A stretch of 64,000 bases of DNA, from the NCBI GenBank assembly GCA_964473905.1, contig CAYYQY010000001.1, positions 2,963-66,962 of the forward strand, read 5' to 3'. Below are positions 1 through 64,000 of this stretch, piece after piece. Positions within the stretch are counted from its first letter, which is position 1. Every line of letters starts with the position of its first letter. Below the pieces are notes generated by a model that worked only from the letters and a program-made list of their open reading frames with translations, had not been told where the DNA came from and did not search any database. The DNA comes from an uncultured Dehalococcoidales bacterium. GTDB taxonomy: Bacteria; Chloroflexota; Dehalococcoidia; Dehalococcoidales; CAYYQY01. The position numbers and the translations under genes were made by a program.

Positions 1-81
1 TCAATTACGACTCCCCTGGGCTTTATTTAACCTGATACGGTGAATTTCTTCGCCTGTCCAAACCATACATCACCAAAGCTG

Positions 82-282
82 TTAGTGTATATTCTTTTTT
101 CTGCTGGCAGCTGCCGCCAGAGGCGCTACGGCTATCCAGAACGTGATTGTTATCAGCATAGCCAGAGTGTAGTCGATATCAACCAGACCTATTTTGGGAG
201 CGATTACTCCCCATAGTAGCATCAAGAAAAATGAACTTAGAAAGAAACCAGGAATTGCCGCCAGTATTGTAAAGTAACCCAT
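82..282 (-). CDS. small hydrophobic membrane protein, function unknown
   Basis: 66-aa ORF, almost entirely hydrophobic with two predicted TM helices. AGGAGG-type SD lies ~7 nt upstream of the ATG on the minus strand. Confidence 0.55.
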   Translation of the reverse strand: MGYFTILAAIPGFFLSSFFLMLLWGVIAPKIGLVDIDYTLAMLITITFWIAVAPLAAAASRKKNIH

Positions 283-752
283 TGATTTATCCTCCTTTCC
301 GGAAACCGTCTTAAGTATTTATAATATTTAACTTGTAACAATAAACAACTTCTCTGCACTGCTATTTATTTAGTTCGGCGCCGCATTATACCACTTTGAT
401 TACGGCGTGACCCGAGCTTCTTAATAAAAGGGTATCCGGTAGTACCAGGCGGTGAATATATTGACAAAGTAGGCAAGCTGTGTTAAAACTTCTAACCACA
501 TCATATAAAATTTCATTAAATAATTTTGCAATATTTATTAAATTTAAAAAATGACCGGCGCGGAGGTGACAATCCAACCTGAATAATATGAATAGTTAGC
601 CAGAACGAGTTTTATGTAGCTGTTGACCGAGACCTTTGGTAATTTTACGAAACTCTGTGATAACGGGCATCAAAGATGACCCTAATCAGGCAATGTTATT
701 GGGTAATCGTATTGCAGGAAGCAGTGCTTAATAACTACCCGGAGGTTAATCT

Positions 753-2243
753 ATGGCTACTATAGCTAGGACCATCAAAGAACAGCTCGCCGAGATTGCG
801 GGTAAGGGAAATGTTCTTGACTCCCCGGATGTGATGGAACGCTATGGCACGGATAATAGCGTTGCACGTCCGGGGCTTTTTACTTGTGTGGTTCGTCCCA
901 GGGATGCCAGGGAAACACAGAAGATTATCCGGCTGGCTAATGAGGCCAGGTTTGCCGTTGTGCCACACAGCTCAGGTATTCACTTCAACGGTGATGCCAT
1001 TCCCAAAGTTGGTGGTGTGGTTCTTGACATGGAGCGAATGAACGGCATTACCGAGATAGACGAGGAAAACAGGGTAGCCCATATTGAGGTCGGCGTGACC
1101 TGGGAACAACTACAAACGGCGCTGGAAGCCAGGGGATACCGCAGTGTAATGCCGCTGCTACCCCATGCCTCAAGGTCCGTGATTTCTGATTGGCTGGAGA
1201 GGGAACTGCCGGTGGTTCAGATTCACGAATATGCTGACCCGATGCTGAGTCTGCACGTCATCTGGGGAAACGGCGAGGAATTTGTCACGGGCACAGCGAG
1301 CATAAACACTTTCCGCGACCCGGAGCATCCGGAATGCCTGGCTGATGGCGTGATACCGGACGGTCCGGGACCGATTAACTTTGATGAATTTTTATATGGT
1401 GCGCAGGGGACCATCGGCGCGGTGTCCTGGGGTATAACCAAGATAGAAGAAATCCCCACCATCACCAAGACTTTCTTCATCCCCACACATAAAGCTGAAG
1501 AGGCTATTGAGCCGCTATACAAAATATTACGGCGTAGAGTAGGCTACGAATGCCTGCTTCTTAATAATTTAAACTTGGCTACTATCCTTGCCGAAAGATG
1601 GCCCGCACAATTTGATGAGCTCAGGGATATTCTGCCGCCGTGGACAGTTATACTGGTAATTGGTGCCCTCAAGCGGCGGCCGGAGGAGAAAATAGCCTAT
1701 CAGGAGAATTTCTTACGTGACATGATGCTGAGCTATTTCCCCAACCTTGAGCCGCTTACTACTTTACCCGGGGCAATGATGGTTAATAAACAGATCCCAG
1801 AAATGCTGCGTAAACCCTGGCCCGCGGACAAAACATACTGGAAGCACGCCTATAAGGGAGGCTGCCAGGACTTGACCTTCATGACTACTCTGGACCGGGT
1901 AGAACGGTTCCTCGTCGTAGCAGGTGAGGTTGCCACCCGGTGCCAGTATCCCTATCAAGATATGGGCTGCTATATCCAGCCGGTAGAGAACGGCCGTGCC
2001 TGCCAGTTACAGTTCAATTTCTACTACGACCCCACCAGTGAAGCCGAAAAAAACAAGGTCCGCAGGCTTTATGATGATACGGCGGCTGCCATGCTGGAAA
2101 AGGGGGCCTATTTTAGCCGTCCATATGGTGCAGTCGCCGACATGGTCTACCGCAGAAACGGTGATTACACCTCCATACTCAAGAGAGTAAAAAAGTTGTT
2201 CGACCCCAATAACATAATGAATCCGGGCAACCTGTGCTTCTGA
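753..2243 (+). CDS. FAD-binding oxidoreductase (FAD-linked oxidase, GlcD-like PCMH fold)
   Basis: 496-aa ORF. FAD_binding_4-like N-terminal half (VVPHSSGIHFNGDAIP, VVLDMERMN, VGVTWEQL) and FAD-oxidase C-terminal region. GGAGG SD before the ATG. Confidence 0.85.
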   Translation: MATIARTIKEQLAEIAGKGNVLDSPDVMERYGTDNSVARPGLFTCVVRPRDARETQKIIRLANEARFAVVPHSSGIHFNGDAIPKVGGVVLDMERMNGITEIDEENRVAHIEVGVTWEQLQTALEARGYRSVMPLLPHASRSVISDWLERELPVVQIHEYADPMLSLHVIWGNGEEFVTGTASINTFRDPEHPECLADGVIPDGPGPINFDEFLYGAQGTIGAVSWGITKIEEIPTITKTFFIPTHKAEEAIEPLYKILRRRVGYECLLLNNLNLATILAERWPAQFDELRDILPPWTVILVIGALKRRPEEKIAYQENFLRDMMLSYFPNLEPLTTLPGAMMVNKQIPEMLRKPWPADKTYWKHAYKGGCQDLTFMTTLDRVERFLVVAGEVATRCQYPYQDMGCYIQPVENGRACQLQFNFYYDPTSEAEKNKVRRLYDDTAAAMLEKGAYFSRPYGAVADMVYRRNGDYTSILKRVKKLFDPNNIMNPGNLCF

Positions 2244-2266
2244 ACAACAGCGGTAAGGGGGATAAC

Positions 2267-3556
2267 ATGCCTGAGACCAAGCAATTTACCCTGGGGCTAA
2301 ACCTGGAAGACTACGCCTACGATGCCCGGCATTGCGTAAGCTGCCATCAATGCCGGTGGATAGATCTTAACTACGTGCCCGGTCTTGATTTTTCCTGGAA
2401 GTGCCCACCCTGGCAGTATAAACAACTGGATGCCTATGGCGCCGAGGGCAAGAGCCGAATAGTGTATGACCTACTCAAGGGAAGACTGGACTGGTCTGCC
2501 CCGAAGCTAAAGGACATAGTCTACGAGTGCTGCCTCTGCGGCGCTTGTGATATGGGCTGCAAGCGTAACCTTGATTTCGAAAGGCAGATGATGCTGGAAG
2601 CGCTGCGCGGTAAGTTCGTAGAGGAAGGGTACGGCCCCCTGCCCGCTCATGAACAGTGGACACGTAACATAGAAGCAAAAGGCAACCCCTTCGGTGATGA
2701 ACCAGCGAGACGTTTAGACTGGCTGCCGGCAGATGTTAACCCGCAGGATAAGGCCGACTTGCTCTATTTTGTCGGCTGCCGGGCATCTTTCAGAGATACG
2801 GATATAAGCAAGGCAACAGCCAGGATTCTCTACGCCGCCGGGGCAGACTTCATGCTAATGGCGGATGAGCCGTGTTGCGGCCACTTCTTATTCGCTACCG
2901 GTCAGGTAGAGAAAGCAAGGCAGACAGCCAAAAATAACCTCAAGCTAATCCGGGAGACCGGTGCCAGTAAAGTAATATTCAGCTGTGCCCACGGCTATAA
3001 AACGGTAAAGGTGGATTATCCCAAACTGTTGGGTATCTCCACTTCAGACCTGGGTTTTGAAGTGGTGCACCTGGTGGAGATGGTTGAGGAATGGGTAAAG
3101 GACGGCACCCTCAAGCTAGATAATAAAATCGATATGAAGGTAACCTATCATGACCCGTGTAATCTGGGTCGGCTCAGCGACCCCTGGGTACACTGGGAGG
3201 GGACACGCGGTGAGTGGGGGATTCTTGAACCTACGCGTGAGTTCCGGCGCGGTCTCAATGGCGTCTACGAACCGCCGCGCAGCATTCTCAGGGCTATTCC
3301 GGGCATTGAACTGGTAGAGATGTTCCGCCATCACGAAAATGCCTGGTGCTGTGGCAGTGACGGTGGCGTGAAGCAGGCTTATCCTGACCTCGCTTCGTGG
3401 ACAGCCGGTGAAAGGCTGAGGGAGGCGAGTGCCGTTGGCGCCGAAGCCATCGTATCCTGCTGCCCCGCCTGCCGGGAAAGCTTCAGTGAAGTGGCTGACA
3501 GCAGCATGGCTGTTTTAGATATCACGGAATTACTAATCAGGGCTATGGGGAAGTAA
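2267..3556 (+). CDS. (Fe-S)-binding protein with two CCG cysteine-rich domains (GlcF/HdrD/LutA-like)
   Basis: Frame of ORF 2234-3556. Start moved to ATG 2267, which is preceded by AAGGGGG. N-terminal ferredoxin-like Cys clusters (CVSCHQC, CCLCGACDMGC) and two CCG-type repeats (VGC..., PCCG, DPCN, WCCG, CCPAC). The long ORF overlaps the upstream stop. Confidence 0.85.
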   Translation: MPETKQFTLGLNLEDYAYDARHCVSCHQCRWIDLNYVPGLDFSWKCPPWQYKQLDAYGAEGKSRIVYDLLKGRLDWSAPKLKDIVYECCLCGACDMGCKRNLDFERQMMLEALRGKFVEEGYGPLPAHEQWTRNIEAKGNPFGDEPARRLDWLPADVNPQDKADLLYFVGCRASFRDTDISKATARILYAAGADFMLMADEPCCGHFLFATGQVEKARQTAKNNLKLIRETGASKVIFSCAHGYKTVKVDYPKLLGISTSDLGFEVVHLVEMVEEWVKDGTLKLDNKIDMKVTYHDPCNLGRLSDPWVHWEGTRGEWGILEPTREFRRGLNGVYEPPRSILRAIPGIELVEMFRHHENAWCCGSDGGVKQAYPDLASWTAGERLREASAVGAEAIVSCCPACRESFSEVADSSMAVLDITELLIRAMGK

Positions 3557-3573
3557 GGCCGAGGAGGTTAGAT

Positions 3574-5262
3574 ATGAGCCGGACTACAGCCAAGGAACCA
3601 ATAACAGAAGAGATGTACCGGGCACTGGAGTGTATCGTTGGTCCCAGCTTTGTAACCACCGAGCCAGATGAATGTCAGGCATACACCGGCCGCGGCTGCT
3701 GGATGGAGCTCTACTGGTGGTCAGATATCTCCCGCCGGCCGGCTGGTGTTATTCTACCCGGGACTGCGGTAGAGGTAGCCCGGATAATTAAAGTATGCAA
3801 CCAATATGATATTCCCTATCTTCCCGGCAGCACCTTTGGCTGGATGCCGCTCTCCGGTAGCAATCTGCGCGATGACTTTCTGGTTATTGACCTGAAGCGC
3901 ATCAACCACCTGGAGATAGATGATAAGAATATGTACGCCGTCATCGGACCGGGAGTAATCTATGCCCACCTCCAGGCGGAAGCGATGAAGAAGGACCTCT
4001 ATACTATGCTGCCATCGGGTGGCGGCAGCGTTGGCGTAATAGCCAACCAGCTAACCTTGGGAGTTGGCTCTCTCTGCTACCGGATAACCGCTTCGTCTAT
4101 GCGGCGCATGAACGGGGTGGAATGGGTCAGTCCAGAGGGGGAGATAGTGCGCATGGGGTCTCTGGTAAACGGCAATGATAGTGGTTACTGGCGCGGTGGG
4201 CCTGGCCCCGGTCTCCTCGGCATGTTGAAAGGCTACTCTTCTTGGACGGGCAGCATGGGTATTGTAACCAGCATGGCACTCAAGCTCTACCCGTTTCAGC
4301 CCGAGAGACTTGAACCCGAAGGTATTGGCGGGGACAGTGCCGTTAAGCTGCCACCAAGAATGCTATGGCACAATATCACTTTCCCCACCGAAGAAGCCCT
4401 GCAAAAAACCATGCGTGAACTGGGGAAAGCCCAGATTGCAGCCTACGTAAACCGGGTCTCGGCTTACTGGAGAGACATAGCCAAGTGCCGGGGTACGGCC
4501 GAGTACCGGCGTTTATTCCAGGAATCATGGGGGAAGGTGACACCGGAGACCGTGGCGGCCATGCACGTTGTTCGAGTCCTGCTTATCGGTTATACCTCGC
4601 CAGAACAGCTGGATTACGAGGAACGGGTACTGGCAGACATAGTGGAGGAAAACGGGGGCACCCTGCGCCGCACCCGGCAGACCGATGAATCCTGTTTCCT
4701 GTATGCCAATGCCCCGGACGTATGGGTAATGACCGGAAACTGGGCGTTGATTACGGTAGGTACCGAGAGCCTGAGATGCGCCCTTAAAATGGGTGACGAT
4801 TTTCATAAAAGGTGGACTGAGGGCTATTTGAATGACGCTATGGACCAGCACCGCGAGATTCCCTGGTATATGCCCCTGGACTTCGCCCGCGCTGCCTACG
4901 CCGAGACAGACACCTATGCCGATTCCCAGAAGCTGGACCCGGAACGCCCCGAGTTTGACGAGGGAATACTGCGTAGACAGCTACAGTTTTTTGAGTCGGT
5001 AATGCCGTCCATAGAGGCAACGACCGGTTGGCCTTCCTTTTTCAGCACATACACCAACTGCAGCTATACCTCCGACGCTACCCGGTTCAATACACCGGTC
5101 TGGGTAGACAGATTTCAAAAGGAGTTCAATCCCATGGGGCTATCCAATACCGGATTTCCCTATTTCGGCGATAAGCATGCCGCCATTATGCCCGAAATAA
5201 TAACGGATGAAGTCAGGGATAAAGTTAAGGAAGTGCAACAGGCCCGCTGGCGAGGCCTTTAA
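3574..5262 (+). CDS. FAD-binding oxidoreductase, long divergent paralog (GlcE/GlcD-like)
   Basis: 562-aa ORF with GAGGAGG SD. FAD_binding_4-like region (PAGVILPGTAVEVARIIKVCNQYDIPYLP, LVIDLKRINHLEID). Confidence 0.75.
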   Translation: MSRTTAKEPITEEMYRALECIVGPSFVTTEPDECQAYTGRGCWMELYWWSDISRRPAGVILPGTAVEVARIIKVCNQYDIPYLPGSTFGWMPLSGSNLRDDFLVIDLKRINHLEIDDKNMYAVIGPGVIYAHLQAEAMKKDLYTMLPSGGGSVGVIANQLTLGVGSLCYRITASSMRRMNGVEWVSPEGEIVRMGSLVNGNDSGYWRGGPGPGLLGMLKGYSSWTGSMGIVTSMALKLYPFQPERLEPEGIGGDSAVKLPPRMLWHNITFPTEEALQKTMRELGKAQIAAYVNRVSAYWRDIAKCRGTAEYRRLFQESWGKVTPETVAAMHVVRVLLIGYTSPEQLDYEERVLADIVEENGGTLRRTRQTDESCFLYANAPDVWVMTGNWALITVGTESLRCALKMGDDFHKRWTEGYLNDAMDQHREIPWYMPLDFARAAYAETDTYADSQKLDPERPEFDEGILRRQLQFFESVMPSIEATTGWPSFFSTYTNCSYTSDATRFNTPVWVDRFQKEFNPMGLSNTGFPYFGDKHAAIMPEIITDEVRDKVKEVQQARWRGL

Positions 5263-5337
5263 TCCTGAGCTAAAGGTAACAGGCTCATTTTCGAGTAATC
5301 ACACAAGCTGGGCAAATGAAGGAGGTTAACAGGAATC

Positions 5338-6888
5338 GTGGCTGAAAAATACGATGTAGTTATTATCGGTGCCGGGGCGGCGGGGCTCACCGTTGGCGCC
5401 ATCCTGTCGGCCAGAGAGCAAAAGAAAGTCCTGGTAATAGAGAAGGAAGAGGCGATAGGCGGACGTCTGGCTTCGTTTGTGGGTGGCAAAAAAGGTGTTT
5501 CCTTCCTGGGGAAAGAGCTAACCATCCCGGAGTACGAGAAAGTGCTTGGCTCGGTGAATACCTGGGTGGTTCGAGCCAGCCCTGACCTGCCAGCTATCTG
5601 GGAACAGGGACTGCTGGATGGCTATACCTTTGAGGCCGGTGTCCATGCCACTTTCTGGGGGGATAAGGGCCGGGTAGCCTGTGTGCTTGATTACCTGGGT
5701 AAGCACAGTGACCTGCCCGGTAACGAAGGGTTTGCCGTCATTGACACCAGGGATAACAAGTGGTACCAGGTACAAAGAGGAGGTAAATACGACTGGCTGA
5801 GTGATGAGGCTAGCCTGGAGACCAAGACGCTACTTCGGGAAATGACCAGCATGTCCCTGGAAGAAGCGGCCAGGTACGACCTTATCTCTTTCGGACAGTG
5901 GCTTAACGAGCACACTAAAAACCGCGAGGTCTATGAGTATCTGGCAGCGCTCGCCTCCATTCACATGGTCATGGGTGAGCCTGACATGATGCCGGCTGGC
6001 GATTTTCTTAAGTTCATGGCGGTGGCCAGTGATATCGGCATGAACCTGATAACGGGTTCCACCGGCACCGCCGGACCGCCGGGCTTTGTTGACGTTGCCG
6101 TGAAACTGGCCGGGGCATTCCGTGAAAGCGGTGGTGAAATAATGCTGGGCACACCGGTAACGGAGGTCATGATAGCTGACCAAAAAGCTTGTGGCGTCAT
6201 CATCCAGACTAAAGACGGCCCCCGGCAAATCGAAGCCCGGGATGTTGTCTGCACGGTACCCCCCAATCATATTTTCGGCATACTGCCGGAGAAACACTTT
6301 CCATCCGAGTTCGTTACCGATATTAAGGAGCGCTTCTGGGGTGCCGGCATGCTATCCGGGTATATCGGGCTTAAACGAAATATCATAGAAGACAAGGCCG
6401 TTAATCCCAGAAGCTGGTTACTGGTACCCTCGCTTATAAAAGCTAGCGAGGGCTTTATCGGCGATGTGGATATCATCACTTTTATGTCCTCCAACTTTAA
6501 TCCCCTTAGAGCACCGGAGGGTAAGCACCTGTGGGAGTTCTCCATAGCCCTCACCGATAAAGAGATGCATGACACCGGCAAGGTAAACCGGGTTGTGGAT
6601 GAAGCTACCGCGTTTATGCAGAGAAACTTCCCTGCCTGGCGGGATGACATGGAGTGGGAGCTCTGGACAACATCTGACGAAGGCTACGGTATATGGCCTC
6701 CTATCGGTAAGCGCCGGCCGGACGTGAAGTGCCCCTGGATAGAAGACCTCTACTTCGCCGGTGACAGCTATGGAGCTCACCGCTGGGGCGGCGGCCTGGA
6801 TGCCGCCATCCATTCCGCCGTACTGTGTCTGGATAGACTGGGCAGTATGGATTACTCAACGGAAATACTGCCCGCCTACCACCGGTAG
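5338..6888 (+). CDS. NAD(P)/FAD-dependent oxidoreductase (phytoene-desaturase/CrtI-like amine-oxidase fold)
   Basis: 516-aa ORF with GTG start and GGAGG SD. N-terminal dinucleotide-binding motif YDVVIIGAGAAGL...VLVIEKEEAIGGR and C-terminal FAGDS motif. Confidence 0.8.
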   Translation: MAEKYDVVIIGAGAAGLTVGAILSAREQKKVLVIEKEEAIGGRLASFVGGKKGVSFLGKELTIPEYEKVLGSVNTWVVRASPDLPAIWEQGLLDGYTFEAGVHATFWGDKGRVACVLDYLGKHSDLPGNEGFAVIDTRDNKWYQVQRGGKYDWLSDEASLETKTLLREMTSMSLEEAARYDLISFGQWLNEHTKNREVYEYLAALASIHMVMGEPDMMPAGDFLKFMAVASDIGMNLITGSTGTAGPPGFVDVAVKLAGAFRESGGEIMLGTPVTEVMIADQKACGVIIQTKDGPRQIEARDVVCTVPPNHIFGILPEKHFPSEFVTDIKERFWGAGMLSGYIGLKRNIIEDKAVNPRSWLLVPSLIKASEGFIGDVDIITFMSSNFNPLRAPEGKHLWEFSIALTDKEMHDTGKVNRVVDEATAFMQRNFPAWRDDMEWELWTTSDEGYGIWPPIGKRRPDVKCPWIEDLYFAGDSYGAHRWGGGLDAAIHSAVLCLDRLGSMDYSTEILPAYHR

Positions 6889-6899
6889 TATAAAAGTAA

Positions 6900-7346
6900 A
6901 TGGCAGTTGATAATAGAGGTGACACGGTGAAAATAGAAAGAATTGACCATATCGCTATTAACGTTAGAGAGTTGGGCAAAGCGGAGCGGTTCTTCACCGA
7001 TTTGCTGGGGACAGAATTCAGCAGTTCTGCTGTATTTCGGGAGCTTGATTTAAGGTCATCGATTGAACCCTTTGGCGTAGAGCTGGTCGAACCGCTAACC
7101 CCGGACGGCCCAACGGCCAACGCTATAGAGAAAAGAGGGGAAGGTGTATCCCTGATTTCATTCAAGGTAGAGAGCGTGCAAAAGGCGATAGAAGAGATGA
7201 AATCACGGGGGATAAGGCAGGTAGGCATGGTAGACCGGCCTAAAATGAAAGCGGCCGTATTTCACCCGAAAGATACCTACGGCGTAATGATAGAGTTCGT
7301 TGAATACAAATCAGAGCACCCTGCAGCTAACATTCGTGAGGAGTGA
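6900..7346 (+). CDS. VOC (glyoxalase/bleomycin-resistance/dioxygenase) family protein, methylmalonyl-CoA-epimerase-like
   Basis: 148-aa ORF with IDHIAINV...F and VMIEFVE beta-alpha-beta-beta-beta modules. The alternative GTG at 6927 has a better SD (GAGGTG). Confidence 0.7.
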   Translation: MAVDNRGDTVKIERIDHIAINVRELGKAERFFTDLLGTEFSSSAVFRELDLRSSIEPFGVELVEPLTPDGPTANAIEKRGEGVSLISFKVESVQKAIEEMKSRGIRQVGMVDRPKMKAAVFHPKDTYGVMIEFVEYKSEHPAANIREE

Positions 7347-7504
7347 GAAATAGTCTGCTAACCAATATCTCATAATTATCACCAAGGCAATTAACCCAAA
7401 TAGCCAAAGAGAGGGAACCTTTAAGAGTTAGTCGGAATTGCAGCCGTTCTTATCACCCCCGTAATCCTGAATATGCAATTTATTAACTAATAAGGAGTTG
7501 TTTT

Positions 7505-8830
7505 ATGGAAAAGCATTTAGCTAAAGCATTGGAGAAATTCGCCCAACCGGTTTGCGAACCAAGAGACGAAAACAGACCAAACGAAGATAGACCCATGGTA
7601 GTCAGACCGCCGCTGAGCTCTTCGCAGGTATACCGCTGGATAACCGAGGGCGCTCATCAGGACTACTCATTATGGTACCGCCACCAGCTACAGTGGAGAA
7701 AACTACCGCTGGAACAGAAACACAAGGCGATGTCAAACCGCATGGCACGGGAAGACGGCATGTTCCGTACGCTGCTACCGGAGGTTTACGGTGAAGAGGG
7801 GCTACAGATACTGGATGCGGTTTACGCCAGCTTTGCGCCTGATATGTATTATAGAGACCATGCCCGTGGATTAATAAAAGAGCCGGAGAAGATAGGCCCC
7901 AGGCAGGTAGCATCCTATATTTTGACCAACTACGATATCATCGGCGTCGGACCTCTCATCGTCATGGAGGCATCGGACGAGAGAGTCAGGCTTTGCCCCA
8001 TAGGCCATGATTCAACCGAGCTTTGCTCTTACGGCACGCGTAAAGGCGACTGGAGAATGTGTGCCTACACCGGTGAGTGGGAAACGCAGATTACCAAGCT
8101 CATGAATCCCAAACTGCGGTGCTACACCAACAAAGCCAAGAACTGCGGTGACTGGTGCTGTGAGATAACCATTGAGTGGGATACCGGAGAGGAACCCCCA
8201 AATAATACGCTACCCCCGGTAACCGGCAGACCTGAGCCGGTTAGACCGGAGCTCGAGCATTCCGATGTCTATAACTGGATAGTCAATGGTGCCCCCAAAG
8301 ACGCCAAAGCATGGCTGGACCCTGTTCCCATCCGCCATATACCCATGGACCAGAAGCTTAATATCTGTTCACGAAAGTGGGCGGCAGAGACCGGTGCCAT
8401 GAGAACCATGATGGCCGAGGTCTACGGGGACAAGGGATATGAAACTATAGAGAAAGCCTATGCCAGTATGGCACCGCCTGAATACGAACTCGCCAGGATC
8501 AGGGGGTTAACAGGCGAACCGGACGAGATGGGGCCACTGGAAGCGGCACGTTATATTTGCACACTGTATGATATCGCCGGACGAGCACCGCTATCCATAC
8601 CGGAAGCCTCAGATGAATGTGTCCGCATACAGCACTTTGTCGGTCTTCCGGAGACCTGCTACTATTTGGCGCGTAAGGGAGACTGGCGGATGTGCGTCGC
8701 TGAAACCGCTTTTGAGAGAAATCTAACCAAGATGATGAATCCCAGGCTCAGAGCACAGCGTACCAAGAGCAAGATTTACGGCGACTACTGCTGTGAACTT
8801 ACCATTGACTGGGACCCGGATTTTAAATAG
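7505..8830 (+). CDS. Cys-rich protein of two tandem ~190-aa repeats; each repeat resembles (from memory) the ATC-hydrolase-like domain family
   Basis: 441-aa ORF with AAGGAG SD. Residues 33-226 and 246-437 align end to end. Shared motifs are VRP, VY.WI, EVYG, PL...EASDE.VR, RKGDWRMC, MNP.LR and GD.CCE.TI.WD. Confidence 0.8.
   Translation: MEKHLAKALEKFAQPVCEPRDENRPNEDRPMVVRPPLSSSQVYRWITEGAHQDYSLWYRHQLQWRKLPLEQKHKAMSNRMAREDGMFRTLLPEVYGEEGLQILDAVYASFAPDMYYRDHARGLIKEPEKIGPRQVASYILTNYDIIGVGPLIVMEASDERVRLCPIGHDSTELCSYGTRKGDWRMCAYTGEWETQITKLMNPKLRCYTNKAKNCGDWCCEITIEWDTGEEPPNNTLPPVTGRPEPVRPELEHSDVYNWIVNGAPKDAKAWLDPVPIRHIPMDQKLNICSRKWAAETGAMRTMMAEVYGDKGYETIEKAYASMAPPEYELARIRGLTGEPDEMGPLEAARYICTLYDIAGRAPLSIPEASDECVRIQHFVGLPETCYYLARKGDWRMCVAETAFERNLTKMMNPRLRAQRTKSKIYGDYCCELTIDWDPDFK
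7802..7990 (+). repeat. source copy of a 189-nt dispersed repeat (partner at 9463-9651)
   Basis: Hand alignment at constant offset 1661. 7802-7867 is identical to 9463-9528 (66/66). I counted about 20 mismatches and no indels over the next 123 nt. Confidence 0.9.
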
Positions 8831-8912
8831 CACCGGTTCCGAAATACTCGCCAGAGCCACCGGTTCATACGTAACCATTCTGAGAAGAGGGGCTATGGAC
8901 ACTTTACGTTAT

Positions 8913-9383
8913 CTATTTAGGTGACAAGCTAGCACGCAATGTAATGTCTGTCTTGAAAGGGGCAAAATCAAAAGGCGTCGCGTTTGCATGCGGATATACT
9001 ACTGTCGCCGTGCGTGGACACTTAAAAGTTCTCCACTTGAGACTCGGCGGAGAGAGCTCAAGCCAAGGCTGACGCCGAATAGTTTCATAGGAGACACCAT
9101 ATTCACCAGCAACTTGGCGTATACTTCGAGTCTTATGCCTAACCTTGATCTCCCCCCAAAGGTACGGTAATAGTCGGCGACTTGGTCTGCTGGGGACGGT
9201 AGGATGTGGAGGAGCTTCGACTGGATAACTCTCATCGAAAAGTCTGACATCAGGTTCCATCCCCCCCGGGGTCGCCAGTTCACACCGCCTATAGACACCG
9301 GCACTAACGCCAATCCTACGCAAGTTTACATATAACCTCACCGCATAAACTGACGCTATAGTCCTGCTAAAACGGCACAGCAA
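8913..9383 (-). pseudogene. possible remnant of a recombinase/transposase helix-turn-helix region
   Basis: The 156-aa ORF has no convincing N-terminal domain. It contains the HTH-like stretch KTRSIRQVAGEYGVSYETIRR, as seen in resolvase C-termini and IS630/IS30 N-termini. No SD. It lies inside the rearranged region. Confidence 0.25.
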
Positions 9384-9462
9384 CGTGGTGAAAGAGGCAC
9401 CGGTTTCTCCATAGTTAATAGAAGCTGGTTAACGCTAATCCACTCCAGTCGCTATCCAGTCT

Positions 9463-9651
9463 CTACAGATACTGGATGCGGTTTACGCCAGCTTTGCGCC
9501 TGATATGTATTATAGAGACCATGCCCGTTGACTAATAAAAGAGCCGGAGAAGATAGGCCCCAGGCAGGTGGCAGCCTATATTTTAGGCAATTACGATATA
9601 CTAGGCGTCGGCCCTCTTATTGTTTTAGAGGCATCAGACGAGAGAGCCAGC
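9463..9651 (+). pseudogene. fragment of a paralog of the 7505-8830 gene (equivalent to codons ~100-162) with an in-frame stop
   Basis: Translates as LQILDAVYASFAPDMYYRDHAR*LIKEPEKIGPRQVAAYILGNYDILGVGPLIVLEASDER. The GGA codon of the intact gene is TGA here. No start codon and no upstream or downstream homology. Confidence 0.85.
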
Positions 9652-9693
9652 AAATCGCCCTAGATTTTCTAAAGAACAGCCCTACATCCACTT

Positions 9694-9966
9694 TTGATGG
9701 CATTGAAAACAGCATTAAATTGGTCAGGGTTGAACCTGCTTTTTGCCCCTATTGCTGGGGATTCGTCTATGAGTTACAATGTGCACATCGACTGCAACGG
9801 TCAGATACTAGCCCAAGTGATCACTAACCATGAGGCGATGATCTGTGTCAGCATGGGTGAGGTTGATGGTGGTACCATAGATGAAAAATGGGATATGGTC
9901 AATCAACGGGAAATATCAGGACAGCCACCAAAAACCGAAGAAGCACAACATCAAAACAATGAGTAA
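9694..9966 (+). CDS. hypothetical small protein
   Basis: 90-aa ORF. The internal ATG at 9769 (65 aa) has a GGGGA SD-like element. No recognisable motifs. It sits directly upstream of a small membrane ORF. Confidence 0.3.
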   Translation: MMALKTALNWSGLNLLFAPIAGDSSMSYNVHIDCNGQILAQVITNHEAMICVSMGEVDGGTIDEKWDMVNQREISGQPPKTEEAQHQNNE

Positions 9967-9995
9967 ATAGAAACTAAAAGTGAGGGGGGGTATTT

Positions 9996-10175
9996 ATGAG
10001 GGAAATTGCTAAGTTGACAGCCTTTATTTTGATCATCATTGGTACTCTTGGTCTTATAGTCAATGAGTTCATTTTCGATTTGGGGAGTATTGTCACCCTA
10101 ACATTCGCTACTGTAAATATTGTGGGGCTTGCCATTTTAGCCTATACGTTTTGGGGTAGGAAAAAAGAAACATAA
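9996..10175 (+). CDS. small two-TM membrane protein (59 aa), below the ORF-track cutoff
   Basis: ATG at 9996 is preceded by GAGGGGGGG. The sequence MREIAKLTAFILIIIGTLGLIVNEFIFDLGSIVTLTFATVNIVGLAILAYTFWGRKKET has two hydrophobic helices and a basic C-terminus. Confidence 0.5.
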   Translation: MREIAKLTAFILIIIGTLGLIVNEFIFDLGSIVTLTFATVNIVGLAILAYTFWGRKKET

Positions 10176-11142
10176 AGGAGACGGAAAATTGAAACAAGCC
10201 TTCAAATACGGCTTCACCACCTGTACTGTGGCTTATCTCTTGATTGTAATTCCACTCCTCGTACTCTTTGCAACTTTGATTTAGGGGCTCATACGAATTT
10301 GTAGTCGATATTGAAGGCTTGTTAAGCGCCCTGGCGCACATCACGACATTAGTGCCGCAGCAGAACATGGCGTTAACGGTGCTCTTGCCCTCACAGATAT
10401 ACTCGTAAAATACAGCCTGCTGGTAGGAAGCGCCGCGGGCTACGGCGCTATGTTGCGTGTTAGCGTAGAACTGGGGTGTCTGTACAAAGGCCAGGGCTTC
10501 GTCCGCTTCCAGCAAGGGAACGGTCTCTTTCAAAAAGTTATGCACCGGCTTCTGGTCGGCATCAAAGATAGCTACATACTTCTCTCTTAGGTCTTTAAGC
10601 AGGTCATTTATAGCCCCTGCTTTGAAGCCCCGCCGGTTGGCGCGGTGCACGAAAGTACAGCCATATTTTACGGTCAGGGCCTCAGTTTCCCTCTTTAGCT
10701 TCTCATCTGTCGAGTCATCCACGAGAAAAACATGCTTGTTCACGTAGTCCATGTTATTCACGGCGGCTATGGTGTCTTCCAGCATTTCCGGATTCTCATT
10801 GAAGCTGGCGATTAAAACAGCCACCATTGGCGCTACAGTAGGCGTAAGGAGATTCGACCGGGTAATATCGTATGCTTTATTCGCGCGGAACAGTGTGGCC
10901 AAGTAGCCAGTACTGTGTAACATGACGAAAAGCTCGGCACTCAGGAGTAGAACCGCAAAAATACGGTCTACAATACTGTAGCCCGCGTGAAACAGTGAGG
11001 CACCACGAAAGGTAATGTAAACGCAGAGCAGGGTGAAGGCTACCAGCAGTATTCCCCGCATAAGCACCATAGCGTTATTTTTCGGGGCAGGTAGGGGGCT
11101 ATCCTGGGCACGGGTATCTACTTCCTTGAATAGCCGGGACAC
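10108..11142 (-). CDS. GT2-family glycosyltransferase (cellulose-synthase-like), probably 3'-truncated pseudogene
   Basis: N-terminal TM helices, then a GT-A core (VAVLIASFNE, FLVDDSTD, FDADQ, QTPQ, CCGTN). Family-like sequence stops near codon 273 (~nt 10323). There is no ED or QxxRW motif. The ORF tail is antisense to the 9996-10175 gene. Confidence 0.7.
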   Translation of the reverse strand: MSRLFKEVDTRAQDSPLPAPKNNAMVLMRGILLVAFTLLCVYITFRGASLFHAGYSIVDRIFAVLLLSAELFVMLHSTGYLATLFRANKAYDITRSNLLTPTVAPMVAVLIASFNENPEMLEDTIAAVNNMDYVNKHVFLVDDSTDEKLKRETEALTVKYGCTFVHRANRRGFKAGAINDLLKDLREKYVAIFDADQKPVHNFLKETVPLLEADEALAFVQTPQFYANTQHSAVARGASYQQAVFYEYICEGKSTVNAMFCCGTNVVMCARALNKPSISTTNSYEPLNQSCKEYEEWNYNQEISHSTGGEAVFEGLFQFSVSFMFLFSYPKTYRLKWQAPQYLQ

Positions 11143-11302
11143 TTCAGACTCGCCCGCTCACCGAATAGCCCATTCGTATCGCGGTTACTGCCGGGCAGTC
11201 TTTCACGAAGGGCACGATTACCGCTCGTACCGGCACAGCGGCAGTCCCCGCTCTCACCCGTCTCCTGAACCAGCAACCTTGTATGCCTTTCCCCCAGGTA
11301 TA

Positions 11303-12595
11303 TCATTTACCCTCAGCTACCCCCGTGCAGGATATAGTGGCCAGACTCATATCATCTCCCCTGAGCAGTCTCTTAACCAGCATTAACTCGTCCCTGACCA
11401 GGCGGGGCATCAGATAATTCTTCTGGACTGTTTGCTTGCCTTTCTTCCCCAATTCCCGTGCCATTTCACTATCCTGCAAGAGCATCACTATCTTTTCGGC
11501 ACACTCCTCAACGCTGCCCACGAGAAGCTGGTCAAGCTCATTACAGAGCTGCAGGGCAATACCGCCCACCCGGCTGCCTATGGCGGCGGTAGATTTCCAG
11601 AGTGCTTCCGATATGGTAAGGCCAAAACCTTCGCGCAGCGACTTCTGTAATATCAGGCTGCTCGCCCTCTGGAATACATTTATTTCAATATCGCTGAGGT
11701 TGTGGAAAACAAATATGCCATCGTCCTCAGCCGCCTCCGCTCTCACCTTTTCCAGCATCTCCACTCCTTCGGGGTCATCGCTGGCCAGAGAACCAATCAA
11801 TGCCAATTGCAGCCCGGGAATCTCCGTCCTGGCCATCCTATAGGCTTCAATGACGCCAAGCGGGTCTTTCCACGGGTCAAAGCGTGATATCTGCGTTATT
11901 AAGGGACGGTTGGCGTCTATACCGCTCGCGGCCAGGCAGTCAATACAGAACCGTACTGTAATCTCGCTGTTTTTGGGGCTGTACGGGTCAATAGCCGGGG
12001 CTATAGTTTGTGCACGGCCGGGTGCTATATCGGCAGGTATATACTCGTCCAGAGTAAAAACGGACACGTCATAGTCATCAATATAACCCCCCAGAAACTG
12101 CCAGACCTCCGGGTTGGGCAGGGACGTATCTATATGGCACCGCCATATCCATTTGGTACCATTACCGTTATAGTAGTGACGGAGGGCAGCCGGCTGGGGG
12201 TCATTGATAATGACCACATCGTAACTGGCAGCCAAATCCAGATATCTGGAGTTTTTCAGGTTGTAAGCCAGATAGGTCTCTTTCTCGGCAGTGGTAAGAA
12301 CATGCTCCGCCCCCTGAAGGGCATTATGGAAACTCTTGGTAACCTTGAAGAAGTCCTGGCTGGCACCAAAGATACGCCAGTCCGCGGCGATGCCCACGCT
12401 GGACATTAACGGCGTTACCGAGTGAAGCAGCTCGGCTACACCCCCGCCGTACGGCGTTGAGTTTACATGACACAGCCGCACCCCCCGAAGCTCTTTACCC
12501 AGTGCCACTATCTCCTCAATGACCTGGTCATCCATAAGCACCACGGGACGATAGCTATCTATTGTTTTCTCATCGGTCGTCACTTTTCTCAGCAC
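11303..12595 (-). CDS. GT4 glycosyltransferase, trehalose synthase TreT-like
   Basis: 430-aa ORF with GTG start. N-terminal block HVNSTPYGGGVAELLHSVTPLMSSVGIAADWRIF....FFKVTKSFHNALQG matches my recollection of archaeal/bacterial TreT. C-terminal GT1-type EGFGLTISEA motif. Confidence 0.75.
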   Translation of the reverse strand: MLRKVTTDEKTIDSYRPVVLMDDQVIEEIVALGKELRGVRLCHVNSTPYGGGVAELLHSVTPLMSSVGIAADWRIFGASQDFFKVTKSFHNALQGAEHVLTTAEKETYLAYNLKNSRYLDLAASYDVVIINDPQPAALRHYYNGNGTKWIWRCHIDTSLPNPEVWQFLGGYIDDYDVSVFTLDEYIPADIAPGRAQTIAPAIDPYSPKNSEITVRFCIDCLAASGIDANRPLITQISRFDPWKDPLGVIEAYRMARTEIPGLQLALIGSLASDDPEGVEMLEKVRAEAAEDDGIFVFHNLSDIEINVFQRASSLILQKSLREGFGLTISEALWKSTAAIGSRVGGIALQLCNELDQLLVGSVEECAEKIVMLLQDSEMARELGKKGKQTVQKNYLMPRLVRDELMLVKRLLRGDDMSLATISCTGVAEGK

Positions 12596-12616
12596 GGCTT
12601 ATCTCGCATTTCTAGT

Positions 12617-13738
12617 TTATAATGACAGTTCCACCCAGTCCCGGGAGAACTTTACCCACTTCATACTGGCAACGCTAACGTAATAACACTCGCTATCAAC
12701 TTTCGTCTGGAGTATGCCGTCCATGACATACTTGATGTTGTTCAGGGTCTGCTCGCTCACGGCACCCGCTTCCACGGTAAAAAGCGTGGTGACATTACCG
12801 TAGCTGGTGGCGGTACGGGCAAGCTGCGTGATGAAGCGCTGCACGGTGGCTAACTCAAAGTTCAGAAAGAGGCTGCTAATAGAATCAAACACACGCAAGC
12901 CGCCAGCCTTATCGTGCAGTGATTGCCCCAGCTCCTGCCCGGCATCGGAAATTACGCCGGCAAGCTGGTTAAGTTCCAGGATACCGCTTATGGCAAAGCG
13001 CTCATCACTCCGGGCAAAGCCCTTGCTCCAGCTATAGCCATCTACCAATCTAAACTTATTCTCTGCTTCGTAGCCGACAAGCGGCCCGGGCAGCAGCGCA
13101 TCAATACTATGACGTATCATGGCCGGGTCATCATCCAGGGAAATCATCATGCCATTGTGCGATTTTTTAAGAGCCGCCGCCAGAATACTCCGGCAGACGG
13201 AACTCTTACCGGAGCCGATCTCGCCGACTACCAGCACGTTAGCGCCGTCGGGTAATCCACCGGACAACACACTGTCCAGCTGTTTATAGCTTGACGTGGC
13301 TACGTCCGAAGCTGCCGTGTTTTCCGCTCCCGCAGGTATCCCCTGCGACAATTCCCCGCGGAAAGCGCGGTATCTATTCAAGAGAGAGGCCACCCGGGCA
13401 CAAAGTATCGCCGGACGGACCGGCTTGACCACATAATCATCAACGCCCGCCTGAAATGCCCTGAGTTCATCATGCTCCTCGTCCACTCCGGTGAGCATGA
13501 TAACGGGCACCTGGGCAGTGCCGGGGTTATTTCTCAGCTCATTGACCAGCTGATGCCCGTCCTTAACAGGCATCATTAAATCGGAAATTATGAGGTCTGG
13601 CTTTTCTAACCGGGCTTTACGAAGGGCATCATCGCCATCAACGGCCTCAATGATTTCATATCCGGAATGACTCAGCGCGGCCCCCAGAAGACGCCTCATC
13701 GCCCCCTCATCATCAACCACGAGAATCCTATCCACCAT
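12617..13738 (-). CDS. response-regulator receiver domain fused to a KaiC/RecA-superfamily ATPase-like domain
   Basis: REC motifs are intact (VVDDE, phospho-acceptor IISDLMMP, MLTG, VVKP). A linker is followed by Walker A GEIGSGKS, then SLDDD and Walker-B-like LRVFDSIS. Its ATG overlaps the upstream gene by 11 nt. Confidence 0.8.
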   Translation of the reverse strand: MVDRILVVDDEGAMRRLLGAALSHSGYEIIEAVDGDDALRKARLEKPDLIISDLMMPVKDGHQLVNELRNNPGTAQVPVIMLTGVDEEHDELRAFQAGVDDYVVKPVRPAILCARVASLLNRYRAFRGELSQGIPAGAENTAASDVATSSYKQLDSVLSGGLPDGANVLVVGEIGSGKSSVCRSILAAALKKSHNGMMISLDDDPAMIRHSIDALLPGPLVGYEAENKFRLVDGYSWSKGFARSDERFAISGILELNQLAGVISDAGQELGQSLHDKAGGLRVFDSISSLFLNFELATVQRFITQLARTATSYGNVTTLFTVEAGAVSEQTLNNIKYVMDGILQTKVDSECYYVSVASMKWVKFSRDWVELSL

Positions 13739-14453
13739 AAACGGTATCCCTTATCACTATGCCGCGCCTCGGTAAAATTTCAAAGACATGGTCGTTCAGG
13801 TCGGTAGGAGTCCCCCTCATTTTACGGATATATATAGTGCGCATCCGCCGTCCCTCAAAACTGCTCACCCGCAGGACAATGACGCCGGAAACAACGAACT
13901 CCTCCACTTCGTACTGGCTGAGCTTGGCTGTCCCGGAAGGGATCCCCGAGGTGACAATCGTGGTGCACTTGAGGTTGTCGTCTATGGAAAATATAAGGCT
14001 ACGGATATATTCTTTTACCTGGATGTTCGCTTCCTGCTCGAAAATCAGGGGGGCGATGGGGTCAATAATAAGCCGGGTGGCTTTAATCTTACGCACCTGC
14101 TTGGCAAGCTCAATAGACAGTTGCTGGGCGTCAACTGTCTTCTCTTTACCCAGGCGGATATTGGTGAAATAAGGCGTTACATCCAGCAGGGTTATCCTTT
14201 TATTGTCAATATATTTCTTTAAGTCCCAGCCCAGCGACTCGGCATCCTCCAGCAGATGGGTGGGCTTCTCGTCAATGGAAACGTATACCGTGTTTTCGCC
14301 CTTTTCGGCTCCGGACAGGGCATATTGCAGGCAAAAGATAGTCTTGCCTGTTCCCGCCTCACCACAGACCAGGTATACGTTATTTTGCTGTAAGCCGCCG
14401 CTCAGGCGGCTATCAAGCCCTTCAATCCCCGTCGGTATTCTTAGTCGTGCCAC
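13728..14453 (-). CDS. single-domain KaiC-like (RAD55/ArlH-like) ATPase
   Basis: 241-aa ORF with IPTGIEGLDSRLSGGL, Walker A GEAGTGKT, VYVSIDEKP and Walker B RLIIDPI. C-terminal RKMRG motif typical of KaiC-family domains. Confidence 0.8.
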   Translation of the reverse strand: MARLRIPTGIEGLDSRLSGGLQQNNVYLVCGEAGTGKTIFCLQYALSGAEKGENTVYVSIDEKPTHLLEDAESLGWDLKKYIDNKRITLLDVTPYFTNIRLGKEKTVDAQQLSIELAKQVRKIKATRLIIDPIAPLIFEQEANIQVKEYIRSLIFSIDDNLKCTTIVTSGIPSGTAKLSQYEVEEFVVSGVIVLRVSSFEGRRMRTIYIRKMRGTPTDLNDHVFEILPRRGIVIRDTVYGG

Positions 14454-14500
14454 TTTTTTGGAGCTAACAGGTAAAATAATCTCGCTTATTATAGGTTATT

Positions 14501-14539
14501 GACAGACCGCTTGTAAAGTTTGCTCGCGCCCGGTCTGTC
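14501..14539. promoter_or_regulatory. 9-bp perfect inverted repeat (GACAGACCG N21 CGGTCTGTC) upstream of the KaiC-like operon
   Basis: Read directly from the sequence. It lies 48-86 nt upstream of the 14453 start codon, so it is a candidate operator or 5'-UTR hairpin. Confidence 0.35.
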
Positions 14540-14831
14540 ACCCACTACCTGCCAATTATGACAGAACATAGTACTGGTACTATAGAACAGTAACCCCCGG
14601 CAATGCATTTCGTGAAGCTGTAGTCTCGCTGGTATAACCGTTCACTTTTACGAAAAATCATGTTCCGGATAAAAATATCCCTGCGTAAGCACCGGCTGCC
14701 AGTACTAAAATCCAGAGCCGGTTCAGTATTATTCGTTTATAAAATTTTGCCAGAATATCCGGTTTAACGGTAACTAAAGACCGTTTTTTTCGTTAATAGA
14801 AGGAGAGGGTTTTAGGAGGAGGTAAATAACC

Positions 14832-15077
14832 ATGAATGATAGAGCGCTGTCAATCTTTCTTAAGATAGTATTCGGGCTGGGAGGTATTGCTATTCTGACA
14901 TTATCCTGGACGCAGTCAATGCCGCTATTTGAACGAGTTCTCACCACTTCCATCGGGACAGCCGGTATCCTGTACACCTCAATCGGGCTGCTAACAATGA
15001 TGTTTGTATCCGGGAGAGCCGGCATCACCCGGAGAGCCCTAAAAGTAGAGGTTAACAGCGAAACACGTGATTTGTAA
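14832..15077 (+). CDS. small membrane protein, function unknown
   Basis: 81-aa ORF with AGGAGGAGG SD and two hydrophobic helices. Confidence 0.6.
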   Translation: MNDRALSIFLKIVFGLGGIAILTLSWTQSMPLFERVLTTSIGTAGILYTSIGLLTMMFVSGRAGITRRALKVEVNSETRDL

Positions 15078-15248
15078 GCTAAATAATGTTCCCTGGCACC
15101 ATACCAAGCCTGCTCAAGTTAAAAACGGTAACTATCACTGCCACCGGTTATTTTGTTTGACTACCCGTTCAAAAGCACATTTTTTACAGGCTGCAAAGTT
15201 CAGGTAAACCGGAGACAATATACGGCAATACGGTGTAAAATAGGCACT

Positions 15249-15629
15249 ATGAATACAGAAAGGTTTGAGCAGATGGTGCTCCGGGCAGTCAGTGATTTAC
15301 CGGAAGAGTTTAAAAACCGCCTGGAAAATGTTGACGTGGTGGTGGAAAAAAGCCCGCAGGCAAATCAGCTGGCACGGTTACGCCACGGTGAGACCCTGCT
15401 CGGCCTGTACGAAGGCGTGCCCCAAACCAGGCGAAGCTCGCACTACGGCCTGGTGCCCCCGGACAAGATAACGATATTTCAGAAGCCTATAGAGGCTATC
15501 GCCGGCAGCGATAACGAGATTACGACCGAGATAAAGAAGGTGGTAATACATGAGATAGCACATCATTTCGGCATCAGCGATGCCAGGCTCCGGCAGCTCG
15601 AGCAGCGCAAACACCGGAAACAGCAATAG
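15249..15629 (+). CDS. zinicin-like metallopeptidase family protein (HExxH)
   Basis: In frame with ORF 15153-15629. Start moved to ATG 15249 (MNTERFEQMV...). HEIAHHFG zinc motif near the C-terminus and LLGLYEGVP block typical of this small family. Confidence 0.7.
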   Translation: MNTERFEQMVLRAVSDLPEEFKNRLENVDVVVEKSPQANQLARLRHGETLLGLYEGVPQTRRSSHYGLVPPDKITIFQKPIEAIAGSDNEITTEIKKVVIHEIAHHFGISDARLRQLEQRKHRKQQ

Positions 15630-15787
15630 GCGGACACGCTCCACCACAATGAGTGCTCCCCGGGTTAAGCGTGTTAGCTCATGCCAATCTCTAACTATAA
15701 ACCCTGCTCCTTAGTTATATTAATAATATTATTTTTATGCCCGCAGCAGGACAACCGGCAGGACCTTCCCTTAAACGGTGGTAAATG

Positions 15788-15817
15788 TTGACAGATAGCA
15801 AAACCAGAGAATAGTAT
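15788..15817 (+). promoter_or_regulatory. candidate sigma-70 promoter (TTGACA N18 TAGTAT)
   Basis: Consensus -35 hexamer read directly. It lies ~120 nt upstream of the methyltransferase start, in an AT-rich spacer. Confidence 0.3.
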
Positions 15818-15938
15818 ATCTTGTAATTAAAGCCGTCCCGGCATATTCCAGTGTTGTTATCTTCGTAATTGCCGCCGGCTGCCCGGAGTACTGCTACGGA
15901 GTAGATATACAGGGAGAGGAGAGCTTTTACCGATTTAG

Positions 15939-16700
15939 ATGCTACTGCTGAAAAGAGTATTTAGAACCCTCCGCAGGGACGGTGTACTGGCTCTCGCCAG
16001 GTTATCCATACAGTACATAATACATGTTCTCTATCTGCCCTACGGTTATTTCCGAATCAGGAACCTTGAACGCGACAGTAATCCGGACACATTGATAGAT
16101 TATGCTTATACCGGGTTTCACGGACTTATCAGACCTCTCCAGTCCAGATCAGAGATTCACCGGCTCCTTGAGATTCTAGCTAAAATGAAACCCGGATGTA
16201 TTGTTGAGATTGGCACCGCCAGAGGTGGCACGCTATTTCTATTCTCCCGAATAGCTGCTGAAGACGCTACTCTGGTAAGTATTGACTATCCGGGTGGCTG
16301 GTTTGGCGGCGGTTATCCCGTGTGGAAAATTCCTTTTTTTAAGTCCTTTGCTTTAGATAAGCAAAAGATCTATCCGGTCCTTGCCGATTCTCACCAGGAC
16401 GCCACCCTGGAAAAGGTTAATTCCATCATAAATCCGGGACAGATAGATTTCCTTTTTATTGATGGAGACCATTCATACGAAGGGGTAAAGAAGGATTTTG
16501 AGATGTACAGCCCCCTGGTCAGAAAGAACGGCATTATTGCCTTTCACGATATAGCGCTGTGTTCCTCTAAGATCGTCTGCGAAGTAAATAGATACTGGGA
16601 CGAGATAAAAACCGGGTATGAGTACGAGGAAATTATTGAGGAATATAACCACCAGTGGTTGGGTATGGGCCTGATAAAAGTGCGGGGCACGCCACAATGA
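15939..16700 (+). CDS. class I SAM-dependent methyltransferase (CmcI/Methyltransf_24-like)
   Basis: 253-aa ORF with IVEIGTARGGT (motif I), LFIDGDHSYEGVKKDFEMY and IAFHD. Confidence 0.7.
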   Translation: MLLLKRVFRTLRRDGVLALARLSIQYIIHVLYLPYGYFRIRNLERDSNPDTLIDYAYTGFHGLIRPLQSRSEIHRLLEILAKMKPGCIVEIGTARGGTLFLFSRIAAEDATLVSIDYPGGWFGGGYPVWKIPFFKSFALDKQKIYPVLADSHQDATLEKVNSIINPGQIDFLFIDGDHSYEGVKKDFEMYSPLVRKNGIIAFHDIALCSSKIVCEVNRYWDEIKTGYEYEEIIEEYNHQWLGMGLIKVRGTPQ

Positions 16701-16760
16701 AGTATCCGGCAAATGGGCACAGTATCTTCATCATGGCTTAAGCGTTGAGTCAGATGGACT

Positions 16761-17642
16761 TCACGGGTTTACCTGCCAGCAACTTATATTCAGGTACCCG
16801 CTCTCCCAGGCTCCAGCCCTGATAGTGGCTACCTTGGCATTGGTAGCATCTTTGGCTTGAGCGACAATAGCGTAGGGAAAGCAATCACCGACCCATATAG
16901 TACCTACATCCTCGCGGCTGGCTTCTACAAAACCATGACCTGCCACTCCACTGATCCCGGCCTCGCCGCTCAACTGGAACATGTGAGACTCCGTATTATA
17001 TTCACCCTCCCCCGGGTCAGGCCCCGGCTCTATGTTAGGCAGTGGCGGTAAAATATCCCACACCAGCGTGATGCCGGTTTCTGAGCTGCCGGTTACCAGC
17101 GGGTCTTCAGTGGTCATGTCGCCAGTAGTAGAGCCATCTATATAATCAAGACCGCCGGGTAAAGCAACCAGAATCTTCTCTATCTTTATATTGGAGACAC
17201 ACTTATTAGTCAGGTATATGGTGTAATCGTAGATACCTGCCGCATATGCTACCGCAGGTTCCACCCCCAGTGAATCCGAGTGACCCCCCGGATATTCGAT
17301 TTCCTCGCCGGAAATCGTGGTGACCTCACTGATGGTGACATCTACTGTCATCCCGTTTATGCCGGTTAGCTGGTACGAATACGGGAAAGAAGCCGGTTTT
17401 TCATTGAGCAGTCTCCACAGACCGTCTTCCACACCGGCATCAGCCGCATAGAGCCCTTTCATCTTCTTTTCCAGAATCCCGCCCGCCTTGAGACCGGTGG
17501 AGACATAGTCAAGAGCAGGCACGATAAGCAAGCTGCCCAGGGCCAGCAAAATCAGCACTATAGGCAGCGCCTGGCCGGCCTCACCCGCCATTTTCTTGAA
17601 TAACCACCCTTTCGCCATATTCATAATTTCAGAGCTTTTCAT
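16761..17642 (-). CDS. pilus-associated protein with PilX-N-like hydrophobic N-terminus
   Basis: 293-aa ORF with N-terminal GQALPIVLILLALGSLLIVPAL segment. Overlaps the upstream pseudopilin stop by 1 nt. No catalytic motifs. Confidence 0.5.
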   Translation of the reverse strand: MKSSEIMNMAKGWLFKKMAGEAGQALPIVLILLALGSLLIVPALDYVSTGLKAGGILEKKMKGLYAADAGVEDGLWRLLNEKPASFPYSYQLTGINGMTVDVTISEVTTISGEEIEYPGGHSDSLGVEPAVAYAAGIYDYTIYLTNKCVSNIKIEKILVALPGGLDYIDGSTTGDMTTEDPLVTGSSETGITLVWDILPPLPNIEPGPDPGEGEYNTESHMFQLSGEAGISGVAGHGFVEASREDVGTIWVGDCFPYAIVAQAKDATNAKVATIRAGAWESGYLNISCWQVNP

Positions 17643-18154
17643 TACCTTTCCCTGATTTCATATTCCTTGGTCACTATCTCATCATTGGCGCGGGTCTTGA
17701 TAAAAAATGTCCACAGGCTATCCTGCGCGGTAAGATTTGCGGCACATATATTACCAGCCACCAGTGTCGTCTCACTTGTTATCACCGTGCCGTATCTATC
17801 CAGAGTCAGCAGCTTTCTTTTAAGCTGCTGCAGTGAATCATCCGAATCGAACCACAGATAGCTTATAGTATGGATATCACCGTTCTCCCAGTCCTTCCAG
17901 TTTATAACCGCGAATTCTTCGTCGCCTGTTGCCGGGTCATCACCCACATCAATACCCTGTGCCATCAAGACATCCTGACTGACCCAGTAACCGGCATTCC
18001 TAGCCTGGTGCAGCGCCGTAGTCAAATCGGTGCTGTACAGGGAATAATCAATTATCTGCGAAGTGGTGACGCTGGCACCCAGCGTAATCAGTGCGACAAC
18101 GCTGACCACCATAGATAGCTCGATAATGGTGAACCCCTTTTCATCAAGTTTCAT
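17642..18154 (-). CDS. prepilin-type N-terminal cleavage/methylation domain protein (pseudopilin)
   Basis: MKLDEKG/FTIIEL: Gly-Phe cleavage site, Glu at +5, then a hydrophobic helix. 4-nt ATGA overlap with the upstream gene. Confidence 0.75.
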   Translation of the reverse strand: MKLDEKGFTIIELSMVVSVVALITLGASVTTSQIIDYSLYSTDLTTALHQARNAGYWVSQDVLMAQGIDVGDDPATGDEEFAVINWKDWENGDIHTISYLWFDSDDSLQQLKRKLLTLDRYGTVITSETTLVAGNICAANLTAQDSLWTFFIKTRANDEIVTKEYEIRER

Positions 18155-18519
18155 CTGCTCACCTTGAAAATCTCTACAGAGAGTATAGTTGTGCCATCAT
18201 GTTCGGCGTTAACAGTAACACTCTGGATACCGTCATCCGTTTCGTGCACCAGTCCCACCACCGGAGGTGGAACAGACCAACCCTCCGGCACGTTAAGCAC
18301 CGGGTCTACCGGATATTGCGTGGCAGAGTATTGGTAGTCACAGTCTTTGACATACTCCACTTGGCTGCGGACCAGGCTCTCAGCTATAACCTGTTCGCTA
18401 ATGACGACGGTAGCCTCACCTACCGTCGTTAGACCACAAAGATAGGTAACGGCCACTATGCCCAGGATAGCCAGTGCTACTAACGTCTCAATCTGTGCAA
18501 ATCCACCGTTATTTTTCAT
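18151..18519 (-). CDS. prepilin-type N-terminal cleavage/methylation domain protein (pseudopilin)
   Basis: MKNNGG/FAQIETLVALAILGIVAV: Gly-Phe site, Glu at +5 and a hydrophobic helix. Confidence 0.75.
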   Translation of the reverse strand: MKNNGGFAQIETLVALAILGIVAVTYLCGLTTVGEATVVISEQVIAESLVRSQVEYVKDCDYQYSATQYPVDPVLNVPEGWSVPPPVVGLVHETDDGIQSVTVNAEHDGTTILSVEIFKVSR

Positions 18520-18710
18520 ACGATTACTATATGCCGCCTGGCATTCCCCGTGCCATTATAAAATTATTCGTTTTCTTATAATATACGGGCATCCCCTACT
18601 TAAATTGGGTGTTAACCCCCAAATTGTTGCGGTGCCTGCATGATTTATCGTGGCTCAAGCAATGGTGGCAGCCGAATAATTGTCACCGCAGAACATGCCC
18701 CCATAAAATG

Positions 18711-18719
18711 TGATATAAT
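18711..18719 (+). promoter_or_regulatory. extended -10 promoter element TGaTATAAT
   Basis: Read directly. It lies ~57 nt upstream of the lipid kinase TTG start. Confidence 0.4.
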
Positions 18720-18775
18720 GCCTCCGGCTTAAACTTGGAAGGAAAAATTAGTCCGCTGCGAAAGGACAGATATTT

Positions 18776-19684
18776 TTGTTAAATGCCAGGCTAATCGTGA
18801 ATCCAGCTGCCGGTGCCGGCAGAACGGCCAAGAAATGGCCGAAAATAAGGGACCTTTTGAAACACATCGGACTTCATTTTGAACACGACCTGACAGAAGC
18901 CCCCGGACATGCTATTGAGCTCGCGAAAACAGCAGCTGCGAAAGGCTATGAGCTAATCGTATCTGTTGGTGGTGACGGCACTATTAACGAGGTGGTAAAC
19001 GGGATGTACGAGGCCGGCAGCACTCAAGACGTTACGCTGGGTATAATAAGCACCGGAACCGGCAGTGATTACGCGCGGACTATCGGCATCTCACCTCATC
19101 AACAGGAAGCCTGCCAGTGCCTGCTGCACCCGAGGCAGACCACGGTAGACCTGGGTGTGCTGGAATACACCAGTAACAGCCACCGGACAAAGCGCCTCTT
19201 CGTAAACTTCGCCGGCCTGGGATTCGCCACCGAAGTAGTCAAGGCGACCACACAGAAATTCAAGTTTCTGGGAGGTATGCCTTCTTACCTTACGGGACTT
19301 TTAAGCACCTTCCTGCTCTATAAGAACAAGGAAATAACCTTGAGGCTGGATGGAGTAGAGGAAAAAAGAAATATATGTACCGTGATGATGAATAACGGTA
19401 AATATGGCGGCGGGAGTATGCTGGTGGCCCCGGATGCCGACCTTCGTGACGGTCTTCTTGATGTCCTGATAATTGATGCTTTGAGTAAAGCGGACCTGCT
19501 ATGTTCACTGCCAAGAATCTATAAGGGCACTCATCTTACCCATCCAAAGGTTTCATTGAAGAAAGCAAAGATGATAGAAATAGAGGCCAAACAAAAAATG
19601 TTTCTCCAAGCCGACGGTGAACTCCTAGGAGAGACTCCGGCCCGGGCTTACGTAATGCCGGCTGCCCTGAAAATCATTACCTAG
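18776..19684 (+). CDS. diacylglycerol/lipid kinase family protein (YegS/BmrU-like)
   Basis: 302-aa ORF with TTG start. Motifs are NPAAGAG and VSVGGDGTINEVVNG (DAGK catalytic domain). Confidence 0.85.
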   Translation: MLNARLIVNPAAGAGRTAKKWPKIRDLLKHIGLHFEHDLTEAPGHAIELAKTAAAKGYELIVSVGGDGTINEVVNGMYEAGSTQDVTLGIISTGTGSDYARTIGISPHQQEACQCLLHPRQTTVDLGVLEYTSNSHRTKRLFVNFAGLGFATEVVKATTQKFKFLGGMPSYLTGLLSTFLLYKNKEITLRLDGVEEKRNICTVMMNNGKYGGGSMLVAPDADLRDGLLDVLIIDALSKADLLCSLPRIYKGTHLTHPKVSLKKAKMIEIEAKQKMFLQADGELLGETPARAYVMPAALKIIT

Positions 19685-19732
19685 AAGATTAGCGCTTACC
19701 TGTGTGTCACACGCACGAAAACTATCACTGAA

Positions 19733-19769
19733 GCAACTGATAATCGGTACTTACTTAGTTATCAGTTGC
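19733..19769. terminator. bidirectional hairpin between convergent genes
   Basis: Perfect 11-bp stem GCAACTGATAA / TTATCAGTTGC with a 15-nt loop, between the kinase stop (19684) and the rpsU stop (19826). No clear U-tract. Confidence 0.45.
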
Positions 19770-19825
19770 CCGTGAACGGCTCGCATTATTTTGCATAACC
19801 AGACATATTCACACCCGGTACTTTC

Positions 19826-20011
19826 CTACCTACCCATGCGTTTGCGTCTGGCATTCTTCTTGGCTTTAAGGCGCGCCGTTTCTCTCTTGGATAAAAACCG
19901 GCGGTGTGCTTTCGCTTCGCGCAGGACACCGTCCATCTGCAACATCCGCTGAAAGCGCCTTAATAGCGAATCCTGTGTTTCACCCTCACGAATAGAAACT
20001 TGTAATGACAT
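19826..20011 (-). CDS. rpsU: 30S ribosomal protein S21
   Basis: MSLQVSIREGETQDSLLRRFQRMLQMDGVLREAKAHRRFLSKRETARLKAKKNARRKR matches the S21 pattern. Start moved to the internal ATG at 20011. Confidence 0.9.
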   Translation of the reverse strand: MSLQVSIREGETQDSLLRRFQRMLQMDGVLREAKAHRRFLSKRETARLKAKKNARRKRMGR

Positions 20012-20612
20012 ACTACACCAACACATTCTAGGGACAAACATATTGCTGTTATCTTAAGCCCATGAATGTCCAAATAATCTAGCTATATAGAACCACTCGG
20101 TCTGCTTTCACTTAAAAGCAGCGCCAACAACGGACGCCCCCGCTTTTTAACAGACTTCGAGATTAATCTTTTGTTTACCGCTATACCGCAGAGCTGTCAC
20201 TGCGGGCTCTCGCTGCCCGGTACGGCAGTAAAACTTCCCTACTGATCCTTGCCGGATACCGGAGTGAATCTCCCCGAAACCGGAGGGATGACCTCCCCTC
20301 TTCACTGGAGTAGGTTCAAAATGTGGCCATCCAATTACTCGGCCTAAGGTAACCTAGCATCCGCATTTTCTTAAAGAAGTATTAAAATAACCCTGATAAA
20401 ACTAGTTGTCTAATTATGCGCCAAAATGATTATGTTTGCAATCATGTTTTCCCACATAATTAATGGTTGATATACCCTATTTCTACCCGGAGATAAAGAC
20501 ACGTCAGAAGAGATACACTCAGGCGAAAAGACACGGAAATAACCATATATCTCACTTTCTAAGGGCTCCCGTCTCTATGATACATTCACGTATATTATCC
20601 ACCAGCTACGTG

Positions 20613-20621
20613 TGCTATAAT
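20613..20621 (+). promoter_or_regulatory. extended -10 promoter element TGcTATAAT
   Basis: Read directly. It lies ~60 nt upstream of the nitrilase ATG, which has a GGAG/GAGG SD. Confidence 0.45.
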
Positions 20622-20679
20622 TACCGTTAATTTCGTTCGCCATGCCCGGGCCGTTTAAAAACGCAGGAGTAGAGGTCAG

Positions 20680-21819
20680 ATGATAGAGAAGAAGGTTCTA
20701 GGCGGTAGAGACAAGGTTAAAGTAGCGGTAGCGCAGGCTGCCCCGGTCTTTATGGACAAGGGGAAAACCATTGAGAAAACCTGCCGGCTGATAGTAGAGG
20801 CGGGTAAAAACGGGGCGGAGCTTATTGTTTTTCCAGAGACATTTATTCCCGGCTACCCGGCAATATACACTGGCGGTTGGGAGAGTAAACTGTCGGAGTG
20901 GGCCCCGTATATGATTGCCCTCCAGGATAACTCTATCGTAGTTAACAGTATGGATACGGAGATTTTGGGGCAGGCAGCCAGAGAGGCAGGCGTCTATGCC
21001 GTAATCGGCTGCAATGAGCTTGATGACCGACCAGGAAGCAGAACGATCTATAATACCCTGCTATTTATGGACAGGAACGGCCGGCTTATGGGCCGGCACA
21101 GAAAGCTCATGCCCACCTATAGCGAGCGGACTTACTGGGGGTGGGGCGATGCCAGCGATTTGCAGGTTTTTGACACCGACATAGGCCGCATTGGCGGTCT
21201 TATTTGCGGCGAGAACCTCATGATTTTACTGAAAGCCGCCATGATGCACAAGGGAGAGGAGTTCCATATCGCGGTCTGGCCGGGCGCCTGGAGCGGGCAG
21301 GGGCTAACACACGTCATGGACCCGGAGACAGACCCACACGGGGCTACTTCTTCTCTCTATCCGGTTATCAGGACATACGCCTGCGAAGCTCAGGCTTTCG
21401 TACTCAGCTCATGCGGCATAATGGGAGAGGCAGATTTCCCGGATAAATGGCGCCATATAAAAGACAGCGAGCATACCAACTACAGCTGGTCGGTGGGAGG
21501 AAGCGCTATAGCCAGCCCTCACGGTAAATTGCTGGCCGGGCCTGCCATCGGTAAGGAGGAGATTATCTATGCTGACTGCTACGCTCATCATATCAAGCTG
21601 GCAAAGGCAATTTTTGATTGCCTGGGACACTATACCCGGTGGGACGTGGTCAGCCTGCAGCTGAGAAATGAGCCATGGACACCGGAGACGGGGATGACGC
21701 CCGGCCCCGGCCTGGATATACCGCCAGCCGAGATACGGCGCATAGGCGAGAAATACGAGATAAGCACCCAGAAACTGGAGGCCGTAATTAACGAGCTAAA
21801 TAAACGCCTCTCCCCGTAA
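20680..21819 (+). CDS. nitrilase / carbon-nitrogen hydrolase family protein
   Basis: 379-aa ORF. VAVAQAAP start of the CN-hydrolase fold, catalytic Glu (FPETFIPGYP), Lys (HRKLMPT) and Cys (GGLICGEN). Confidence 0.85.
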   Translation: MIEKKVLGGRDKVKVAVAQAAPVFMDKGKTIEKTCRLIVEAGKNGAELIVFPETFIPGYPAIYTGGWESKLSEWAPYMIALQDNSIVVNSMDTEILGQAAREAGVYAVIGCNELDDRPGSRTIYNTLLFMDRNGRLMGRHRKLMPTYSERTYWGWGDASDLQVFDTDIGRIGGLICGENLMILLKAAMMHKGEEFHIAVWPGAWSGQGLTHVMDPETDPHGATSSLYPVIRTYACEAQAFVLSSCGIMGEADFPDKWRHIKDSEHTNYSWSVGGSAIASPHGKLLAGPAIGKEEIIYADCYAHHIKLAKAIFDCLGHYTRWDVVSLQLRNEPWTPETGMTPGPGLDIPPAEIRRIGEKYEISTQKLEAVINELNKRLSP

Positions 21820-21952
21820 GCCGGTAAAATTATTCCACATCATTACATATAAGCACCGGATATTATTACTCTATTGAAGCTGGCTATAATCACCAGCTTG
21901 CATCATCACGGTTGTTTTGCTAGTATCATTACAAATCTTAAAGGGGGTAGTG

Positions 21953-24010
21953 ATGAGCGAAGAGCGTATCGTAAAAACACTGTGCAACATGTGCCAGTTA
22001 GGTTGTGGCCTAAATGTGCATGTAGAAGCAGACCGGGCTGTAGGTATCAGCCCTATGGAGGAGCATCCTCTGAAAGTCCTGTGTCCGAAAGCTGACTCGC
22101 AGGCAATCCTGGAGATGGTTTATGCCGAAGACCGGTTAAAAACTCCCCTGCGAAAGATAAACGGTGAGTTCAAAGAAGTGTCCTGGGGTGAAGCCTTCAA
22201 CTATATAGGCAACGAGCTTAACCGGATTAAAGACAAATACGGAGCACAAGCCTTCGCCTATAATACGGGGAATGCGTTCATCTCCACTCACGTAGAGAAG
22301 GTAGCCAGGCGTTTCTGTGACCTCTACGGTACGCCGAACTTCACCTCCGGCGCCAGCTTCTGTTTTTACGCCAGATATTTTGCCCAGAGCCTGACGTTTG
22401 ACCACCGGGGTGCGTATGCACTTCCCAGCTGGCGTAACACGCAGTGTGCCATTATCTGGGGAGGGAACCCTACGGAAAGCTCCAGCCCGATAATGCCAGC
22501 TTTAAGTGCTCTTCGACAAAAAGGGGGGAAACTGATTGTGGTTGACCCCCGTGCTATTCCACTCGCCAGGCAGGCAGATATCTATGCCCAGATAAGACCG
22601 GGAACGGACTGCGCTCTGGCTCTCGGCCTGCTTAACGTTATCATAGCTGAAGAGCTGTATGATAAGGATTTCGTCAGTAACTGGACTGTCGGCTTTGATA
22701 AACTCGCCGAGCATGTTAAGGAATATACCCCGGAAAAGGTAGCAGCAATAACCTGGGTACCGCCGGAGACCGTAAGGGAAATCGCACGGATGTATGCGCA
22801 GAACAGCCCGGCCAGTATTTTACAGGGGGTAGCCGTTGACCACTTCAATAACGGTGTGCAGGCAAGCCGGGCTATTGCCATATTGATAGCTGTTACCGGC
22901 AATCTTGATATACCGGGCGGCAATACCTGGCCGTCAAGAGGGATACCTTTTACCAACCTGAGAATGCTCGACAGAATACACGATGATGATGGTATCGGAG
23001 CAGAATATCCCATATTCAACCGCTTCACACGGGAACGCTCGGCCATGTGTATTCCCGATGCCATACTCAACGAAAAGCCGTACCCTATAAAGGCGTTACT
23101 GGTACACGGCAGTGAACCGATGCGCATCTGGCCCAATACCAACCGGGCCGCAAAGGCACTCAACAGCCTGGATTTACTGGTGGTAATAGATATGTTTATG
23201 ACGGACACCGCCAAACAGGCTGACATAGTCCTGCCCTGCACCAGCTTTTTAGAAGGCGGCTCCTGGAAAGACTATCGTTCCAACGGTCTGCCCATGGTCG
23301 GCATCGGTAATGCGGCTATCGCACCGATTGGCAACGCGATGGAAGACTGGCGGATAATAGCCGAACTCGGCAAGGAGCTCGGTTATGGGGAATACTTCCC
23401 GTGGCAGAATGCCGAAGAGCTTTTCCAGTATTTATTTGACCCAACCGGTATAACCGTGGAGCAGTTTAAGGAACGGCCCGGTGGCGCATTCTACGCCAAA
23501 CCCGAGTCGCAGAAATATCTATCGTCAGGCTTTAGTACACCGTCCGGTAAGGTAGAGCTGTATTCCGAAACTTTAGGCCAGTATGGCTATGATCCTTTAC
23601 CCGTCTTTGAGGAGCCGATGGAAAGCCCTATAAGCAGGCCGGACCTGGCAGGAGAATATCCGTTTACGCTGATTACCGGAGCCAAGACAAGGTATTTCAC
23701 CCACTCCCGGTTTCGTAATGTGCCTTCGTTAAGGCGGCACGTGCCTGAGCCCCTGGTTGAGATTAATTCTGAGGTAGCGAAAAAGATGGGTATAGGACCG
23801 GGTGATATGGTAGCTATTGAATCGCCCAGGGGAAGCATCAGCCTGAAGTCCCTGCCGACCGGTGATATACATCCGCAGGTAATAAGTATTCAGCACGGCT
23901 GGGGAGAAGCCAACGTCAACCTGCTGATAGATGACACTGTCGAAGTCCGTGACCCGATTTCAAGCTACCCGCCCTTCAAGGTTACCCTGTGTAAGGTAAC
24001 CAAAGCTTAG
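21953..24010 (+). CDS. molybdopterin-dependent oxidoreductase (DMSO-reductase/MopB superfamily), cytoplasmic single subunit
   Basis: Frame of ORF 21917-24010, with the start at ATG 21953 after AAGGGGG. N-terminal 4Fe-4S motif CNMCQLGCG. MopB core and C-terminal molydopterin dinucleotide-binding beta-barrel (FTLITGAK...SIQHGWG). No twin-arginine signal. Confidence 0.85.
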   Translation: MSEERIVKTLCNMCQLGCGLNVHVEADRAVGISPMEEHPLKVLCPKADSQAILEMVYAEDRLKTPLRKINGEFKEVSWGEAFNYIGNELNRIKDKYGAQAFAYNTGNAFISTHVEKVARRFCDLYGTPNFTSGASFCFYARYFAQSLTFDHRGAYALPSWRNTQCAIIWGGNPTESSSPIMPALSALRQKGGKLIVVDPRAIPLARQADIYAQIRPGTDCALALGLLNVIIAEELYDKDFVSNWTVGFDKLAEHVKEYTPEKVAAITWVPPETVREIARMYAQNSPASILQGVAVDHFNNGVQASRAIAILIAVTGNLDIPGGNTWPSRGIPFTNLRMLDRIHDDDGIGAEYPIFNRFTRERSAMCIPDAILNEKPYPIKALLVHGSEPMRIWPNTNRAAKALNSLDLLVVIDMFMTDTAKQADIVLPCTSFLEGGSWKDYRSNGLPMVGIGNAAIAPIGNAMEDWRIIAELGKELGYGEYFPWQNAEELFQYLFDPTGITVEQFKERPGGAFYAKPESQKYLSSGFSTPSGKVELYSETLGQYGYDPLPVFEEPMESPISRPDLAGEYPFTLITGAKTRYFTHSRFRNVPSLRRHVPEPLVEINSEVAKKMGIGPGDMVAIESPRGSISLKSLPTGDIHPQVISIQHGWGEANVNLLIDDTVEVRDPISSYPPFKVTLCKVTKA

Positions 24011-24068
24011 CCGGGCTGGCTTATATAAATGCCCTCCTGGCAATTTGAGAATTTAGAGTTGTAACGAC

Positions 24069-24671
24069 ATGGAACAAGAAGCCATCTGGGTATTCCTGCT
24101 TGCCGGGACGGTAACCTTTATCAGTGTCTTTATACAGATTGTCAGCCGGATAAGACCCTTCCAACGGGTAGTCGGCAATAAGGCAAACTGGGTCGACCAG
24201 GTGGTGTTGATTATTCTCTTCGGCGGCTTTTCCGTAATGGGCACCTATATGGGAGTGCGCCTGCCCTCGGGAGCTATCACCAATGTTAGAGACCTCGGGC
24301 CTATTATTGCAGGGCTGACCGGTGGCCCTCTGGTCGGTCTGGGAGCAGGCTTAATCGGCGGGGTGCACCGCTACTTTCTGGGTGGTTTTACCCAGACAGC
24401 CTGTGGAGCAGCGACTGTCCTGATTGGCCTGACCAGCGGCTTAATCCGCCGGTTCAACCGGAACCGCCTTATCGGATTCTGGCACGCAGTGCTGTGTTCC
24501 GTTCTGATGGAATGCTTCCACATGGTACTGGTGTTAATTATGGTCAGACCATTCGCCGACGCCCTTGACGTAGTAAAAATGGTTTCATTTCCCATGATAC
24601 TGGCCAACATGGTGGGCGTAGCCGTCAGCTTTATACTCATTGACCATGCCGAGTTGAGGGAAATCAAGTAA
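24069..24671 (+). CDS. stand-alone 5TM-LytS-type (5TMR-LYT) membrane domain protein
   Basis: 200-aa polytopic ORF. NVRDLGPIIAGLTGGPLVGLGAGLIGGVHRYFLGG matches the LytS/YhcK sensor transmembrane module. No kinase domain follows. Confidence 0.65.
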   Translation: MEQEAIWVFLLAGTVTFISVFIQIVSRIRPFQRVVGNKANWVDQVVLIILFGGFSVMGTYMGVRLPSGAITNVRDLGPIIAGLTGGPLVGLGAGLIGGVHRYFLGGFTQTACGAATVLIGLTSGLIRRFNRNRLIGFWHAVLCSVLMECFHMVLVLIMVRPFADALDVVKMVSFPMILANMVGVAVSFILIDHAELREIK

Positions 24672-24762
24672 TCCTTACGCTGGACATGGTGTAATTCTGT
24701 TATATTATTGAGCAAGAAGTCCGGAACGGACCGGAAATAATTATATACGGGAGGTTGTTAGC

Positions 24763-25014
24763 ATGTCTGATTTAGTAGCCACAGTAATATCCCAGAAGGG
24801 GCGGTGTGAAGCCGGACATAAAGTAGGTGATGAATTCCTGATCGGCGATAAGACGCCGCCGGGCATGTGCACCTGGGCTTTCTATGCCCTGTTTCCCTTC
24901 GCCACCGTACTGCAGTTCGGCGCGTCTTTCCCCTGGGAAAAATCCGCCGACAGGACAACCGTTGCCTGTCCCGACCCGTTAAACCCGGTAGTATTTGAAA
25001 TAAGGCGGAAGTGA
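24763..25014 (+). CDS. small Cys-containing protein, TIGR04076-like
   Basis: 83-aa ORF with the pattern C.AGH..GD.F......PPGMC.WA......... F.W.....ACPDP.NPVVFEIRR, recalled from the TIGR04076 family. GGAGG SD. Confidence 0.6.
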   Translation: MSDLVATVISQKGRCEAGHKVGDEFLIGDKTPPGMCTWAFYALFPFATVLQFGASFPWEKSADRTTVACPDPLNPVVFEIRRK

Positions 25015-25048
25015 CCCCCCAAACCGATTTAACGAAGGAGAGCCAGCT

Positions 25049-26587
25049 ATGATACTGGGCGACATAGTCAAGCGCAATGCCCGCAGGTATCCCCATAAGC
25101 CGGCCCTGATATTCCATGAGGTGCGGCTGAGTTTCGCCGAGTTTTACCGCCGGGTAAACAGTATGGCCAACGGGCTGCGCGGTCTGGGTATGAACCAGGG
25201 TGATAGAGTGGGGATTCTTCTGGATAACTGCCACCAGTATGCCGAGCTTTACCTGGCAATACCGGCAGGAGGGGGGATTGCCGTGCCCGTGAACACCGCG
25301 CTAAGTGCCCAGGAGATAGCCTATATTCTCCAAAACGCGGACGTAAATATACTGGTATTCGGGGAAAGGCTGGCTGCTCTCGCCGGATCACTGCAAAGAG
25401 AGATTACCACGCTCAAGACGCTGATAGTAATCGGCACGCCTACCCCGGACACACAGGGCTACGAACAACTGATTTCACAATATACGTCTGAAGAACCGGA
25501 GGTCAGCATCGGCGAGCAGGACGTGGCCTGTCTGCTGTACACCAGCGGCACCACCGGCGTACCTAAAGGAGCCATGATAACCCACCGGGGCATGATAGAA
25601 AGCGCGCTCAACTGCCTGCTCGCCTGTCACTACCAACATGACGACATAGTGCTGGTAATGACGCCTCTATTCTGGTCTACGGGGATATTGGCTAACATTA
25701 TGCCGCTTTTCTATACGGGCGGCACCGTGGTTATCACGGATGATTTCTCCACGGAAGGTATCCTGGAAGTGATACAAAAAGAAAAAATCACCGTAACTGC
25801 TATGGCACCGCCAACAGCCATCGCCATAGCCGAACATCCAGGGCTCGGCAGCTATGATATAAGCAGCCTGTGCGTTATCATCCTCGGCGGAGGCCCCATG
25901 CCCCTGGAGGCTCACAAGCGAGCCATAAAGACGATGGGTAATATATTCTATAAGTTCTACGCCCTGAGCGAGACCGGCCCGGCAAGCTGCCTGCCCCCGG
26001 AGGAGCAGGTAATAGAGGGCGCCCCGGATAAAATGAAGCGGCTGGCTTCAAGCGGCCGGGAAGCCACCAATATTGGGTTAAGAGTTGTTAACGAAGAAGG
26101 CAGGGACGTGCTGCCCGGTCAGGTTGGCGAGGTGATTATACGAGGCGATAGCCTGACCAGGGGATACTGGAGGATGCCGCAGGCTACCGAAGAAGCACTG
26201 AAGGGCGGCTACATACATACCGGCGACCTGGCCTCGCTGGATGAAGACGGTTACCTGTACCTGGTGGGGAGAAAGAAAGACCTGATAGTCAGCCACGGTA
26301 AAACCATATATGCCGTGGAGGTGGAGGAAGTAATCGGGCAGCATACAGACGTGGTTGAGGTGGCCGTGATGGGTATACCGCAGGGTAGCGGGGAAGAAAC
26401 CATCAAGGCTATCGTGGTAATCAGGGGCGGGGCGAAGACCGCGGTTGAAGACATCCTGGAGTTCTGCCGGGAGCGCCTGCCGGACTATGCCTGCCCGGAG
26501 TCCGTGACCTTTATGGATAAGCTGCCGCGGAACCCCTCGGGTAAAGTGCTGAAGAGAGTGCTTCTGGAAAGATACGGCGTTGACTAA
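25049..26587 (+). CDS. AMP-dependent acyl-CoA synthetase/ligase (ANL superfamily)
   Basis: 512-aa ORF with the AMP-binding signature LLYTSGTTGVPKGA, YALSETG, GDLASLDEDGYLYLVGRKKD and a C-terminal PRNPSGKVLKR lysine. Confidence 0.9.
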   Translation: MILGDIVKRNARRYPHKPALIFHEVRLSFAEFYRRVNSMANGLRGLGMNQGDRVGILLDNCHQYAELYLAIPAGGGIAVPVNTALSAQEIAYILQNADVNILVFGERLAALAGSLQREITTLKTLIVIGTPTPDTQGYEQLISQYTSEEPEVSIGEQDVACLLYTSGTTGVPKGAMITHRGMIESALNCLLACHYQHDDIVLVMTPLFWSTGILANIMPLFYTGGTVVITDDFSTEGILEVIQKEKITVTAMAPPTAIAIAEHPGLGSYDISSLCVIILGGGPMPLEAHKRAIKTMGNIFYKFYALSETGPASCLPPEEQVIEGAPDKMKRLASSGREATNIGLRVVNEEGRDVLPGQVGEVIIRGDSLTRGYWRMPQATEEALKGGYIHTGDLASLDEDGYLYLVGRKKDLIVSHGKTIYAVEVEEVIGQHTDVVEVAVMGIPQGSGEETIKAIVVIRGGAKTAVEDILEFCRERLPDYACPESVTFMDKLPRNPSGKVLKRVLLERYGVD

Positions 26588-26640
26588 CCGGCAAACAAGA
26601 TGTATTCTTATCCAGAAGGGCTAAGGTGAACGCTTAAATT

Positions 26641-27150
26641 ATGTACAGGATTGCCATAACTTTTGTTGCCATAGTACTGCTGGTCTGCTCCAGCGGTTGT
26701 GACGAGATATCCGACATCACCGGAGGCATTACGTCTCCGTCCGGCTCAGGAGGACCGCAGATAGTCAGAGAAGCCGGTATCAGCCCTGGTTGGGCAATGA
26801 AACAGATGAAAATCGAACTGTCCGGCGGCGAACAGTTGTCCATACTCCTGAAATTGGAAAACGGCGATAGAGTGGACGGCTACTACTACCTGGAAAAGGG
26901 CAATGATATAGATTTCAACATAACCGGAAACGCCCTGGTCTACCGGTCACCGGAGCCGGGCGCGCAGGACACCACAGGTATCACCTCCGACAGGTTCTCC
27001 TTCGTCGCTACCCAGGCGCAGGGAAGTACCTACACGCTGACTTTTGATAACAGCGCCAGCGACACGGAGCAGAATATAAAGGCAACTATTTTCCTGGAAG
27101 TTATTTATCCGGAAGATGGCTCGGTGTTCATACCGGTTGACTCAAACTAG
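26641..27150 (+). CDS. putative lipoprotein, function unknown
   Basis: 169-aa ORF with a signal peptide ending VLLVCSSGC (lipobox-like). Confidence 0.6.
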   Translation: MYRIAITFVAIVLLVCSSGCDEISDITGGITSPSGSGGPQIVREAGISPGWAMKQMKIELSGGEQLSILLKLENGDRVDGYYYLEKGNDIDFNITGNALVYRSPEPGAQDTTGITSDRFSFVATQAQGSTYTLTFDNSASDTEQNIKATIFLEVIYPEDGSVFIPVDSN

Positions 27151-27245
27151 CATTTCCTATTAATCAACAGCCACTACCATTACCTTTGCCCCGGAAGCAC
27201 CAGCACTGTATAATAAGCGCAACTCAACGCTTTACGGCAAAACGT

Positions 27246-27980
27246 ATGGACACTGAAAAGCTGGCTCACCGGCTGACCTCGTGGATAAAAGAACAGGTGG
27301 CGGCTGCCCGCTGCCAGGGCATAGTGCTGGGTATAAGCGGCGGGCTTGATTCCTCAGTCCTGGCTGTTTTATGTAAACGCGCTTTACCGGAAAACGTGCT
27401 GGGAATAATGATGCCCTGCTACAGTTCACCGGAAGACGAAGAGCATGCGCGCATCCTGGCCGAAAAGTTCTCTATCCCGACCCGCCTCGTCGTCCTTGAC
27501 AGTGTTTTTGATACTCTGCTGCAACTGGCGTCTGCTGCGGACAGTAACCCCGAGACTCATCTCCTGGCTGAAGCAAATCTCAAGGTAAGACTCAGAATGG
27601 TTACCCTCTACTATTTCGCCAACCGGTTGCAATATATGGTCGCCGGTTCCAGTAACCGGAGCGAGCTTACCATCGGCTACTTCACCAAGTATGGAGATGG
27701 CGGGGTGGATATCATGCCGCTGGGCAACCTGGTTAAAGAGCAGGTTATCAAGCTCGCCCGTTTTCTGGATATTCCGGAGGAAATTATTGTTAAACCACCT
27801 TCAGCCGGCCTGTGGCCGGGGCAAACTGACGAGAATGAGATGGGCATCAGCTATAAAGAGCTGGATGACTATATAGTTAGCGGCGAGGCCAGCCCCGAAG
27901 TCAGAGAGACGATTGAGACGATGATATCTGGCGCCCGGCACAAGCGCCGTTTGCCCCTGATAGCCATGCCTCAAGATTGA
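27246..27980 (+). CDS. nadE: NH3-dependent NAD+ synthetase
   Basis: SGGLDSS PP-loop, YFTKYGDGG and a KRR.P tail. Start moved to ATG 27246 within ORF 27186-27980. Confidence 0.9.
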   Translation: MDTEKLAHRLTSWIKEQVAAARCQGIVLGISGGLDSSVLAVLCKRALPENVLGIMMPCYSSPEDEEHARILAEKFSIPTRLVVLDSVFDTLLQLASAADSNPETHLLAEANLKVRLRMVTLYYFANRLQYMVAGSSNRSELTIGYFTKYGDGGVDIMPLGNLVKEQVIKLARFLDIPEEIIVKPPSAGLWPGQTDENEMGISYKELDDYIVSGEASPEVRETIETMISGARHKRRLPLIAMPQD

Positions 27981-28019
27981 CCCGCTTTTCAGCTATATTT
28001 TTTAGACGACAATGACCGT

Positions 28020-28048
28020 TTGCCCCGGTAGTTCGTTTGTGCTATGAT
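28020..28048 (+). promoter_or_regulatory. candidate recA promoter TTGCCC N17 (TGc)TATGAT
   Basis: -35-like and extended -10 hexamers read directly. The -10 ends 15 nt before the recA ATG at 28064, implying a very short leader. Confidence 0.45.
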
Positions 28049-28063
28049 GATTTTGAGACGAAT

Positions 28064-29071
28064 ATGGTTACGGAGAAAGAGAAAGCGCTGGAGCTAGCCA
28101 TTGACCAAATTGAAAGGCGGTTTGGTAAAGGCTCGGTGATGAAGCTGGGGGAAGCCGTATCTGTACCGCGAGTTGAAGGTATTCCCAGTGGATCACTAGC
28201 ATTAGACTTGGCTCTGGGTATAGGTGGTATTCCAAGAGGCCGGGTTACCGAGATATTCGGCCCGGAGTCATCGGGAAAGACTACCTTGGGGCAACATATA
28301 ATTGCCGAGGCACAGAAGCTGGGAGGAGTAGCTGCCTACATTGACGTGGAGCATGCTCTGGACCCCCCCTATGCCGGTAAATGCGGTGTTAACGTGGGTG
28401 ATTTACTTATCTCACAACCGGACACCGGAGAGCAAGCCCTGGAGATTACCGAGGCACTGGTCAGGAGTGGCGCTATCGATGTGATTGTAGTTGATAGTGT
28501 AGCTGCCCTGGTTCCCCGGGCTGAAATTGAAGGGGAAATGGGAGATGCCCACGTAGGACTGCAGGCCCGCCTCATGTCACAGGCATTGAGAAAGCTTACG
28601 GCTGCCATCGGCAAGTCAGGGACCGCGGTAATATTTATCAATCAACTTAGAGAGAAGGTTGGCATTATTTTTGGAAATCCCGAAGTAACACCGGGCGGTA
28701 GGGCTTTAAAATTCTACAGCTCAGTGCGAATTGATCTAAGACGAGTGGATGCTATTAAAGACGGTAACCAGGTAGTCGGTAGCCATGTCAGAGCCAAGGT
28801 AGTTAAAAATAAGGTAGCTCCGCCTTTCCGCAATGCAGAGTTTGATATCATGTTTGACCGGGGTATAAGCAGAGAAGGTAACCTGCTTGACCTCGGTATA
28901 GAGCTAGGATTTATAAAAAAGGCCGGCGCTTTTTTCTCTCGTGGTGATATTCGTCTGGGACAGGGCAGGGAGAACGCTAAGAAATATCTTAGCGAGAATC
29001 CCGAGCTTGCCCAGGAGATTGAGCGGGAGATTAGAGCTCCTCAGCCGTCACCGCCCGTAATCTCAACATAG
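28064..29071 (+). CDS. recA: recombinase RecA
   Basis: [24 protein letters not shown], Walker [10 protein letters not shown], and the L1/L2 region [28 protein letters not shown]. Confidence 0.97.
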
Positions 29072-29121
29072 ATGATTGACAGCTTATATAGCTGACAACA
29101 TTAATAAAATAAACAGGGGTT

Positions 29122-29157
29122 TAGAAGGCTGAGGCATGTGTCTCAGCCTTCTATTTT
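29122..29157 (+). terminator. intrinsic terminator/attenuator between recA and recX
   Basis: Perfect 12-bp stem TAGAAGGCTGAG / CTCAGCCTTCTA with an 8-nt loop, followed by TTTT. Confidence 0.75.
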
Positions 29158-29170
29158 AAATGGGGGAGCC

Positions 29171-29803
29171 GTGGTTCAGATTACCGATATCCGTGCTGCA
29201 AAGAGCCGGCAGCGGGTGAATATACACCTTGACGGTAAGCCGGCGTTCAGTCTGGAAGCGGAAGTGGCAGTAAAAGAGGGGCTGCAGGTTGGGCAAGAGC
29301 TCTCTGATAGCCAGATTGAAACGCTGGCCACGTCTGACCGCTACCAGCGCTGCTATAGTGCGGCAGTAAGCAGCATAAGGCTCCGCCCACGAAGCAAGTT
29401 TGAGATAAGGGAACGGCTGAAACGCCGCGGCTTTGACATTAAATGTATCGAGGCGGTAATAAACAGGCTGGAAGAAACAAATCTGGTAGACGATGCAGCC
29501 TTTGCCCAGTTCTGGAAAGAAAACCGGGAATCATTCAGTCCACGCAGCGCGGGGCTGACTAAATTAGAACTAAGACGAAAGGGGGTAAATACTGACATAA
29601 TAGACCAGATAGCTGGTGATATTGACGATACCGAGAGCGCTTATCAAGCAGCCTCCGCTAAAGCACGTAGTTTACCGCTATCTGACTATGAGATGTTCCG
29701 TCGCCGTCTTAGCGGGTACCTCAAACGACGCGGCTTCGGTTATGAGACGATAAAAAATACGGTAACCCGAATCTGGCAGGAACAGGGAAGTAACTCTAGG
29801 TAG
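29171..29803 (+). CDS. recX: recombination regulator RecX
   Basis: Three-repeat helical RecX pattern (ITDIRAAKSRQRVNIHLDG..F, VDDAAFAQFW, KGV....I). The longest ORF starts at GTG 29138, inside the terminator loop. GTG 29171 after GGGGGAG is preferred. Confidence 0.8.
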   Translation: MVQITDIRAAKSRQRVNIHLDGKPAFSLEAEVAVKEGLQVGQELSDSQIETLATSDRYQRCYSAAVSSIRLRPRSKFEIRERLKRRGFDIKCIEAVINRLEETNLVDDAAFAQFWKENRESFSPRSAGLTKLELRRKGVNTDIIDQIAGDIDDTESAYQAASAKARSLPLSDYEMFRRRLSGYLKRRGFGYETIKNTVTRIWQEQGSNSR

Positions 29804-29897
29804 CAATTAAACATGACATTAAATAACAAATTAAATTTATTAGCTATCTGTGGTCTACCCCAAATAAAACTAACAAGACACGAACGAGGGGGGAAAA

Positions 29898-31436
29898 ATG
29901 ATAGTAGTAGATATATTAACCATATTTTTCAGCTTCATCATAGGCGCGATATTCGGAGGCATGGGCACTTTCCTTTTCCGGCGAATAACCTTCGACCGGC
30001 AAATGCGTATTGCCGAGCGTAAGGCATCCCGGATAGGGGCCGAAGCCGGCATTGAAGCCAAGAAGCTGGTCAATGATGCAAAACAAGAGGCAGATAAAAC
30101 AAAGGCACAATCCGATAACGAGTACCGCGAACGGCGTAATGAATTACAGCGCGAGGATCAACGTCTGGCTCAAAAATCGGAGACACTGGAACGAAAACTG
30201 GATGGGATAGACAATCGCGAGCGCACTCTGGCAAATAAGGACAGGGAGGCTGAATCCATTCGTACTCAACTCGTTGAACTCAGAGACAGGCAGGTAAAGC
30301 AGCTGGAGCTGGTCTCGGGTATGTCCACCGAGGAAGCCAAACAGCGACTGGTTGACGCCATGCAAATAGAGATGCAGCAGGAAGCGAACCGCCGCCTCCA
30401 TGAGTGGGAAATCAAGCTAAAAGAAGAAAGCGCTAAAAAAGCACAGAGTATTCTCTCGCAGGCTATCCAGCGCTCTGCGGCTGAAGTGGTCTCCGAAACC
30501 ACCGTATCCGTGGTACCATTACCCAACGATGAGATGAAAGGCAGGCTAATCGGGCGAGAAGGCCGGAACATCAGGGCTCTGGAGCAGGCAACAGGGGTTG
30601 ACCTGATTATTGACGACACTCCGGAGACAGTTACCCTGTCCAGCTTTGACGCGGTACGGCGAGAAATAGCCCGTCTGGCATTAAGCAAGCTCATACTGGA
30701 CGGCCGTATCCATCCGGCCCGTATCGAAGAGGTAGTAAACAAGACCAAAGAGGAAGTAGAAGCGGCCATACAGAGTACCGGCGAACAGACAGCTTTCCAG
30801 GTAGGGGTACAGGGCCTGCGACCGGAGCTGATAAGGCTACTTGGCCGCTTAAAATACCGCACCAGCTACGGGCAGAACGTTTTAGGCCATAGCATTGAGG
30901 TAGCACACCTGTCCGCCATGATAGCCGCGGAGCTGGGTGCCGACGTCGCCATAGCCAAGAAGGCCGGGCTGCTCCATGACATTGGTAAAGCGGTAGACCG
31001 CGAGGTGGAGGGCAGCCACGCCGCCATCGGAGCCGACCTGGTCAAGCAATGGGAAAGATCTCCCGAAGTAGTCCAGGGTATTGCCGAGCACCATGGCGAA
31101 ACGGAAAATATGAGCACCTGGGGCTTTATCGTCTCGGCGGCCGATGCCATCAGCGGCGCCAGACCGGGTGCCAGACGTGAATCTCTGGAAAATTACATTA
31201 AGAGACTGAAAGCACTGGAGGACATAGCCAACGGCTTTAAAGGGGTGGAAAAGTCCTATGCTATCCAAGCCGGACGTGAAATACGTATTCTCGTCAAGCC
31301 GGAAGAAATCGATGATCTGGGAGCCATGAGGCTCGCTCGGGACATTGTCAAGAAGATAGAAGAGGGGATGGAATACCCGGGACAAATCAAGGTAACCGTA
31401 CTCCGGGAAACCAGGGCTGTAGACTATGCTAAATAG
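29898..31436 (+). CDS. rny: ribonuclease Y
   Basis: N-terminal TM helix, a long coiled-coil, a KH domain ([15 protein letters not shown]) and an HD domain (HSIEVAHL...LLHDIGK). Confidence 0.95.
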
Positions 31437-31445
31437 GAGAAGACC

Positions 31446-32213
31446 GTGTTAATACTGGCTCTCGGCGATATAATCGGCCGGCCGGGCAGGCAGGCAGTCC
31501 AGCAGCTTCTGCCTGCCCTGCGTGAGGAAAATGAGGTGGACCTGGTTGTTGCCAATGGTGAGAATGTGGCCGGGGGGTTCGGTTTAACCCCCGCTACCGC
31601 CAGAGAACTGCTGGACGCGGGTGTAGATATCCTTACCTCAGGTAATCATATTTGGGCACAGAAGGAGATTATCCCCTACCTGAACGGCGAGATGCCGGTG
31701 CTGCGTCCCTTAAATTACCCGCCGGAAGTTCCCGGCAAAGGCTATATAGCGGACAGCAAGGTTATGGTGGTCAATTTGATAGGCCGCACTTTTATTGGCG
31801 AGTTCGATTGCCCGTTCCGGGCCATGGATACGCTGCTCGCCAGCTTTGAAAACAGACCACCCATTATCATAGTCGACTTTCATGCTGAGGCAACATCCGA
31901 AAAGATGGCGCTCGGCCGCTATCTGGACGGCCGGGTAAGCGCTGTTCTTGGCACGCACACCCACGTGGGCACTATTGATGCCCAGATATTTAAAAATGGT
32001 ACTGCTTATGTTACCGATATCGGCATGACGGGACCTATAGACTCCATTATCGGTGATGAGACCGAGTCTGTACTGCGCCGCTTTCTATCCAAAATGCCAA
32101 GCCGTTTAACAGTAGCCAAGGGCAGGACCATGCTTAATGCTATCCTGGTCAAAGTCGATGATTATAGCGGGCGGGCGTTGGATATCAACCGAATTTATCA
32201 GGAAGTTGATTAG
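31446..32213 (+). CDS. TIGR00282/YmdB-family metallophosphoesterase
   Basis: GTG start. Motifs LGDIIGRPGR, VVANGENVAGGFG, TSGNHIW and DFHAEATSEK. Conserved position after rny. Confidence 0.9.
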   Translation: MLILALGDIIGRPGRQAVQQLLPALREENEVDLVVANGENVAGGFGLTPATARELLDAGVDILTSGNHIWAQKEIIPYLNGEMPVLRPLNYPPEVPGKGYIADSKVMVVNLIGRTFIGEFDCPFRAMDTLLASFENRPPIIIVDFHAEATSEKMALGRYLDGRVSAVLGTHTHVGTIDAQIFKNGTAYVTDIGMTGPIDSIIGDETESVLRRFLSKMPSRLTVAKGRTMLNAILVKVDDYSGRALDINRIYQEVD

Positions 32214-33064
32214 TGACTCAGGTAGACCTGCATATACACAGCACCGCCTCTGACGGCAAACTCAGCCCGGCTGAAGTTGTCAGGCGGGCTGTGGAGCTGG
32301 GGCTATCGGTTATAGCTATAACCGACCATGATACCGTGGACGGCATTGCCACTGCCCTGGAAACGGCCGCAGCCTTCCCTGGACTTACCGTCATACCCGG
32401 TGTTGAAATCAGTACGGACGTCCCCAGCGGCGAGGTACACATTCTGGGCTACTACATAGAATATACCGACCCTTACTTAAAGTCCCATCTGGACAGGTTT
32501 CGTAACTCCCGGGCCACGCGTGCCGAGAAGATGGTAGCTAAGTTGAATAGCCTGGGAATACACGTCGAGTGGGCGCGGGTAAAGGAAATAGCCGGTAGCG
32601 GTGCTATCGGGCGTCCGCATGTGGCTCAAGCTATGCTGGAAAAGGGATATATATCATCACTTAAAGAGGCTTTTTCGAGCTATATAGGGCGCTGGGGGCC
32701 AGCCTACGTGGAGCGGGATAAGATGACCCCTCAGGAGGCGGTAGCTTTAATATTACGAGCGGGGGGGCTGCCGGTAATGGCACACCCCTTCACCGTCACT
32801 AAACCGGAGAGCCTGATAATTGAGCTTGCGAAAAAAGGGCTTGTCGGCCTGGAAACATACTACAAGGACTACACCGGTGATGAAGTCGGCCAGCTGCTCT
32901 CCCTGGCAAACAAATACTCCCTCATTCCCACCGGCGGCAGCGACTTTCACGGTTTGGACGATAGTGATGAAACGGACATGGGAGCTGCCAACGTACCTGT
33001 TGAATCCGCCCGGCAACTGATGACACTGGCCAACAGGCATATACCAGAGGACACGGCACCTTAA
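32213..33064 (+). CDS. PHP-domain phosphoesterase
   Basis: VDLHIHSTASDG, ITDHDT and AHP motifs. The start overlaps the upstream stop. Confidence 0.85.
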   Translation: MTQVDLHIHSTASDGKLSPAEVVRRAVELGLSVIAITDHDTVDGIATALETAAAFPGLTVIPGVEISTDVPSGEVHILGYYIEYTDPYLKSHLDRFRNSRATRAEKMVAKLNSLGIHVEWARVKEIAGSGAIGRPHVAQAMLEKGYISSLKEAFSSYIGRWGPAYVERDKMTPQEAVALILRAGGLPVMAHPFTVTKPESLIIELAKKGLVGLETYYKDYTGDEVGQLLSLANKYSLIPTGGSDFHGLDDSDETDMGAANVPVESARQLMTLANRHIPEDTAP

Positions 33065-33074
33065 AGGAGAGATA

Positions 33075-33752
33075 ATGGTTACAGAGCTGGTATTGCTGAT
33101 AATAGGCGGCTATCTCCTGGGCTCGTTACCCGCCGACTATCTCGCCGCCAGGTGGGCACGCGGGATAGACCTGCGGCAGTACGGTAGCGGTAGCGTAGGC
33201 ATCACCAATCTGGGCCGGGCGACTTCCAGACGCATAGCTATGGCTGTCGGCATTTTTGACCTGGTCAAGCCGATGATAGTGGTGTGGCTGGCCAAACTGA
33301 CCGGGCTTGATATTGCCGGGCAACTGATAGCCGGCTTAATGGTAGTTATCGGCCACAACTGGTCTATTTTCCTCCGTTTCCAAGGCGGCCGGGGCATAAT
33401 AGCCACTATTGGCCTGATATTTATCCTGCCGCTGCTACACGGCATGGTACCCTGGGAGCTGATTATTGGCCTGACGATTACGGCTATCTTCGCTTTTACC
33501 GTGCGCAACCTACCGCTTGGTGTTCTGTTTGCCATGGGCTCGCTGCCTCTGGTTAGCTGGCTGGTGGGTAAACCACTTGTATTCACCCTGGGGTTTTTGG
33601 CATTATTTATCATAATGATAATCAGGAGACTGGCACTGCCCCGTTCTGCCATGGCCGCCTCGCTGAGTACGAGGGAAATACTGGTTAACCGGTTCCTTTT
33701 TGACCGTGATATTAGGGATAGAGAAACATGGCTAAATCGCACGAGCGAGTAA
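33075..33752 (+). CDS. plsY: glycerol-3-phosphate acyltransferase PlsY
   Basis: Polytopic protein with GS.GITN, HNWSIFL.FQGGRG motifs. Confidence 0.85.
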   Translation: MVTELVLLIIGGYLLGSLPADYLAARWARGIDLRQYGSGSVGITNLGRATSRRIAMAVGIFDLVKPMIVVWLAKLTGLDIAGQLIAGLMVVIGHNWSIFLRFQGGRGIIATIGLIFILPLLHGMVPWELIIGLTITAIFAFTVRNLPLGVLFAMGSLPLVSWLVGKPLVFTLGFLALFIIMIIRRLALPRSAMAASLSTREILVNRFLFDRDIRDRETWLNRTSE

Positions 33753-33795
33753 ACAGACCTGTACCGAACTCCGTAGAAAGGTTGGGCCTGACATT

Positions 33796-34281
33796 ATGAA
33801 ATGTGCCGCGCACCCCGATGTTGAAACCAACCTGAGGTGCGGCAAGTGCGGCAAGCCGATATGCCCTAAATGCCTGGTGCAGACCCCGGTCGGCGCCAGG
33901 TGCCGGGACTGCGCCCGCCTCTATAAGCTGCCTACCTACCGGGTCTCCAGCGGCTATTACCTGAGAGCTATTGGCGCCGGTACAGGTACGACCATTGTTC
34001 TTGGCTTCGTCTGGGGGCTGATAGCCGGCTTTCTGCCCTTTATCTATCTCAATTTACTCCTGGCGGCGGGTGTGGGCTATGTTACCGGGGAGATTATCAG
34101 CCGTTCTGTAAACCGCAAGCGGGGCACCGGACTCGCTGTTATCGCCGGTATAACCGTTGTCTCCTGCTATCTGGTAGCTGTCCTGGCCGGTATACTCCTG
34201 CCGTGGGGGCTTCGTTTCGGGCTTTTTGACCTCCTGTCTATAGCGGTCGGTGTCTTTATGGCTGTTAACCGCCTGCGCTAG
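33796..34281 (+). CDS. B-box-type zinc-finger membrane protein
   Basis: N-terminal CAAHP....RCGKCGKPICPKC......RCRDC, followed by four hydrophobic helices. Confidence 0.65.
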   Translation: MKCAAHPDVETNLRCGKCGKPICPKCLVQTPVGARCRDCARLYKLPTYRVSSGYYLRAIGAGTGTTIVLGFVWGLIAGFLPFIYLNLLLAAGVGYVTGEIISRSVNRKRGTGLAVIAGITVVSCYLVAVLAGILLPWGLRFGLFDLLSIAVGVFMAVNRLR

Positions 34282-34338
34282 AGTGACTAACCAGATTCAA
34301 TAGAGAGCATTACCGGAAGACCGCCTTACGCACCCCAA

Positions 34339-34370
34339 ATTTGACGATAAGAGTCAAATAGAGGTAAACT
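34339..34370 (+). promoter_or_regulatory. palindrome ATTTGAC N7 GTCAAAT overlapping a candidate promoter (TTGACG N18 TAAACT)
   Basis: Read directly. It lies 35-65 nt upstream of the thiolase GTG, which has an AAGGAGG SD. Confidence 0.35.
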
Positions 34371-34403
34371 TCCGTAGCTAGTAAACCGAAAAGGAGGAAT
34401 AAG

Positions 34404-35581
34404 GTGAGGAAAGTTGCTGTAGTAGGTATCGGCGAGACAAAGTTCAGCGGCCCTCAGGATAAGACAGAGGTAGAGCTGTTTGCCGAAGCAGCTATGGATG
34501 CCATCAATGGCTCAAATCTGAAGTCAAAGGATATCCAGGCGCTGTATGTAGGTAACGTGCTCGGAGATTTCTCCGAAGGGCAGGGTATGGTACAGAGCTT
34601 TGCCGCCGAGAATATCGGCGCGTTTAACGTGCCTGCTCACGATTTGAGGGCGCCTGTGCTTCGGCCACCATGGCGATAAGAGACGCCTTCATGTGGGTAG
34701 CTTCGGGTTTCTATGACATAGTACTGGCCGGCGGTGTGGAAAGGGCGGCCTCAATGGGGACACCCCTGGCTACACGGACCTTTGCCATGTTCAGTGACAG
34801 CCGCTACGAGTACCCCTCCGGTATTACCTTTCCGGCTGTTTTTGCCATGCTCACCCATCTATATGCCAAGCAGTACAACATACCGCTGGCAAAACTGAAG
34901 GAACAGATGGCTTTCACCTCGGTGCAGGCCTATAAGTACGGCTTGCTGAACCCCAAGGCGCATTTACATAAAGAGGTTACCGTGGACATGGTGCTGAAGG
35001 GCTTCACGGTATGCTCGCCACTTCAGCTCCACGACTGCTGCCCATTCTCCGACGGCGCAGCTACCATAGTCCTGGCGTCGGAGGAAGCAGCTAAAAAACT
35101 AACCGACAAGCCGGTCTTCATCACCGGTATCGGGCAGGCTTCTTCCGGCCCGCTATCCAATCAGAATGACTATCTGCCACGGCTGAGAGCCAGGGAGCTA
35201 TCGTCCCGGCAGGCTTATGATATGGCCGGTATAAAACCGGACGATGTGGATGTAGCCGAGATACACGATTGCTTCAGTATTGCCAACCTCATCGCCGCCG
35301 AAGGCCTCGGTTTCTTCGAGTACGGCAAGTCCGGCGAAGCCTGGGAAAAGGGCGAAGCTGATATCGGGGGCAAGGTGGCTATAAATATATCAGGCGGACT
35401 CAAGTCCAAAGGCCATCCCATCGGCGCTACCGGTGCCGGTCAAGTCTATGAAATAGTCAAGCAGCTCCGGGGCGAAGCCGATAGCGGCCGGCAGGCGCCG
35501 GACCCCAAAATCGGCTTGACTGACACGCTGGGTGGTGACGGGGGCACCCTGTGCACCCTGATTCTGGAGCGAGGCTGGTAA
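34404..35581 (+). pseudogene. thiolase-like protein (archaeal-type acetyl-CoA acetyltransferase / SCP-x-like) interrupted by a 1-nt frameshift
   Basis: ORFs 34404-34679 and 34670-35581 together make one thiolase. Frame 1 reads ...NVPAHDLRAP*, while the overlapping frame reads RFEGACASATMAIRDAF (catalytic-Cys motif). One base is missing near 34637-34640. Confidence 0.8.
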
Positions 35582-35612
35582 TACCGGGCAACCTAATCTG
35601 AGGAGGCTAAAA

Positions 35613-36023
35613 GTGGAGTATAAACTTACTTTCAAAGAATTCAACAACGCGCTGAAAAAAGATAAGCTGTTGGGACTAAAGTGTAGCCAGTGCAGTTCCA
35701 TTACGGTACCGCCGAAGATGGTCTGCCGGCAGTGTGCCAGCCCTGAGCTGGAAGTTGTGGAGATGATAGGTAAGGGCACCATCAAGACTTTTACCACGGT
35801 CAATGTGGCTGCCGAGGGACGTGAGGCCGAAGTGCCCTACACGATAGTGATGGTTGAGCTTGAAGAGGGGCCCTGGCTCATGGGTAACCTGATTGATATA
35901 GACCCAAGCAAAGCGACTATGGAGCTAATCGGCAGAAAAGTAGAGATGGGACACAAGGTATTTCCCGGCGACAAATATTCGGCGGGTGATATGGCGAGAC
36001 CTCTCTTTCACTTCGTCAGCTAG
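35613..36023 (+). CDS. Zn-ribbon OB-fold protein (DUF35 family), thiolase partner
   Basis: GTG start after GAGGAGG. CSQCSS....P....C..C rubredoxin-like knuckle, then an OB-fold region. Typical gene pairing with archaeal-type thiolases. Confidence 0.8.
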   Translation: MEYKLTFKEFNNALKKDKLLGLKCSQCSSITVPPKMVCRQCASPELEVVEMIGKGTIKTFTTVNVAAEGREAEVPYTIVMVELEEGPWLMGNLIDIDPSKATMELIGRKVEMGHKVFPGDKYSAGDMARPLFHFVS

Positions 36024-36078
36024 AGCTCTCCAATAAGACATACCGGTAACCAAGACGCCATCATCATCTGGTAAAAAA

Positions 36079-36114
36079 CCGCCCGACCCTCTTCTACGAG
36101 GGTCGGGCGGTTTT
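36079..36114. terminator. bidirectional intrinsic terminator
   Basis: 13-bp GC-rich stem CCGCCCGACCCTC / GAGGGTCGGGCGG flanked by AAAAAA and TTTT, between convergent genes. Confidence 0.85.
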
Positions 36115-36135
36115 ATTCTCGCCACGCTTAAAATT

Positions 36136-36702
36136 TTAGTAGTCTATGCCACGCCGGGCAAATATCCCTTTATCGTAGGGGTGCTTGATTTTTACCATCT
36201 CGGTGACCTGGTCGGCAACCTCAATAAGTTCAGGGACGGCATATCTGCCGGTCAGTATCAGCTCCACATTCCAGGGCTTACCCTTAATCAGCTCTACTAC
36301 CTCGCTTACGTCTACCAGCTTCCAGCCCACAGCTACGTTTATCTCATCCAGTATCACGATATCATAGCTACCGCTGTGAATAATTTCACGGGCTTTCCGG
36401 AGCGCTTGCCCGACTTCTTCTCTTTCGTGCGGTTTAATATCTGACGGATCAATGAAGTAGTCCTGACCGTAAGTGCTGAAGCTAACATTGGCCAGCTGTG
36501 AAAGCAGCTTCCGCTCACCGTAAGGGTAGCTACTGCCCTTCATAAAAAACATGATGTGGACCCGTAGCTCATGCCCCAGGGCACGCAGGACTGTCCCCAG
36601 TGCGGCTGACGTCTTGCCTTTACCCTCACCGGTAAAGATTTCTACCAGTCCCTGGCCGAACGGAGGCGGTGAAGAACTCTGATTATTATTACTATTTACC
36701 AT
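36136..36702 (-). CDS. cobO: cob(I)yrinic acid a,c-diamide adenosyltransferase (CobO/BtuR type)
   Basis: FTGEGKGKTSAALG P-loop, FMKG, ILDEI and the HPYDKG tail typical of CobA/CobO. Confidence 0.85.
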   Translation of the reverse strand: MVNSNNNQSSSPPPFGQGLVEIFTGEGKGKTSAALGTVLRALGHELRVHIMFFMKGSSYPYGERKLLSQLANVSFSTYGQDYFIDPSDIKPHEREEVGQALRKAREIIHSGSYDIVILDEINVAVGWKLVDVSEVVELIKGKPWNVELILTGRYAVPELIEVADQVTEMVKIKHPYDKGIFARRGIDY

Positions 36703-37669
36703 CTGCCGATGCGGTAACCTGTCTTATCACCCGCCCGATAACTATACCGGCGGCGGCATAGGGAGTTAGCTTCCTCTGCGTCAGGTCATCAATAATATTT
36801 TCCAGATAGCTGCTATCTATCTCGCTATCAATGTAGTTGCTGGTGGCATCCTGTATGGCTTCCATCAACGCCAGCCTGGCCCTGGCTCTACGGCGTTTAT
36901 CCAGCTCTCCACCAGCCGCAATGAAATCTCTGTGCTTTAAAATCTCGGTTACCAGCGCCCTGGTACCGACGCTATTTATCGCCTCAGTTAAAAGTACGGG
37001 CGGCTGCCAATCACCGGATAAATAGTTTTTCATGGCCAGCATGGAATTCAGCTCGGCATTCAGCCGGTGGGCACCATCCTGGTCAGCCTTATTAACGACA
37101 AAAATATCTACCGCTTCCAGAATTCCAGCCTTCATCGTCTGAATAGAATCCCCCATACCGGGCATCATGGTGAGAACGGATGTATCGGCAACACGGGTGA
37201 CATCTATCTCCGCCTGCCCCACCCCCACCGTCTCAACAATAATAATATCCTTATTCATGGCATCCATAACATGGATGGTGCTTATTGTCGCCTTGGAGAG
37301 CCCACCCACATAGCCCCGCGTCGCCAGGCTCCTGATAAAGACCCCGCTATCCCCGGTGTGCCGGCTCATCCTCACCCGGTCACCAAGTATAGCACCTCCG
37401 GTGAACGGGCTACTCGGGTCTATAGCAATGACGCCAACGGTAATATCTCTTTGCCTGAGGTCAGCTATCACGGTATCAACCAGCGTGCTCTTACCGACAC
37501 CGGGGGCTCCGGTTATACCGATAATGTGGGCTTTTCCGGTATGAGCATAGATGGTCTCGAACGATTTGAGAGCATCCGGGACAGCGTCCTCAATGCCCCT
37601 GATAAGCTTGGCCGCCGCCCTGACGTTACCCTGTAGTACTTTGCTTACTAGCTCCGTAGTCACGTGCAC
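36692..37669 (-). CDS. meaB: methylmalonyl-CoA mutase-associated G-protein chaperone MeaB/ArgK
   Basis: GAPGVGKST P-loop, ETVGVGQ and NKAD motifs. 11-nt overlap with cobO. Confidence 0.85.
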   Translation of the reverse strand: MHVTTELVSKVLQGNVRAAAKLIRGIEDAVPDALKSFETIYAHTGKAHIIGITGAPGVGKSTLVDTVIADLRQRDITVGVIAIDPSSPFTGGAILGDRVRMSRHTGDSGVFIRSLATRGYVGGLSKATISTIHVMDAMNKDIIIVETVGVGQAEIDVTRVADTSVLTMMPGMGDSIQTMKAGILEAVDIFVVNKADQDGAHRLNAELNSMLAMKNYLSGDWQPPVLLTEAINSVGTRALVTEILKHRDFIAAGGELDKRRRARARLALMEAIQDATSNYIDSEIDSSYLENIIDDLTQRKLTPYAAAGIVIGRVIRQVTASADGK

Positions 37670-37781
37670 ATTCTCCCCGTATGTTATCAGGCTGAAATGG
37701 GAACTGGACTTCCGAATTATATATTCTGCTTGTCGCCCGCCGCACTACCGCTCCTTCATCCCTGACCGGAAAGGTAGACTA

Positions 37782-38561
37782 TTAGCCAACCTTAGCCTTC
37801 ACCCGCTCTACTAGTAACGGCAGAATCTCCCCAGCTTTAGCCCTTATCATCACGCTGGCTTGCCCGTCCATGGGCGTTTCAGTCAGGTTCAAAATAACCA
37901 GCTTAGCCCCCGCACTAACCGCATATGACGGCATGTAGGCGGCAGGATAGACCACCAGACTGGAGCCAATAACTATAAACAGGTCGCAGCTACTTGAGCG
38001 CTCGCTTGCTTCCTGCAGAGCCTCTACCGGCAGAGATTCACCAAAAAAAACAACCTCCGGTTTGAGGAGACCATGGCACACCTCGCAGTCTGGAGACTCC
38101 TCGCCGGCATCAAGTCTTATTTTCACTTCGTCAAAGGGATACCGCTTACCGCAGCTAAGGCATTTTATCCACTCGTTATTTCCGTGAAGCTCAAATACCC
38201 GGTCATCGGGAATACCTGATTTCTGGTGAAGGTGGTCAATATTTTGCGTTATAACACAGTCAAGCCGTCCCATTTTATAGAGCTCGGTGACGGCGTAGTG
38301 CGCATTATTGGGCTTGGCACCAGTGAGCAGGCCTTCCTGGTACACCCGCCACATGGTCTTTCTGCCTTCAGGGTCAGATAAGAATTTCTGGTAGGTGAAA
38401 TCACGCGGGTCAAACCTGTCCCAGATGCCACCGGGACTGCGAAAATCGGGAATACCCGATTCGGTGCTGTGCCCGGCACCGGTAAAAACAACCACTTTAT
38501 TCGCTTTAACGATTAAATCGGCTACCTGCTCAACCAGCACGCTTAACTTACTATCATTCAT
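37782..38561 (-). CDS. NAD-dependent protein deacylase (SIR2 family)
   Basis: GAGHSTESGIPDFRS, QNIDHLH and a Zn ribbon C..C....C..C. Confidence 0.9.
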   Translation of the reverse strand: MNDSKLSVLVEQVADLIVKANKVVVFTGAGHSTESGIPDFRSPGGIWDRFDPRDFTYQKFLSDPEGRKTMWRVYQEGLLTGAKPNNAHYAVTELYKMGRLDCVITQNIDHLHQKSGIPDDRVFELHGNNEWIKCLSCGKRYPFDEVKIRLDAGEESPDCEVCHGLLKPEVVFFGESLPVEALQEASERSSSCDLFIVIGSSLVVYPAAYMPSYAVSAGAKLVILNLTETPMDGQASVMIRAKAGEILPLLVERVKAKVG

Positions 38562-38606
38562 CCTGTACCTCCTCTATGCAACACGCCGACTAAGGCCAAT
38601 GTTAGC

Positions 38607-39293
38607 CTACTTTTCTGACAGCGTCAAGCCTCGACAAAACCGGCAAATCTCGTTAAGACAGCACCTTTCGCATGAAGGATGACGGCGGCAGACATCCTTG
38701 GCCAGCCGTACAAGCAGCGCATGGTACTCATTATATAAACCGGCATCAACCGGCAGGTGCTCCATGAAAAGCGCCTGATAACCGCCATAGCTGTTGTTCG
38801 CTGCTGACAGGCCAATACGGGATACTATACGGCGCGTATAGGCATCAATAACAAAACTCGGTTTACCGGCGGCATATAATATTATGGAGTCCGCCGTTTC
38901 CTGCCCGATGCCATGAATACCGAGTAGTTGCTCGCGCAGATGTGTGGTAGCGCCGGCAAACAGCCCGCCGAGGTCATCTGCGCAGTTATCTCCCAGCCAG
39001 ATAGCAAAGGCCTTTAGTTTGAGTGCCTTGGCATTAAAATAACCGATGGGACGGATGAGCACCGCCAGCTCGGTAAGAGGCAGCCGCCTGAAGGCGGCAG
39101 GAGACAGCGCCCCTGCCGCCTTCAGGTTGGTTATCGCCTTCTCTACATTACCCCAGGCAGCGGCCTGAGTAAGAATAGCGCCGACTATTACCTCAAAGGG
39201 CCCTTCCGCCGGCCACCAGTACTGCGGCCCGTAGCAGGCAAAAAGCCGCTCATAGATAACCAATAGTTGCTGCTCTACTGGCCGGTCGTCCAT
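38607..39293 (-). CDS. endonuclease III-related HhH-GPD protein with C-terminal Fe-S cluster
   Basis: HhH motif LLGIHGIGQETADSIILYA and a C-terminal Cys cluster CRRHPSCERCCLNEICRFC. Confidence 0.75.
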   Translation of the reverse strand: MDDRPVEQQLLVIYERLFACYGPQYWWPAEGPFEVIVGAILTQAAAWGNVEKAITNLKAAGALSPAAFRRLPLTELAVLIRPIGYFNAKALKLKAFAIWLGDNCADDLGGLFAGATTHLREQLLGIHGIGQETADSIILYAAGKPSFVIDAYTRRIVSRIGLSAANNSYGGYQALFMEHLPVDAGLYNEYHALLVRLAKDVCRRHPSCERCCLNEICRFCRGLTLSEK

Positions 39294-39709
39294 GAGGCTA
39301 CTCTGGTATTGGCCGGGGAATCATATGCCGCAATATATGGTTTTATATCCAGCACCGGCGTCCCGCTAACGGCATCAAGCCCCCGCACCTTAAGCACATT
39401 ATCCCGGTGCGCGATTAACTCAACGGTAGCTATCCCTATGGCATTGGGTCTATGGGGAGAGCGGGTAGCGAAGAGGCCTACCTCCGGCACTTCCTTATTG
39501 CCCCGGGGGTGCACCCTGTACCGCGGTTCTCCATTACCGGCAGCTTTATGCAGCCAGTAGACAACTATAATATGAGAGAAATCCGTAATCCCGTCCAGAG
39601 CTTCGGTAAGACCATGGTCCATCACTATATCAGATATAACCTTTCCCCAGTCCTGCCGCAGAGGCTGCTCAAACTCATTCTTTACATAACCGATAGCTTT
39701 TAATTCCAT
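39275..39709 (-). CDS. trmO: tRNA m6t6A37 methyltransferase TrmO/TsaA-like
   Basis: IGYVKNEF, ATRSPHRPN.IG and GTPVLDIKPY motifs. Confidence 0.8.
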   Translation of the reverse strand: MELKAIGYVKNEFEQPLRQDWGKVISDIVMDHGLTEALDGITDFSHIIVVYWLHKAAGNGEPRYRVHPRGNKEVPEVGLFATRSPHRPNAIGIATVELIAHRDNVLKVRGLDAVSGTPVLDIKPYIAAYDSPANTRVASWTTGQ

Positions 39710-39735
39710 CCCGGATAGCTCCTCAGGTGGAATAG

Positions 39736-40974
39736 CTACTCCAGTGGCGTAAGCGTCAGCAGCTTTTTCGCAATCCGGGGATACCTGGCTATAAAGAGCA
39801 ACTCATCTTCAACCAGCGGCCGCTGCGACTCCACGTTGGCATATCTTACCAGTTCCAGTATTTCTTTGGCCTCTTCCCGGTTGGAAAAAGCCACTTCTAT
39901 ATCACCCATTATGTGTCTGAAACCGGATATACCGCTGTATTCTCCGGTACATATTTCTCTGCCCGTCTCTACGAACTCCGGCTCACCTCTGCCCAGTTCC
40001 TCATAACCGTACAGCTCGTAATTATACGGGTCTTTCAGAACGCCATCGGCATGTATACCGGACTCATGAGCAAAGGCATTGGCACCGGCACCGGGTTGAT
40101 TTATGGGTATGGGGATACCGAAGGCATAGCTTGTGAACTTTGCTATTTTCCACGCCCGGGACAAGTCAATGTCATCGCCCAGCTGATACTTTTCGGCAAA
40201 GCCCTTTGACTTGGTAATCGCCAGGATGGTGGCTACCAGGTCGGCATTCCCGGCCCTCTCGCCAATCCCGTTTATGGTGGTATTGATATAGGCATCCTGC
40301 CCGCCGTCTATAGCCCCTTTGGCACCGGCGATGGAATTGGCTACCGCCATCCCCAGGTCACCATGGCAGTGAACCTCAATAGCCATGCCAACCCGCTCCG
40401 CAAGATTTTTTACCGTCTCGTAAATGCTGAAGGGGTTATCATACCCGAGAGTATCACAGTACCGGAGCCTGTCCGCCCCGTGTTCTTTAGCCGCCAGTCC
40501 GAACTCAACCAGATATTCAAGGTCTGTCCGGGAACCATCTTCGGCATTGACCCCTATGCTCCAGGCACCCAGGGCGCGGGTAGCATCAACCGCCGCAGTC
40601 ATATCTTTGATAATGTCGTCTCTCGTTTTTTTCCCGCTAAACTTGCCGTTAATCATCTGGTCTGATGTGGACATAGATAGATTTAGATGCCGGATATTGG
40701 GTACCAGGCGGAAAGCTGTTTCTACATCATCAACAATAGCCCTTATCCAGCCGCCCAGACGTATGTTTTGCAGCACTCCCATCTCAGCCATCTCTATATT
40801 GGCCTGCAGGTAACGAGATTCATGCCTGGTAGTTGGAAAGCCGAACTCCGACTGAAAGACTCCCATCTCATCCAGGAAGGTATTTATGATGGTCTTTTCC
40901 AGCTTAGCCAAACCGAGCTTAGCCGTCTGTACGCCATCCCGATTGGTTACGTCAATTAAATATATCTTCGCCAT
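39736..40974 (-). CDS. homocitrate synthase / isopropylmalate synthase family (HMGL-like TIM barrel); candidate Re-citrate synthase
   Basis: DVTNRDGVQ, HCHGDLGMAVANS and TINGIGERAGNA motifs. At 412 aa it lacks a LeuA regulatory domain. Confidence 0.8.
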   Translation of the reverse strand: MAKIYLIDVTNRDGVQTAKLGLAKLEKTIINTFLDEMGVFQSEFGFPTTRHESRYLQANIEMAEMGVLQNIRLGGWIRAIVDDVETAFRLVPNIRHLNLSMSTSDQMINGKFSGKKTRDDIIKDMTAAVDATRALGAWSIGVNAEDGSRTDLEYLVEFGLAAKEHGADRLRYCDTLGYDNPFSIYETVKNLAERVGMAIEVHCHGDLGMAVANSIAGAKGAIDGGQDAYINTTINGIGERAGNADLVATILAITKSKGFAEKYQLGDDIDLSRAWKIAKFTSYAFGIPIPINQPGAGANAFAHESGIHADGVLKDPYNYELYGYEELGRGEPEFVETGREICTGEYSGISGFRHIMGDIEVAFSNREEAKEILELVRYANVESQRPLVEDELLFIARYPRIAKKLLTLTPLE

Positions 40975-41087
40975 AGGACAATTCCTCTACACTTTAATTG
41001 GGGGATGGCTAATGATACCATATCCGCCACGCCTCTTACAAATGTCAAAGGCTAAACCCGTCATATCTACGCCCGATGCAATTTATG

Positions 41088-41096
41088 TGCTAGAAT
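41088..41096 (+). promoter_or_regulatory. extended -10 promoter element TGcTAGAAT
   Basis: Read directly, 35 nt upstream of the antiporter TTG start. Confidence 0.35.
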
Positions 41097-41130
41097 AACG
41101 ATATTCATTAGCAGGTCACGGGGGCGACGG

Positions 41131-42834
41131 TTGGAACAACTGGGCATAGGTCTTGACCTGATAATTGTCCTGGCCACGGCTACGGTTGGTGGGGTGCTGG
41201 CTCGCTGGGCAAAGCTACCGGTCATCCTGGGCTACCTGCTGGGGGGAATTGCCGTCGGCCCCTATGGTCTGGGATGGGTCCAGGAACCGGCAACTATAGA
41301 ATCCCTGGCCAACGTGGGTGTTATTCTGCTCTTATTCACCCTCGGCCTTGAGTTCTCCTTCAAAGAGCTGCTGCGCGTCGGCAAGATAGCCATTTTCGGC
41401 GGCATAGCCCAGATACTACTGACCACGGGCGCCGGTATGGCTATCGGCAAAGTGCTGGGCTTTGATATGCTCCAGGCAGTCTTCTTCGGCTATCTCATAG
41501 CCCTCAGCAGTACCATGATTGTGCTCAAGACCCTCATGGCACGCGGCGAGCTTGACTCGGGGCACGGCCGGGTGATGATAGGCATACTCCTGGTACAGGA
41601 TATGAGCGTAGTTCCATTCATGGTTATCATACCGGCCATAGGCGGCGCCGGTGGCGGCAGCGAGTTGTGGCTGGCCCTGGGCATAGCTGCCCTCAAGGCG
41701 GTAGCTTTCATCGGGTTAATGCTGGTCATTGGTATCTGGGGCCTGCCCTGGCTTTTCCGGCGGGTAGCGGGGCTGCGTTCCAGGGAGCTATTCCTGCTTA
41801 CCGTGATCACCCTGTGTCTGGCAGCAGCCTTCGGCACCTACGCATTTGAGCTGTCACCGGCTTTCGGCGCCTTCGTGGCCGGTCTCTTGATTGGCCAGTC
41901 TGCCTTTGCCCGCCAGAGCTTCGCCGATATTGTACCCCTGCGTGATATATTCGTCGCCCTGTTCTTCGTTTCTCTGGGCATGCTGGTCAATATGCGCTTT
42001 GTCGGCGGTAATATCGGCACTATTACTGTAGTGGTACTGTCCGTAATCATTATAAAATTCATAATTACCGCGCTTATTCCCTGGGTATTCGGTTACAGCC
42101 TCAAAACGGCACTCTTCACCGGCGTGGGACTCATACAGATCGGGGAGTTCAGCTTCGTCCTGGCCGGGATAGGCAGGGAGACCGGTATCATCCCACCCTA
42201 CCTGTACTCACTTACTTTGACCAGCGCCATCATAACCATGCTCATAACCCCGCTTGCCCTGGGACTGGCTTCAAGGTTCTATAAACGACTCATCCAGTCA
42301 AAAAAGTTTACCGGCTTTATAGTCCGGCACCCCGACCCGTACTGGCAGCACCGGGACTGGCAGCTATCCGGGCATGCGGTTATTTGCGGACACGGCCGGG
42401 TAGCCAGCACGCTGACCACCGCCCTGGACCGGCGAAAACTATCCTACCTGGTAATAGACCTTGACCCCGATGTTATCCTAAAACTGCACCTGAAAGGAGT
42501 ACCCGCCATCTACGGTGATGCCGGTAATCCCGATATACTGGCACATGCCCAGCTGGAAAAGGCACGCATTTTTATATGTGCCTTTTCCGATTTCATGTCT
42601 ACCGAGATGGCCTCAAGACATGCTTTAGCCATAAATCCCAAGCTGGACATAGTAGCCCGTGTTCACCGTGATGCCGATGCCGAGCTGCTGAAAGGTATCG
42701 GTGTCTCCCAGCTTATCCGCCCCGAGTTTGAAGCCAGCCTGGAGATAACCCGCCATACCCTGCACCGGTTCGGGCTGACCGGTGTTGAAATACAGCATAT
42801 CCTGAGCGGTTTCCGGGAAGGCGAAATAACATAA
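41131..42834 (+). CDS. cation:proton antiporter (CPA2/Kef-type) with C-terminal TrkA-N (RCK) domain
   Basis: 567-aa ORF with TTG start. About 12 TM helices (LGYLLGGIAVGP), then the Rossmann-like VICGHGRV segment. Confidence 0.85.
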   Translation: MEQLGIGLDLIIVLATATVGGVLARWAKLPVILGYLLGGIAVGPYGLGWVQEPATIESLANVGVILLLFTLGLEFSFKELLRVGKIAIFGGIAQILLTTGAGMAIGKVLGFDMLQAVFFGYLIALSSTMIVLKTLMARGELDSGHGRVMIGILLVQDMSVVPFMVIIPAIGGAGGGSELWLALGIAALKAVAFIGLMLVIGIWGLPWLFRRVAGLRSRELFLLTVITLCLAAAFGTYAFELSPAFGAFVAGLLIGQSAFARQSFADIVPLRDIFVALFFVSLGMLVNMRFVGGNIGTITVVVLSVIIIKFIITALIPWVFGYSLKTALFTGVGLIQIGEFSFVLAGIGRETGIIPPYLYSLTLTSAIITMLITPLALGLASRFYKRLIQSKKFTGFIVRHPDPYWQHRDWQLSGHAVICGHGRVASTLTTALDRRKLSYLVIDLDPDVILKLHLKGVPAIYGDAGNPDILAHAQLEKARIFICAFSDFMSTEMASRHALAINPKLDIVARVHRDADAELLKGIGVSQLIRPEFEASLEITRHTLHRFGLTGVEIQHILSGFREGEIT

Positions 42835-42910
42835 CTGTAGCTCACCACGTGAATTCAAGCCCTGCCTGTGATATACTTGGTTCAAAAGAGAACGAAGAGA
42901 ATAAATCGCC

Positions 42911-43951
42911 ATGAGCCGAATTACAGCAGGTATTATTAACGTTACCGGTTATGCTGGAGTTGAGCTCGCCAGGCTGCTTCACCAGCACCCCGGGGTAGTC
43001 CTCACCTCGGTTACCGGCCGTAGTGCCGCCGGCGCCAGGCTGGGACAGATTTTCCCCCATCTCGCGGCAATTGACCTGATTATTAAGCCTGAGCTGGGAG
43101 ATGTTGATTTTGCTTTTTCCGCCATGCCGCACAAAGAGAGCGCCCGAGAGGTTTTAGCCTTGCTTGAGCGCGGCATCAAGGTGGTTGATATCAGCGCCGA
43201 CTTCAGACTGAAAGACCCTGCCGCATATCCCGAGTGGTACGATTTCACCCACCCGTCGCCGGACTGGCTACACAAAGCGGTTTACGGTCTGCCGGAGCTG
43301 TACAAGGTCGAGATTGCCTCGGCCCGCATAGTGGCTAACCCCGGTTGCTACCCGACGGGGGCGATTCTGGCTCTGGCACCGGCCGTCAAAGAAGGGCTGA
43401 TAGAGCCCGATATTATTATTGACAGTAAATCAGGCGTTTCCGGGGCCGGCAGGGCACTCAGCATGAAGACCCACTATGCGGAAACTAACGAAGATACCAC
43501 AGCCTATGCGCTGGAGGGGCACCGGCACCTGCCCGAGATTGTGCAGGAGCTAAGGTTGCTGGGACATGAGCAGCCCCCCGCTATAACGTTCGTACCCCAC
43601 CTGGTACCGATGACACGGGGCATACTGAGCAGTTGCTACAGCACCTTAAACACGGGATGCCTGGCCGATGGGGAAAAAGGCGAAGAAGAGCTGAGAAGCA
43701 TATACCGTGACTTCTATAAAAATAAACCGTTTGTAAAAGTGGTTGAGCAACCACCGCATACCAAGCACACGTCGGGCAGTAACTTCTGCCACGTTTACCC
43801 GACTATTGACCGCAGGACGAACCGGCTCATCGTTATTAGCTGCATTGACAACCTGATAAAAGGGGCTGCCGGACAGGCCATCCAGAACATGAACCTCATG
43901 CTGGGGCTACCGGAAACTGCCGGACTTGAGGCACTGCCTTTCTATCCCTAG
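42911..43951 (+). CDS. argC: N-acetyl-gamma-glutamyl-phosphate reductase
   Basis: GYAG.EL..LL..HP, catalytic NPGCYPT and SGVSGAG motifs. Confidence 0.95.
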   Translation: MSRITAGIINVTGYAGVELARLLHQHPGVVLTSVTGRSAAGARLGQIFPHLAAIDLIIKPELGDVDFAFSAMPHKESAREVLALLERGIKVVDISADFRLKDPAAYPEWYDFTHPSPDWLHKAVYGLPELYKVEIASARIVANPGCYPTGAILALAPAVKEGLIEPDIIIDSKSGVSGAGRALSMKTHYAETNEDTTAYALEGHRHLPEIVQELRLLGHEQPPAITFVPHLVPMTRGILSSCYSTLNTGCLADGEKGEEELRSIYRDFYKNKPFVKVVEQPPHTKHTSGSNFCHVYPTIDRRTNRLIVISCIDNLIKGAAGQAIQNMNLMLGLPETAGLEALPFYP

Positions 43952-44033
43952 CAATCCACCGGCGAGAGCGACTTTTGCGTGTAATTCAGACATACTATCG
44001 TGTATAATACTACTCTCCGCCAGAGGAGGTAAT

Positions 44034-44363
44034 ATGAATACGGAATACACCCATCAGCAACTATGCGAGAACATAACCTGCTTAGCCGGTTTCTACACCG
44101 TAGAGAAAGAAGCCAGGCTTAAATATGACGGCAGAGAAGTACTGTATGTCGTGGGGCGGGCAGTAATAGAAGCCTCGTGCTGCGGCATCGGCGACTGGGG
44201 ATATATCCTGGTACCCGGCTACATAATGAACTGGCAAACAGAAACGAACGCAGCCGGCTGTGCCGTATCGGAAGTAGAACCGGTTAGCGATGATACTGCC
44301 CGGGCTGACCTGAGGCAGATTATCAGAGAGGCCGAGAATATTTCGCAGATTGAATTCTGGTAG
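44034..44363 (+). CDS. hypothetical protein (109 aa) with CCGIGDWGY motif
   Basis: In frame with ORF 43926-44363. ATG 44034 is preceded by GGAGG. No family recognised. Confidence 0.55.
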   Translation: MNTEYTHQQLCENITCLAGFYTVEKEARLKYDGREVLYVVGRAVIEASCCGIGDWGYILVPGYIMNWQTETNAAGCAVSEVEPVSDDTARADLRQIIREAENISQIEFW

Positions 44364-44381
44364 GCTTAGCTGAAACAGAGC

Positions 44382-45665
44382 ATGACAGACTTTACCACGG
44401 AGACTACCCCGGCCCAAAAAATCCACGGGTTCCGCCCGGCTGACTATATAAAAATTACGGTCTTCGGCTTCGCCCTGTCGGCACTCTGGGGCTGTCTGCA
44501 TACTATAATAATCCAGGTACGGCTGCTTGATTTTGTTGCCGAGTCGCAGAAGAACACCTATCTGGGGCTGCTGACATTAACCGGACTGGTTTTAGCCATA
44601 ATTGCCCAGCCGGTGGTAGGGGCACTCAGTGACCACTTCGGCACCAGGTGGGGACACCGGCGTCCCTACATCCTGCTCGGCACACTGCTCACCCTGCTTT
44701 TCTTGCCCGGCCTGGGCTATTTTAATAGCTATGCCGCCTTTTTTGCCGTATATTGTCTCCTCCAGATTAGCAGTAACGGGGCCCAGGGCCCCTATCAGGC
44801 CTTTATACCCGACCTGGTTCCCCAAAAGCGAAGGGGGCTCGCTTCAGGAGTAAAAAACCTGCTGGAAGCCGCCGGAGGCATCATCCTGCTTTACCCCATA
44901 GGCCGCCTCATGGACCGCTACTTCGCCGGGGAGGGAGTCTCCTGGCTGTGGTTCTCCATAATGACGCTGGCCATTATTCTTATCGGCGCGGCGGTAGTTA
45001 CCATGCTGACCGTTAAGGAAAAAGCCGGCACCATGAGCTCTGGGCTCAAACTAAAGCAGGTCCTGGGGCAAACCTTTAAAATAGAGGAACGCGCCAACCG
45101 CAGCTTCATACCGTTCCTGCTGTCCCGGTTCCTCATCATTATGGCCTTCATCACGCTGCAGAGATACGCGTTATACTTCCTCATGGATGTAATCGGTATT
45201 GCCAACCCGGTAACCGTGACCGCCAATCTGCTCATAGTAGTGGGGGTAAGCCTCCTGGTAACGGCTTACCCCGCCGGGCGTCTGTCAGACAGGTTTGGCT
45301 ACCAGCCGGTTATTTTGGCCTCCGGATTACTCGGCGCGCTATCCATCGTGCTGCTTTTCTTCGCCGCCAGCTATATCCAGGTGATACTGTGCGGCGCCCT
45401 GCTGGGCATTGCCTTCGGCGCCTTCATGAGCTCTAACTGGGCACTGGCCACACAGCTGGTAGCGGAAGGGCAGGCGGCAAAATACCTGGGGCTTACCAAT
45501 ATAGCTACGGCTGGAGCGGGGGCTATGGTGGGACTTATGGGACTGCTAATTGACCTCTTCAATGCCGAGGTGCCGGGCCTGGGCTATAACATTATGCTGG
45601 CTACTTGTCTTGCCTGTTTTATCTGCGGCTCAATAGTGGTGACCAGAATTAAGCCTCAAAGCTAG
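44382..45665 (+). CDS. MFS transporter
   Basis: 427-aa ORF with 12 predicted TM helices and an MFS loop motif G.LSD..G.R.GHRRP. Confidence 0.8.
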   Translation: MTDFTTETTPAQKIHGFRPADYIKITVFGFALSALWGCLHTIIIQVRLLDFVAESQKNTYLGLLTLTGLVLAIIAQPVVGALSDHFGTRWGHRRPYILLGTLLTLLFLPGLGYFNSYAAFFAVYCLLQISSNGAQGPYQAFIPDLVPQKRRGLASGVKNLLEAAGGIILLYPIGRLMDRYFAGEGVSWLWFSIMTLAIILIGAAVVTMLTVKEKAGTMSSGLKLKQVLGQTFKIEERANRSFIPFLLSRFLIIMAFITLQRYALYFLMDVIGIANPVTVTANLLIVVGVSLLVTAYPAGRLSDRFGYQPVILASGLLGALSIVLLFFAASYIQVILCGALLGIAFGAFMSSNWALATQLVAEGQAAKYLGLTNIATAGAGAMVGLMGLLIDLFNAEVPGLGYNIMLATCLACFICGSIVVTRIKPQS

Positions 45666-46258
45666 GCAAGTAGCTTGAGCAAACCCTCCCACCACCAGGT
45701 ACCGGTGAGCGCCGCCATTATATACAGTATGCTTCTTCCCAGCCAGCATATAAGGATAAACTTCCATACGGGGTAGCGCATCACGCCGGCGGCTATGCCC
45801 GCCAGGTCAAAGACGAACGGCACTACCGCAAAAACAAAAATAGCCAGGCTGCCCCACCTCTTCATCCAGTTCTCAATACGCGTGTAGGTACGGCGGTTTG
45901 CCACAATAGCACGCCCGCTGTAACCAGCCATGTAGCCGGTCATCTCCCCTATAGCCGCCCCGGCGCCGCTCGCCAGTCCTACTTCAACAACCGAGCCTAA
46001 AGCGCCCCCCAGCGCCGACACTATCACGATATTGCCCACCGGCAGAATGACGGTAGCGTTGAAAATCAAGCTTATCAGGAAAGCCCCCAGATAGCCGTAA
46101 GCCTTAAGCTCCGCAATCTTTCCCGGAAAGCTCAGCAAGAAATAGAAAATGCCACCCGTGATAGCTATAACCAGCACCAGTGCCAGAATGGGGACTAGTT
46201 TACTGGTGAGCTTCCTGTCCGCCGCCACCGGAGTCTTATCATCTGTCGTCTTGCTCAT
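45662..46258 (-). CDS. YqaA/DedA-type (VTT domain) membrane protein
   Basis: Polytopic 198-aa ORF with the pattern F..S........P...........G typical of the family. 4-nt convergent overlap with the MFS gene. Confidence 0.65.
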   Translation of the reverse strand: MSKTTDDKTPVAADRKLTSKLVPILALVLVIAITGGIFYFLLSFPGKIAELKAYGYLGAFLISLIFNATVILPVGNIVIVSALGGALGSVVEVGLASGAGAAIGEMTGYMAGYSGRAIVANRRTYTRIENWMKRWGSLAIFVFAVVPFVFDLAGIAAGVMRYPVWKFILICWLGRSILYIMAALTGTWWWEGLLKLLA

Positions 46259-46483
46259 CTCACGTTTGGTTAACTATTGTAGCATATTGCCCGACGCATG
46301 TTTAAACACACACCGTAAAGTCCACGCCGGCAAGAAAATAGACGCTATTTTCTTTAGTTTAGTAGAAGGGGCTGTCCAGACCATTAAAATACGCCAAAAT
46401 TCGATTCTGTGGCTTCTGAAAACGGCACCCTGACGCTCAGCCGTAATCTTTAAAGGGGGCAGAGCCGGGACATAGAGGCTAAA

Positions 46484-46513
46484 TTGACCTGAAATCACGG
46501 TTCGTGCTATCAT
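46484..46513 (+). promoter_or_regulatory. candidate promoter TTGACC N18 (TGc)TATCAT
   Basis: Read directly, immediately upstream of the uracil-DNA glycosylase gene. Confidence 0.4.
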
Positions 46514-46526
46514 TATCAAAAGATGA

Positions 46527-47132
46527 GTGTATGTTATGTTAGCACTGAGCGACCTTTGCCAAAAAGTATCAAGCTGTCAGGACTGCGGACTGGCTAAAAC
46601 CCGGACAAAAGTAGTACCCGGTGAGGGGGCCGAGGCAGCCGAAATAATGTTTATCGGCGAAGCGCCCGGCTGGCACGAAGACCAGCAGGGACGCCCTTTC
46701 GTTGGCCCGGCAGGGTTATTTCTGGATGAACTCCTGGCCTCCATCAACCTGATACGAAAGCAGGTCTATATTGCCAATGTAATCAAGTGCCGGCCTCCCG
46801 GAAACCGTGACCCTGTGCCCTCTGAAATCACAAGCTGCCGTAAATGGCTGGACCGTCAGATTGACATAATTAACCCACGAATGATAGTGACACTGGGCCG
46901 CTATTCAATGGCCATGTTTTTCCCAGGTGAAAGCATAGGGAAAATACACGGCACTCACCAGAACCACAATAATGTAATCTACTTCGCCATGTACCATCCG
47001 GCAGCGGCACTGCACCAGCAAAGCCTCCGCCAGACTATAAAAGAGGATATGCTCAGGATTCCCGAGCTACTGAAGCAGACACAGACCAAATCTCAGAAAA
47101 CAACAGAAACACAACAGCTAAGTATGTTCTAA
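46527..47132 (+). CDS. uracil-DNA glycosylase, family 4
   Basis: C..C.L, GEAPG..ED..G.PFVG.AG and HPAA motifs. GTG 46527 or ATG 46536 could be the start. Confidence 0.85.
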   Translation: MYVMLALSDLCQKVSSCQDCGLAKTRTKVVPGEGAEAAEIMFIGEAPGWHEDQQGRPFVGPAGLFLDELLASINLIRKQVYIANVIKCRPPGNRDPVPSEITSCRKWLDRQIDIINPRMIVTLGRYSMAMFFPGESIGKIHGTHQNHNNVIYFAMYHPAAALHQQSLRQTIKEDMLRIPELLKQTQTKSQKTTETQQLSMF

Positions 47133-47141
47133 GACCGCACT

Positions 47142-48800
47142 ATGGCTAAATCAAAACTGAAAATAATCCCTCTCGGCGGACTGGGCGAAATCGGCAAGAA
47201 CATGATGGTGATGGAGTATAAAAACGACATCATCATCATTGATGCCGGGCTCATGTTTCCCGAAGAAGAAATGCTGGGCATTGACCTGGTAATCCCCGAC
47301 ATCAGCTATCTGCTGGACAAGCAAGAAAGAATAAAGGGCATATTTATTACTCACGGGCACGAAGACCATATCGGCGCGCTGCCCTATCTGCTCCCACAGT
47401 TGGATGTACCCATATACTCTACCAAACTGACGAGCGGGCTTATTTCGGTGAAACTAAAGAATCGCCGCACACACGCGGACGCCAATTTACAAGTGGTGCC
47501 TTACGGCACCGAGGTTACGGCAGGCAAATTCCGTGTGGAGTTCTTTCACGTATGCCACAGTATACCCGATGCCGCAGGACTCATTATCCATACCCCAGTG
47601 GGTACGGTAGTCCATACCGGAGATTTCAAGCTCGACCACACGCCAGTAGATGGCAAACCCACCGATTTATCGCGGCTGGCCCATCTGGAAAACCAAGGGG
47701 TTTTGTTGCTGCTCTCGGACTCCACCTATGCCGAGTTGCCGGGCTATACACCGTCTGAGAAGATAGTAGGGGAAAACCTGGACCGGGTAATAGCCGGGGC
47801 ACCGGGCCGAGTAATTATCACCACCTTCTCGTCGCTGGTATCCCGCATTCAGCAGGTCATTAATTCAGCCGTAAAGCACGGCCGATATGTTTTTATCGTC
47901 GGCCGCAGCATGAACGATACGGTAGGCATAGCCCTGGAGTTGGGCTATATAAACGCCCCGGAAGGGGTACTGCGCCGGCTGGACGAACTCCGGGGGATGC
48001 CGCACAATAAAATTATCTTTGTGACCACGGGCAGTCAGGGAGAGCCGACTTCCGCACTGGTACGCATAGCCAACCGCGACCACCGCCAGCTTCACATTAT
48101 ACCGGGCGATACGGTGGTCATCTCGGCAACGCCCATACCGGGTAATGAAGCTGTAGTTAACAGAACCGTAGACAATCTGTTCAAACAGGGGGCACAGGTA
48201 CTTTACAACAAGCTGGCACAGGTACATGTCCATGGACACGCGAGCCAGGAGGAGCTGAAGCTCATCCTGAATCTGGTCAAGCCCAAATATTTCATGCCTG
48301 TCCACGGCGAGTATCGCCATTTGACACTGCACGCCAAGCTGGCCGAGTCGATAGGAATACCCGGCGAGAATATATTCGTGCTGGAAGACGGCGACACCCT
48401 GGAAATAAACTCTCAGGGTGGCAAGATAACAGGGAGGATTCCCGCCGGCAACGTTTATGTGGATGGTCTGAGTGTGGGTGGTGTTAATAATGTTGTTCTA
48501 CGCGATAGAAGGATGCTATCACGTGACGGAATAGTAATGGTCATTATAGCCATTAACCGGCAAACCGGAAAACTGGTAGGGCGCCCCGATATTGTGTCAC
48601 GCGGTTTCGTAGACATGGAAGACGCCAAGACTATCATTGAAGAGAGCCGGGACCTGGTAGCCCGAACTCTGGACCACGGCCGTGACCGGTCTGCCGACTG
48701 GGGTTTTATCAGTACCAAAGTTAAAGATGTACTCTCCAAATTTTACTATGACCAGACCAAGCGCCGCCCTATGGTTCTTCCCTTCATGGTACAGGTATAA
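47142..48800 (+). CDS. rnj: ribonuclease J
   Basis: Metallo-beta-lactamase HGHEDHIG motif, beta-CASP region and an RNase J C-terminal domain. Begins LKIIPLGGLGEIGKNM. Confidence 0.93.
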   Translation: MAKSKLKIIPLGGLGEIGKNMMVMEYKNDIIIIDAGLMFPEEEMLGIDLVIPDISYLLDKQERIKGIFITHGHEDHIGALPYLLPQLDVPIYSTKLTSGLISVKLKNRRTHADANLQVVPYGTEVTAGKFRVEFFHVCHSIPDAAGLIIHTPVGTVVHTGDFKLDHTPVDGKPTDLSRLAHLENQGVLLLLSDSTYAELPGYTPSEKIVGENLDRVIAGAPGRVIITTFSSLVSRIQQVINSAVKHGRYVFIVGRSMNDTVGIALELGYINAPEGVLRRLDELRGMPHNKIIFVTTGSQGEPTSALVRIANRDHRQLHIIPGDTVVISATPIPGNEAVVNRTVDNLFKQGAQVLYNKLAQVHVHGHASQEELKLILNLVKPKYFMPVHGEYRHLTLHAKLAESIGIPGENIFVLEDGDTLEINSQGGKITGRIPAGNVYVDGLSVGGVNNVVLRDRRMLSRDGIVMVIIAINRQTGKLVGRPDIVSRGFVDMEDAKTIIEESRDLVARTLDHGRDRSADWGFISTKVKDVLSKFYYDQTKRRPMVLPFMVQV

Positions 48801-48832
48801 TCATAAGTATCCGGTTCACCGAGAGGGATCAC

Positions 48833-51013
48833 GTGACCGCAAAGAAGACCAACGCAAAGGGTAAACCCAGGAACCAGACCAAAGGCAAGATAAAAAAGAA
48901 ATCGTGGCTGAGCCGTTTTTCCCGCTATTTCCTGGTGCCGGTAATTTTCCTTGCCGTAATCGCATGGCTCCTGATATGGCAGTGGCCAGCCATAACTGAA
49001 TGGGTCACCAGCCTTATCACCGGCACTTGGCATCTTTTCGGCTGGGGACTGGTCTTAATGGCAGCCGGTATCGTTTCCATCCTGGTAGCACTTTACTGGA
49101 AACCTGCCTCGTTGATACGTCGCTGGAACAGGTGGCTGGGCAGTATTGCCTTTGGTCTCGCCATCTGGGGCATTCTCGGCCTTTTTTATACGGGTGGCAG
49201 CATCGGCCAGCGCTTCGGCTCTCCCGATTTGGTCGGTCTCTTCAAAATACTGGGGCTAGCCTTGCTGGGCTTTATCTTCATGGCGCCGGGGATTTCCTTC
49301 CGCCTGGCCTCCAGATTTTTTACCTGGCTGAATAAGCAGATGAAGGCGCAACCCCGCCCCAAACCGGTAACACCGTCCCGGCAAAAAACACAGGTACCGC
49401 CCGTGGCCACACCGGTAAGAGAGACTGCCCGGCAGACAGAGATAAAAAGGGAGCCGGAAAAGCCAAAGGCGATGACGACGATTACCCAGGCCCAGCAGGA
49501 GCTCAAGGAAGTAGCGCAGGAGGTATGGAAAAAGTACGGGGAGTCACCGGCCCTGCTTACTGTTGACGGCTGGCGGCTACCGCCGATTGACATACTGGAG
49601 CGGTCTCCGGAGATTGAGTTCAGCCATGCCGATAATCTGCAGCGAGCCCAGCTCATTGAGGACGCCCTGGCCAGCTACGGTGTTGATACCAAAGTGGTGC
49701 AGATAAACGCCGGGCCGACGGTAACCCAGTTTGGCGTTGAGCCGGGTTGGGACCGCAAAATAAAGGAGATAAAAGAGCGGGATAAAGACGGCGGTATACA
49801 CATCCGGGAAGAGGAAATTTCCAAGACCAGGGTTAAAGTAGAAAGAATCACGGGTCTCGCCAACGACCTGGCCCTCAGCTTGGCGGCACCGAGCATCCGT
49901 ATTGAAGCGCCGGTACCGGGCAAATCGGTGGTGGGCATCGAGGTCCCCAATACCATCTCTACCTCGGTGAGCCTGCGCGAGGTAGTGGAGAGCAGCGTCT
50001 TTCAGAAAACGCAGACCAAGACCAGGCTGCCCCTGGCTCTGGGCAAGGGTGCCGGCGGTGAAGCCGTGGTTGGTGACCTGACCAAGATGCCTCACCTGCT
50101 TATCGCCGGGGCTACCGGCAGCGGCAAGACAGTTTGCCTTAACGCCATGATATGCTGCCTCCTTTTACAGAACACTCCTTATGATTTAAAAGTCATCATG
50201 ATTGACCCCAAACGGGTAGAGCTAACCCAATATAACGGCATACCTCAACTGGCAACCCCGGTGATAGTGGACACTACCAAAGCCCTGAATATCCTGCGCT
50301 GGCTTAACAGCGAGATGGATAAGCGATATCAAAAAATGGCCACCGAGGGTGCCCGCAACATAGAGAGCTACAACAAGAACAAATCGACAACCGACAGGTT
50401 CCCCTACGTGGTGCTGGTTATTGATGAGCTGGCCGATTTGATGATGGCCGGTTTCGACGAGGTGGAGCAGATTCTCTGCCGTTTGGCCCAGCTAGCCCGG
50501 GCTACCGGTATCCATCTTATCGTGGCTACCCAGCGCCCATCGGTAGACGTGGTTACCGGTCTGATTAAAGCCAACTTCCCCACCCGCATCAGCTTCGCGG
50601 TTACTTCGCAGATAGACTCCCGTACCATCCTGGATTCCGGCGGCGCCGAGAAGCTACTAGGCAAAGGAGATATGCTCTACATGCCCACCGAGGCAAGCAA
50701 ACCCAAGCGGCTTCAGGGCTGCTATGTTTCCGACCCCGAAATTGAGAGGCTGGTCTATTTCTGGGGAAACCAGCGTAAAGAAGAGGTTACTTCCCTTAAC
50801 ATAGATGATGTTACCGCCGCAGCGGCCACTAAAAAAGAGAGTATTCCCGAAGACCCGCTGCTGGATGCCGCTCGCCAGCTTGCCCAGGAACACAAGAACA
50901 TCTCCACCTCTTACCTGCAACGGCGGCTGCGCATCGGCTACCCACGCGCTGCCCGTATCATGGAGCAGCTCAAGGAAGAGGGCGAAACAGATGAGGAAGA
51001 AAAGGGGGAGTAG
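48833..51013 (+). CDS. ftsK: DNA translocase FtsK
   Basis: N-terminal TM helices and a Pro/Lys-rich linker. Motor domain with Walker A GATGSGKT and Walker B VVLVIDELADL, plus a C-terminal gamma wHTH (YLQRRLRIGYPRAARIMEQL). Confidence 0.95.
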   Translation: MTAKKTNAKGKPRNQTKGKIKKKSWLSRFSRYFLVPVIFLAVIAWLLIWQWPAITEWVTSLITGTWHLFGWGLVLMAAGIVSILVALYWKPASLIRRWNRWLGSIAFGLAIWGILGLFYTGGSIGQRFGSPDLVGLFKILGLALLGFIFMAPGISFRLASRFFTWLNKQMKAQPRPKPVTPSRQKTQVPPVATPVRETARQTEIKREPEKPKAMTTITQAQQELKEVAQEVWKKYGESPALLTVDGWRLPPIDILERSPEIEFSHADNLQRAQLIEDALASYGVDTKVVQINAGPTVTQFGVEPGWDRKIKEIKERDKDGGIHIREEEISKTRVKVERITGLANDLALSLAAPSIRIEAPVPGKSVVGIEVPNTISTSVSLREVVESSVFQKTQTKTRLPLALGKGAGGEAVVGDLTKMPHLLIAGATGSGKTVCLNAMICCLLLQNTPYDLKVIMIDPKRVELTQYNGIPQLATPVIVDTTKALNILRWLNSEMDKRYQKMATEGARNIESYNKNKSTTDRFPYVVLVIDELADLMMAGFDEVEQILCRLAQLARATGIHLIVATQRPSVDVVTGLIKANFPTRISFAVTSQIDSRTILDSGGAEKLLGKGDMLYMPTEASKPKRLQGCYVSDPEIERLVYFWGNQRKEEVTSLNIDDVTAAAATKKESIPEDPLLDAARQLAQEHKNISTSYLQRRLRIGYPRAARIMEQLKEEGETDEEEKGE

Positions 51014-51036
51014 TCAGCCGGCTGCTACGGCGGACT

Positions 51037-51168
51037 TTATTTCTCCTGACGCCTGAGCCGCTTGATAATGGCATCTATATATATCCTGGCCAGGTTTTTA
51101 CCGTGCTTGGGCATTCGCTCCCGTTTTTTGCGGAGCTTCTTCTCCCGACGCTCCTGCCTGCTCTCCAT
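51037..51168 (-). CDS. candidate 43-aa highly basic small protein
   Basis: The ATG lies 1 nt after the uvrB TGA (TGAtATG). Sequence is MESRQERREKKLRKKRERMPKHGKNLARIYIDAIIKRLRRQEK. It is below the ORF-track cutoff and has no separate SD. Confidence 0.3.
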   Translation of the reverse strand: MESRQERREKKLRKKRERMPKHGKNLARIYIDAIIKRLRRQEK

Positions 51169-51169
51169 A

Positions 51170-53140
51170 TCACTCACTTAAGTCTTGCCTCAGCCCACTT
51201 ATCCTGTCCCGGAGCAGGGCTGCTTTTTCAAACTCAAGGGTTCTCGCCGCTGTCTTCATCTGTGCTTCCAGCTCTCGGATGAGACGGGCAATATCTTCCC
51301 TAGCCACCGGTACCGCCTGAGACGGGACACGTTTTTCCGCTACCGCCCGCACCCGCTCTGTAATATCCTTGATTGCCTTCCTTATACCCTGGGGCGTTAT
51401 GTTATGCTCCCTATTATACTCTTCCTGAATCTGGCGGCGGCGCTGCGTCTCCGCTATGGCCACCTCCATAGACCGGGTAACCCGATCGGCATACATAATA
51501 ACATGTCCGTCTATGTGACGGGCGGTACGCCCCATCGTCTGAATCAGTGCTTCCCTTGACCTGAGGAAGCCCTCCTTATCCGCATCCAGAATAGCCACCA
51601 GGCTTACCTCAGGCAAATCCAGGCCCTCCCGGAGCAGATTTATACCCACTACCACGTCATATACCCCCAGACGGAGGTCACGCAGTATCTCCACCCTTTC
51701 CAGCGTATCAACCTCGGAATGGAGGTAATGCGTCTTTATCGCCATTTCGGCAAGGTAATCAGCCATCTCCTCGGCCATACGCTTGGTAAGCGTGGTCACG
51801 AGACAGCGCTCTCCTTTTTCAACCCGGGTCTTGATCTGGTAGAGCAGGTCATCAATCTGCCCTTTAGTCGGTTTCACCTCAACCGTGGGCTCAAGAAGTC
51901 CGGTAGGCCGTACCACCTGCTCCACCACCTGCTGGCTGTGCTCAAATTCATAGCTGGACGGTGTCGCCGAGGTATAGACTACCTGGTTAATATGCCTGTT
52001 AAACTCGCTGAAGTTTAACGGTCTATTGTCCAGTGCCGAAGGCAGACGGAAGCCGTAATCAACCAGAGTCTGCTTCCGGGAACGGTCACCGTTATACATG
52101 CCACGAATCTGAGGCAGGGTCATGTGTGATTCATCGATAAACAGCATAAAGTCCGGGGGGAAATAGTCCAGCAGTGTAGAGGGCGGGCTGCCCGGTAAAC
52201 GCCCGGACAGGTGACGGGAGTAGTTCTCCACTCCGGCACAATAACCCGTTTCTCGCAGCATCTCCATATCGTAGTTGGTGCGGGCCTCAAGCCGCGCCGC
52301 CTCCAGCAACTTGCCCTGCTGCTTGAGTTCACTGAGTATTGCCTTGAGCTCCTCATTAATACTGTCTATAGCGCTCATCAGCCTGTCATACGAGGTAACG
52401 AAATGCTTGGCGGGATAGATGTCCACTGAATCCAGATGGCTCAGTATCTCACCGGTGAGCGGGTCGATTTGCAAAATACGCTCAATATCATCGCCGAAAA
52501 ACTCTATCCGCAAGGCCATCTCCTCGTAGGCGGGCTGTATTTCCAGGGTATCACCGCGGACGCGGAAGTTGCCCCGGGTAAAGTCTATATCGTTACGCTT
52601 ATACTGCATATCTACGAAGCGGCGCAGGACTTCGTCACGGCTGTAGCTATTACCCCGCTTCAGGGTACAGACAAAGTTATAGTATTCCTCGGGAGAACCG
52701 AGGCCATAGATACAGGAGACAGAAGCCACGACAATAACGTCACGTCTCGTGAAAAGAGCACGGGTGGTGGCATGACGCAGCTTGTCAATCTCCTCATTTA
52801 TATCGGCATCCTTCTCGATGTACATATCCTTCTGGGGAATATACGCTTCAGGCTGGTAATAATCATAGTAGCTTACGAAGTATTCCACGGCATTATGCGG
52901 GAAAAACTCCCTGAATTCGGTGCTGAGTTGTGCCGCCAGGGTCTTATTGTGGCATAATACCAGGGTCGGTTTCTGCACCCGTTCAATGACATTAGCCATG
53001 GTAAAGGTCTTACCACTGCCGGTAACCCCCATCAGCGTCTGCCGCTTGAGTCCCCGGTTTAACCCGTCTGCCAGACTGGCTACTGCCTCGGGCTGGTCTC
53101 CCGTCATCCCGAAATCGGCAACTATTTCAAATCTGGACAT
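51170..53140 (-). CDS. uvrB: excinuclease ABC subunit B
   Basis: GVTGSGKT Walker A, DESH box, helicase motifs and a C-terminal UVR domain ([13 protein letters not shown]). Confidence 0.97.
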
Positions 53141-53484
53141 AGTATATTACCTGTAAACAGTATATCTTTTCAGGGTACGGGTTACAATTTTCATTAACTG
53201 CGCTATAAACAGCCAGATATGGCGAAGCCCGCTCCGCCTATGGGCAGTGAATACAACATGTGTATTCTATGGCAGGTTATTTTCCCGCACCGGCACCGTG
53301 GAAATAAATATTATCCCCCCTGTGGGTAACAGCATAGGAAGTAACTAATCCGACATGATATTACGCTATTTGCGCCTCCAGGGAAAACAACCGGCCGGGA
53401 GCTTTACGCCTTCAGGATATCATTGCTATACTCTGGTGATGGGTTATTACCAGTAACAGTAGTTTGATACAGGAGGCAACCAGC

Positions 53485-53667
53485 ATGCCCGACGGCAGAC
53501 GTGACCCGGAAAAGAAGTATCACCTCTTGGGTTGGGGGCTTTTCATAGTATGTGCCGGTTTCTTCATCGCCTCGAGCGTTGAAGCCGGCAGTATGCTGAC
53601 CCTTTATGCCAGCATTATCTTCCTTCTGGCCTGTATAGTCTTTATTATTCCGCTGTTAAAGCGGTAA
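53485..53667 (+). CDS. small two-TM membrane protein
   Basis: ATG 53485 preceded by CAGGAGG, within ORF 53464-53667. Hydrophobic 60-aa product. Confidence 0.5.
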   Translation: MPDGRRDPEKKYHLLGWGLFIVCAGFFIASSVEAGSMLTLYASIIFLLACIVFIIPLLKR

Positions 53668-53673
53668 GATTAT

Positions 53674-54156
53674 TTATTGTGGCGCTACCGGGTATACTTC
53701 TTTATTTCCCCGGGAGCCGGGCACGGGCCCCAGCAAGGTAGGTACCACGGAATTTCTTACCACTTTATCGGCCACACTGCCAAAAGCCCAGCGCAAGATA
53801 CCCGTCCGGCCGTGGGTGGACATCATAATCAGGCCTACCCCGTTATCCTCAGCATATTTTAATATCTCATCGGCCGGGTTTCCGGCAACAACCACGGTAA
53901 TGGCGTTCACCCCGGCCTGCTTTAGCTCTTCGGCCACACCGGCGAGGTAAGAAAGCATCTCTTCACGGTAAACCTCGTCCAGCTTTATGGCCACATCAGC
54001 GCTGAGTGTCTCCTGCACCTGCTTGTCCATAGGCTCGCGCACCCTGAGCAACGTCACCTCGGGAACACTGCAACCGACAGCAATTCTAATAACGTGCTCT
54101 ATAATGGATTTTGACAGCTCGGAACCGTCCAGGGGAACCAGTATTTTCTTATACAT
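53674..54156 (-). CDS. universal stress protein (UspA family)
   Basis: MYKKILVPLDGSELS start and G..GLIMMSTHGRTG ATP-binding motif. Confidence 0.85.
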   Translation of the reverse strand: MYKKILVPLDGSELSKSIIEHVIRIAVGCSVPEVTLLRVREPMDKQVQETLSADVAIKLDEVYREEMLSYLAGVAEELKQAGVNAITVVVAGNPADEILKYAEDNGVGLIMMSTHGRTGILRWAFGSVADKVVRNSVVPTLLGPVPGSRGNKEVYPVAPQ

Positions 54157-54311
54157 CTTAGGCCTCGCTTAATAAATATCTACTGCCATGGGACTGTCAT
54201 ATCTATTATACATCCGTATAACGAAATCAAGGGTAAACCGAAACGTAAACCGGTTAACCTGGCGCTAATGACAGACTACCGCTTCAGTTGGAAATAGCCA
54301 TCGCTACCAGG

Positions 54312-54530
54312 CTAATCCCTTCTGAACTGGGCTCTTAAGGCTTCGGCTGCCCGCTGCTTTTCATACTCCTCCTCGCTGAGGGGCTCACAGGACTTAAGCT
54401 CGTTGTTCTTGAGGCTAATGGTAAAAAGCGCCCGGCATTTCCAGCAACGGTACGGCCCCTGGTATACCGGCTCAACCAGAGACATACTACCTTCGGTCTC
54501 ACATTTAGGGCATTTAATCTTAATAAACAT
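54312..54530 (-). CDS. zinc-ribbon small protein
   Basis: 72-aa ORF with CPKC....17....CWKC knuckles and an acidic/basic C-terminal helix. Confidence 0.55.
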   Translation of the reverse strand: MFIKIKCPKCETEGSMSLVEPVYQGPYRCWKCRALFTISLKNNELKSCEPLSEEEYEKQRAAEALRAQFRRD

Positions 54531-54617
54531 AGCTCAATCCGTCTCCTTCCTGTTATTCATCTCTCCGTCTTCAACTATATGGATATAGGCCAGATGTCTT
54601 TCTGCTAACTGGCCAAT

Positions 54618-55019
54618 TTACTTTGCTGCGGGCACGAATTCAAGTGCTACCGAGTTAAGGCAGTAACGCAGTCCGCCAGATGGCGGGCCATCATCAAATA
54701 CGTGTCCGAGGTGAGCGTCACACCGCCAGCAGAGTACCTCGGTCCTTATCATGCCCTGCGACCTGTCAAGCGCGGTGGCCACGCTATAATCCGAAAGGGG
54801 AACGCGGAAGCTAGGCCAGCCTGTACCGGAATCAAACTTGGTATCGGAGCCAAAGAGACCATTCTCACAGCATACGCACCGGTATACTCCCTCTCCCTTG
54901 AAATCCCAGTACTTGCCGGTAAACGGAGCTTCGGTCCCCCTGTTGCGGGTAGACTCATACTGCTCCGGAGTCAACCGCTTGCGCCACTCGGCATCGCTTT
55001 TAACTATTTTACTGACCAT
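54618..55019 (-). CDS. msrB: peptide-methionine (R)-S-oxide reductase
   Basis: CxxC...CxxC zinc site (CVCC, CWRC), GWPSF and the HLGHVF..GP motif. Start moved to ATG 55019 after GGGAG. Confidence 0.93.
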
Positions 55020-55060
55020 AGCCAGACTCCCACCGCGCACCTTATTTCTCCGTGCGGAAG

Positions 55061-55582
55061 CTAATTTATAGCTACGAGTTCAATTTCAAAAGTCAGGTCT
55101 TCCCCCGCCAGATGGTGATTAGCATCCAGCGTCACACTCGTTTCAGTCACATCAATAACCTCAGCCACAACCTGCTGACCGCTATCAAGATAGGCACTCA
55201 TGCGCTGCCCAAGCACCGGTTCTTTATCCAGCGGGAACTCCTCGCGGGTCAAGGTTATCAGCAGGTCTTCCCGGTACGGGCCGTATGCTTCCGCCGCCGG
55301 AATCACCACCGTCCTTGACTGGCCAACCTGCATACCGAGTACCGCCTCATCAAAGCCGGCAATCACTTGGCCAGCCCCCACCGTAAACTGAAAGGGGTCA
55401 CGGTTAACGGAGCTATCAAAAACAGTGCCGTCATCCAGGCTGCCGGTATAGTGCACCTTGACGGTATCCCCTTCCTTGGCTACCGCCCCATCTCCGCCCG
55501 AACACGAAAAGCCAAGTAAAGCCCCGGCAAGCAGAACTACGACACCCAGTAGCATCAGTATCCTGGTTTGAGATTTATTCAT
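55061..55582 (-). CDS. FKBP-type peptidyl-prolyl isomerase (SlyD-like), lipoprotein signal
   Basis: Signal peptide with LGFSC lipobox. FKBP core [16 protein letters not shown]....F.VGAGQVI.GFDEAV.GM. Confidence 0.85.
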
Positions 55583-55597
55583 ATTTCGCTCCCCCTA

Positions 55598-56182
55598 TTA
55601 TTTCGTCCCGAAGTATTGTAACGCAAGCCTAATCTTATCTTCCAGACCGAGGTCGGTAGACACCGGCAGACTGGCTATAGCCTGGCTTGCCTCGGTAACG
55701 GAATAGCCGAGGGTCAGAAGTGCCGAAACTACGTCGGTGTTTTCCTGTGCTACCTGGATAATAGGCGTGGCTATAAATCCGGCGCCTACCTTATCTTTAA
55801 GCTCCAGGACAAGACGGCTGGCCATCTTTTTACCTATGCCGGGAATGGACGTAAGCAACTCGGTGCTGCCGGTGGCGATAGCCATGGCCAGCTTGTCTAC
55901 CTCCATAGCCGAAAGCATAGCCAGGGCCAGCCGGGGGCCCAGCCCCGAAACACCGATAAGAATCTGGAAGAGCTGAAGCTCTTCCATGACGGCGAAGCCA
56001 TATAGAGTAGCACCGTCATCCCGGACAAGAAAGTGGGTGTAAAGTCGCACCTCTTCTCCTGCCTTGCCCAGGCTACTCCGCGTTGTGGTAGACGTATGCA
56101 CCTGAAAACCAACACCGCCGACATTGATAATAACCCAGTCACCACCCAGTGTCTCCAGTATGCCGCTCAGACTCGCTATCAT
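55598..56182 (-). CDS. ruvA: Holliday junction branch migration protein RuvA
   Basis: MIASLSG start, GVGF.V OB domain and two HhH motifs (GVSGLGPRLA, IPGIGKKMA). Confidence 0.93.
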   Translation of the reverse strand: MIASLSGILETLGGDWVIINVGGVGFQVHTSTTTRSSLGKAGEEVRLYTHFLVRDDGATLYGFAVMEELQLFQILIGVSGLGPRLALAMLSAMEVDKLAMAIATGSTELLTSIPGIGKKMASRLVLELKDKVGAGFIATPIIQVAQENTDVVSALLTLGYSVTEASQAIASLPVSTDLGLEDKIRLALQYFGTK

Positions 56183-56694
56183 CTACCGTCTCCCTGTTCC
56201 TGCCGGGCTAGAATACCTGCCAGATGTACCTCGCGCACGTGGCAGATAGCCACCGCCAGAGCATCGGCGGCATCGTTCGGCTCAGGCACCTCACACAGCC
56301 CGAGTTGAAGTTTTACCATCTCCTGCACCTGTTCCTTGCTGCTGGCCCCGTAGTCGGTCACCACCCTTTTGATCTGGGTAGGCGTATATTCACAGGCGGG
56401 TACGGCATGCTGTGCAGCGACCAAAATAGCCACTGCCTGTGCCCGGCCTATAGCCAGCGCCGACTTGACATTCCTCGCTAAAAAGGGCTGCTCTATAGCC
56501 ACCACATCCGGCTGGCAGCGCGATATAATCTCCGAAAGCTGCCCATAGATATAGCTTAAGCGCTCCCCGATAGGAGAGCGCTCAGAACAGACCAGGGCCC
56601 CGTAATCAACCAGAGCTATCTCCCCATCCTTTTCCTCTATTACCCCGTATCCTGTCTTTACCGTGCCCGGGTCAATACCTAATACCCTCATCAC
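56179..56694 (-). CDS. ruvC: crossover junction endodeoxyribonuclease RuvC
   Basis: RVLGIDPG..KTGYGVI and the catalytic DAADALA motif. 4-nt overlap with ruvA. Confidence 0.93.
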   Translation of the reverse strand: MMRVLGIDPGTVKTGYGVIEEKDGEIALVDYGALVCSERSPIGERLSYIYGQLSEIISRCQPDVVAIEQPFLARNVKSALAIGRAQAVAILVAAQHAVPACEYTPTQIKRVVTDYGASSKEQVQEMVKLQLGLCEVPEPNDAADALAVAICHVREVHLAGILARQEQGDGR

Positions 56695-56739
56695 AAAACC
56701 ATATTAAAACTCTCTAAATATTTTGCCTCCATGGTTAGG

Positions 56740-57495
56740 CTAGCTACCAGCGCGATACTTTTCCAAAACAGAGTCAGTAAAGTCCGCATTACTGGACACA
56801 CGCTGCACCTCGTCCAGTTCCTCCAGCTTGTCCAGTAACCTGAGCGCCTGCATAGCCTCCTTTTCGCCAAGCTCAATCATGGTGTTCGGTATCATGGATA
56901 GCTCGGTGGACGAAAGCGAGTACTTATTTTGCTCCAGCGCTTCTTTAACCTTTTCCAACTCCCCGGGTTTAGTATATATCTCCACAAACTCGTCTTCTAT
57001 CTTCACATCCTCGGCACCGGCATCTATAGCCATGAGGGCCAGCTCTTCCGTATCCAAACCGCCAGCCGGCACAACGATAAGTCCCTTAAGCTCAAAAAGC
57101 CAGGCCACGCAACCGCTTTCACCAAGACTACTGTTATGTCGGGTAAAGGCGTTTCTTACCTCCTGCAGCGTCCGGTTACGGTTATCACTCAGGGCCTCTA
57201 CCAGGATAGCCGTGCCGCCAGGGCCATAACCCTCAAGGGTCATCTCCACCAATGTAGCCCCCTCCATCTCCCCACTGCCCCGCTTTATCGCCCTCTCTAC
57301 GTTATCAGACGGCATGTTGCTATCACGGGCCTTCTGTATGGCCAAACGGAGACGGAAGTTGGACTCCGGATTGCTTCCTCCCTGGCGCACCGCTATTATT
57401 ATCTCGCGGGTTAGCTTGGTAAAAAGCTGCCCTCTTCTGGCATCAGTTACTCCCTTCTGATGCTTTATCGAAGACCACTTGGAATGTCCTGACAT
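56740..57495 (-). CDS. yebC: YebC/PmpR family transcriptional regulator
   Basis: MSGHSKWSSIKHQKG signature start. Confidence 0.93.
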   Translation of the reverse strand: MSGHSKWSSIKHQKGVTDARRGQLFTKLTREIIIAVRQGGSNPESNFRLRLAIQKARDSNMPSDNVERAIKRGSGEMEGATLVEMTLEGYGPGGTAILVEALSDNRNRTLQEVRNAFTRHNSSLGESGCVAWLFELKGLIVVPAGGLDTEELALMAIDAGAEDVKIEDEFVEIYTKPGELEKVKEALEQNKYSLSSTELSMIPNTMIELGEKEAMQALRLLDKLEELDEVQRVSSNADFTDSVLEKYRAGS

Positions 57496-57551
57496 TTTCC
57501 CTCTCCTTCAAGCCGCGTAACAAAAACCTTCCTCAATTGTAGCACCTGTTA

Positions 57552-58118
57552 TTACTGAATACAAAACTTATCTGATTTAATGGCAACCGGTATGCCCGCT
57601 ACCATGAGATAGACCTCGTTTACATTTCCGGCGAGTATCTGGTTAGCCTTACCCAGTAAATCACGGTACAAGCGTCCTACCTTGTTAACGGGAACCAGAC
57701 CCGTACCTACCTCATTTGAAATAATAATAAAGCCGGCAGCCACACGCTCCATACAGTTTATGATCTCGCCTATTTCGGCGGTAACCGCCTGCTCAATTGA
57801 AGATGAATCCATTTGCTCTTCGGTTTGGCAGTCAAAAGCGCCCAGTATGTTACTTACGAGGAGGGTAACACAGTCTATAATCACCACTTTGGCCCCGCCA
57901 ATTTTTTGCTCTATCTGACGGCCTATACCTGTGGTTGCCTCCAGGGTAACCCAGTGTGCCGGCCGCGACTTCCGGTGCGCCATAATGCGCTTCCGCATCT
58001 CATCATCCCGGGCTTCGGCGGTAGCTACAAAGAGCACCGGTTCACCCCTATCCCTGGCCAGCTTGAGTGCAAAATCACTCTTACCGCTACGCACCCCACC
58101 GGTAATAAGGATATTCAT
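57552..58118 (-). CDS. cobU: adenosylcobinamide kinase / adenosylcobinamide-phosphate guanylyltransferase
   Basis: ILITGGVRSGKS P-loop, the His region AHRKSRP and operon context. Confidence 0.85.
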   Translation of the reverse strand: MNILITGGVRSGKSDFALKLARDRGEPVLFVATAEARDDEMRKRIMAHRKSRPAHWVTLEATTGIGRQIEQKIGGAKVVIIDCVTLLVSNILGAFDCQTEEQMDSSSIEQAVTAEIGEIINCMERVAAGFIIISNEVGTGLVPVNKVGRLYRDLLGKANQILAGNVNEVYLMVAGIPVAIKSDKFCIQ

Positions 58119-58172
58119 TCCCCCACAGCTCCTCTCCCTGGCCGCTAGCGGCCAATACCATATTCACCGCGT

Positions 58173-58805
58173 CTACATCAAATGAGAAACGTCGTTTAAC
58201 AAGCTCAGAATGGCCCCCTCCGGATAGGTAGCCATGATACTGAGTGAACCCAGATCTAGGCGGAACTGCCAGCGCTGCCCGGCAGCGATACCCAGCAAGT
58301 GGCAGATTAGTGACCTCAGCGTACCGCTGTGAGCAACAATAAGTAAAGTCTCCTCCGATGCATGGTTTTCCAGCCTGTCCGTAAACTTTATCACGCGGTT
58401 ATTAAAGCTCTCCAGACTGTCACCGCCGGGGCATTTCAGCAACGGGCTTCTCTGCTGCCACATACGGGCAACCTCGGGGTACCGGCGGCTAATCTCACTG
58501 TACGTGAGCCCCTCCATCTCGCCGAAGTCCATCTCGCGCAGCTCCGGACATAAAATGACATCGGCCCGCTGCCTGGCGGCTACAATCTTCGCCGTGTCTG
58601 ACGCCCGGCACAGGTCACTCGCGTAAATAGTGCTTATCTCCTCCGGGGCCAACCGGTCACGCAACCGCTCAGCCTGAGTGATGCCGGACGCACTCAGGGT
58701 AACGTCGGTACTGCCCCAGTACCTCTCGGCACTATTCATCGCCGTATCGCCGTGCCTTACCAAGAGCAGCCTGGACAATTTACACCCCCGTTTAACATAA
58801 TACAA
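58173..58805 (-). CDS. cobC: alpha-ribazole phosphatase (histidine phosphatase family)
   Basis: LLLVRHGDT RHG motif and downstream AHSG. The true start may be the internal TTG just before SRLLLVRHG. Confidence 0.75.
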   Translation of the reverse strand: MYYVKRGCKLSRLLLVRHGDTAMNSAERYWGSTDVTLSASGITQAERLRDRLAPEEISTIYASDLCRASDTAKIVAARQRADVILCPELREMDFGEMEGLTYSEISRRYPEVARMWQQRSPLLKCPGGDSLESFNNRVIKFTDRLENHASEETLLIVAHSGTLRSLICHLLGIAAGQRWQFRLDLGSLSIMATYPEGAILSLLNDVSHLM

Positions 58806-58840
58806 AGCATTAGTTATTTACTTCTTTTTAAACACGACTT

Positions 58841-59587
58841 TCAGGCTAATCCCAGCCGGGCGAAAAGGAAAATAAGTATCAGTACACTGATTTCGGCTAC
58901 CTCGTTAATTGCCCCATAAGTATCACCGGTAAGCCCGGCCAGCTTGCCCTGAAGAAATAACGCTACCAGAGTGACTATTATACAAACCCCCGCCATTACA
59001 GCGAGACCTGCCAGGGAAGATAAGATATAGACTACCGCCACCGCTATTACAGTCGCCTGAACAAAGCCGACCCAACCGGCACCCTGCTTGAATATGAACC
59101 CCAGGCCTGATGGCTTGGCGTAGGGATAGGCAGAAATGGCATAGACCATACTCCAGCGCCCCAAAACCGGCATAATAATAAGCGCCGCCACTATCAGGTT
59201 CTCCGGCAGGCTGTTCAGCGAGACATACTTAATTAAAAGCTCAAGACAGATGCCAACGATGCCAAAAGCACCGGCCCGGCTATCTGCCATTACCTGCCAG
59301 CGCGCACTTACGTCCTTGTGACCGCCTATCCCGTCACAAGTATCGGCCAGTCCGTCCAGATGCAGCGCGCCGCTAACTAAGACCAGAAAACCAACAAGCA
59401 GCACATTTACTACCGCTGCCGGTAAAAACAGGCTGAAAAGATAGTAAAGACCCACTAGAACAAGGCCGATGATAAGCCCGACGACGGGAAAATAACCGGT
59501 AGAACGGGCTAAATCCTCCGCCTTAACCTCACGCCGCGAGGGCGAGGGTATAACCGTTAAAAACCCCAGAGCAGCCAGAAATCTCAA
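58841..59587 (-). CDS. cobS: adenosylcobinamide-GDP ribazoletransferase (cobalamin synthase)
   Basis: FLT.IP start, the DGLADT.DG motif and a polytopic profile. Its TTG start overlaps the cobT TGA. Confidence 0.88.
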   Translation of the reverse strand: MRFLAALGFLTVIPSPSRREVKAEDLARSTGYFPVVGLIIGLVLVGLYYLFSLFLPAAVVNVLLVGFLVLVSGALHLDGLADTCDGIGGHKDVSARWQVMADSRAGAFGIVGICLELLIKYVSLNSLPENLIVAALIIMPVLGRWSMVYAISAYPYAKPSGLGFIFKQGAGWVGFVQATVIAVAVVYILSSLAGLAVMAGVCIIVTLVALFLQGKLAGLTGDTYGAINEVAEISVLILIFLFARLGLA

Positions 59588-60660
59588 CTTACCGTCTTGT
59601 CCTTCTCCGATACCCCGGCTTCAGTAAAGGTACTCATCTCGGATAAAATCCGGGCTGACGTCTCGGCAAGAATAATACCCAGGGCAGCGCCGGTCCCCTC
59701 ACCCAGCCGCATACCCAAGTCCAGCAGCGGCTCAAGCCCCAGATAGTCAAGAGTGAAACGGTGACCCGGCTCTACCGAAACGTGACCCGCAATCAGAAAA
59801 TCTTTTAGCTTTGGGGCAAGCGACGTGGCAATTAGAGCCGCCGCCCCCGAAATAAAGCCGTCAACAACCACCGGCACCCGGTAAGCACCGGCCGCCAGCA
59901 TTACTCCCGCGAGCCCCCCGATTTCAAACCCGCCGACCTTAGCCAACACCTCCAGAGGTTCGCCGGGGTCGGGCCGGTTAACGGCGAGGGCCTTATTAAT
60001 TACTTCCTTTTTATGCTCAAGCTGCTTATCGCCAATACCGGTACCCCTGCCGGTAACCCCATCCACAGCACTATTACCTATAACAGCACAGATAGCACTG
60101 GCAGCCGTAGTATTGCCGATACCCATTTCGCCGGTAGCCACGATATCCAGCCCCCTGGCCACCTCGGTAGCCACAATGTCAATACCGGTCTCCACCGATG
60201 CTGCTGCCTGCTCCAGCGTCATAGCCGGGCCGAGGGACATATCCTGAGTCCCCGGAGCCACCTGCCGCGATATTATATGAGCATCAGCTTCCAGCCCGCA
60301 GGCTACACCCATATCCACTACAATAACACGGGCCCCCACCTGGCGGGCGATGACATTGATGCCCGCCCCACCATGAAGAAAGTTCTGCACCATCTGAGCA
60401 GTTACCTCCTGAGGGTACAGGGTCACTCCCTGATTAACCACCCCGTGGTCACCGGCCATAGTGATAATAGCCTTGTGCTTTATTTGCGGAAGATATCTAC
60501 CCTGAATGCCGGCGAGCCGGATAGACAGCTCCTCAAGCCGCCCCAGACTGCCCTGCGGCTTGGTTAACCGGTCCTGCCTAGCCCGTGCCGCAGCCATTGC
60601 CGCTTCATCCAGGGAACCAATCATACCAGCTATACCGGCTATACGCTCTGACATTTTCAT
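59584..60660 (-). CDS. cobT: nicotinate-nucleotide--dimethylbenzimidazole phosphoribosyltransferase
   Basis: LTKP.GSLGRLE, GEMGIGNTT and the EGTGA motif. Confidence 0.92.
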   Translation of the reverse strand: MKMSERIAGIAGMIGSLDEAAMAAARARQDRLTKPQGSLGRLEELSIRLAGIQGRYLPQIKHKAIITMAGDHGVVNQGVTLYPQEVTAQMVQNFLHGGAGINVIARQVGARVIVVDMGVACGLEADAHIISRQVAPGTQDMSLGPAMTLEQAAASVETGIDIVATEVARGLDIVATGEMGIGNTTAASAICAVIGNSAVDGVTGRGTGIGDKQLEHKKEVINKALAVNRPDPGEPLEVLAKVGGFEIGGLAGVMLAAGAYRVPVVVDGFISGAAALIATSLAPKLKDFLIAGHVSVEPGHRFTLDYLGLEPLLDLGMRLGEGTGAALGIILAETSARILSEMSTFTEAGVSEKDKTVS

Positions 60661-60689
60661 TATTTAGTATTCCTTATCACGGTGAGACT

Positions 60690-61799
60690 CTAGCCCTGAA
60701 TCTCTCCCTCCTGCTTTAACGCTTTGATAGCAGCCATAAGCTGCTCGCACTCGGGCAGGGTACGCGGCGCCAGGCGCACGTAACCGGGCAGACCAAACGA
60801 AGTGCAGTCCCGTACCAGTATGCCACGTCTCAAGAGTGCCCGGCGAAACGCTCCACTGTCGGCCACCTTGACCAAAAAGAAGTTGGTACTGGAAGGCAGC
60901 AGGTAAAAACCAAGCGCGGTAAGTCCGTCCGTGAGAAACCGCTTGGCCCCGTTAATATCCTTTTTACAGCGCTCCAGGTAATCTGTATCTCTTAAAGCCG
61001 CCACGCCCGCCTTCTGGGCTACCGTGCTCACGTTCCAGGGCGGGCGAACCTTACGCAAAACCTGGATAATATCGCTAGCGGCTACCGCATAGCCGAGACG
61101 CAGACCGGCGAGGGCATAGTCCTTGGTCATGGAGCGTAAAATAACGACATTGCCCCGTTCCACCAAGTCAAAAACAGACCAGCCCTCCTCCACGAAGTTG
61201 ATGTATGCCTCGTCCAGTATTAACAGGCTGTCAGCGCAGGCATCAAGAACTATTTCCACCTGCTGTCTGGTCAGGTAATTGCCGGTCGGATTATTGGGAT
61301 TACACATGAAAACCGCTATCGGGCGGTAACGCTTAATAGAATCAACGACTTCCTCTACTCCCGGAGTGAACTGCTCCTCTTCTCTACCCCACAGGCTTTT
61401 AATACCGGCACCGGCAATCTGGCAGGCGACGCGGTACTCGCCAAAAGTAGGCTCAAGTATCAGGATATTATCCCCTGGTTTAATGTAAGTCAGGGTAACC
61501 AGGCGAATAATTTCAATAACACCGGCCCCGACCAGGATGTTATCCGGAGGCACCGCCAGCGCTCCGGCCAAGCACTGCCTTAGTTCTGTCGCCTCCGAAT
61601 CGGGATAGTAGTTAATGGGAACGGTAGCCAGGATTTCCCTGACACCGCGCGGTGGCGGATAAGGGTTAGAGCAGACACTGAAATCCAGCACCGTCTCCGG
61701 CGTCAGACCCAGAGCCATGAGCTCCGCCTGTACCGGGCCGCCGTGACTCGCGGCCTGGACTTTTTCTATTTCCGGTCTAGGTCGTAATGACAAAACCAA
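60690..61799 (-). CDS. cobD: threonine-phosphate decarboxylase (class I/II aminotransferase fold)
   Basis: PLP fold (NPNNPTG, DEAY, SMTKDYALAGLRLGY) located between cbiB and cobT. Confidence 0.75.
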   Translation of the reverse strand: MVLSLRPRPEIEKVQAASHGGPVQAELMALGLTPETVLDFSVCSNPYPPPRGVREILATVPINYYPDSEATELRQCLAGALAVPPDNILVGAGVIEIIRLVTLTYIKPGDNILILEPTFGEYRVACQIAGAGIKSLWGREEEQFTPGVEEVVDSIKRYRPIAVFMCNPNNPTGNYLTRQQVEIVLDACADSLLILDEAYINFVEEGWSVFDLVERGNVVILRSMTKDYALAGLRLGYAVAASDIIQVLRKVRPPWNVSTVAQKAGVAALRDTDYLERCKKDINGAKRFLTDGLTALGFYLLPSSTNFFLVKVADSGAFRRALLRRGILVRDCTSFGLPGYVRLAPRTLPECEQLMAAIKALKQEGEIQG

Positions 61800-62736
61800 C
61801 TACTCCCGCTATGAAGCATATAATCACCCAGACTAAAGCTGCCACCTGCACCAGGCGCAATGAGGCATCAATAATCCCCGGGGTGAGAGGTTTACCGGCT
61901 CTCCCCAGTTTATATTGTCCTGGTTTTTCCAGCTGCACATCCAGGGCACCGGCCACCGCTGCCATAGTCCAACCGGCATTGGGACTTTCGGTTTTAGCAT
62001 GCTCCCGGTGAGCCACCTGCCACGCAGCCCGCACTCCTGTCTTACATAATAAACTGGCTACCATTATAAGCAGTGCGGTAATCCTCGCTGGTATAAAGTT
62101 AAGCACATCGTCCAGCCTGCTGGCAAACTTGCCCGAATATTCATGCTGCCCGTGATAGCCTATCATGGCGTCCAGTGTATTCACCACCCGGTAGGCCATG
62201 GCTCCCGGAATGCCGAAGAGCAAATAATAAAACAGGGGCGCTACAAAGCTATCGCAGGTATTTTCGGCCACCGACTCCACAGTAGCCGATATAAGAAGCG
62301 GCTCTGCCAAATCCCCGGTATCACGGCTTACCAGCGAGCGTAGCTCGCTGCGTGCCTGTTCCATGTTCTTACCGGCCAGCATCTGTTTTACCCTGATAGC
62401 CGCCCGCCGTAGCTCCCGGAAAGAAAAGGTCGTTTTTAGCAGCACCGCACCCACCAGTACATAGGCAGGAAAGCTCAGGACTTTTAAGTATAATAGGCCA
62501 AAAAAGGTGGCTGCCGTAAATAGCCCGATAAGAAGCAGGCTGACAAACGCACCATAGACAAACTGGGTTATCCGCGAGCGCCCGTTGCCCATCCTGTCCA
62601 GTAGTGACACTAACCTGCCCATCCAGACAACAGGGTGAATAGCGCCGGGCAGCTCGCCCAGCGTAAAATCAATAACCAGAGCCACCGCCAGTATCAGTAA
62701 AATATCCAGAGTCCCGTAGCTGCCATAAAAAATCAT
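61777..62736 (-). CDS. cbiB: adenosylcobinamide-phosphate synthase
   Basis: D...GE.P...HPVVWMG start, a polytopic profile and a conserved NAGW..AA.AGAL block. Confidence 0.9.
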   Translation of the reverse strand: MIFYGSYGTLDILLILAVALVIDFTLGELPGAIHPVVWMGRLVSLLDRMGNGRSRITQFVYGAFVSLLLIGLFTAATFFGLLYLKVLSFPAYVLVGAVLLKTTFSFRELRRAAIRVKQMLAGKNMEQARSELRSLVSRDTGDLAEPLLISATVESVAENTCDSFVAPLFYYLLFGIPGAMAYRVVNTLDAMIGYHGQHEYSGKFASRLDDVLNFIPARITALLIMVASLLCKTGVRAAWQVAHREHAKTESPNAGWTMAAVAGALDVQLEKPGQYKLGRAGKPLTPGIIDASLRLVQVAALVWVIICFIAGVVGFVITT

Positions 62737-62782
62737 AATATTTTAGTCTGCCGACGCCTGAACAGGTTGATGCCAGCTATCC

Positions 62783-62810
62783 ATAATATTTAATCGAGGA
62801 GAAAGTGCAA
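62783..62810 (-). promoter_or_regulatory. candidate cbiB-operon promoter TTGCAC N16 TATTAT (minus strand)
   Basis: Hexamers read directly on the reverse complement. The -10 ends ~46 nt upstream of the cbiB ATG. Confidence 0.4.
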
Positions 62811-62906
62811 GACGTGCCATGCACCCGCCACCTTCCGGGAAGCAATATAACACCTCACAGCACCAGAAACATCTGAGGTAGAGATTTGTAACCCGGCCCA
62901 CCCGCT

Positions 62907-64000
62907 CTACTGCCGGTAGCCGGAGTAGCGGACCATGGCTGCCAGGACTTTCAGTGCCCGGTTAAGGATGGTAAACGAGGGGATACCATTGCTGACCAGC
63001 AACTTCATCCCCTCGGCTGAGAACGACGGTAAACCGGGGACAACGATAACAGGCTTCCTGGTCTCGTCCCGCAGACTGGTAAGCTTGCCAGCGAAATCCT
63101 CATTTAAACTGGAATAGGTAAGCGCGACGATGGCATCCACCTCTTTAATCATAATCCGGGCACAACTCAGGTTCAACCTGGCTGCCGGCTCAAAATCCAG
63201 CCAGCCAAAATCCACCGGGTTCTTACGGGTAAGCGAGGAAATAGCCTCGCCCTCCAGTGCCGCAGCTATTTCCTGCTGGGTCCCGTCAGAAAGTAATGGC
63301 AGCGAGAGGCCAAGCTCTCCTGCCAGGTCGGTACCATAGACTGCCCCGCTACCAGCCTCAACCTGCAACCCCAGCCTGTTGCCAGCCGGCAGATACGGGC
63401 TACAAAAGCCTATAACCATGTCCAGAAGCTCCTCCAGGTTGTCGGCGCTAATCACCCCGCTCTGCCTGAGTGCCGCATCAAATACATCCCGGTTACCGGC
63501 GAGTGAAGCGGTATGGGTGGCAGCATATCTGTTGCCCGCCTCCGTTCTCCCTCCCTTCCAGATTATTATGGGCTTGCGGAGAGAAATCTCCTTCGCCAGC
63601 TCGTAGAACTCCCGTGCCCGTTTCAGCCCCTCAACATAACAGGCGATAATCCCGGTATTCGGGTCACGGGCAAAGTACTCCATAAAATCTTCAATAAGCA
63701 GGTCACTCTGGTTCCCGATGCTGACCACGTTACTGAAACGAATCCCGAGCTCGTCCCCTCTGCAGATAAAGTTCTCGGTAAGATTGCCGCTCTGCCCGAT
63801 GAAGGCCACCTGCCCCGGCTCATTTGACAAACCGGCCTCTCCAAAAATGGTATTGAGGCGGGACCGGGGATTATATAAACCCATGCAGTTCGGCCCGACA
63901 ATGCGGGTACCGCCTTGCCGGGCACTTTGCAGCATCTCGTCCTCCAGGGCTCGCCCCTCAGCCCCCAGTTCGGCAAAACCGGCGCTGTGAATTACGGCAA
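62907..64000 (-). CDS. ADP-forming acetyl-CoA synthetase-like / CoA-binding (succinyl-CoA-synthetase-fold) protein, 5'-partial at window edge
   Basis: The reading frame continues past 63935 to the window end (…AELGAEGRALEDEMLQ). Motifs are RIVGPNCMG, FIGQSGN and the phosphohistidine-loop-like ATHTASLAG. Confidence 0.75.
   Translation of the reverse strand, partial: AVIHSAGFAELGAEGRALEDEMLQSARQGGTRIVGPNCMGLYNPRSRLNTIFGEAGLSNEPGQVAFIGQSGNLTENFICRGDELGIRFSNVVSIGNQSDLLIEDFMEYFARDPNTGIIACYVEGLKRAREFYELAKEISLRKPIIIWKGGRTEAGNRYAATHTASLAGNRDVFDAALRQSGVISADNLEELLDMVIGFCSPYLPAGNRLGLQVEAGSGAVYGTDLAGELGLSLPLLSDGTQQEIAAALEGEAISSLTRKNPVDFGWLDFEPAARLNLSCARIMIKEVDAIVALTYSSLNEDFAGKLTSLRDETRKPVIVVPGLPSFSAEGMKLLVSNGIPSFTILNRALKVLAAMVRYSGYRQ

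Follow-up and report, generated by a model that had tools for sequence, protein, structure and literature searches.

Two sets of proteins recently put forward as candidates, both unproven, for anaerobic benzene activation, i.e. BzS1_12970/80/90 (Musat et al. 2026, PMC13416013) and the ORM2a 'Magic' proteins 24–26 (Toth et al. 2026, PMC13101534), are the described systems that most resemble the locus reported here. In both, three adjacent genes of a strict anaerobe encode an FAD subunit with an FAD-oxidase C tail, a Cys-rich Fe-S subunit and an FAD subunit in which the N-terminal FAD domain alone is detectable; the published flavoprotein is GlcDEF-like, shares at most 23% identity with GlcDEF and has distant syntenic homologues that are said to have other functions (PMC13416013, PMC13101534). 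The family to which these proteins belong has been described, though not characterised. GlcDEF of E. coli, in turn, comprises two FAD_binding_4 subunits and one subunit with two [4Fe-4S] and two CCG sites, encoded in the order D-E-F, and its GlcD subunit contains the motif HAGDGNMH in the catalytic region. In D-2-hydroxy-acid dehydrogenases, the histidines that bind the metal come from this motif.

The window analysed here, a stretch of 64,000 nucleotides from a 1.63-Mb Dehalococcoidales genome from a salt lake, carries at 753–8830 six genes, of which the first three (hereafter the trio) match the published sets in architecture, order and subunit size (54.6/48.4/61.8 kDa here and 54.5/46.5/65.8 kDa there; PMC13416013, PMC13101534), a match made through the published descriptions. 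The published hosts are Desulfobacterota or Pelotomaculum, whereas this one, also a strict anaerobe, belongs to the Chloroflexota; the trio lies beside genes for a CrtI-like flavoprotein, a VOC protein and a tandem protein of V4R fold, and has neither an AMP ligase nor a MaoC, type III CoA transferase or beta-oxidation gene as neighbour. We consider it probable that the six genes form a two-module operon, in which the trio would be a soluble heterotrimeric oxidoreductase of a distinct anaerobe family and genes 4–6 an accessory module acting on the same compound class.

Organization of the proposed operon

A sequence-only reading of this region had counted seven genes while naming six proteins; the open reading frames (ORFs) at 753–8830 number six, all on the plus strand. 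The co-direction and spacing that it gave agree with the ORF coordinates, genes 1 and 2 overlapping by 10 nt and the following gaps measuring 17, 75, 11 and 158 nt. The AT-rich, non-coding leader/promoter region upstream (283–752) was also real, with a GC content of 0.42–0.44 (vs 0.50–0.57 in the genes), no ORF longer than 66 aa and a GGAGG ribosome-binding site (741–745) 8 nt ahead of the gene 1 ATG at 753. The one weak sigma-70-like promoter match in this spacer (483–511) did not rise above chance; neither did the frequency of terminator-like sites (11 observed, 10.0 expected from shuffled sequence). Genes for a CoA ligase, AFOR, ALDH or UbiD are absent from the operon, as is any ferredoxin or NAD(P)-binding module detectable by Pfam domain search, and the trio is not accompanied by glcB or glcG.

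A flavoprotein trio distinct from glycolate oxidase

Gene 1 (753–2243, 496 aa, ~55 kDa) encodes flavoprotein subunit A, with a VAO/PCMH-type FAD domain (FAD_binding_4, PF01565, 80.1 bits) and a divergent cap domain of which FAD-oxidase_C (PF02913, 32.1 bits) matched the tail portion only. The Fe-S subunit, encoded by gene 2 (2234–3556, 440 aa, ~48 kDa), contains two ferredoxin-type CxxCxxC motifs (at residues 34 and 99; Fer4_8 was also detected) and two CCG domains (at 214 and 372; PF02754, 90.4 bits over two stretches) and has no membrane helix (max KD19 1.09); its best NCBIfam match was TfrB (158 bits, cut-off 385). Gene 3 (3574–5262, 562 aa, ~62 kDa) encodes flavoprotein subunit B, whose sole Pfam match was FAD_binding_4 (PF01565, 64.2 bits). 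The cap domain of subunit B was missed by Pfam, and the AF2 model (pLDDT 82.5) predicts a complete two-domain VAO/PCMH fold. These Pfam and NCBIfam profile searches, run on each window protein, bore out the domains assigned earlier to the products of genes 1–5, including the GlcDEF-like combination of two flavoproteins with a CCG/Fe-S protein.

The resemblance to GlcDEF stops at this architecture and does not extend to identity as a glycolate oxidase. Tested against the GlcD profile (TIGR00387, cut-off 567.9 bits), gene 1 scored 72 bits and the second flavoprotein 52 bits, and no gene in the genome reached the cut-off; gene 2 scored 44 bits against a GlcF cut-off of 333, and its alignment with E. 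coli GlcF (23% identity, E 3e-15) spans the full length. Neither flavoprotein contains the motif HAGDGNMH, nor does any of the 151 family members examined, and in gene 1 an invariant Y407-x-Q409-P410 stands in place of the GlcD HxGDGNxH motif. Subunit B also differs from the 350-aa GlcE of E. coli in its length (562 aa) and its complete cap domain. The phylogenetic placement suggested earlier was carried out against E. coli GlcD and GlcE, both of which fell outside the two flavoprotein clades (A and B, each with 95% support; 60 sequences in clade A).

Judged by sequence and gene order, the trio is a member of a large, widespread family of strict anaerobes, distinct from GlcDEF, whose trios normally have the order FAD-FeS-FAD and a long third subunit; both features, previously taken for oddities of a glycolate oxidase, are conserved hallmarks of this separate family. 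GTDB species genomes contain at least 562 subunit B relatives, from Dehalococcoidia, Desulfobacterota, Bathyarchaeia, Jordarchaeia, Actinomycetota and Syntrophomonadaceae, and 41 trios in the order A-FeS-B occurred in 40 of 79 loci. Subunit B evolves fastest, its identity to the window copy being below that of A and of the Fe-S subunit in every one of the 41 trios. The host genome alone encodes 8 A-like, 12 FeS-like and 16 B-like proteins, alongside 7 AFOR and 4 UbiD proteins, and holds about eight paralogous trio sets, a further difference from the BzS1 and ORM2a systems.

Genes 4–6

The product of gene 4 (5338–6888, 516 aa) is an amine-oxidase/CrtI-fold FAD protein (Amino_oxidase, PF01593, 54.8 bits) that reached no NCBIfam equivalog. 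On sequence, it belongs to a conserved, uncharacterised group of proteins of ~516 aa, with 164 relatives at E ≤ 1e-20, including proteins of 50–53% identity within beta-oxidation-like clusters of Syntrophomonas curvata and Desulfatibacillum. Gene 5 (6900–7346, 148 aa) encodes a single-domain VOC protein (Glyoxalase/VOC, PF00903, 51.9 bits) closest to methylmalonyl-CoA epimerase (TIGR03081, 68.8 bits, under the cut-off of 114.95); its orthologues (75–79% identity) adjoin those of gene 6 in three other loci (L021, L022 and L011).

Gene 6 (7505–8830, 441 aa) encodes a tandem Cys-rich protein that had been described as duplicated and ATC-hydrolase-like. The tandem duplication is real, since the two halves share 44% identity (E 1e-54), and the likeness holds at the level of fold and of sub-threshold matches but not of significant sequence similarity: no Pfam match was obtained even at E ≤ 10, three homologues gave weak matches to PF14196 on the Cys-rich C-terminal part, and clusters of ATC_hydrolase, DUF6125 and V4R are among its structure neighbours in the Atlas. 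In the AF2 model (pLDDT 86.5), each half is predicted to adopt the fold of TRAPP Bet3 (Z 9.4), of the V4R/Bet3 sensors PoxR (Z 8.7), DmpR (Z 8.1) and MopR, and of the V4R protein MJ1460 (Z 6.6). The three invariant cysteines of each half (C174, C186 and C219; C385, C397 and C430) are reminiscent of the Cys3-Glu zinc site in DmpR (PMC7264223), although their spacing differs, and, unlike DmpR-type regulators, gene 6 combines a tandem duplication with the lack of an AAA+ or DNA-binding output domain. Its most likely role is to bind a metal and a ligand of hydrophobic or aromatic nature. In contrast to the V4R/Bet3 and ATC_hydrolase families, the gene 6 family is tiny, with just 12 representatives among 1.84 billion, and a search of 400 other Dehalococcoidia genomes did not find it. 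Directly downstream of the operon are a pseudogene fragment of gene 6 and a recombination scar.

Linkage of the trio with genes 4–6

Conserved linkage was found for part of the operon: genes 1–3 are tightly linked everywhere, whereas genes 4–6 accompany the orthologous trio in just three of five loci and in differing orders. One orthologous locus (L021) reads FeS-B-VOC-gene 6 and another (L022) B-gene 4-gene 6-OYE with the VOC gene on the opposite strand, and in a same-genus genome a gene 4-VOC-gene 6-VOC array runs convergently towards a paralogous FeS-B pair, with ALDH and UbiD genes alongside. In the other two orthologous loci, the trio precedes unrelated genes (CBS and hydrolase, or isochorismatase and Na/H exchanger), so its coupling to genes 4–6 is not obligatory. 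Elsewhere, genes 4 and 6 share a type of CoA-ester catabolic cluster, with long ACADs, SDR, DUF35 and SCPx-type thiolase, MaoC, CoA ligase and UbiD/UbiX. The combination of six genes matches no characterised pathway, as had been noted, and a catabolic role is likely.

The six genes might instead be two unrelated abutting units, genes 4–6 belonging to another pathway or being mobile cargo, with no six-gene pathway. The trio does stand without genes 4–6 in nearly all 79 loci, no trio lies near the gene 6 homologues of Proteobacteria or the gene 4 homologues of Syntrophomonas and Desulfatibacillum, the widest gaps are those at the module border (75 nt) and ahead of gene 6 (158 nt), and the pseudogene fragment and scar follow directly. 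However, gene 4, VOC or gene 6 genes directly adjoin an FeS-B pair in four independent arrangements (the window, L021, L022 and L011), and co-direction of the six genes with no above-chance terminator signal between them also speaks against separate units, which we regard as unlikely.

Proposed function and alternative chemistries

Under the two-module reading, the most likely role of the region is that of a dehydrogenase module which works independently of oxygen on an aromatic or otherwise hydrophobic substrate. This substrate class is drawn from the gene neighbourhoods of trio paralogues, because no member of the family has a known biochemical function, and these paralogues may act on different compounds. 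Among the 79 loci, trios occur with AFOR (9 loci), ALDH (6), OYE-like proteins (4) and UbiX/UbiD. In a Desulfatiglandales locus, the trio is accompanied by a sigma-54 activator of XylR_N/V4R type, EtfAB, a CoA ligase and a Mo-hydroxylase of the xanthine-dehydrogenase family; another trio locus holds HpaB-like, Fe-ADH and pyrogallol-transhydroxylase-like genes, and one trio adjoins corrinoid methyltransferase genes and a Mo-hydroxylase. One VAO-fold subunit would take two electrons (as hydride) from the organic substrate onto FAD, the substrate-specific subunit probably being the fast-evolving B, whose cap domain varies between paralogues. Electrons would then run through the Fe-S subunit, via its two [4Fe-4S] clusters and its CCG clusters, to a candidate acceptor such as ETF, a quinone or ferredoxin. 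The substrate would probably be an alcohol, alkyl group or acid that is aromatic, phenolic or otherwise hydrophobic, and not a small 2-hydroxy acid, and the product may be an aldehyde. Genes 4–6 would add further steps on the same compound class, the CrtI-like flavoprotein possibly catalysing C-C desaturation, saturation or isomerisation, next to the putative epimerase-like VOC protein.

A more specific chemistry would make the trio an oxygen-independent 4-alkylphenol or benzylic-alcohol hydroxylase/dehydrogenase, working PCMH-like via a quinone methide, with aromatic aldehydes passed on to AFOR or ALDH. The best-scoring matches of the B-family profile are 4-phenol oxidisers (vanillyl-alcohol dehydrogenase, 122 bits; PCMH-type, 111 bits; D-lactate dehydrogenase, 96 bits), and the best VIA-align match of the subunit B model is pinoresinol hydroxylase (Z 31.1, 472 aligned residues), with EUGO/VAO/PCMH at Z 24–27. 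The aromatic-catabolism context of many family members also fits, with AFOR or ALDH next to many trios and, in the Desulfatiglandales locus, an aromatic-responsive regulator of XylR type, a CoA ligase and a Mo-hydroxylase on the flanks; UbiD carboxylase/decarboxylase systems are present in the host genome as well. Against this, identity to the VAO/PCMH subfamily is only 16–20% and the alignment covers the FAD domain only, the B family does not conserve the loop with the phenolate-binding Tyr of VAO/PCMH-type enzymes (N..YGG in the chains matched), margins over the D-lactate dehydrogenase group are small, and the structure comparison does not discriminate between a PCMH-like and a D-lactate-dehydrogenase-like active site (Z 31 vs 28–29). 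Moreover, the characterised enzymes have a c-type cytochrome or O2 as partner, whereas here an Fe-S/CCG protein would take that place in a predicted heterotrimer with a second flavoprotein; the operon has no AFOR or ALDH, and the published relatives reach high abundance on benzene and toluene, neither of which can form a quinone methide (PMC13416013 section 4.3.1). Taken together, we find this chemistry quite unlikely.

Improbable, in our view, is a reductive or flavin-based electron-bifurcating/confurcating trio, with two flavins of different potential and an Hdr-like subunit. Two FAD subunits beside an HdrB/D-like CCG protein, EtfAB after one homologous trio and three to four EtfAB pairs in the host genome agree with the idea, which is discussed in PMC13416013 (section 4.3.2) but is speculative in both 2026 papers; the characterised architecture closest to it, GlcDEF, does not bifurcate (PMC13101534), and the operon lacks the ferredoxin or NAD(P)-binding module.

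That the trio is a true glycolate, D-lactate or other 2-hydroxy-acid dehydrogenase (a GlcDEF or Dld-II orthologue in shuffled order) in an operon for hydroxy-acid catabolism, as earlier suggested, is very improbable given the profile scores, missing motif and tree described above and some eight paralogous sets in 1.63 Mb, hard to square with a single housekeeping enzyme, despite the shared domain set, the full-length GlcF alignment, the fit of the subunit B model to D-lactate and D-2-hydroxyglutarate dehydrogenases (Z 27–29) and the auto-name 'glycolate oxidase' of some family database entries.

Organization of the operon

The region 753-8830 (+) is a real cluster of six co-directional long ORFs, one fewer than the seven genes counted from the sequence alone: g1 (753-2243, +, 496 aa), g2 (2234-3556, +, 440 aa), g3 (3574-5262, +, 562 aa), g4 (5338-6888, +, 516 aa), g5 (6900-7346, +, 148 aa) and g6 (7505-8830, +, 441 aa). 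The tight spacing described in the sequence-only reading was confirmed, with g1 and g2 overlapping by 10 nt and later gaps of 17, 75, 11 and 158 nt, as was the AT-rich non-coding leader (283-752; GC 0.42-0.44 versus 0.50-0.57), which contains no credible ORF. The motif GGAGG lies immediately 5' of the first ATG (g1). Neither terminator-like hairpins within the operon nor matches in a promoter scan exceeded the expectation from shuffled sequence, and none of the six products contains a membrane-helix-like segment, the sole hydrophobic peak being the Rossmann motif of g4. The source MAG is 1.63 Mb in size and 95% complete, and DNA near-identical to this stretch is present in salt-lake metagenomes, all of the runs listed being of DNA and none of RNA.

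The g1-g3 trio and glycolate oxidase

Pfam and NCBIfam agreed with the domain calls made earlier for g1-g5. Within the trio, g1 (subunit A) displays FAD_binding_4 and the tail of FAD-oxidase_C, g2 (the Fe-S subunit) contains Fer4_8 and two CCG domains, and g3 (subunit B) matches FAD_binding_4 alone. The cysteine motifs of g2 are C34xxC37xxC40...C57P and C99xxC102xxC105xxxC109, with CCG at 214 and 372.

The likeness to GlcDEF that had been read from the sequence holds for architecture, the trio likewise comprising two FAD_binding_4 subunits and one 2x[4Fe-4S]/2xCCG subunit, and fails for identity as a glycolate oxidase. Scores against the GlcD equivalog TIGR00387 (cut-off 567.9 bits) were only 72.0 bits for g1 and 51.9 bits for g3, no gene in the genome reaching this cut-off (best 88.7 bits), and g2 scored 44.1 bits against the GlcF equivalog NF008434 (cut-off 333 bits). 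E. coli GlcF aligned with the whole of g2 (23% identity); E. coli GlcD gave only fragmentary alignments with g1 and g3. The cap domain of GlcD/LDHD-type enzymes carries the motif HxGDGNxH, which supplies metal-binding histidines. This motif (HAGDGNMH at residue 386 in E. coli GlcD) is missing from g1 and g3, GDGN was found in none of the 151 collected A and B members of the trio family, and subunit A has an invariant Y-x-Q-P in its place. In a FastTree phylogeny of 153 sequences, g1-type (60) and g3-type (91) proteins formed two clades with 95% support each, and E. coli GlcD and GlcE fell outside both. The hallmarks of GlcD are thus missing from g1-g3, and these sub-cut-off scores, the absent HAGDGNMH and the separate clades make a glycolate oxidase very unlikely.

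Likeness to the trios of benzene degraders

A closer counterpart is found in recently published candidates for anaerobic benzene activation. In a benzene-grown sulfate reducer, BzS1_12970/80/90 represent about one fifth of the proteome (Musat et al., PMC13416013). The first (54.5 kDa) is an FAD protein that also has an oxidase C domain, the second (46.5 kDa) is an Fe-S protein rich in Cys, and the third (65.8 kDa) is again an FAD protein, with the N-terminal domain only. They are syntenic in Pelotomaculum BPL and in Ca. Anaerobenzenivorax ORM2, whereas the syntenic homologues of NaphS2 and Desulfosarcina variabilis are distant (23-42% identity) and 'likely serve other functions'; no structural predictions were given (PMC13416013). 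The ORM2a 'Magic' proteins 24-26 (WAC08368-70) were the top three in protein abundance, and their AF3 model resembles GlcDEF at an identity of at most 23% (Toth et al., PMC13101534). Neither of these 2026 studies demonstrated activity, the proposal being proteomic only (PMC13416013, PMC13101534). The trio described here (54.6, 48.4 and 61.8 kDa) matches the BzS1 proteins in order, domains and size, as judged from their published description, whereas the neighbours of the 'Magic' cluster (CoA ligase, MaoC, type III CoA transferase and beta-oxidation genes) are missing beside it. We read the operon as a variant of a recently recognized kind of trio, whose nearest published system is itself uncharacterized.

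In an alignment of 62 Fe-S subunits, the cysteines of the first CCG motif (g2 residues 214-215) were less than 90% conserved, though intact in g2, and the second CCG domain kept every Cys. The lower conservation of the former echoes ORM2a protein 25, in which two Cys motifs are incomplete (PMC13101534).

Predicted fold of subunit B

The AF2 model of g3 (pLDDT 82.5) predicts a complete two-domain VAO fold, although Pfam detects the FAD domain alone. By VIA-align, the model gave Z 31.1 over 472 residues against the PCMH-type enzyme pinoresinol hydroxylase, Z 28-29 against D-lactate dehydrogenases and Z 24-27 against EUGO, VAO and PCMH. The PCMH-type and D-lactate dehydrogenase groups tied as Foldseek matches, and the g3-family sequence profile favoured the 4-phenol-oxidizing group (122 bits versus 96). 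This VAO/PCMH subfamily is characterized by a phenolate-binding Tyr/Tyr/Arg triad, of which the alignment covered the first Tyr loop and not the C-terminal pair; this loop reads N-F-A-Y-G-G in the matched chains and has no conserved Tyr in the B family. In this subfamily the electron acceptor is a cytochrome c partner (PCMH) or O2, whereas the partner gene in the trio encodes an Fe-S/CCG protein; no cytochrome gene was found in the operon. Given the tied fold matches and the unconserved Tyr loop, the fold does not settle the chemistry of subunit B.

Size and distribution of the trio family

A profile (A1) built from 40 relatives of g3 and searched against GTDB species genomes recovered at least 562 relatives, with hosts in Dehalococcoidia, Desulfobacterota (Desulfarculus, Desulfobacteraceae, Desulfatiglandales and the TRIP culture), Bathyarchaeia, Jordarchaeia, Actinomycetota and Syntrophomonadaceae. 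Among 79 loci retained and annotated by tblastn, the order g1-g2-g3 was found in nearly all of those with upstream room, and 40 contained complete trios (41 in total). The D-F-E gene order and the long third subunit, taken earlier for oddities, recur in this way throughout and are hence traits of the family. In all 41 trios it was subunit B that diverged most from the g3 copy (mean identity 37.5%, compared with 46.7% for A and 47.7% for the Fe-S subunit). Of 401 Dehalococcoidia genomes sampled evenly, about 35 encode a full-length relative of subunit B (best E<=1e-90); the 12 genomes from one family of small complete genomes encode none. The cluster members of ten candidate matches were exclusively MAG proteins, from Dehalococcoidia or Thermodesulfobacteriota.

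The genome itself encodes about eight trios, on contigs C1, C3 (twice), C14, C24, C26, C51 and C59, with gene totals of 8 A-like, 12 FeS-like, 16 B-like, 7 AFOR and 4 UbiD. The trio is thus a member of a distinct, widespread and paralogue-rich family of anaerobes. We found no literature on Dehalococcoidia with glycolate oxidase, AFOR and UbiD. Outside the window, several of the roughly seven further trios and lone B-like genes adjoin AFOR, UbiD or UbiX, and FAD_binding_4 genes are unusually many for a genome of 1.63 Mb.

Genomic neighbourhoods of homologous trios

The recurrent neighbours of the trio across the 79 loci were AFOR (9 loci), ALDH with a small protein (6 loci) and OYE-like reductases (4 loci), along with UbiX/UbiD. 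On a Desulfatiglandales chromosome (L090:4976-17923), a divergent XylR_N/V4R sigma-54 activator is followed by the trio, EtfAB and a CoA ligase, and the locus also encodes a xanthine-dehydrogenase-family enzyme, a fused 2Fe-2S/molybdopterin hydroxylase; we regard it as a tidy candidate for an aromatic-catabolic operon around a homologous trio. At one locus from Dehalococcoidales the trio is accompanied by HpaB/AbfD-like, Fe-ADH, pyrogallol-transhydroxylase-like, UbiX and ALDH genes, and one Chloroflexota trio adjoins two UbiD genes and one AFOR gene. On a 2.97-Mb contig (L027:1-11617), the genes immediately before the trio encode components of a corrinoid methyltransferase (Pterin_bind, B12-binding and URO-D), together with a DctP transporter and a Mo-hydroxylase of three subunits, a setting that resembles O-demethylation. 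These neighbourhoods, which belong to paralogues and not to the operon itself, suggest a role in the metabolism of aromatics, phenolics and aldehydes.

The CrtI-like flavoprotein, the VOC protein and their linkage to the trio

Protein g4 matched Amino_oxidase (PF01593) over residues 15-495 with 54.8 bits (cut-off 19.8), and its scores against the NCBIfam equivalogs CrtI, CrtD, HpnE and PPOX all lay far below the cut-offs. Its relatives (164 matches at E<=1e-20) make up a well-conserved group with lengths of about 516 aa, named only 'phytoene desaturase family' or 'FAD-dependent oxidoreductase'. A PDB sequence search with g4 returned Rossmann-motif matches only, and no structure was found for it in the Atlas. 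In Syntrophomonas curvata and Desulfatibacillum, orthologues that are 50-53% identical to g4 are found in clusters of the form HpaB-ACAD-SDR-thiolase-DUF35-MaoC-[g4]-CoA ligase. Protein g5 contains a Glyoxalase/VOC superfamily domain, its best equivalog being methylmalonyl-CoA epimerase (TIGR03081; 68.8 bits, below the cut-off of 114.95).

Linkage was compared at five loci with a subunit B at least 67% identical to g3. These read FeS-B-VOC-g6 (L021), B-g4-g6-OYE with VOC on the opposite strand (L022), trio-CBS-hydrolase (L029, a genome of the same genus), FeS-B-isochorismatase-Na/H exchanger (L028), and B with a second B-like gene and two distant amine-oxidase genes (L024). In the same-genus genome, a block g4(66%)-VOC(78%)-g6(50%)-VOC converges on a paralogous FeS-B pair that is preceded by an amine oxidase and ALDH and adjoined by UbiX/UbiD. 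From these arrangements, the accessory block stands recurrently, and not obligatorily, beside an FeS-B pair; conserved linkage holds for g1-g2-g3, while g4-g6 accompany the orthologous trio only at some loci.

The tandem V4R-fold protein

Pfam returned no match for g6, even at E<=10, and a PDB sequence search gave a chance-level match only. The two halves of the protein are 44% identical. Of 1.84 billion cluster representatives, just 12 matched the domain at E<=1e-3, near-length homologues numbered 26, and g6 was not found in 400 other Dehalococcoidia genomes. The AF2 model (pLDDT 86.5) predicts two copies of a Bet3/V4R/H-NOX-type fold, one half matching Bet3 with Z 9.4 over 147 of 161 residues, and the fold matching PoxR (Z 8.7), DmpR (Z 8.1) and the V4R protein MJ1460 (Z 6.6); Foldseek assigned V4R/Bet3 a probability of 1.00, yet at E ~3e-3. 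On this model, g6 is a rare tandem V4R-fold protein, of a family without any studied member. Its description as 'ATC-hydrolase-like' is fair for the fold and not for the family: structure neighbours in the Atlas include ATC_hydrolase, DUF6125 and V4R clusters, and three homologues matched PF14196 at 10.5-14.7 bits, under the gathering score of 28.1, with g6 itself giving no PF14196 match at E<=10.

Three Cys are invariant in each half and have a Glu next to them (E220, E431), a set that may recall the Cys3-Glu zinc site of DmpR (C151, E172, C177, C185; PMC7264223), although spacing and order differ. A 284-aa homologue (P0026, NCBI source) is a fusion of a single g6 domain with a receiver domain of the response-regulator type (PF00072, E 1e-14), a hint that in some organisms this fold may serve in signalling. 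A single-domain paralogue (~226-239 aa, ~40% identical) is encoded elsewhere in the genome (G000:C36:229-840, -; L013), and three related genomes likewise encode forms with one domain.

Homologues of g6 in Steroidobacter denitrificans and other Proteobacteria are located among long ACADs, SDRs, DUF35 and SCPx thiolase, CoA ligases, DUF1295 and UbiD/UbiX genes. We found no literature on the Steroidobacter denitrificans homologue and its neighbours, and a role in steroid catabolism, suggested by this homologue, was set aside, its support being generic beta-oxidation, UbiD and DUF1295 neighbours only.

Proposed function and significance

The A, Fe-S and B subunits would form a heterotrimer in which electrons would pass from FAD to [4Fe-4S], then to the CCG clusters and on to an acceptor. 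The substrate is probably aromatic or hydrophobic, and the trio and g4-g6 modules may be functionally coupled. A more far-reaching reading, which we consider possible but on the whole unlikely, is that the family constitutes a general oxygen-independent 'activation/dehydrogenation toolbox' for inert aromatic or hydrophobic compounds. The proposed benzene-activating enzyme would then be just one family member. In uncultured Dehalococcoidales the family would have grown to about eight paralogues, each with its own substrate specificity, conferred by the variable cap domain of B. Under the same reading, g6 would be a dedicated ligand-binding or delivery subunit, or a sensor, for the flavoenzymes of the operon and, if so, a new type of accessory component.

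How strict anaerobes attack benzene and similarly inert compounds has been an open question for decades, and in 2026 two groups implicated a GlcDEF-like FAD/Fe-S trio on proteomic grounds alone. To this we add that the trio architecture is that of a very large family, spread over at least six anaerobic lineages and without the GlcD active-site motif, that one small-genome salt-lake Dehalococcoidales contains about eight copies, and that the 'FAD-domain-only' subunit has a predicted full VAO fold and is the fastest-evolving of the three. The family offers a comparative framework and many candidate enzymes for the chemistry, with substrates probably easier than benzene, and also a clue to what subsurface Dehalococcoidia live on.

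Surroundings of the operon

A gene for a small HTH protein lies 5' of the operon leader. The same contig also encodes, about 70 nt before the window start (L009:2215-2895, +; G000:C1), a protein of 226 aa that contains a B12 activation domain of the MetH type (PF02965, E 2e-9). On the 3' side, the CrtI-like, VOC and V4R-fold genes are followed by glycosyltransferase genes. An AMP-binding CoA ligase (25049-26587, +; match G000:C1:28032-29132) is located about 16 kb 3' of the operon, one of at least 11 in this genome. Just 3' of g6 lies a pseudogene remnant (9457-9663, +) that is 83% identical to g6 residues 98-166 and is broken by one TGA and one TAG.
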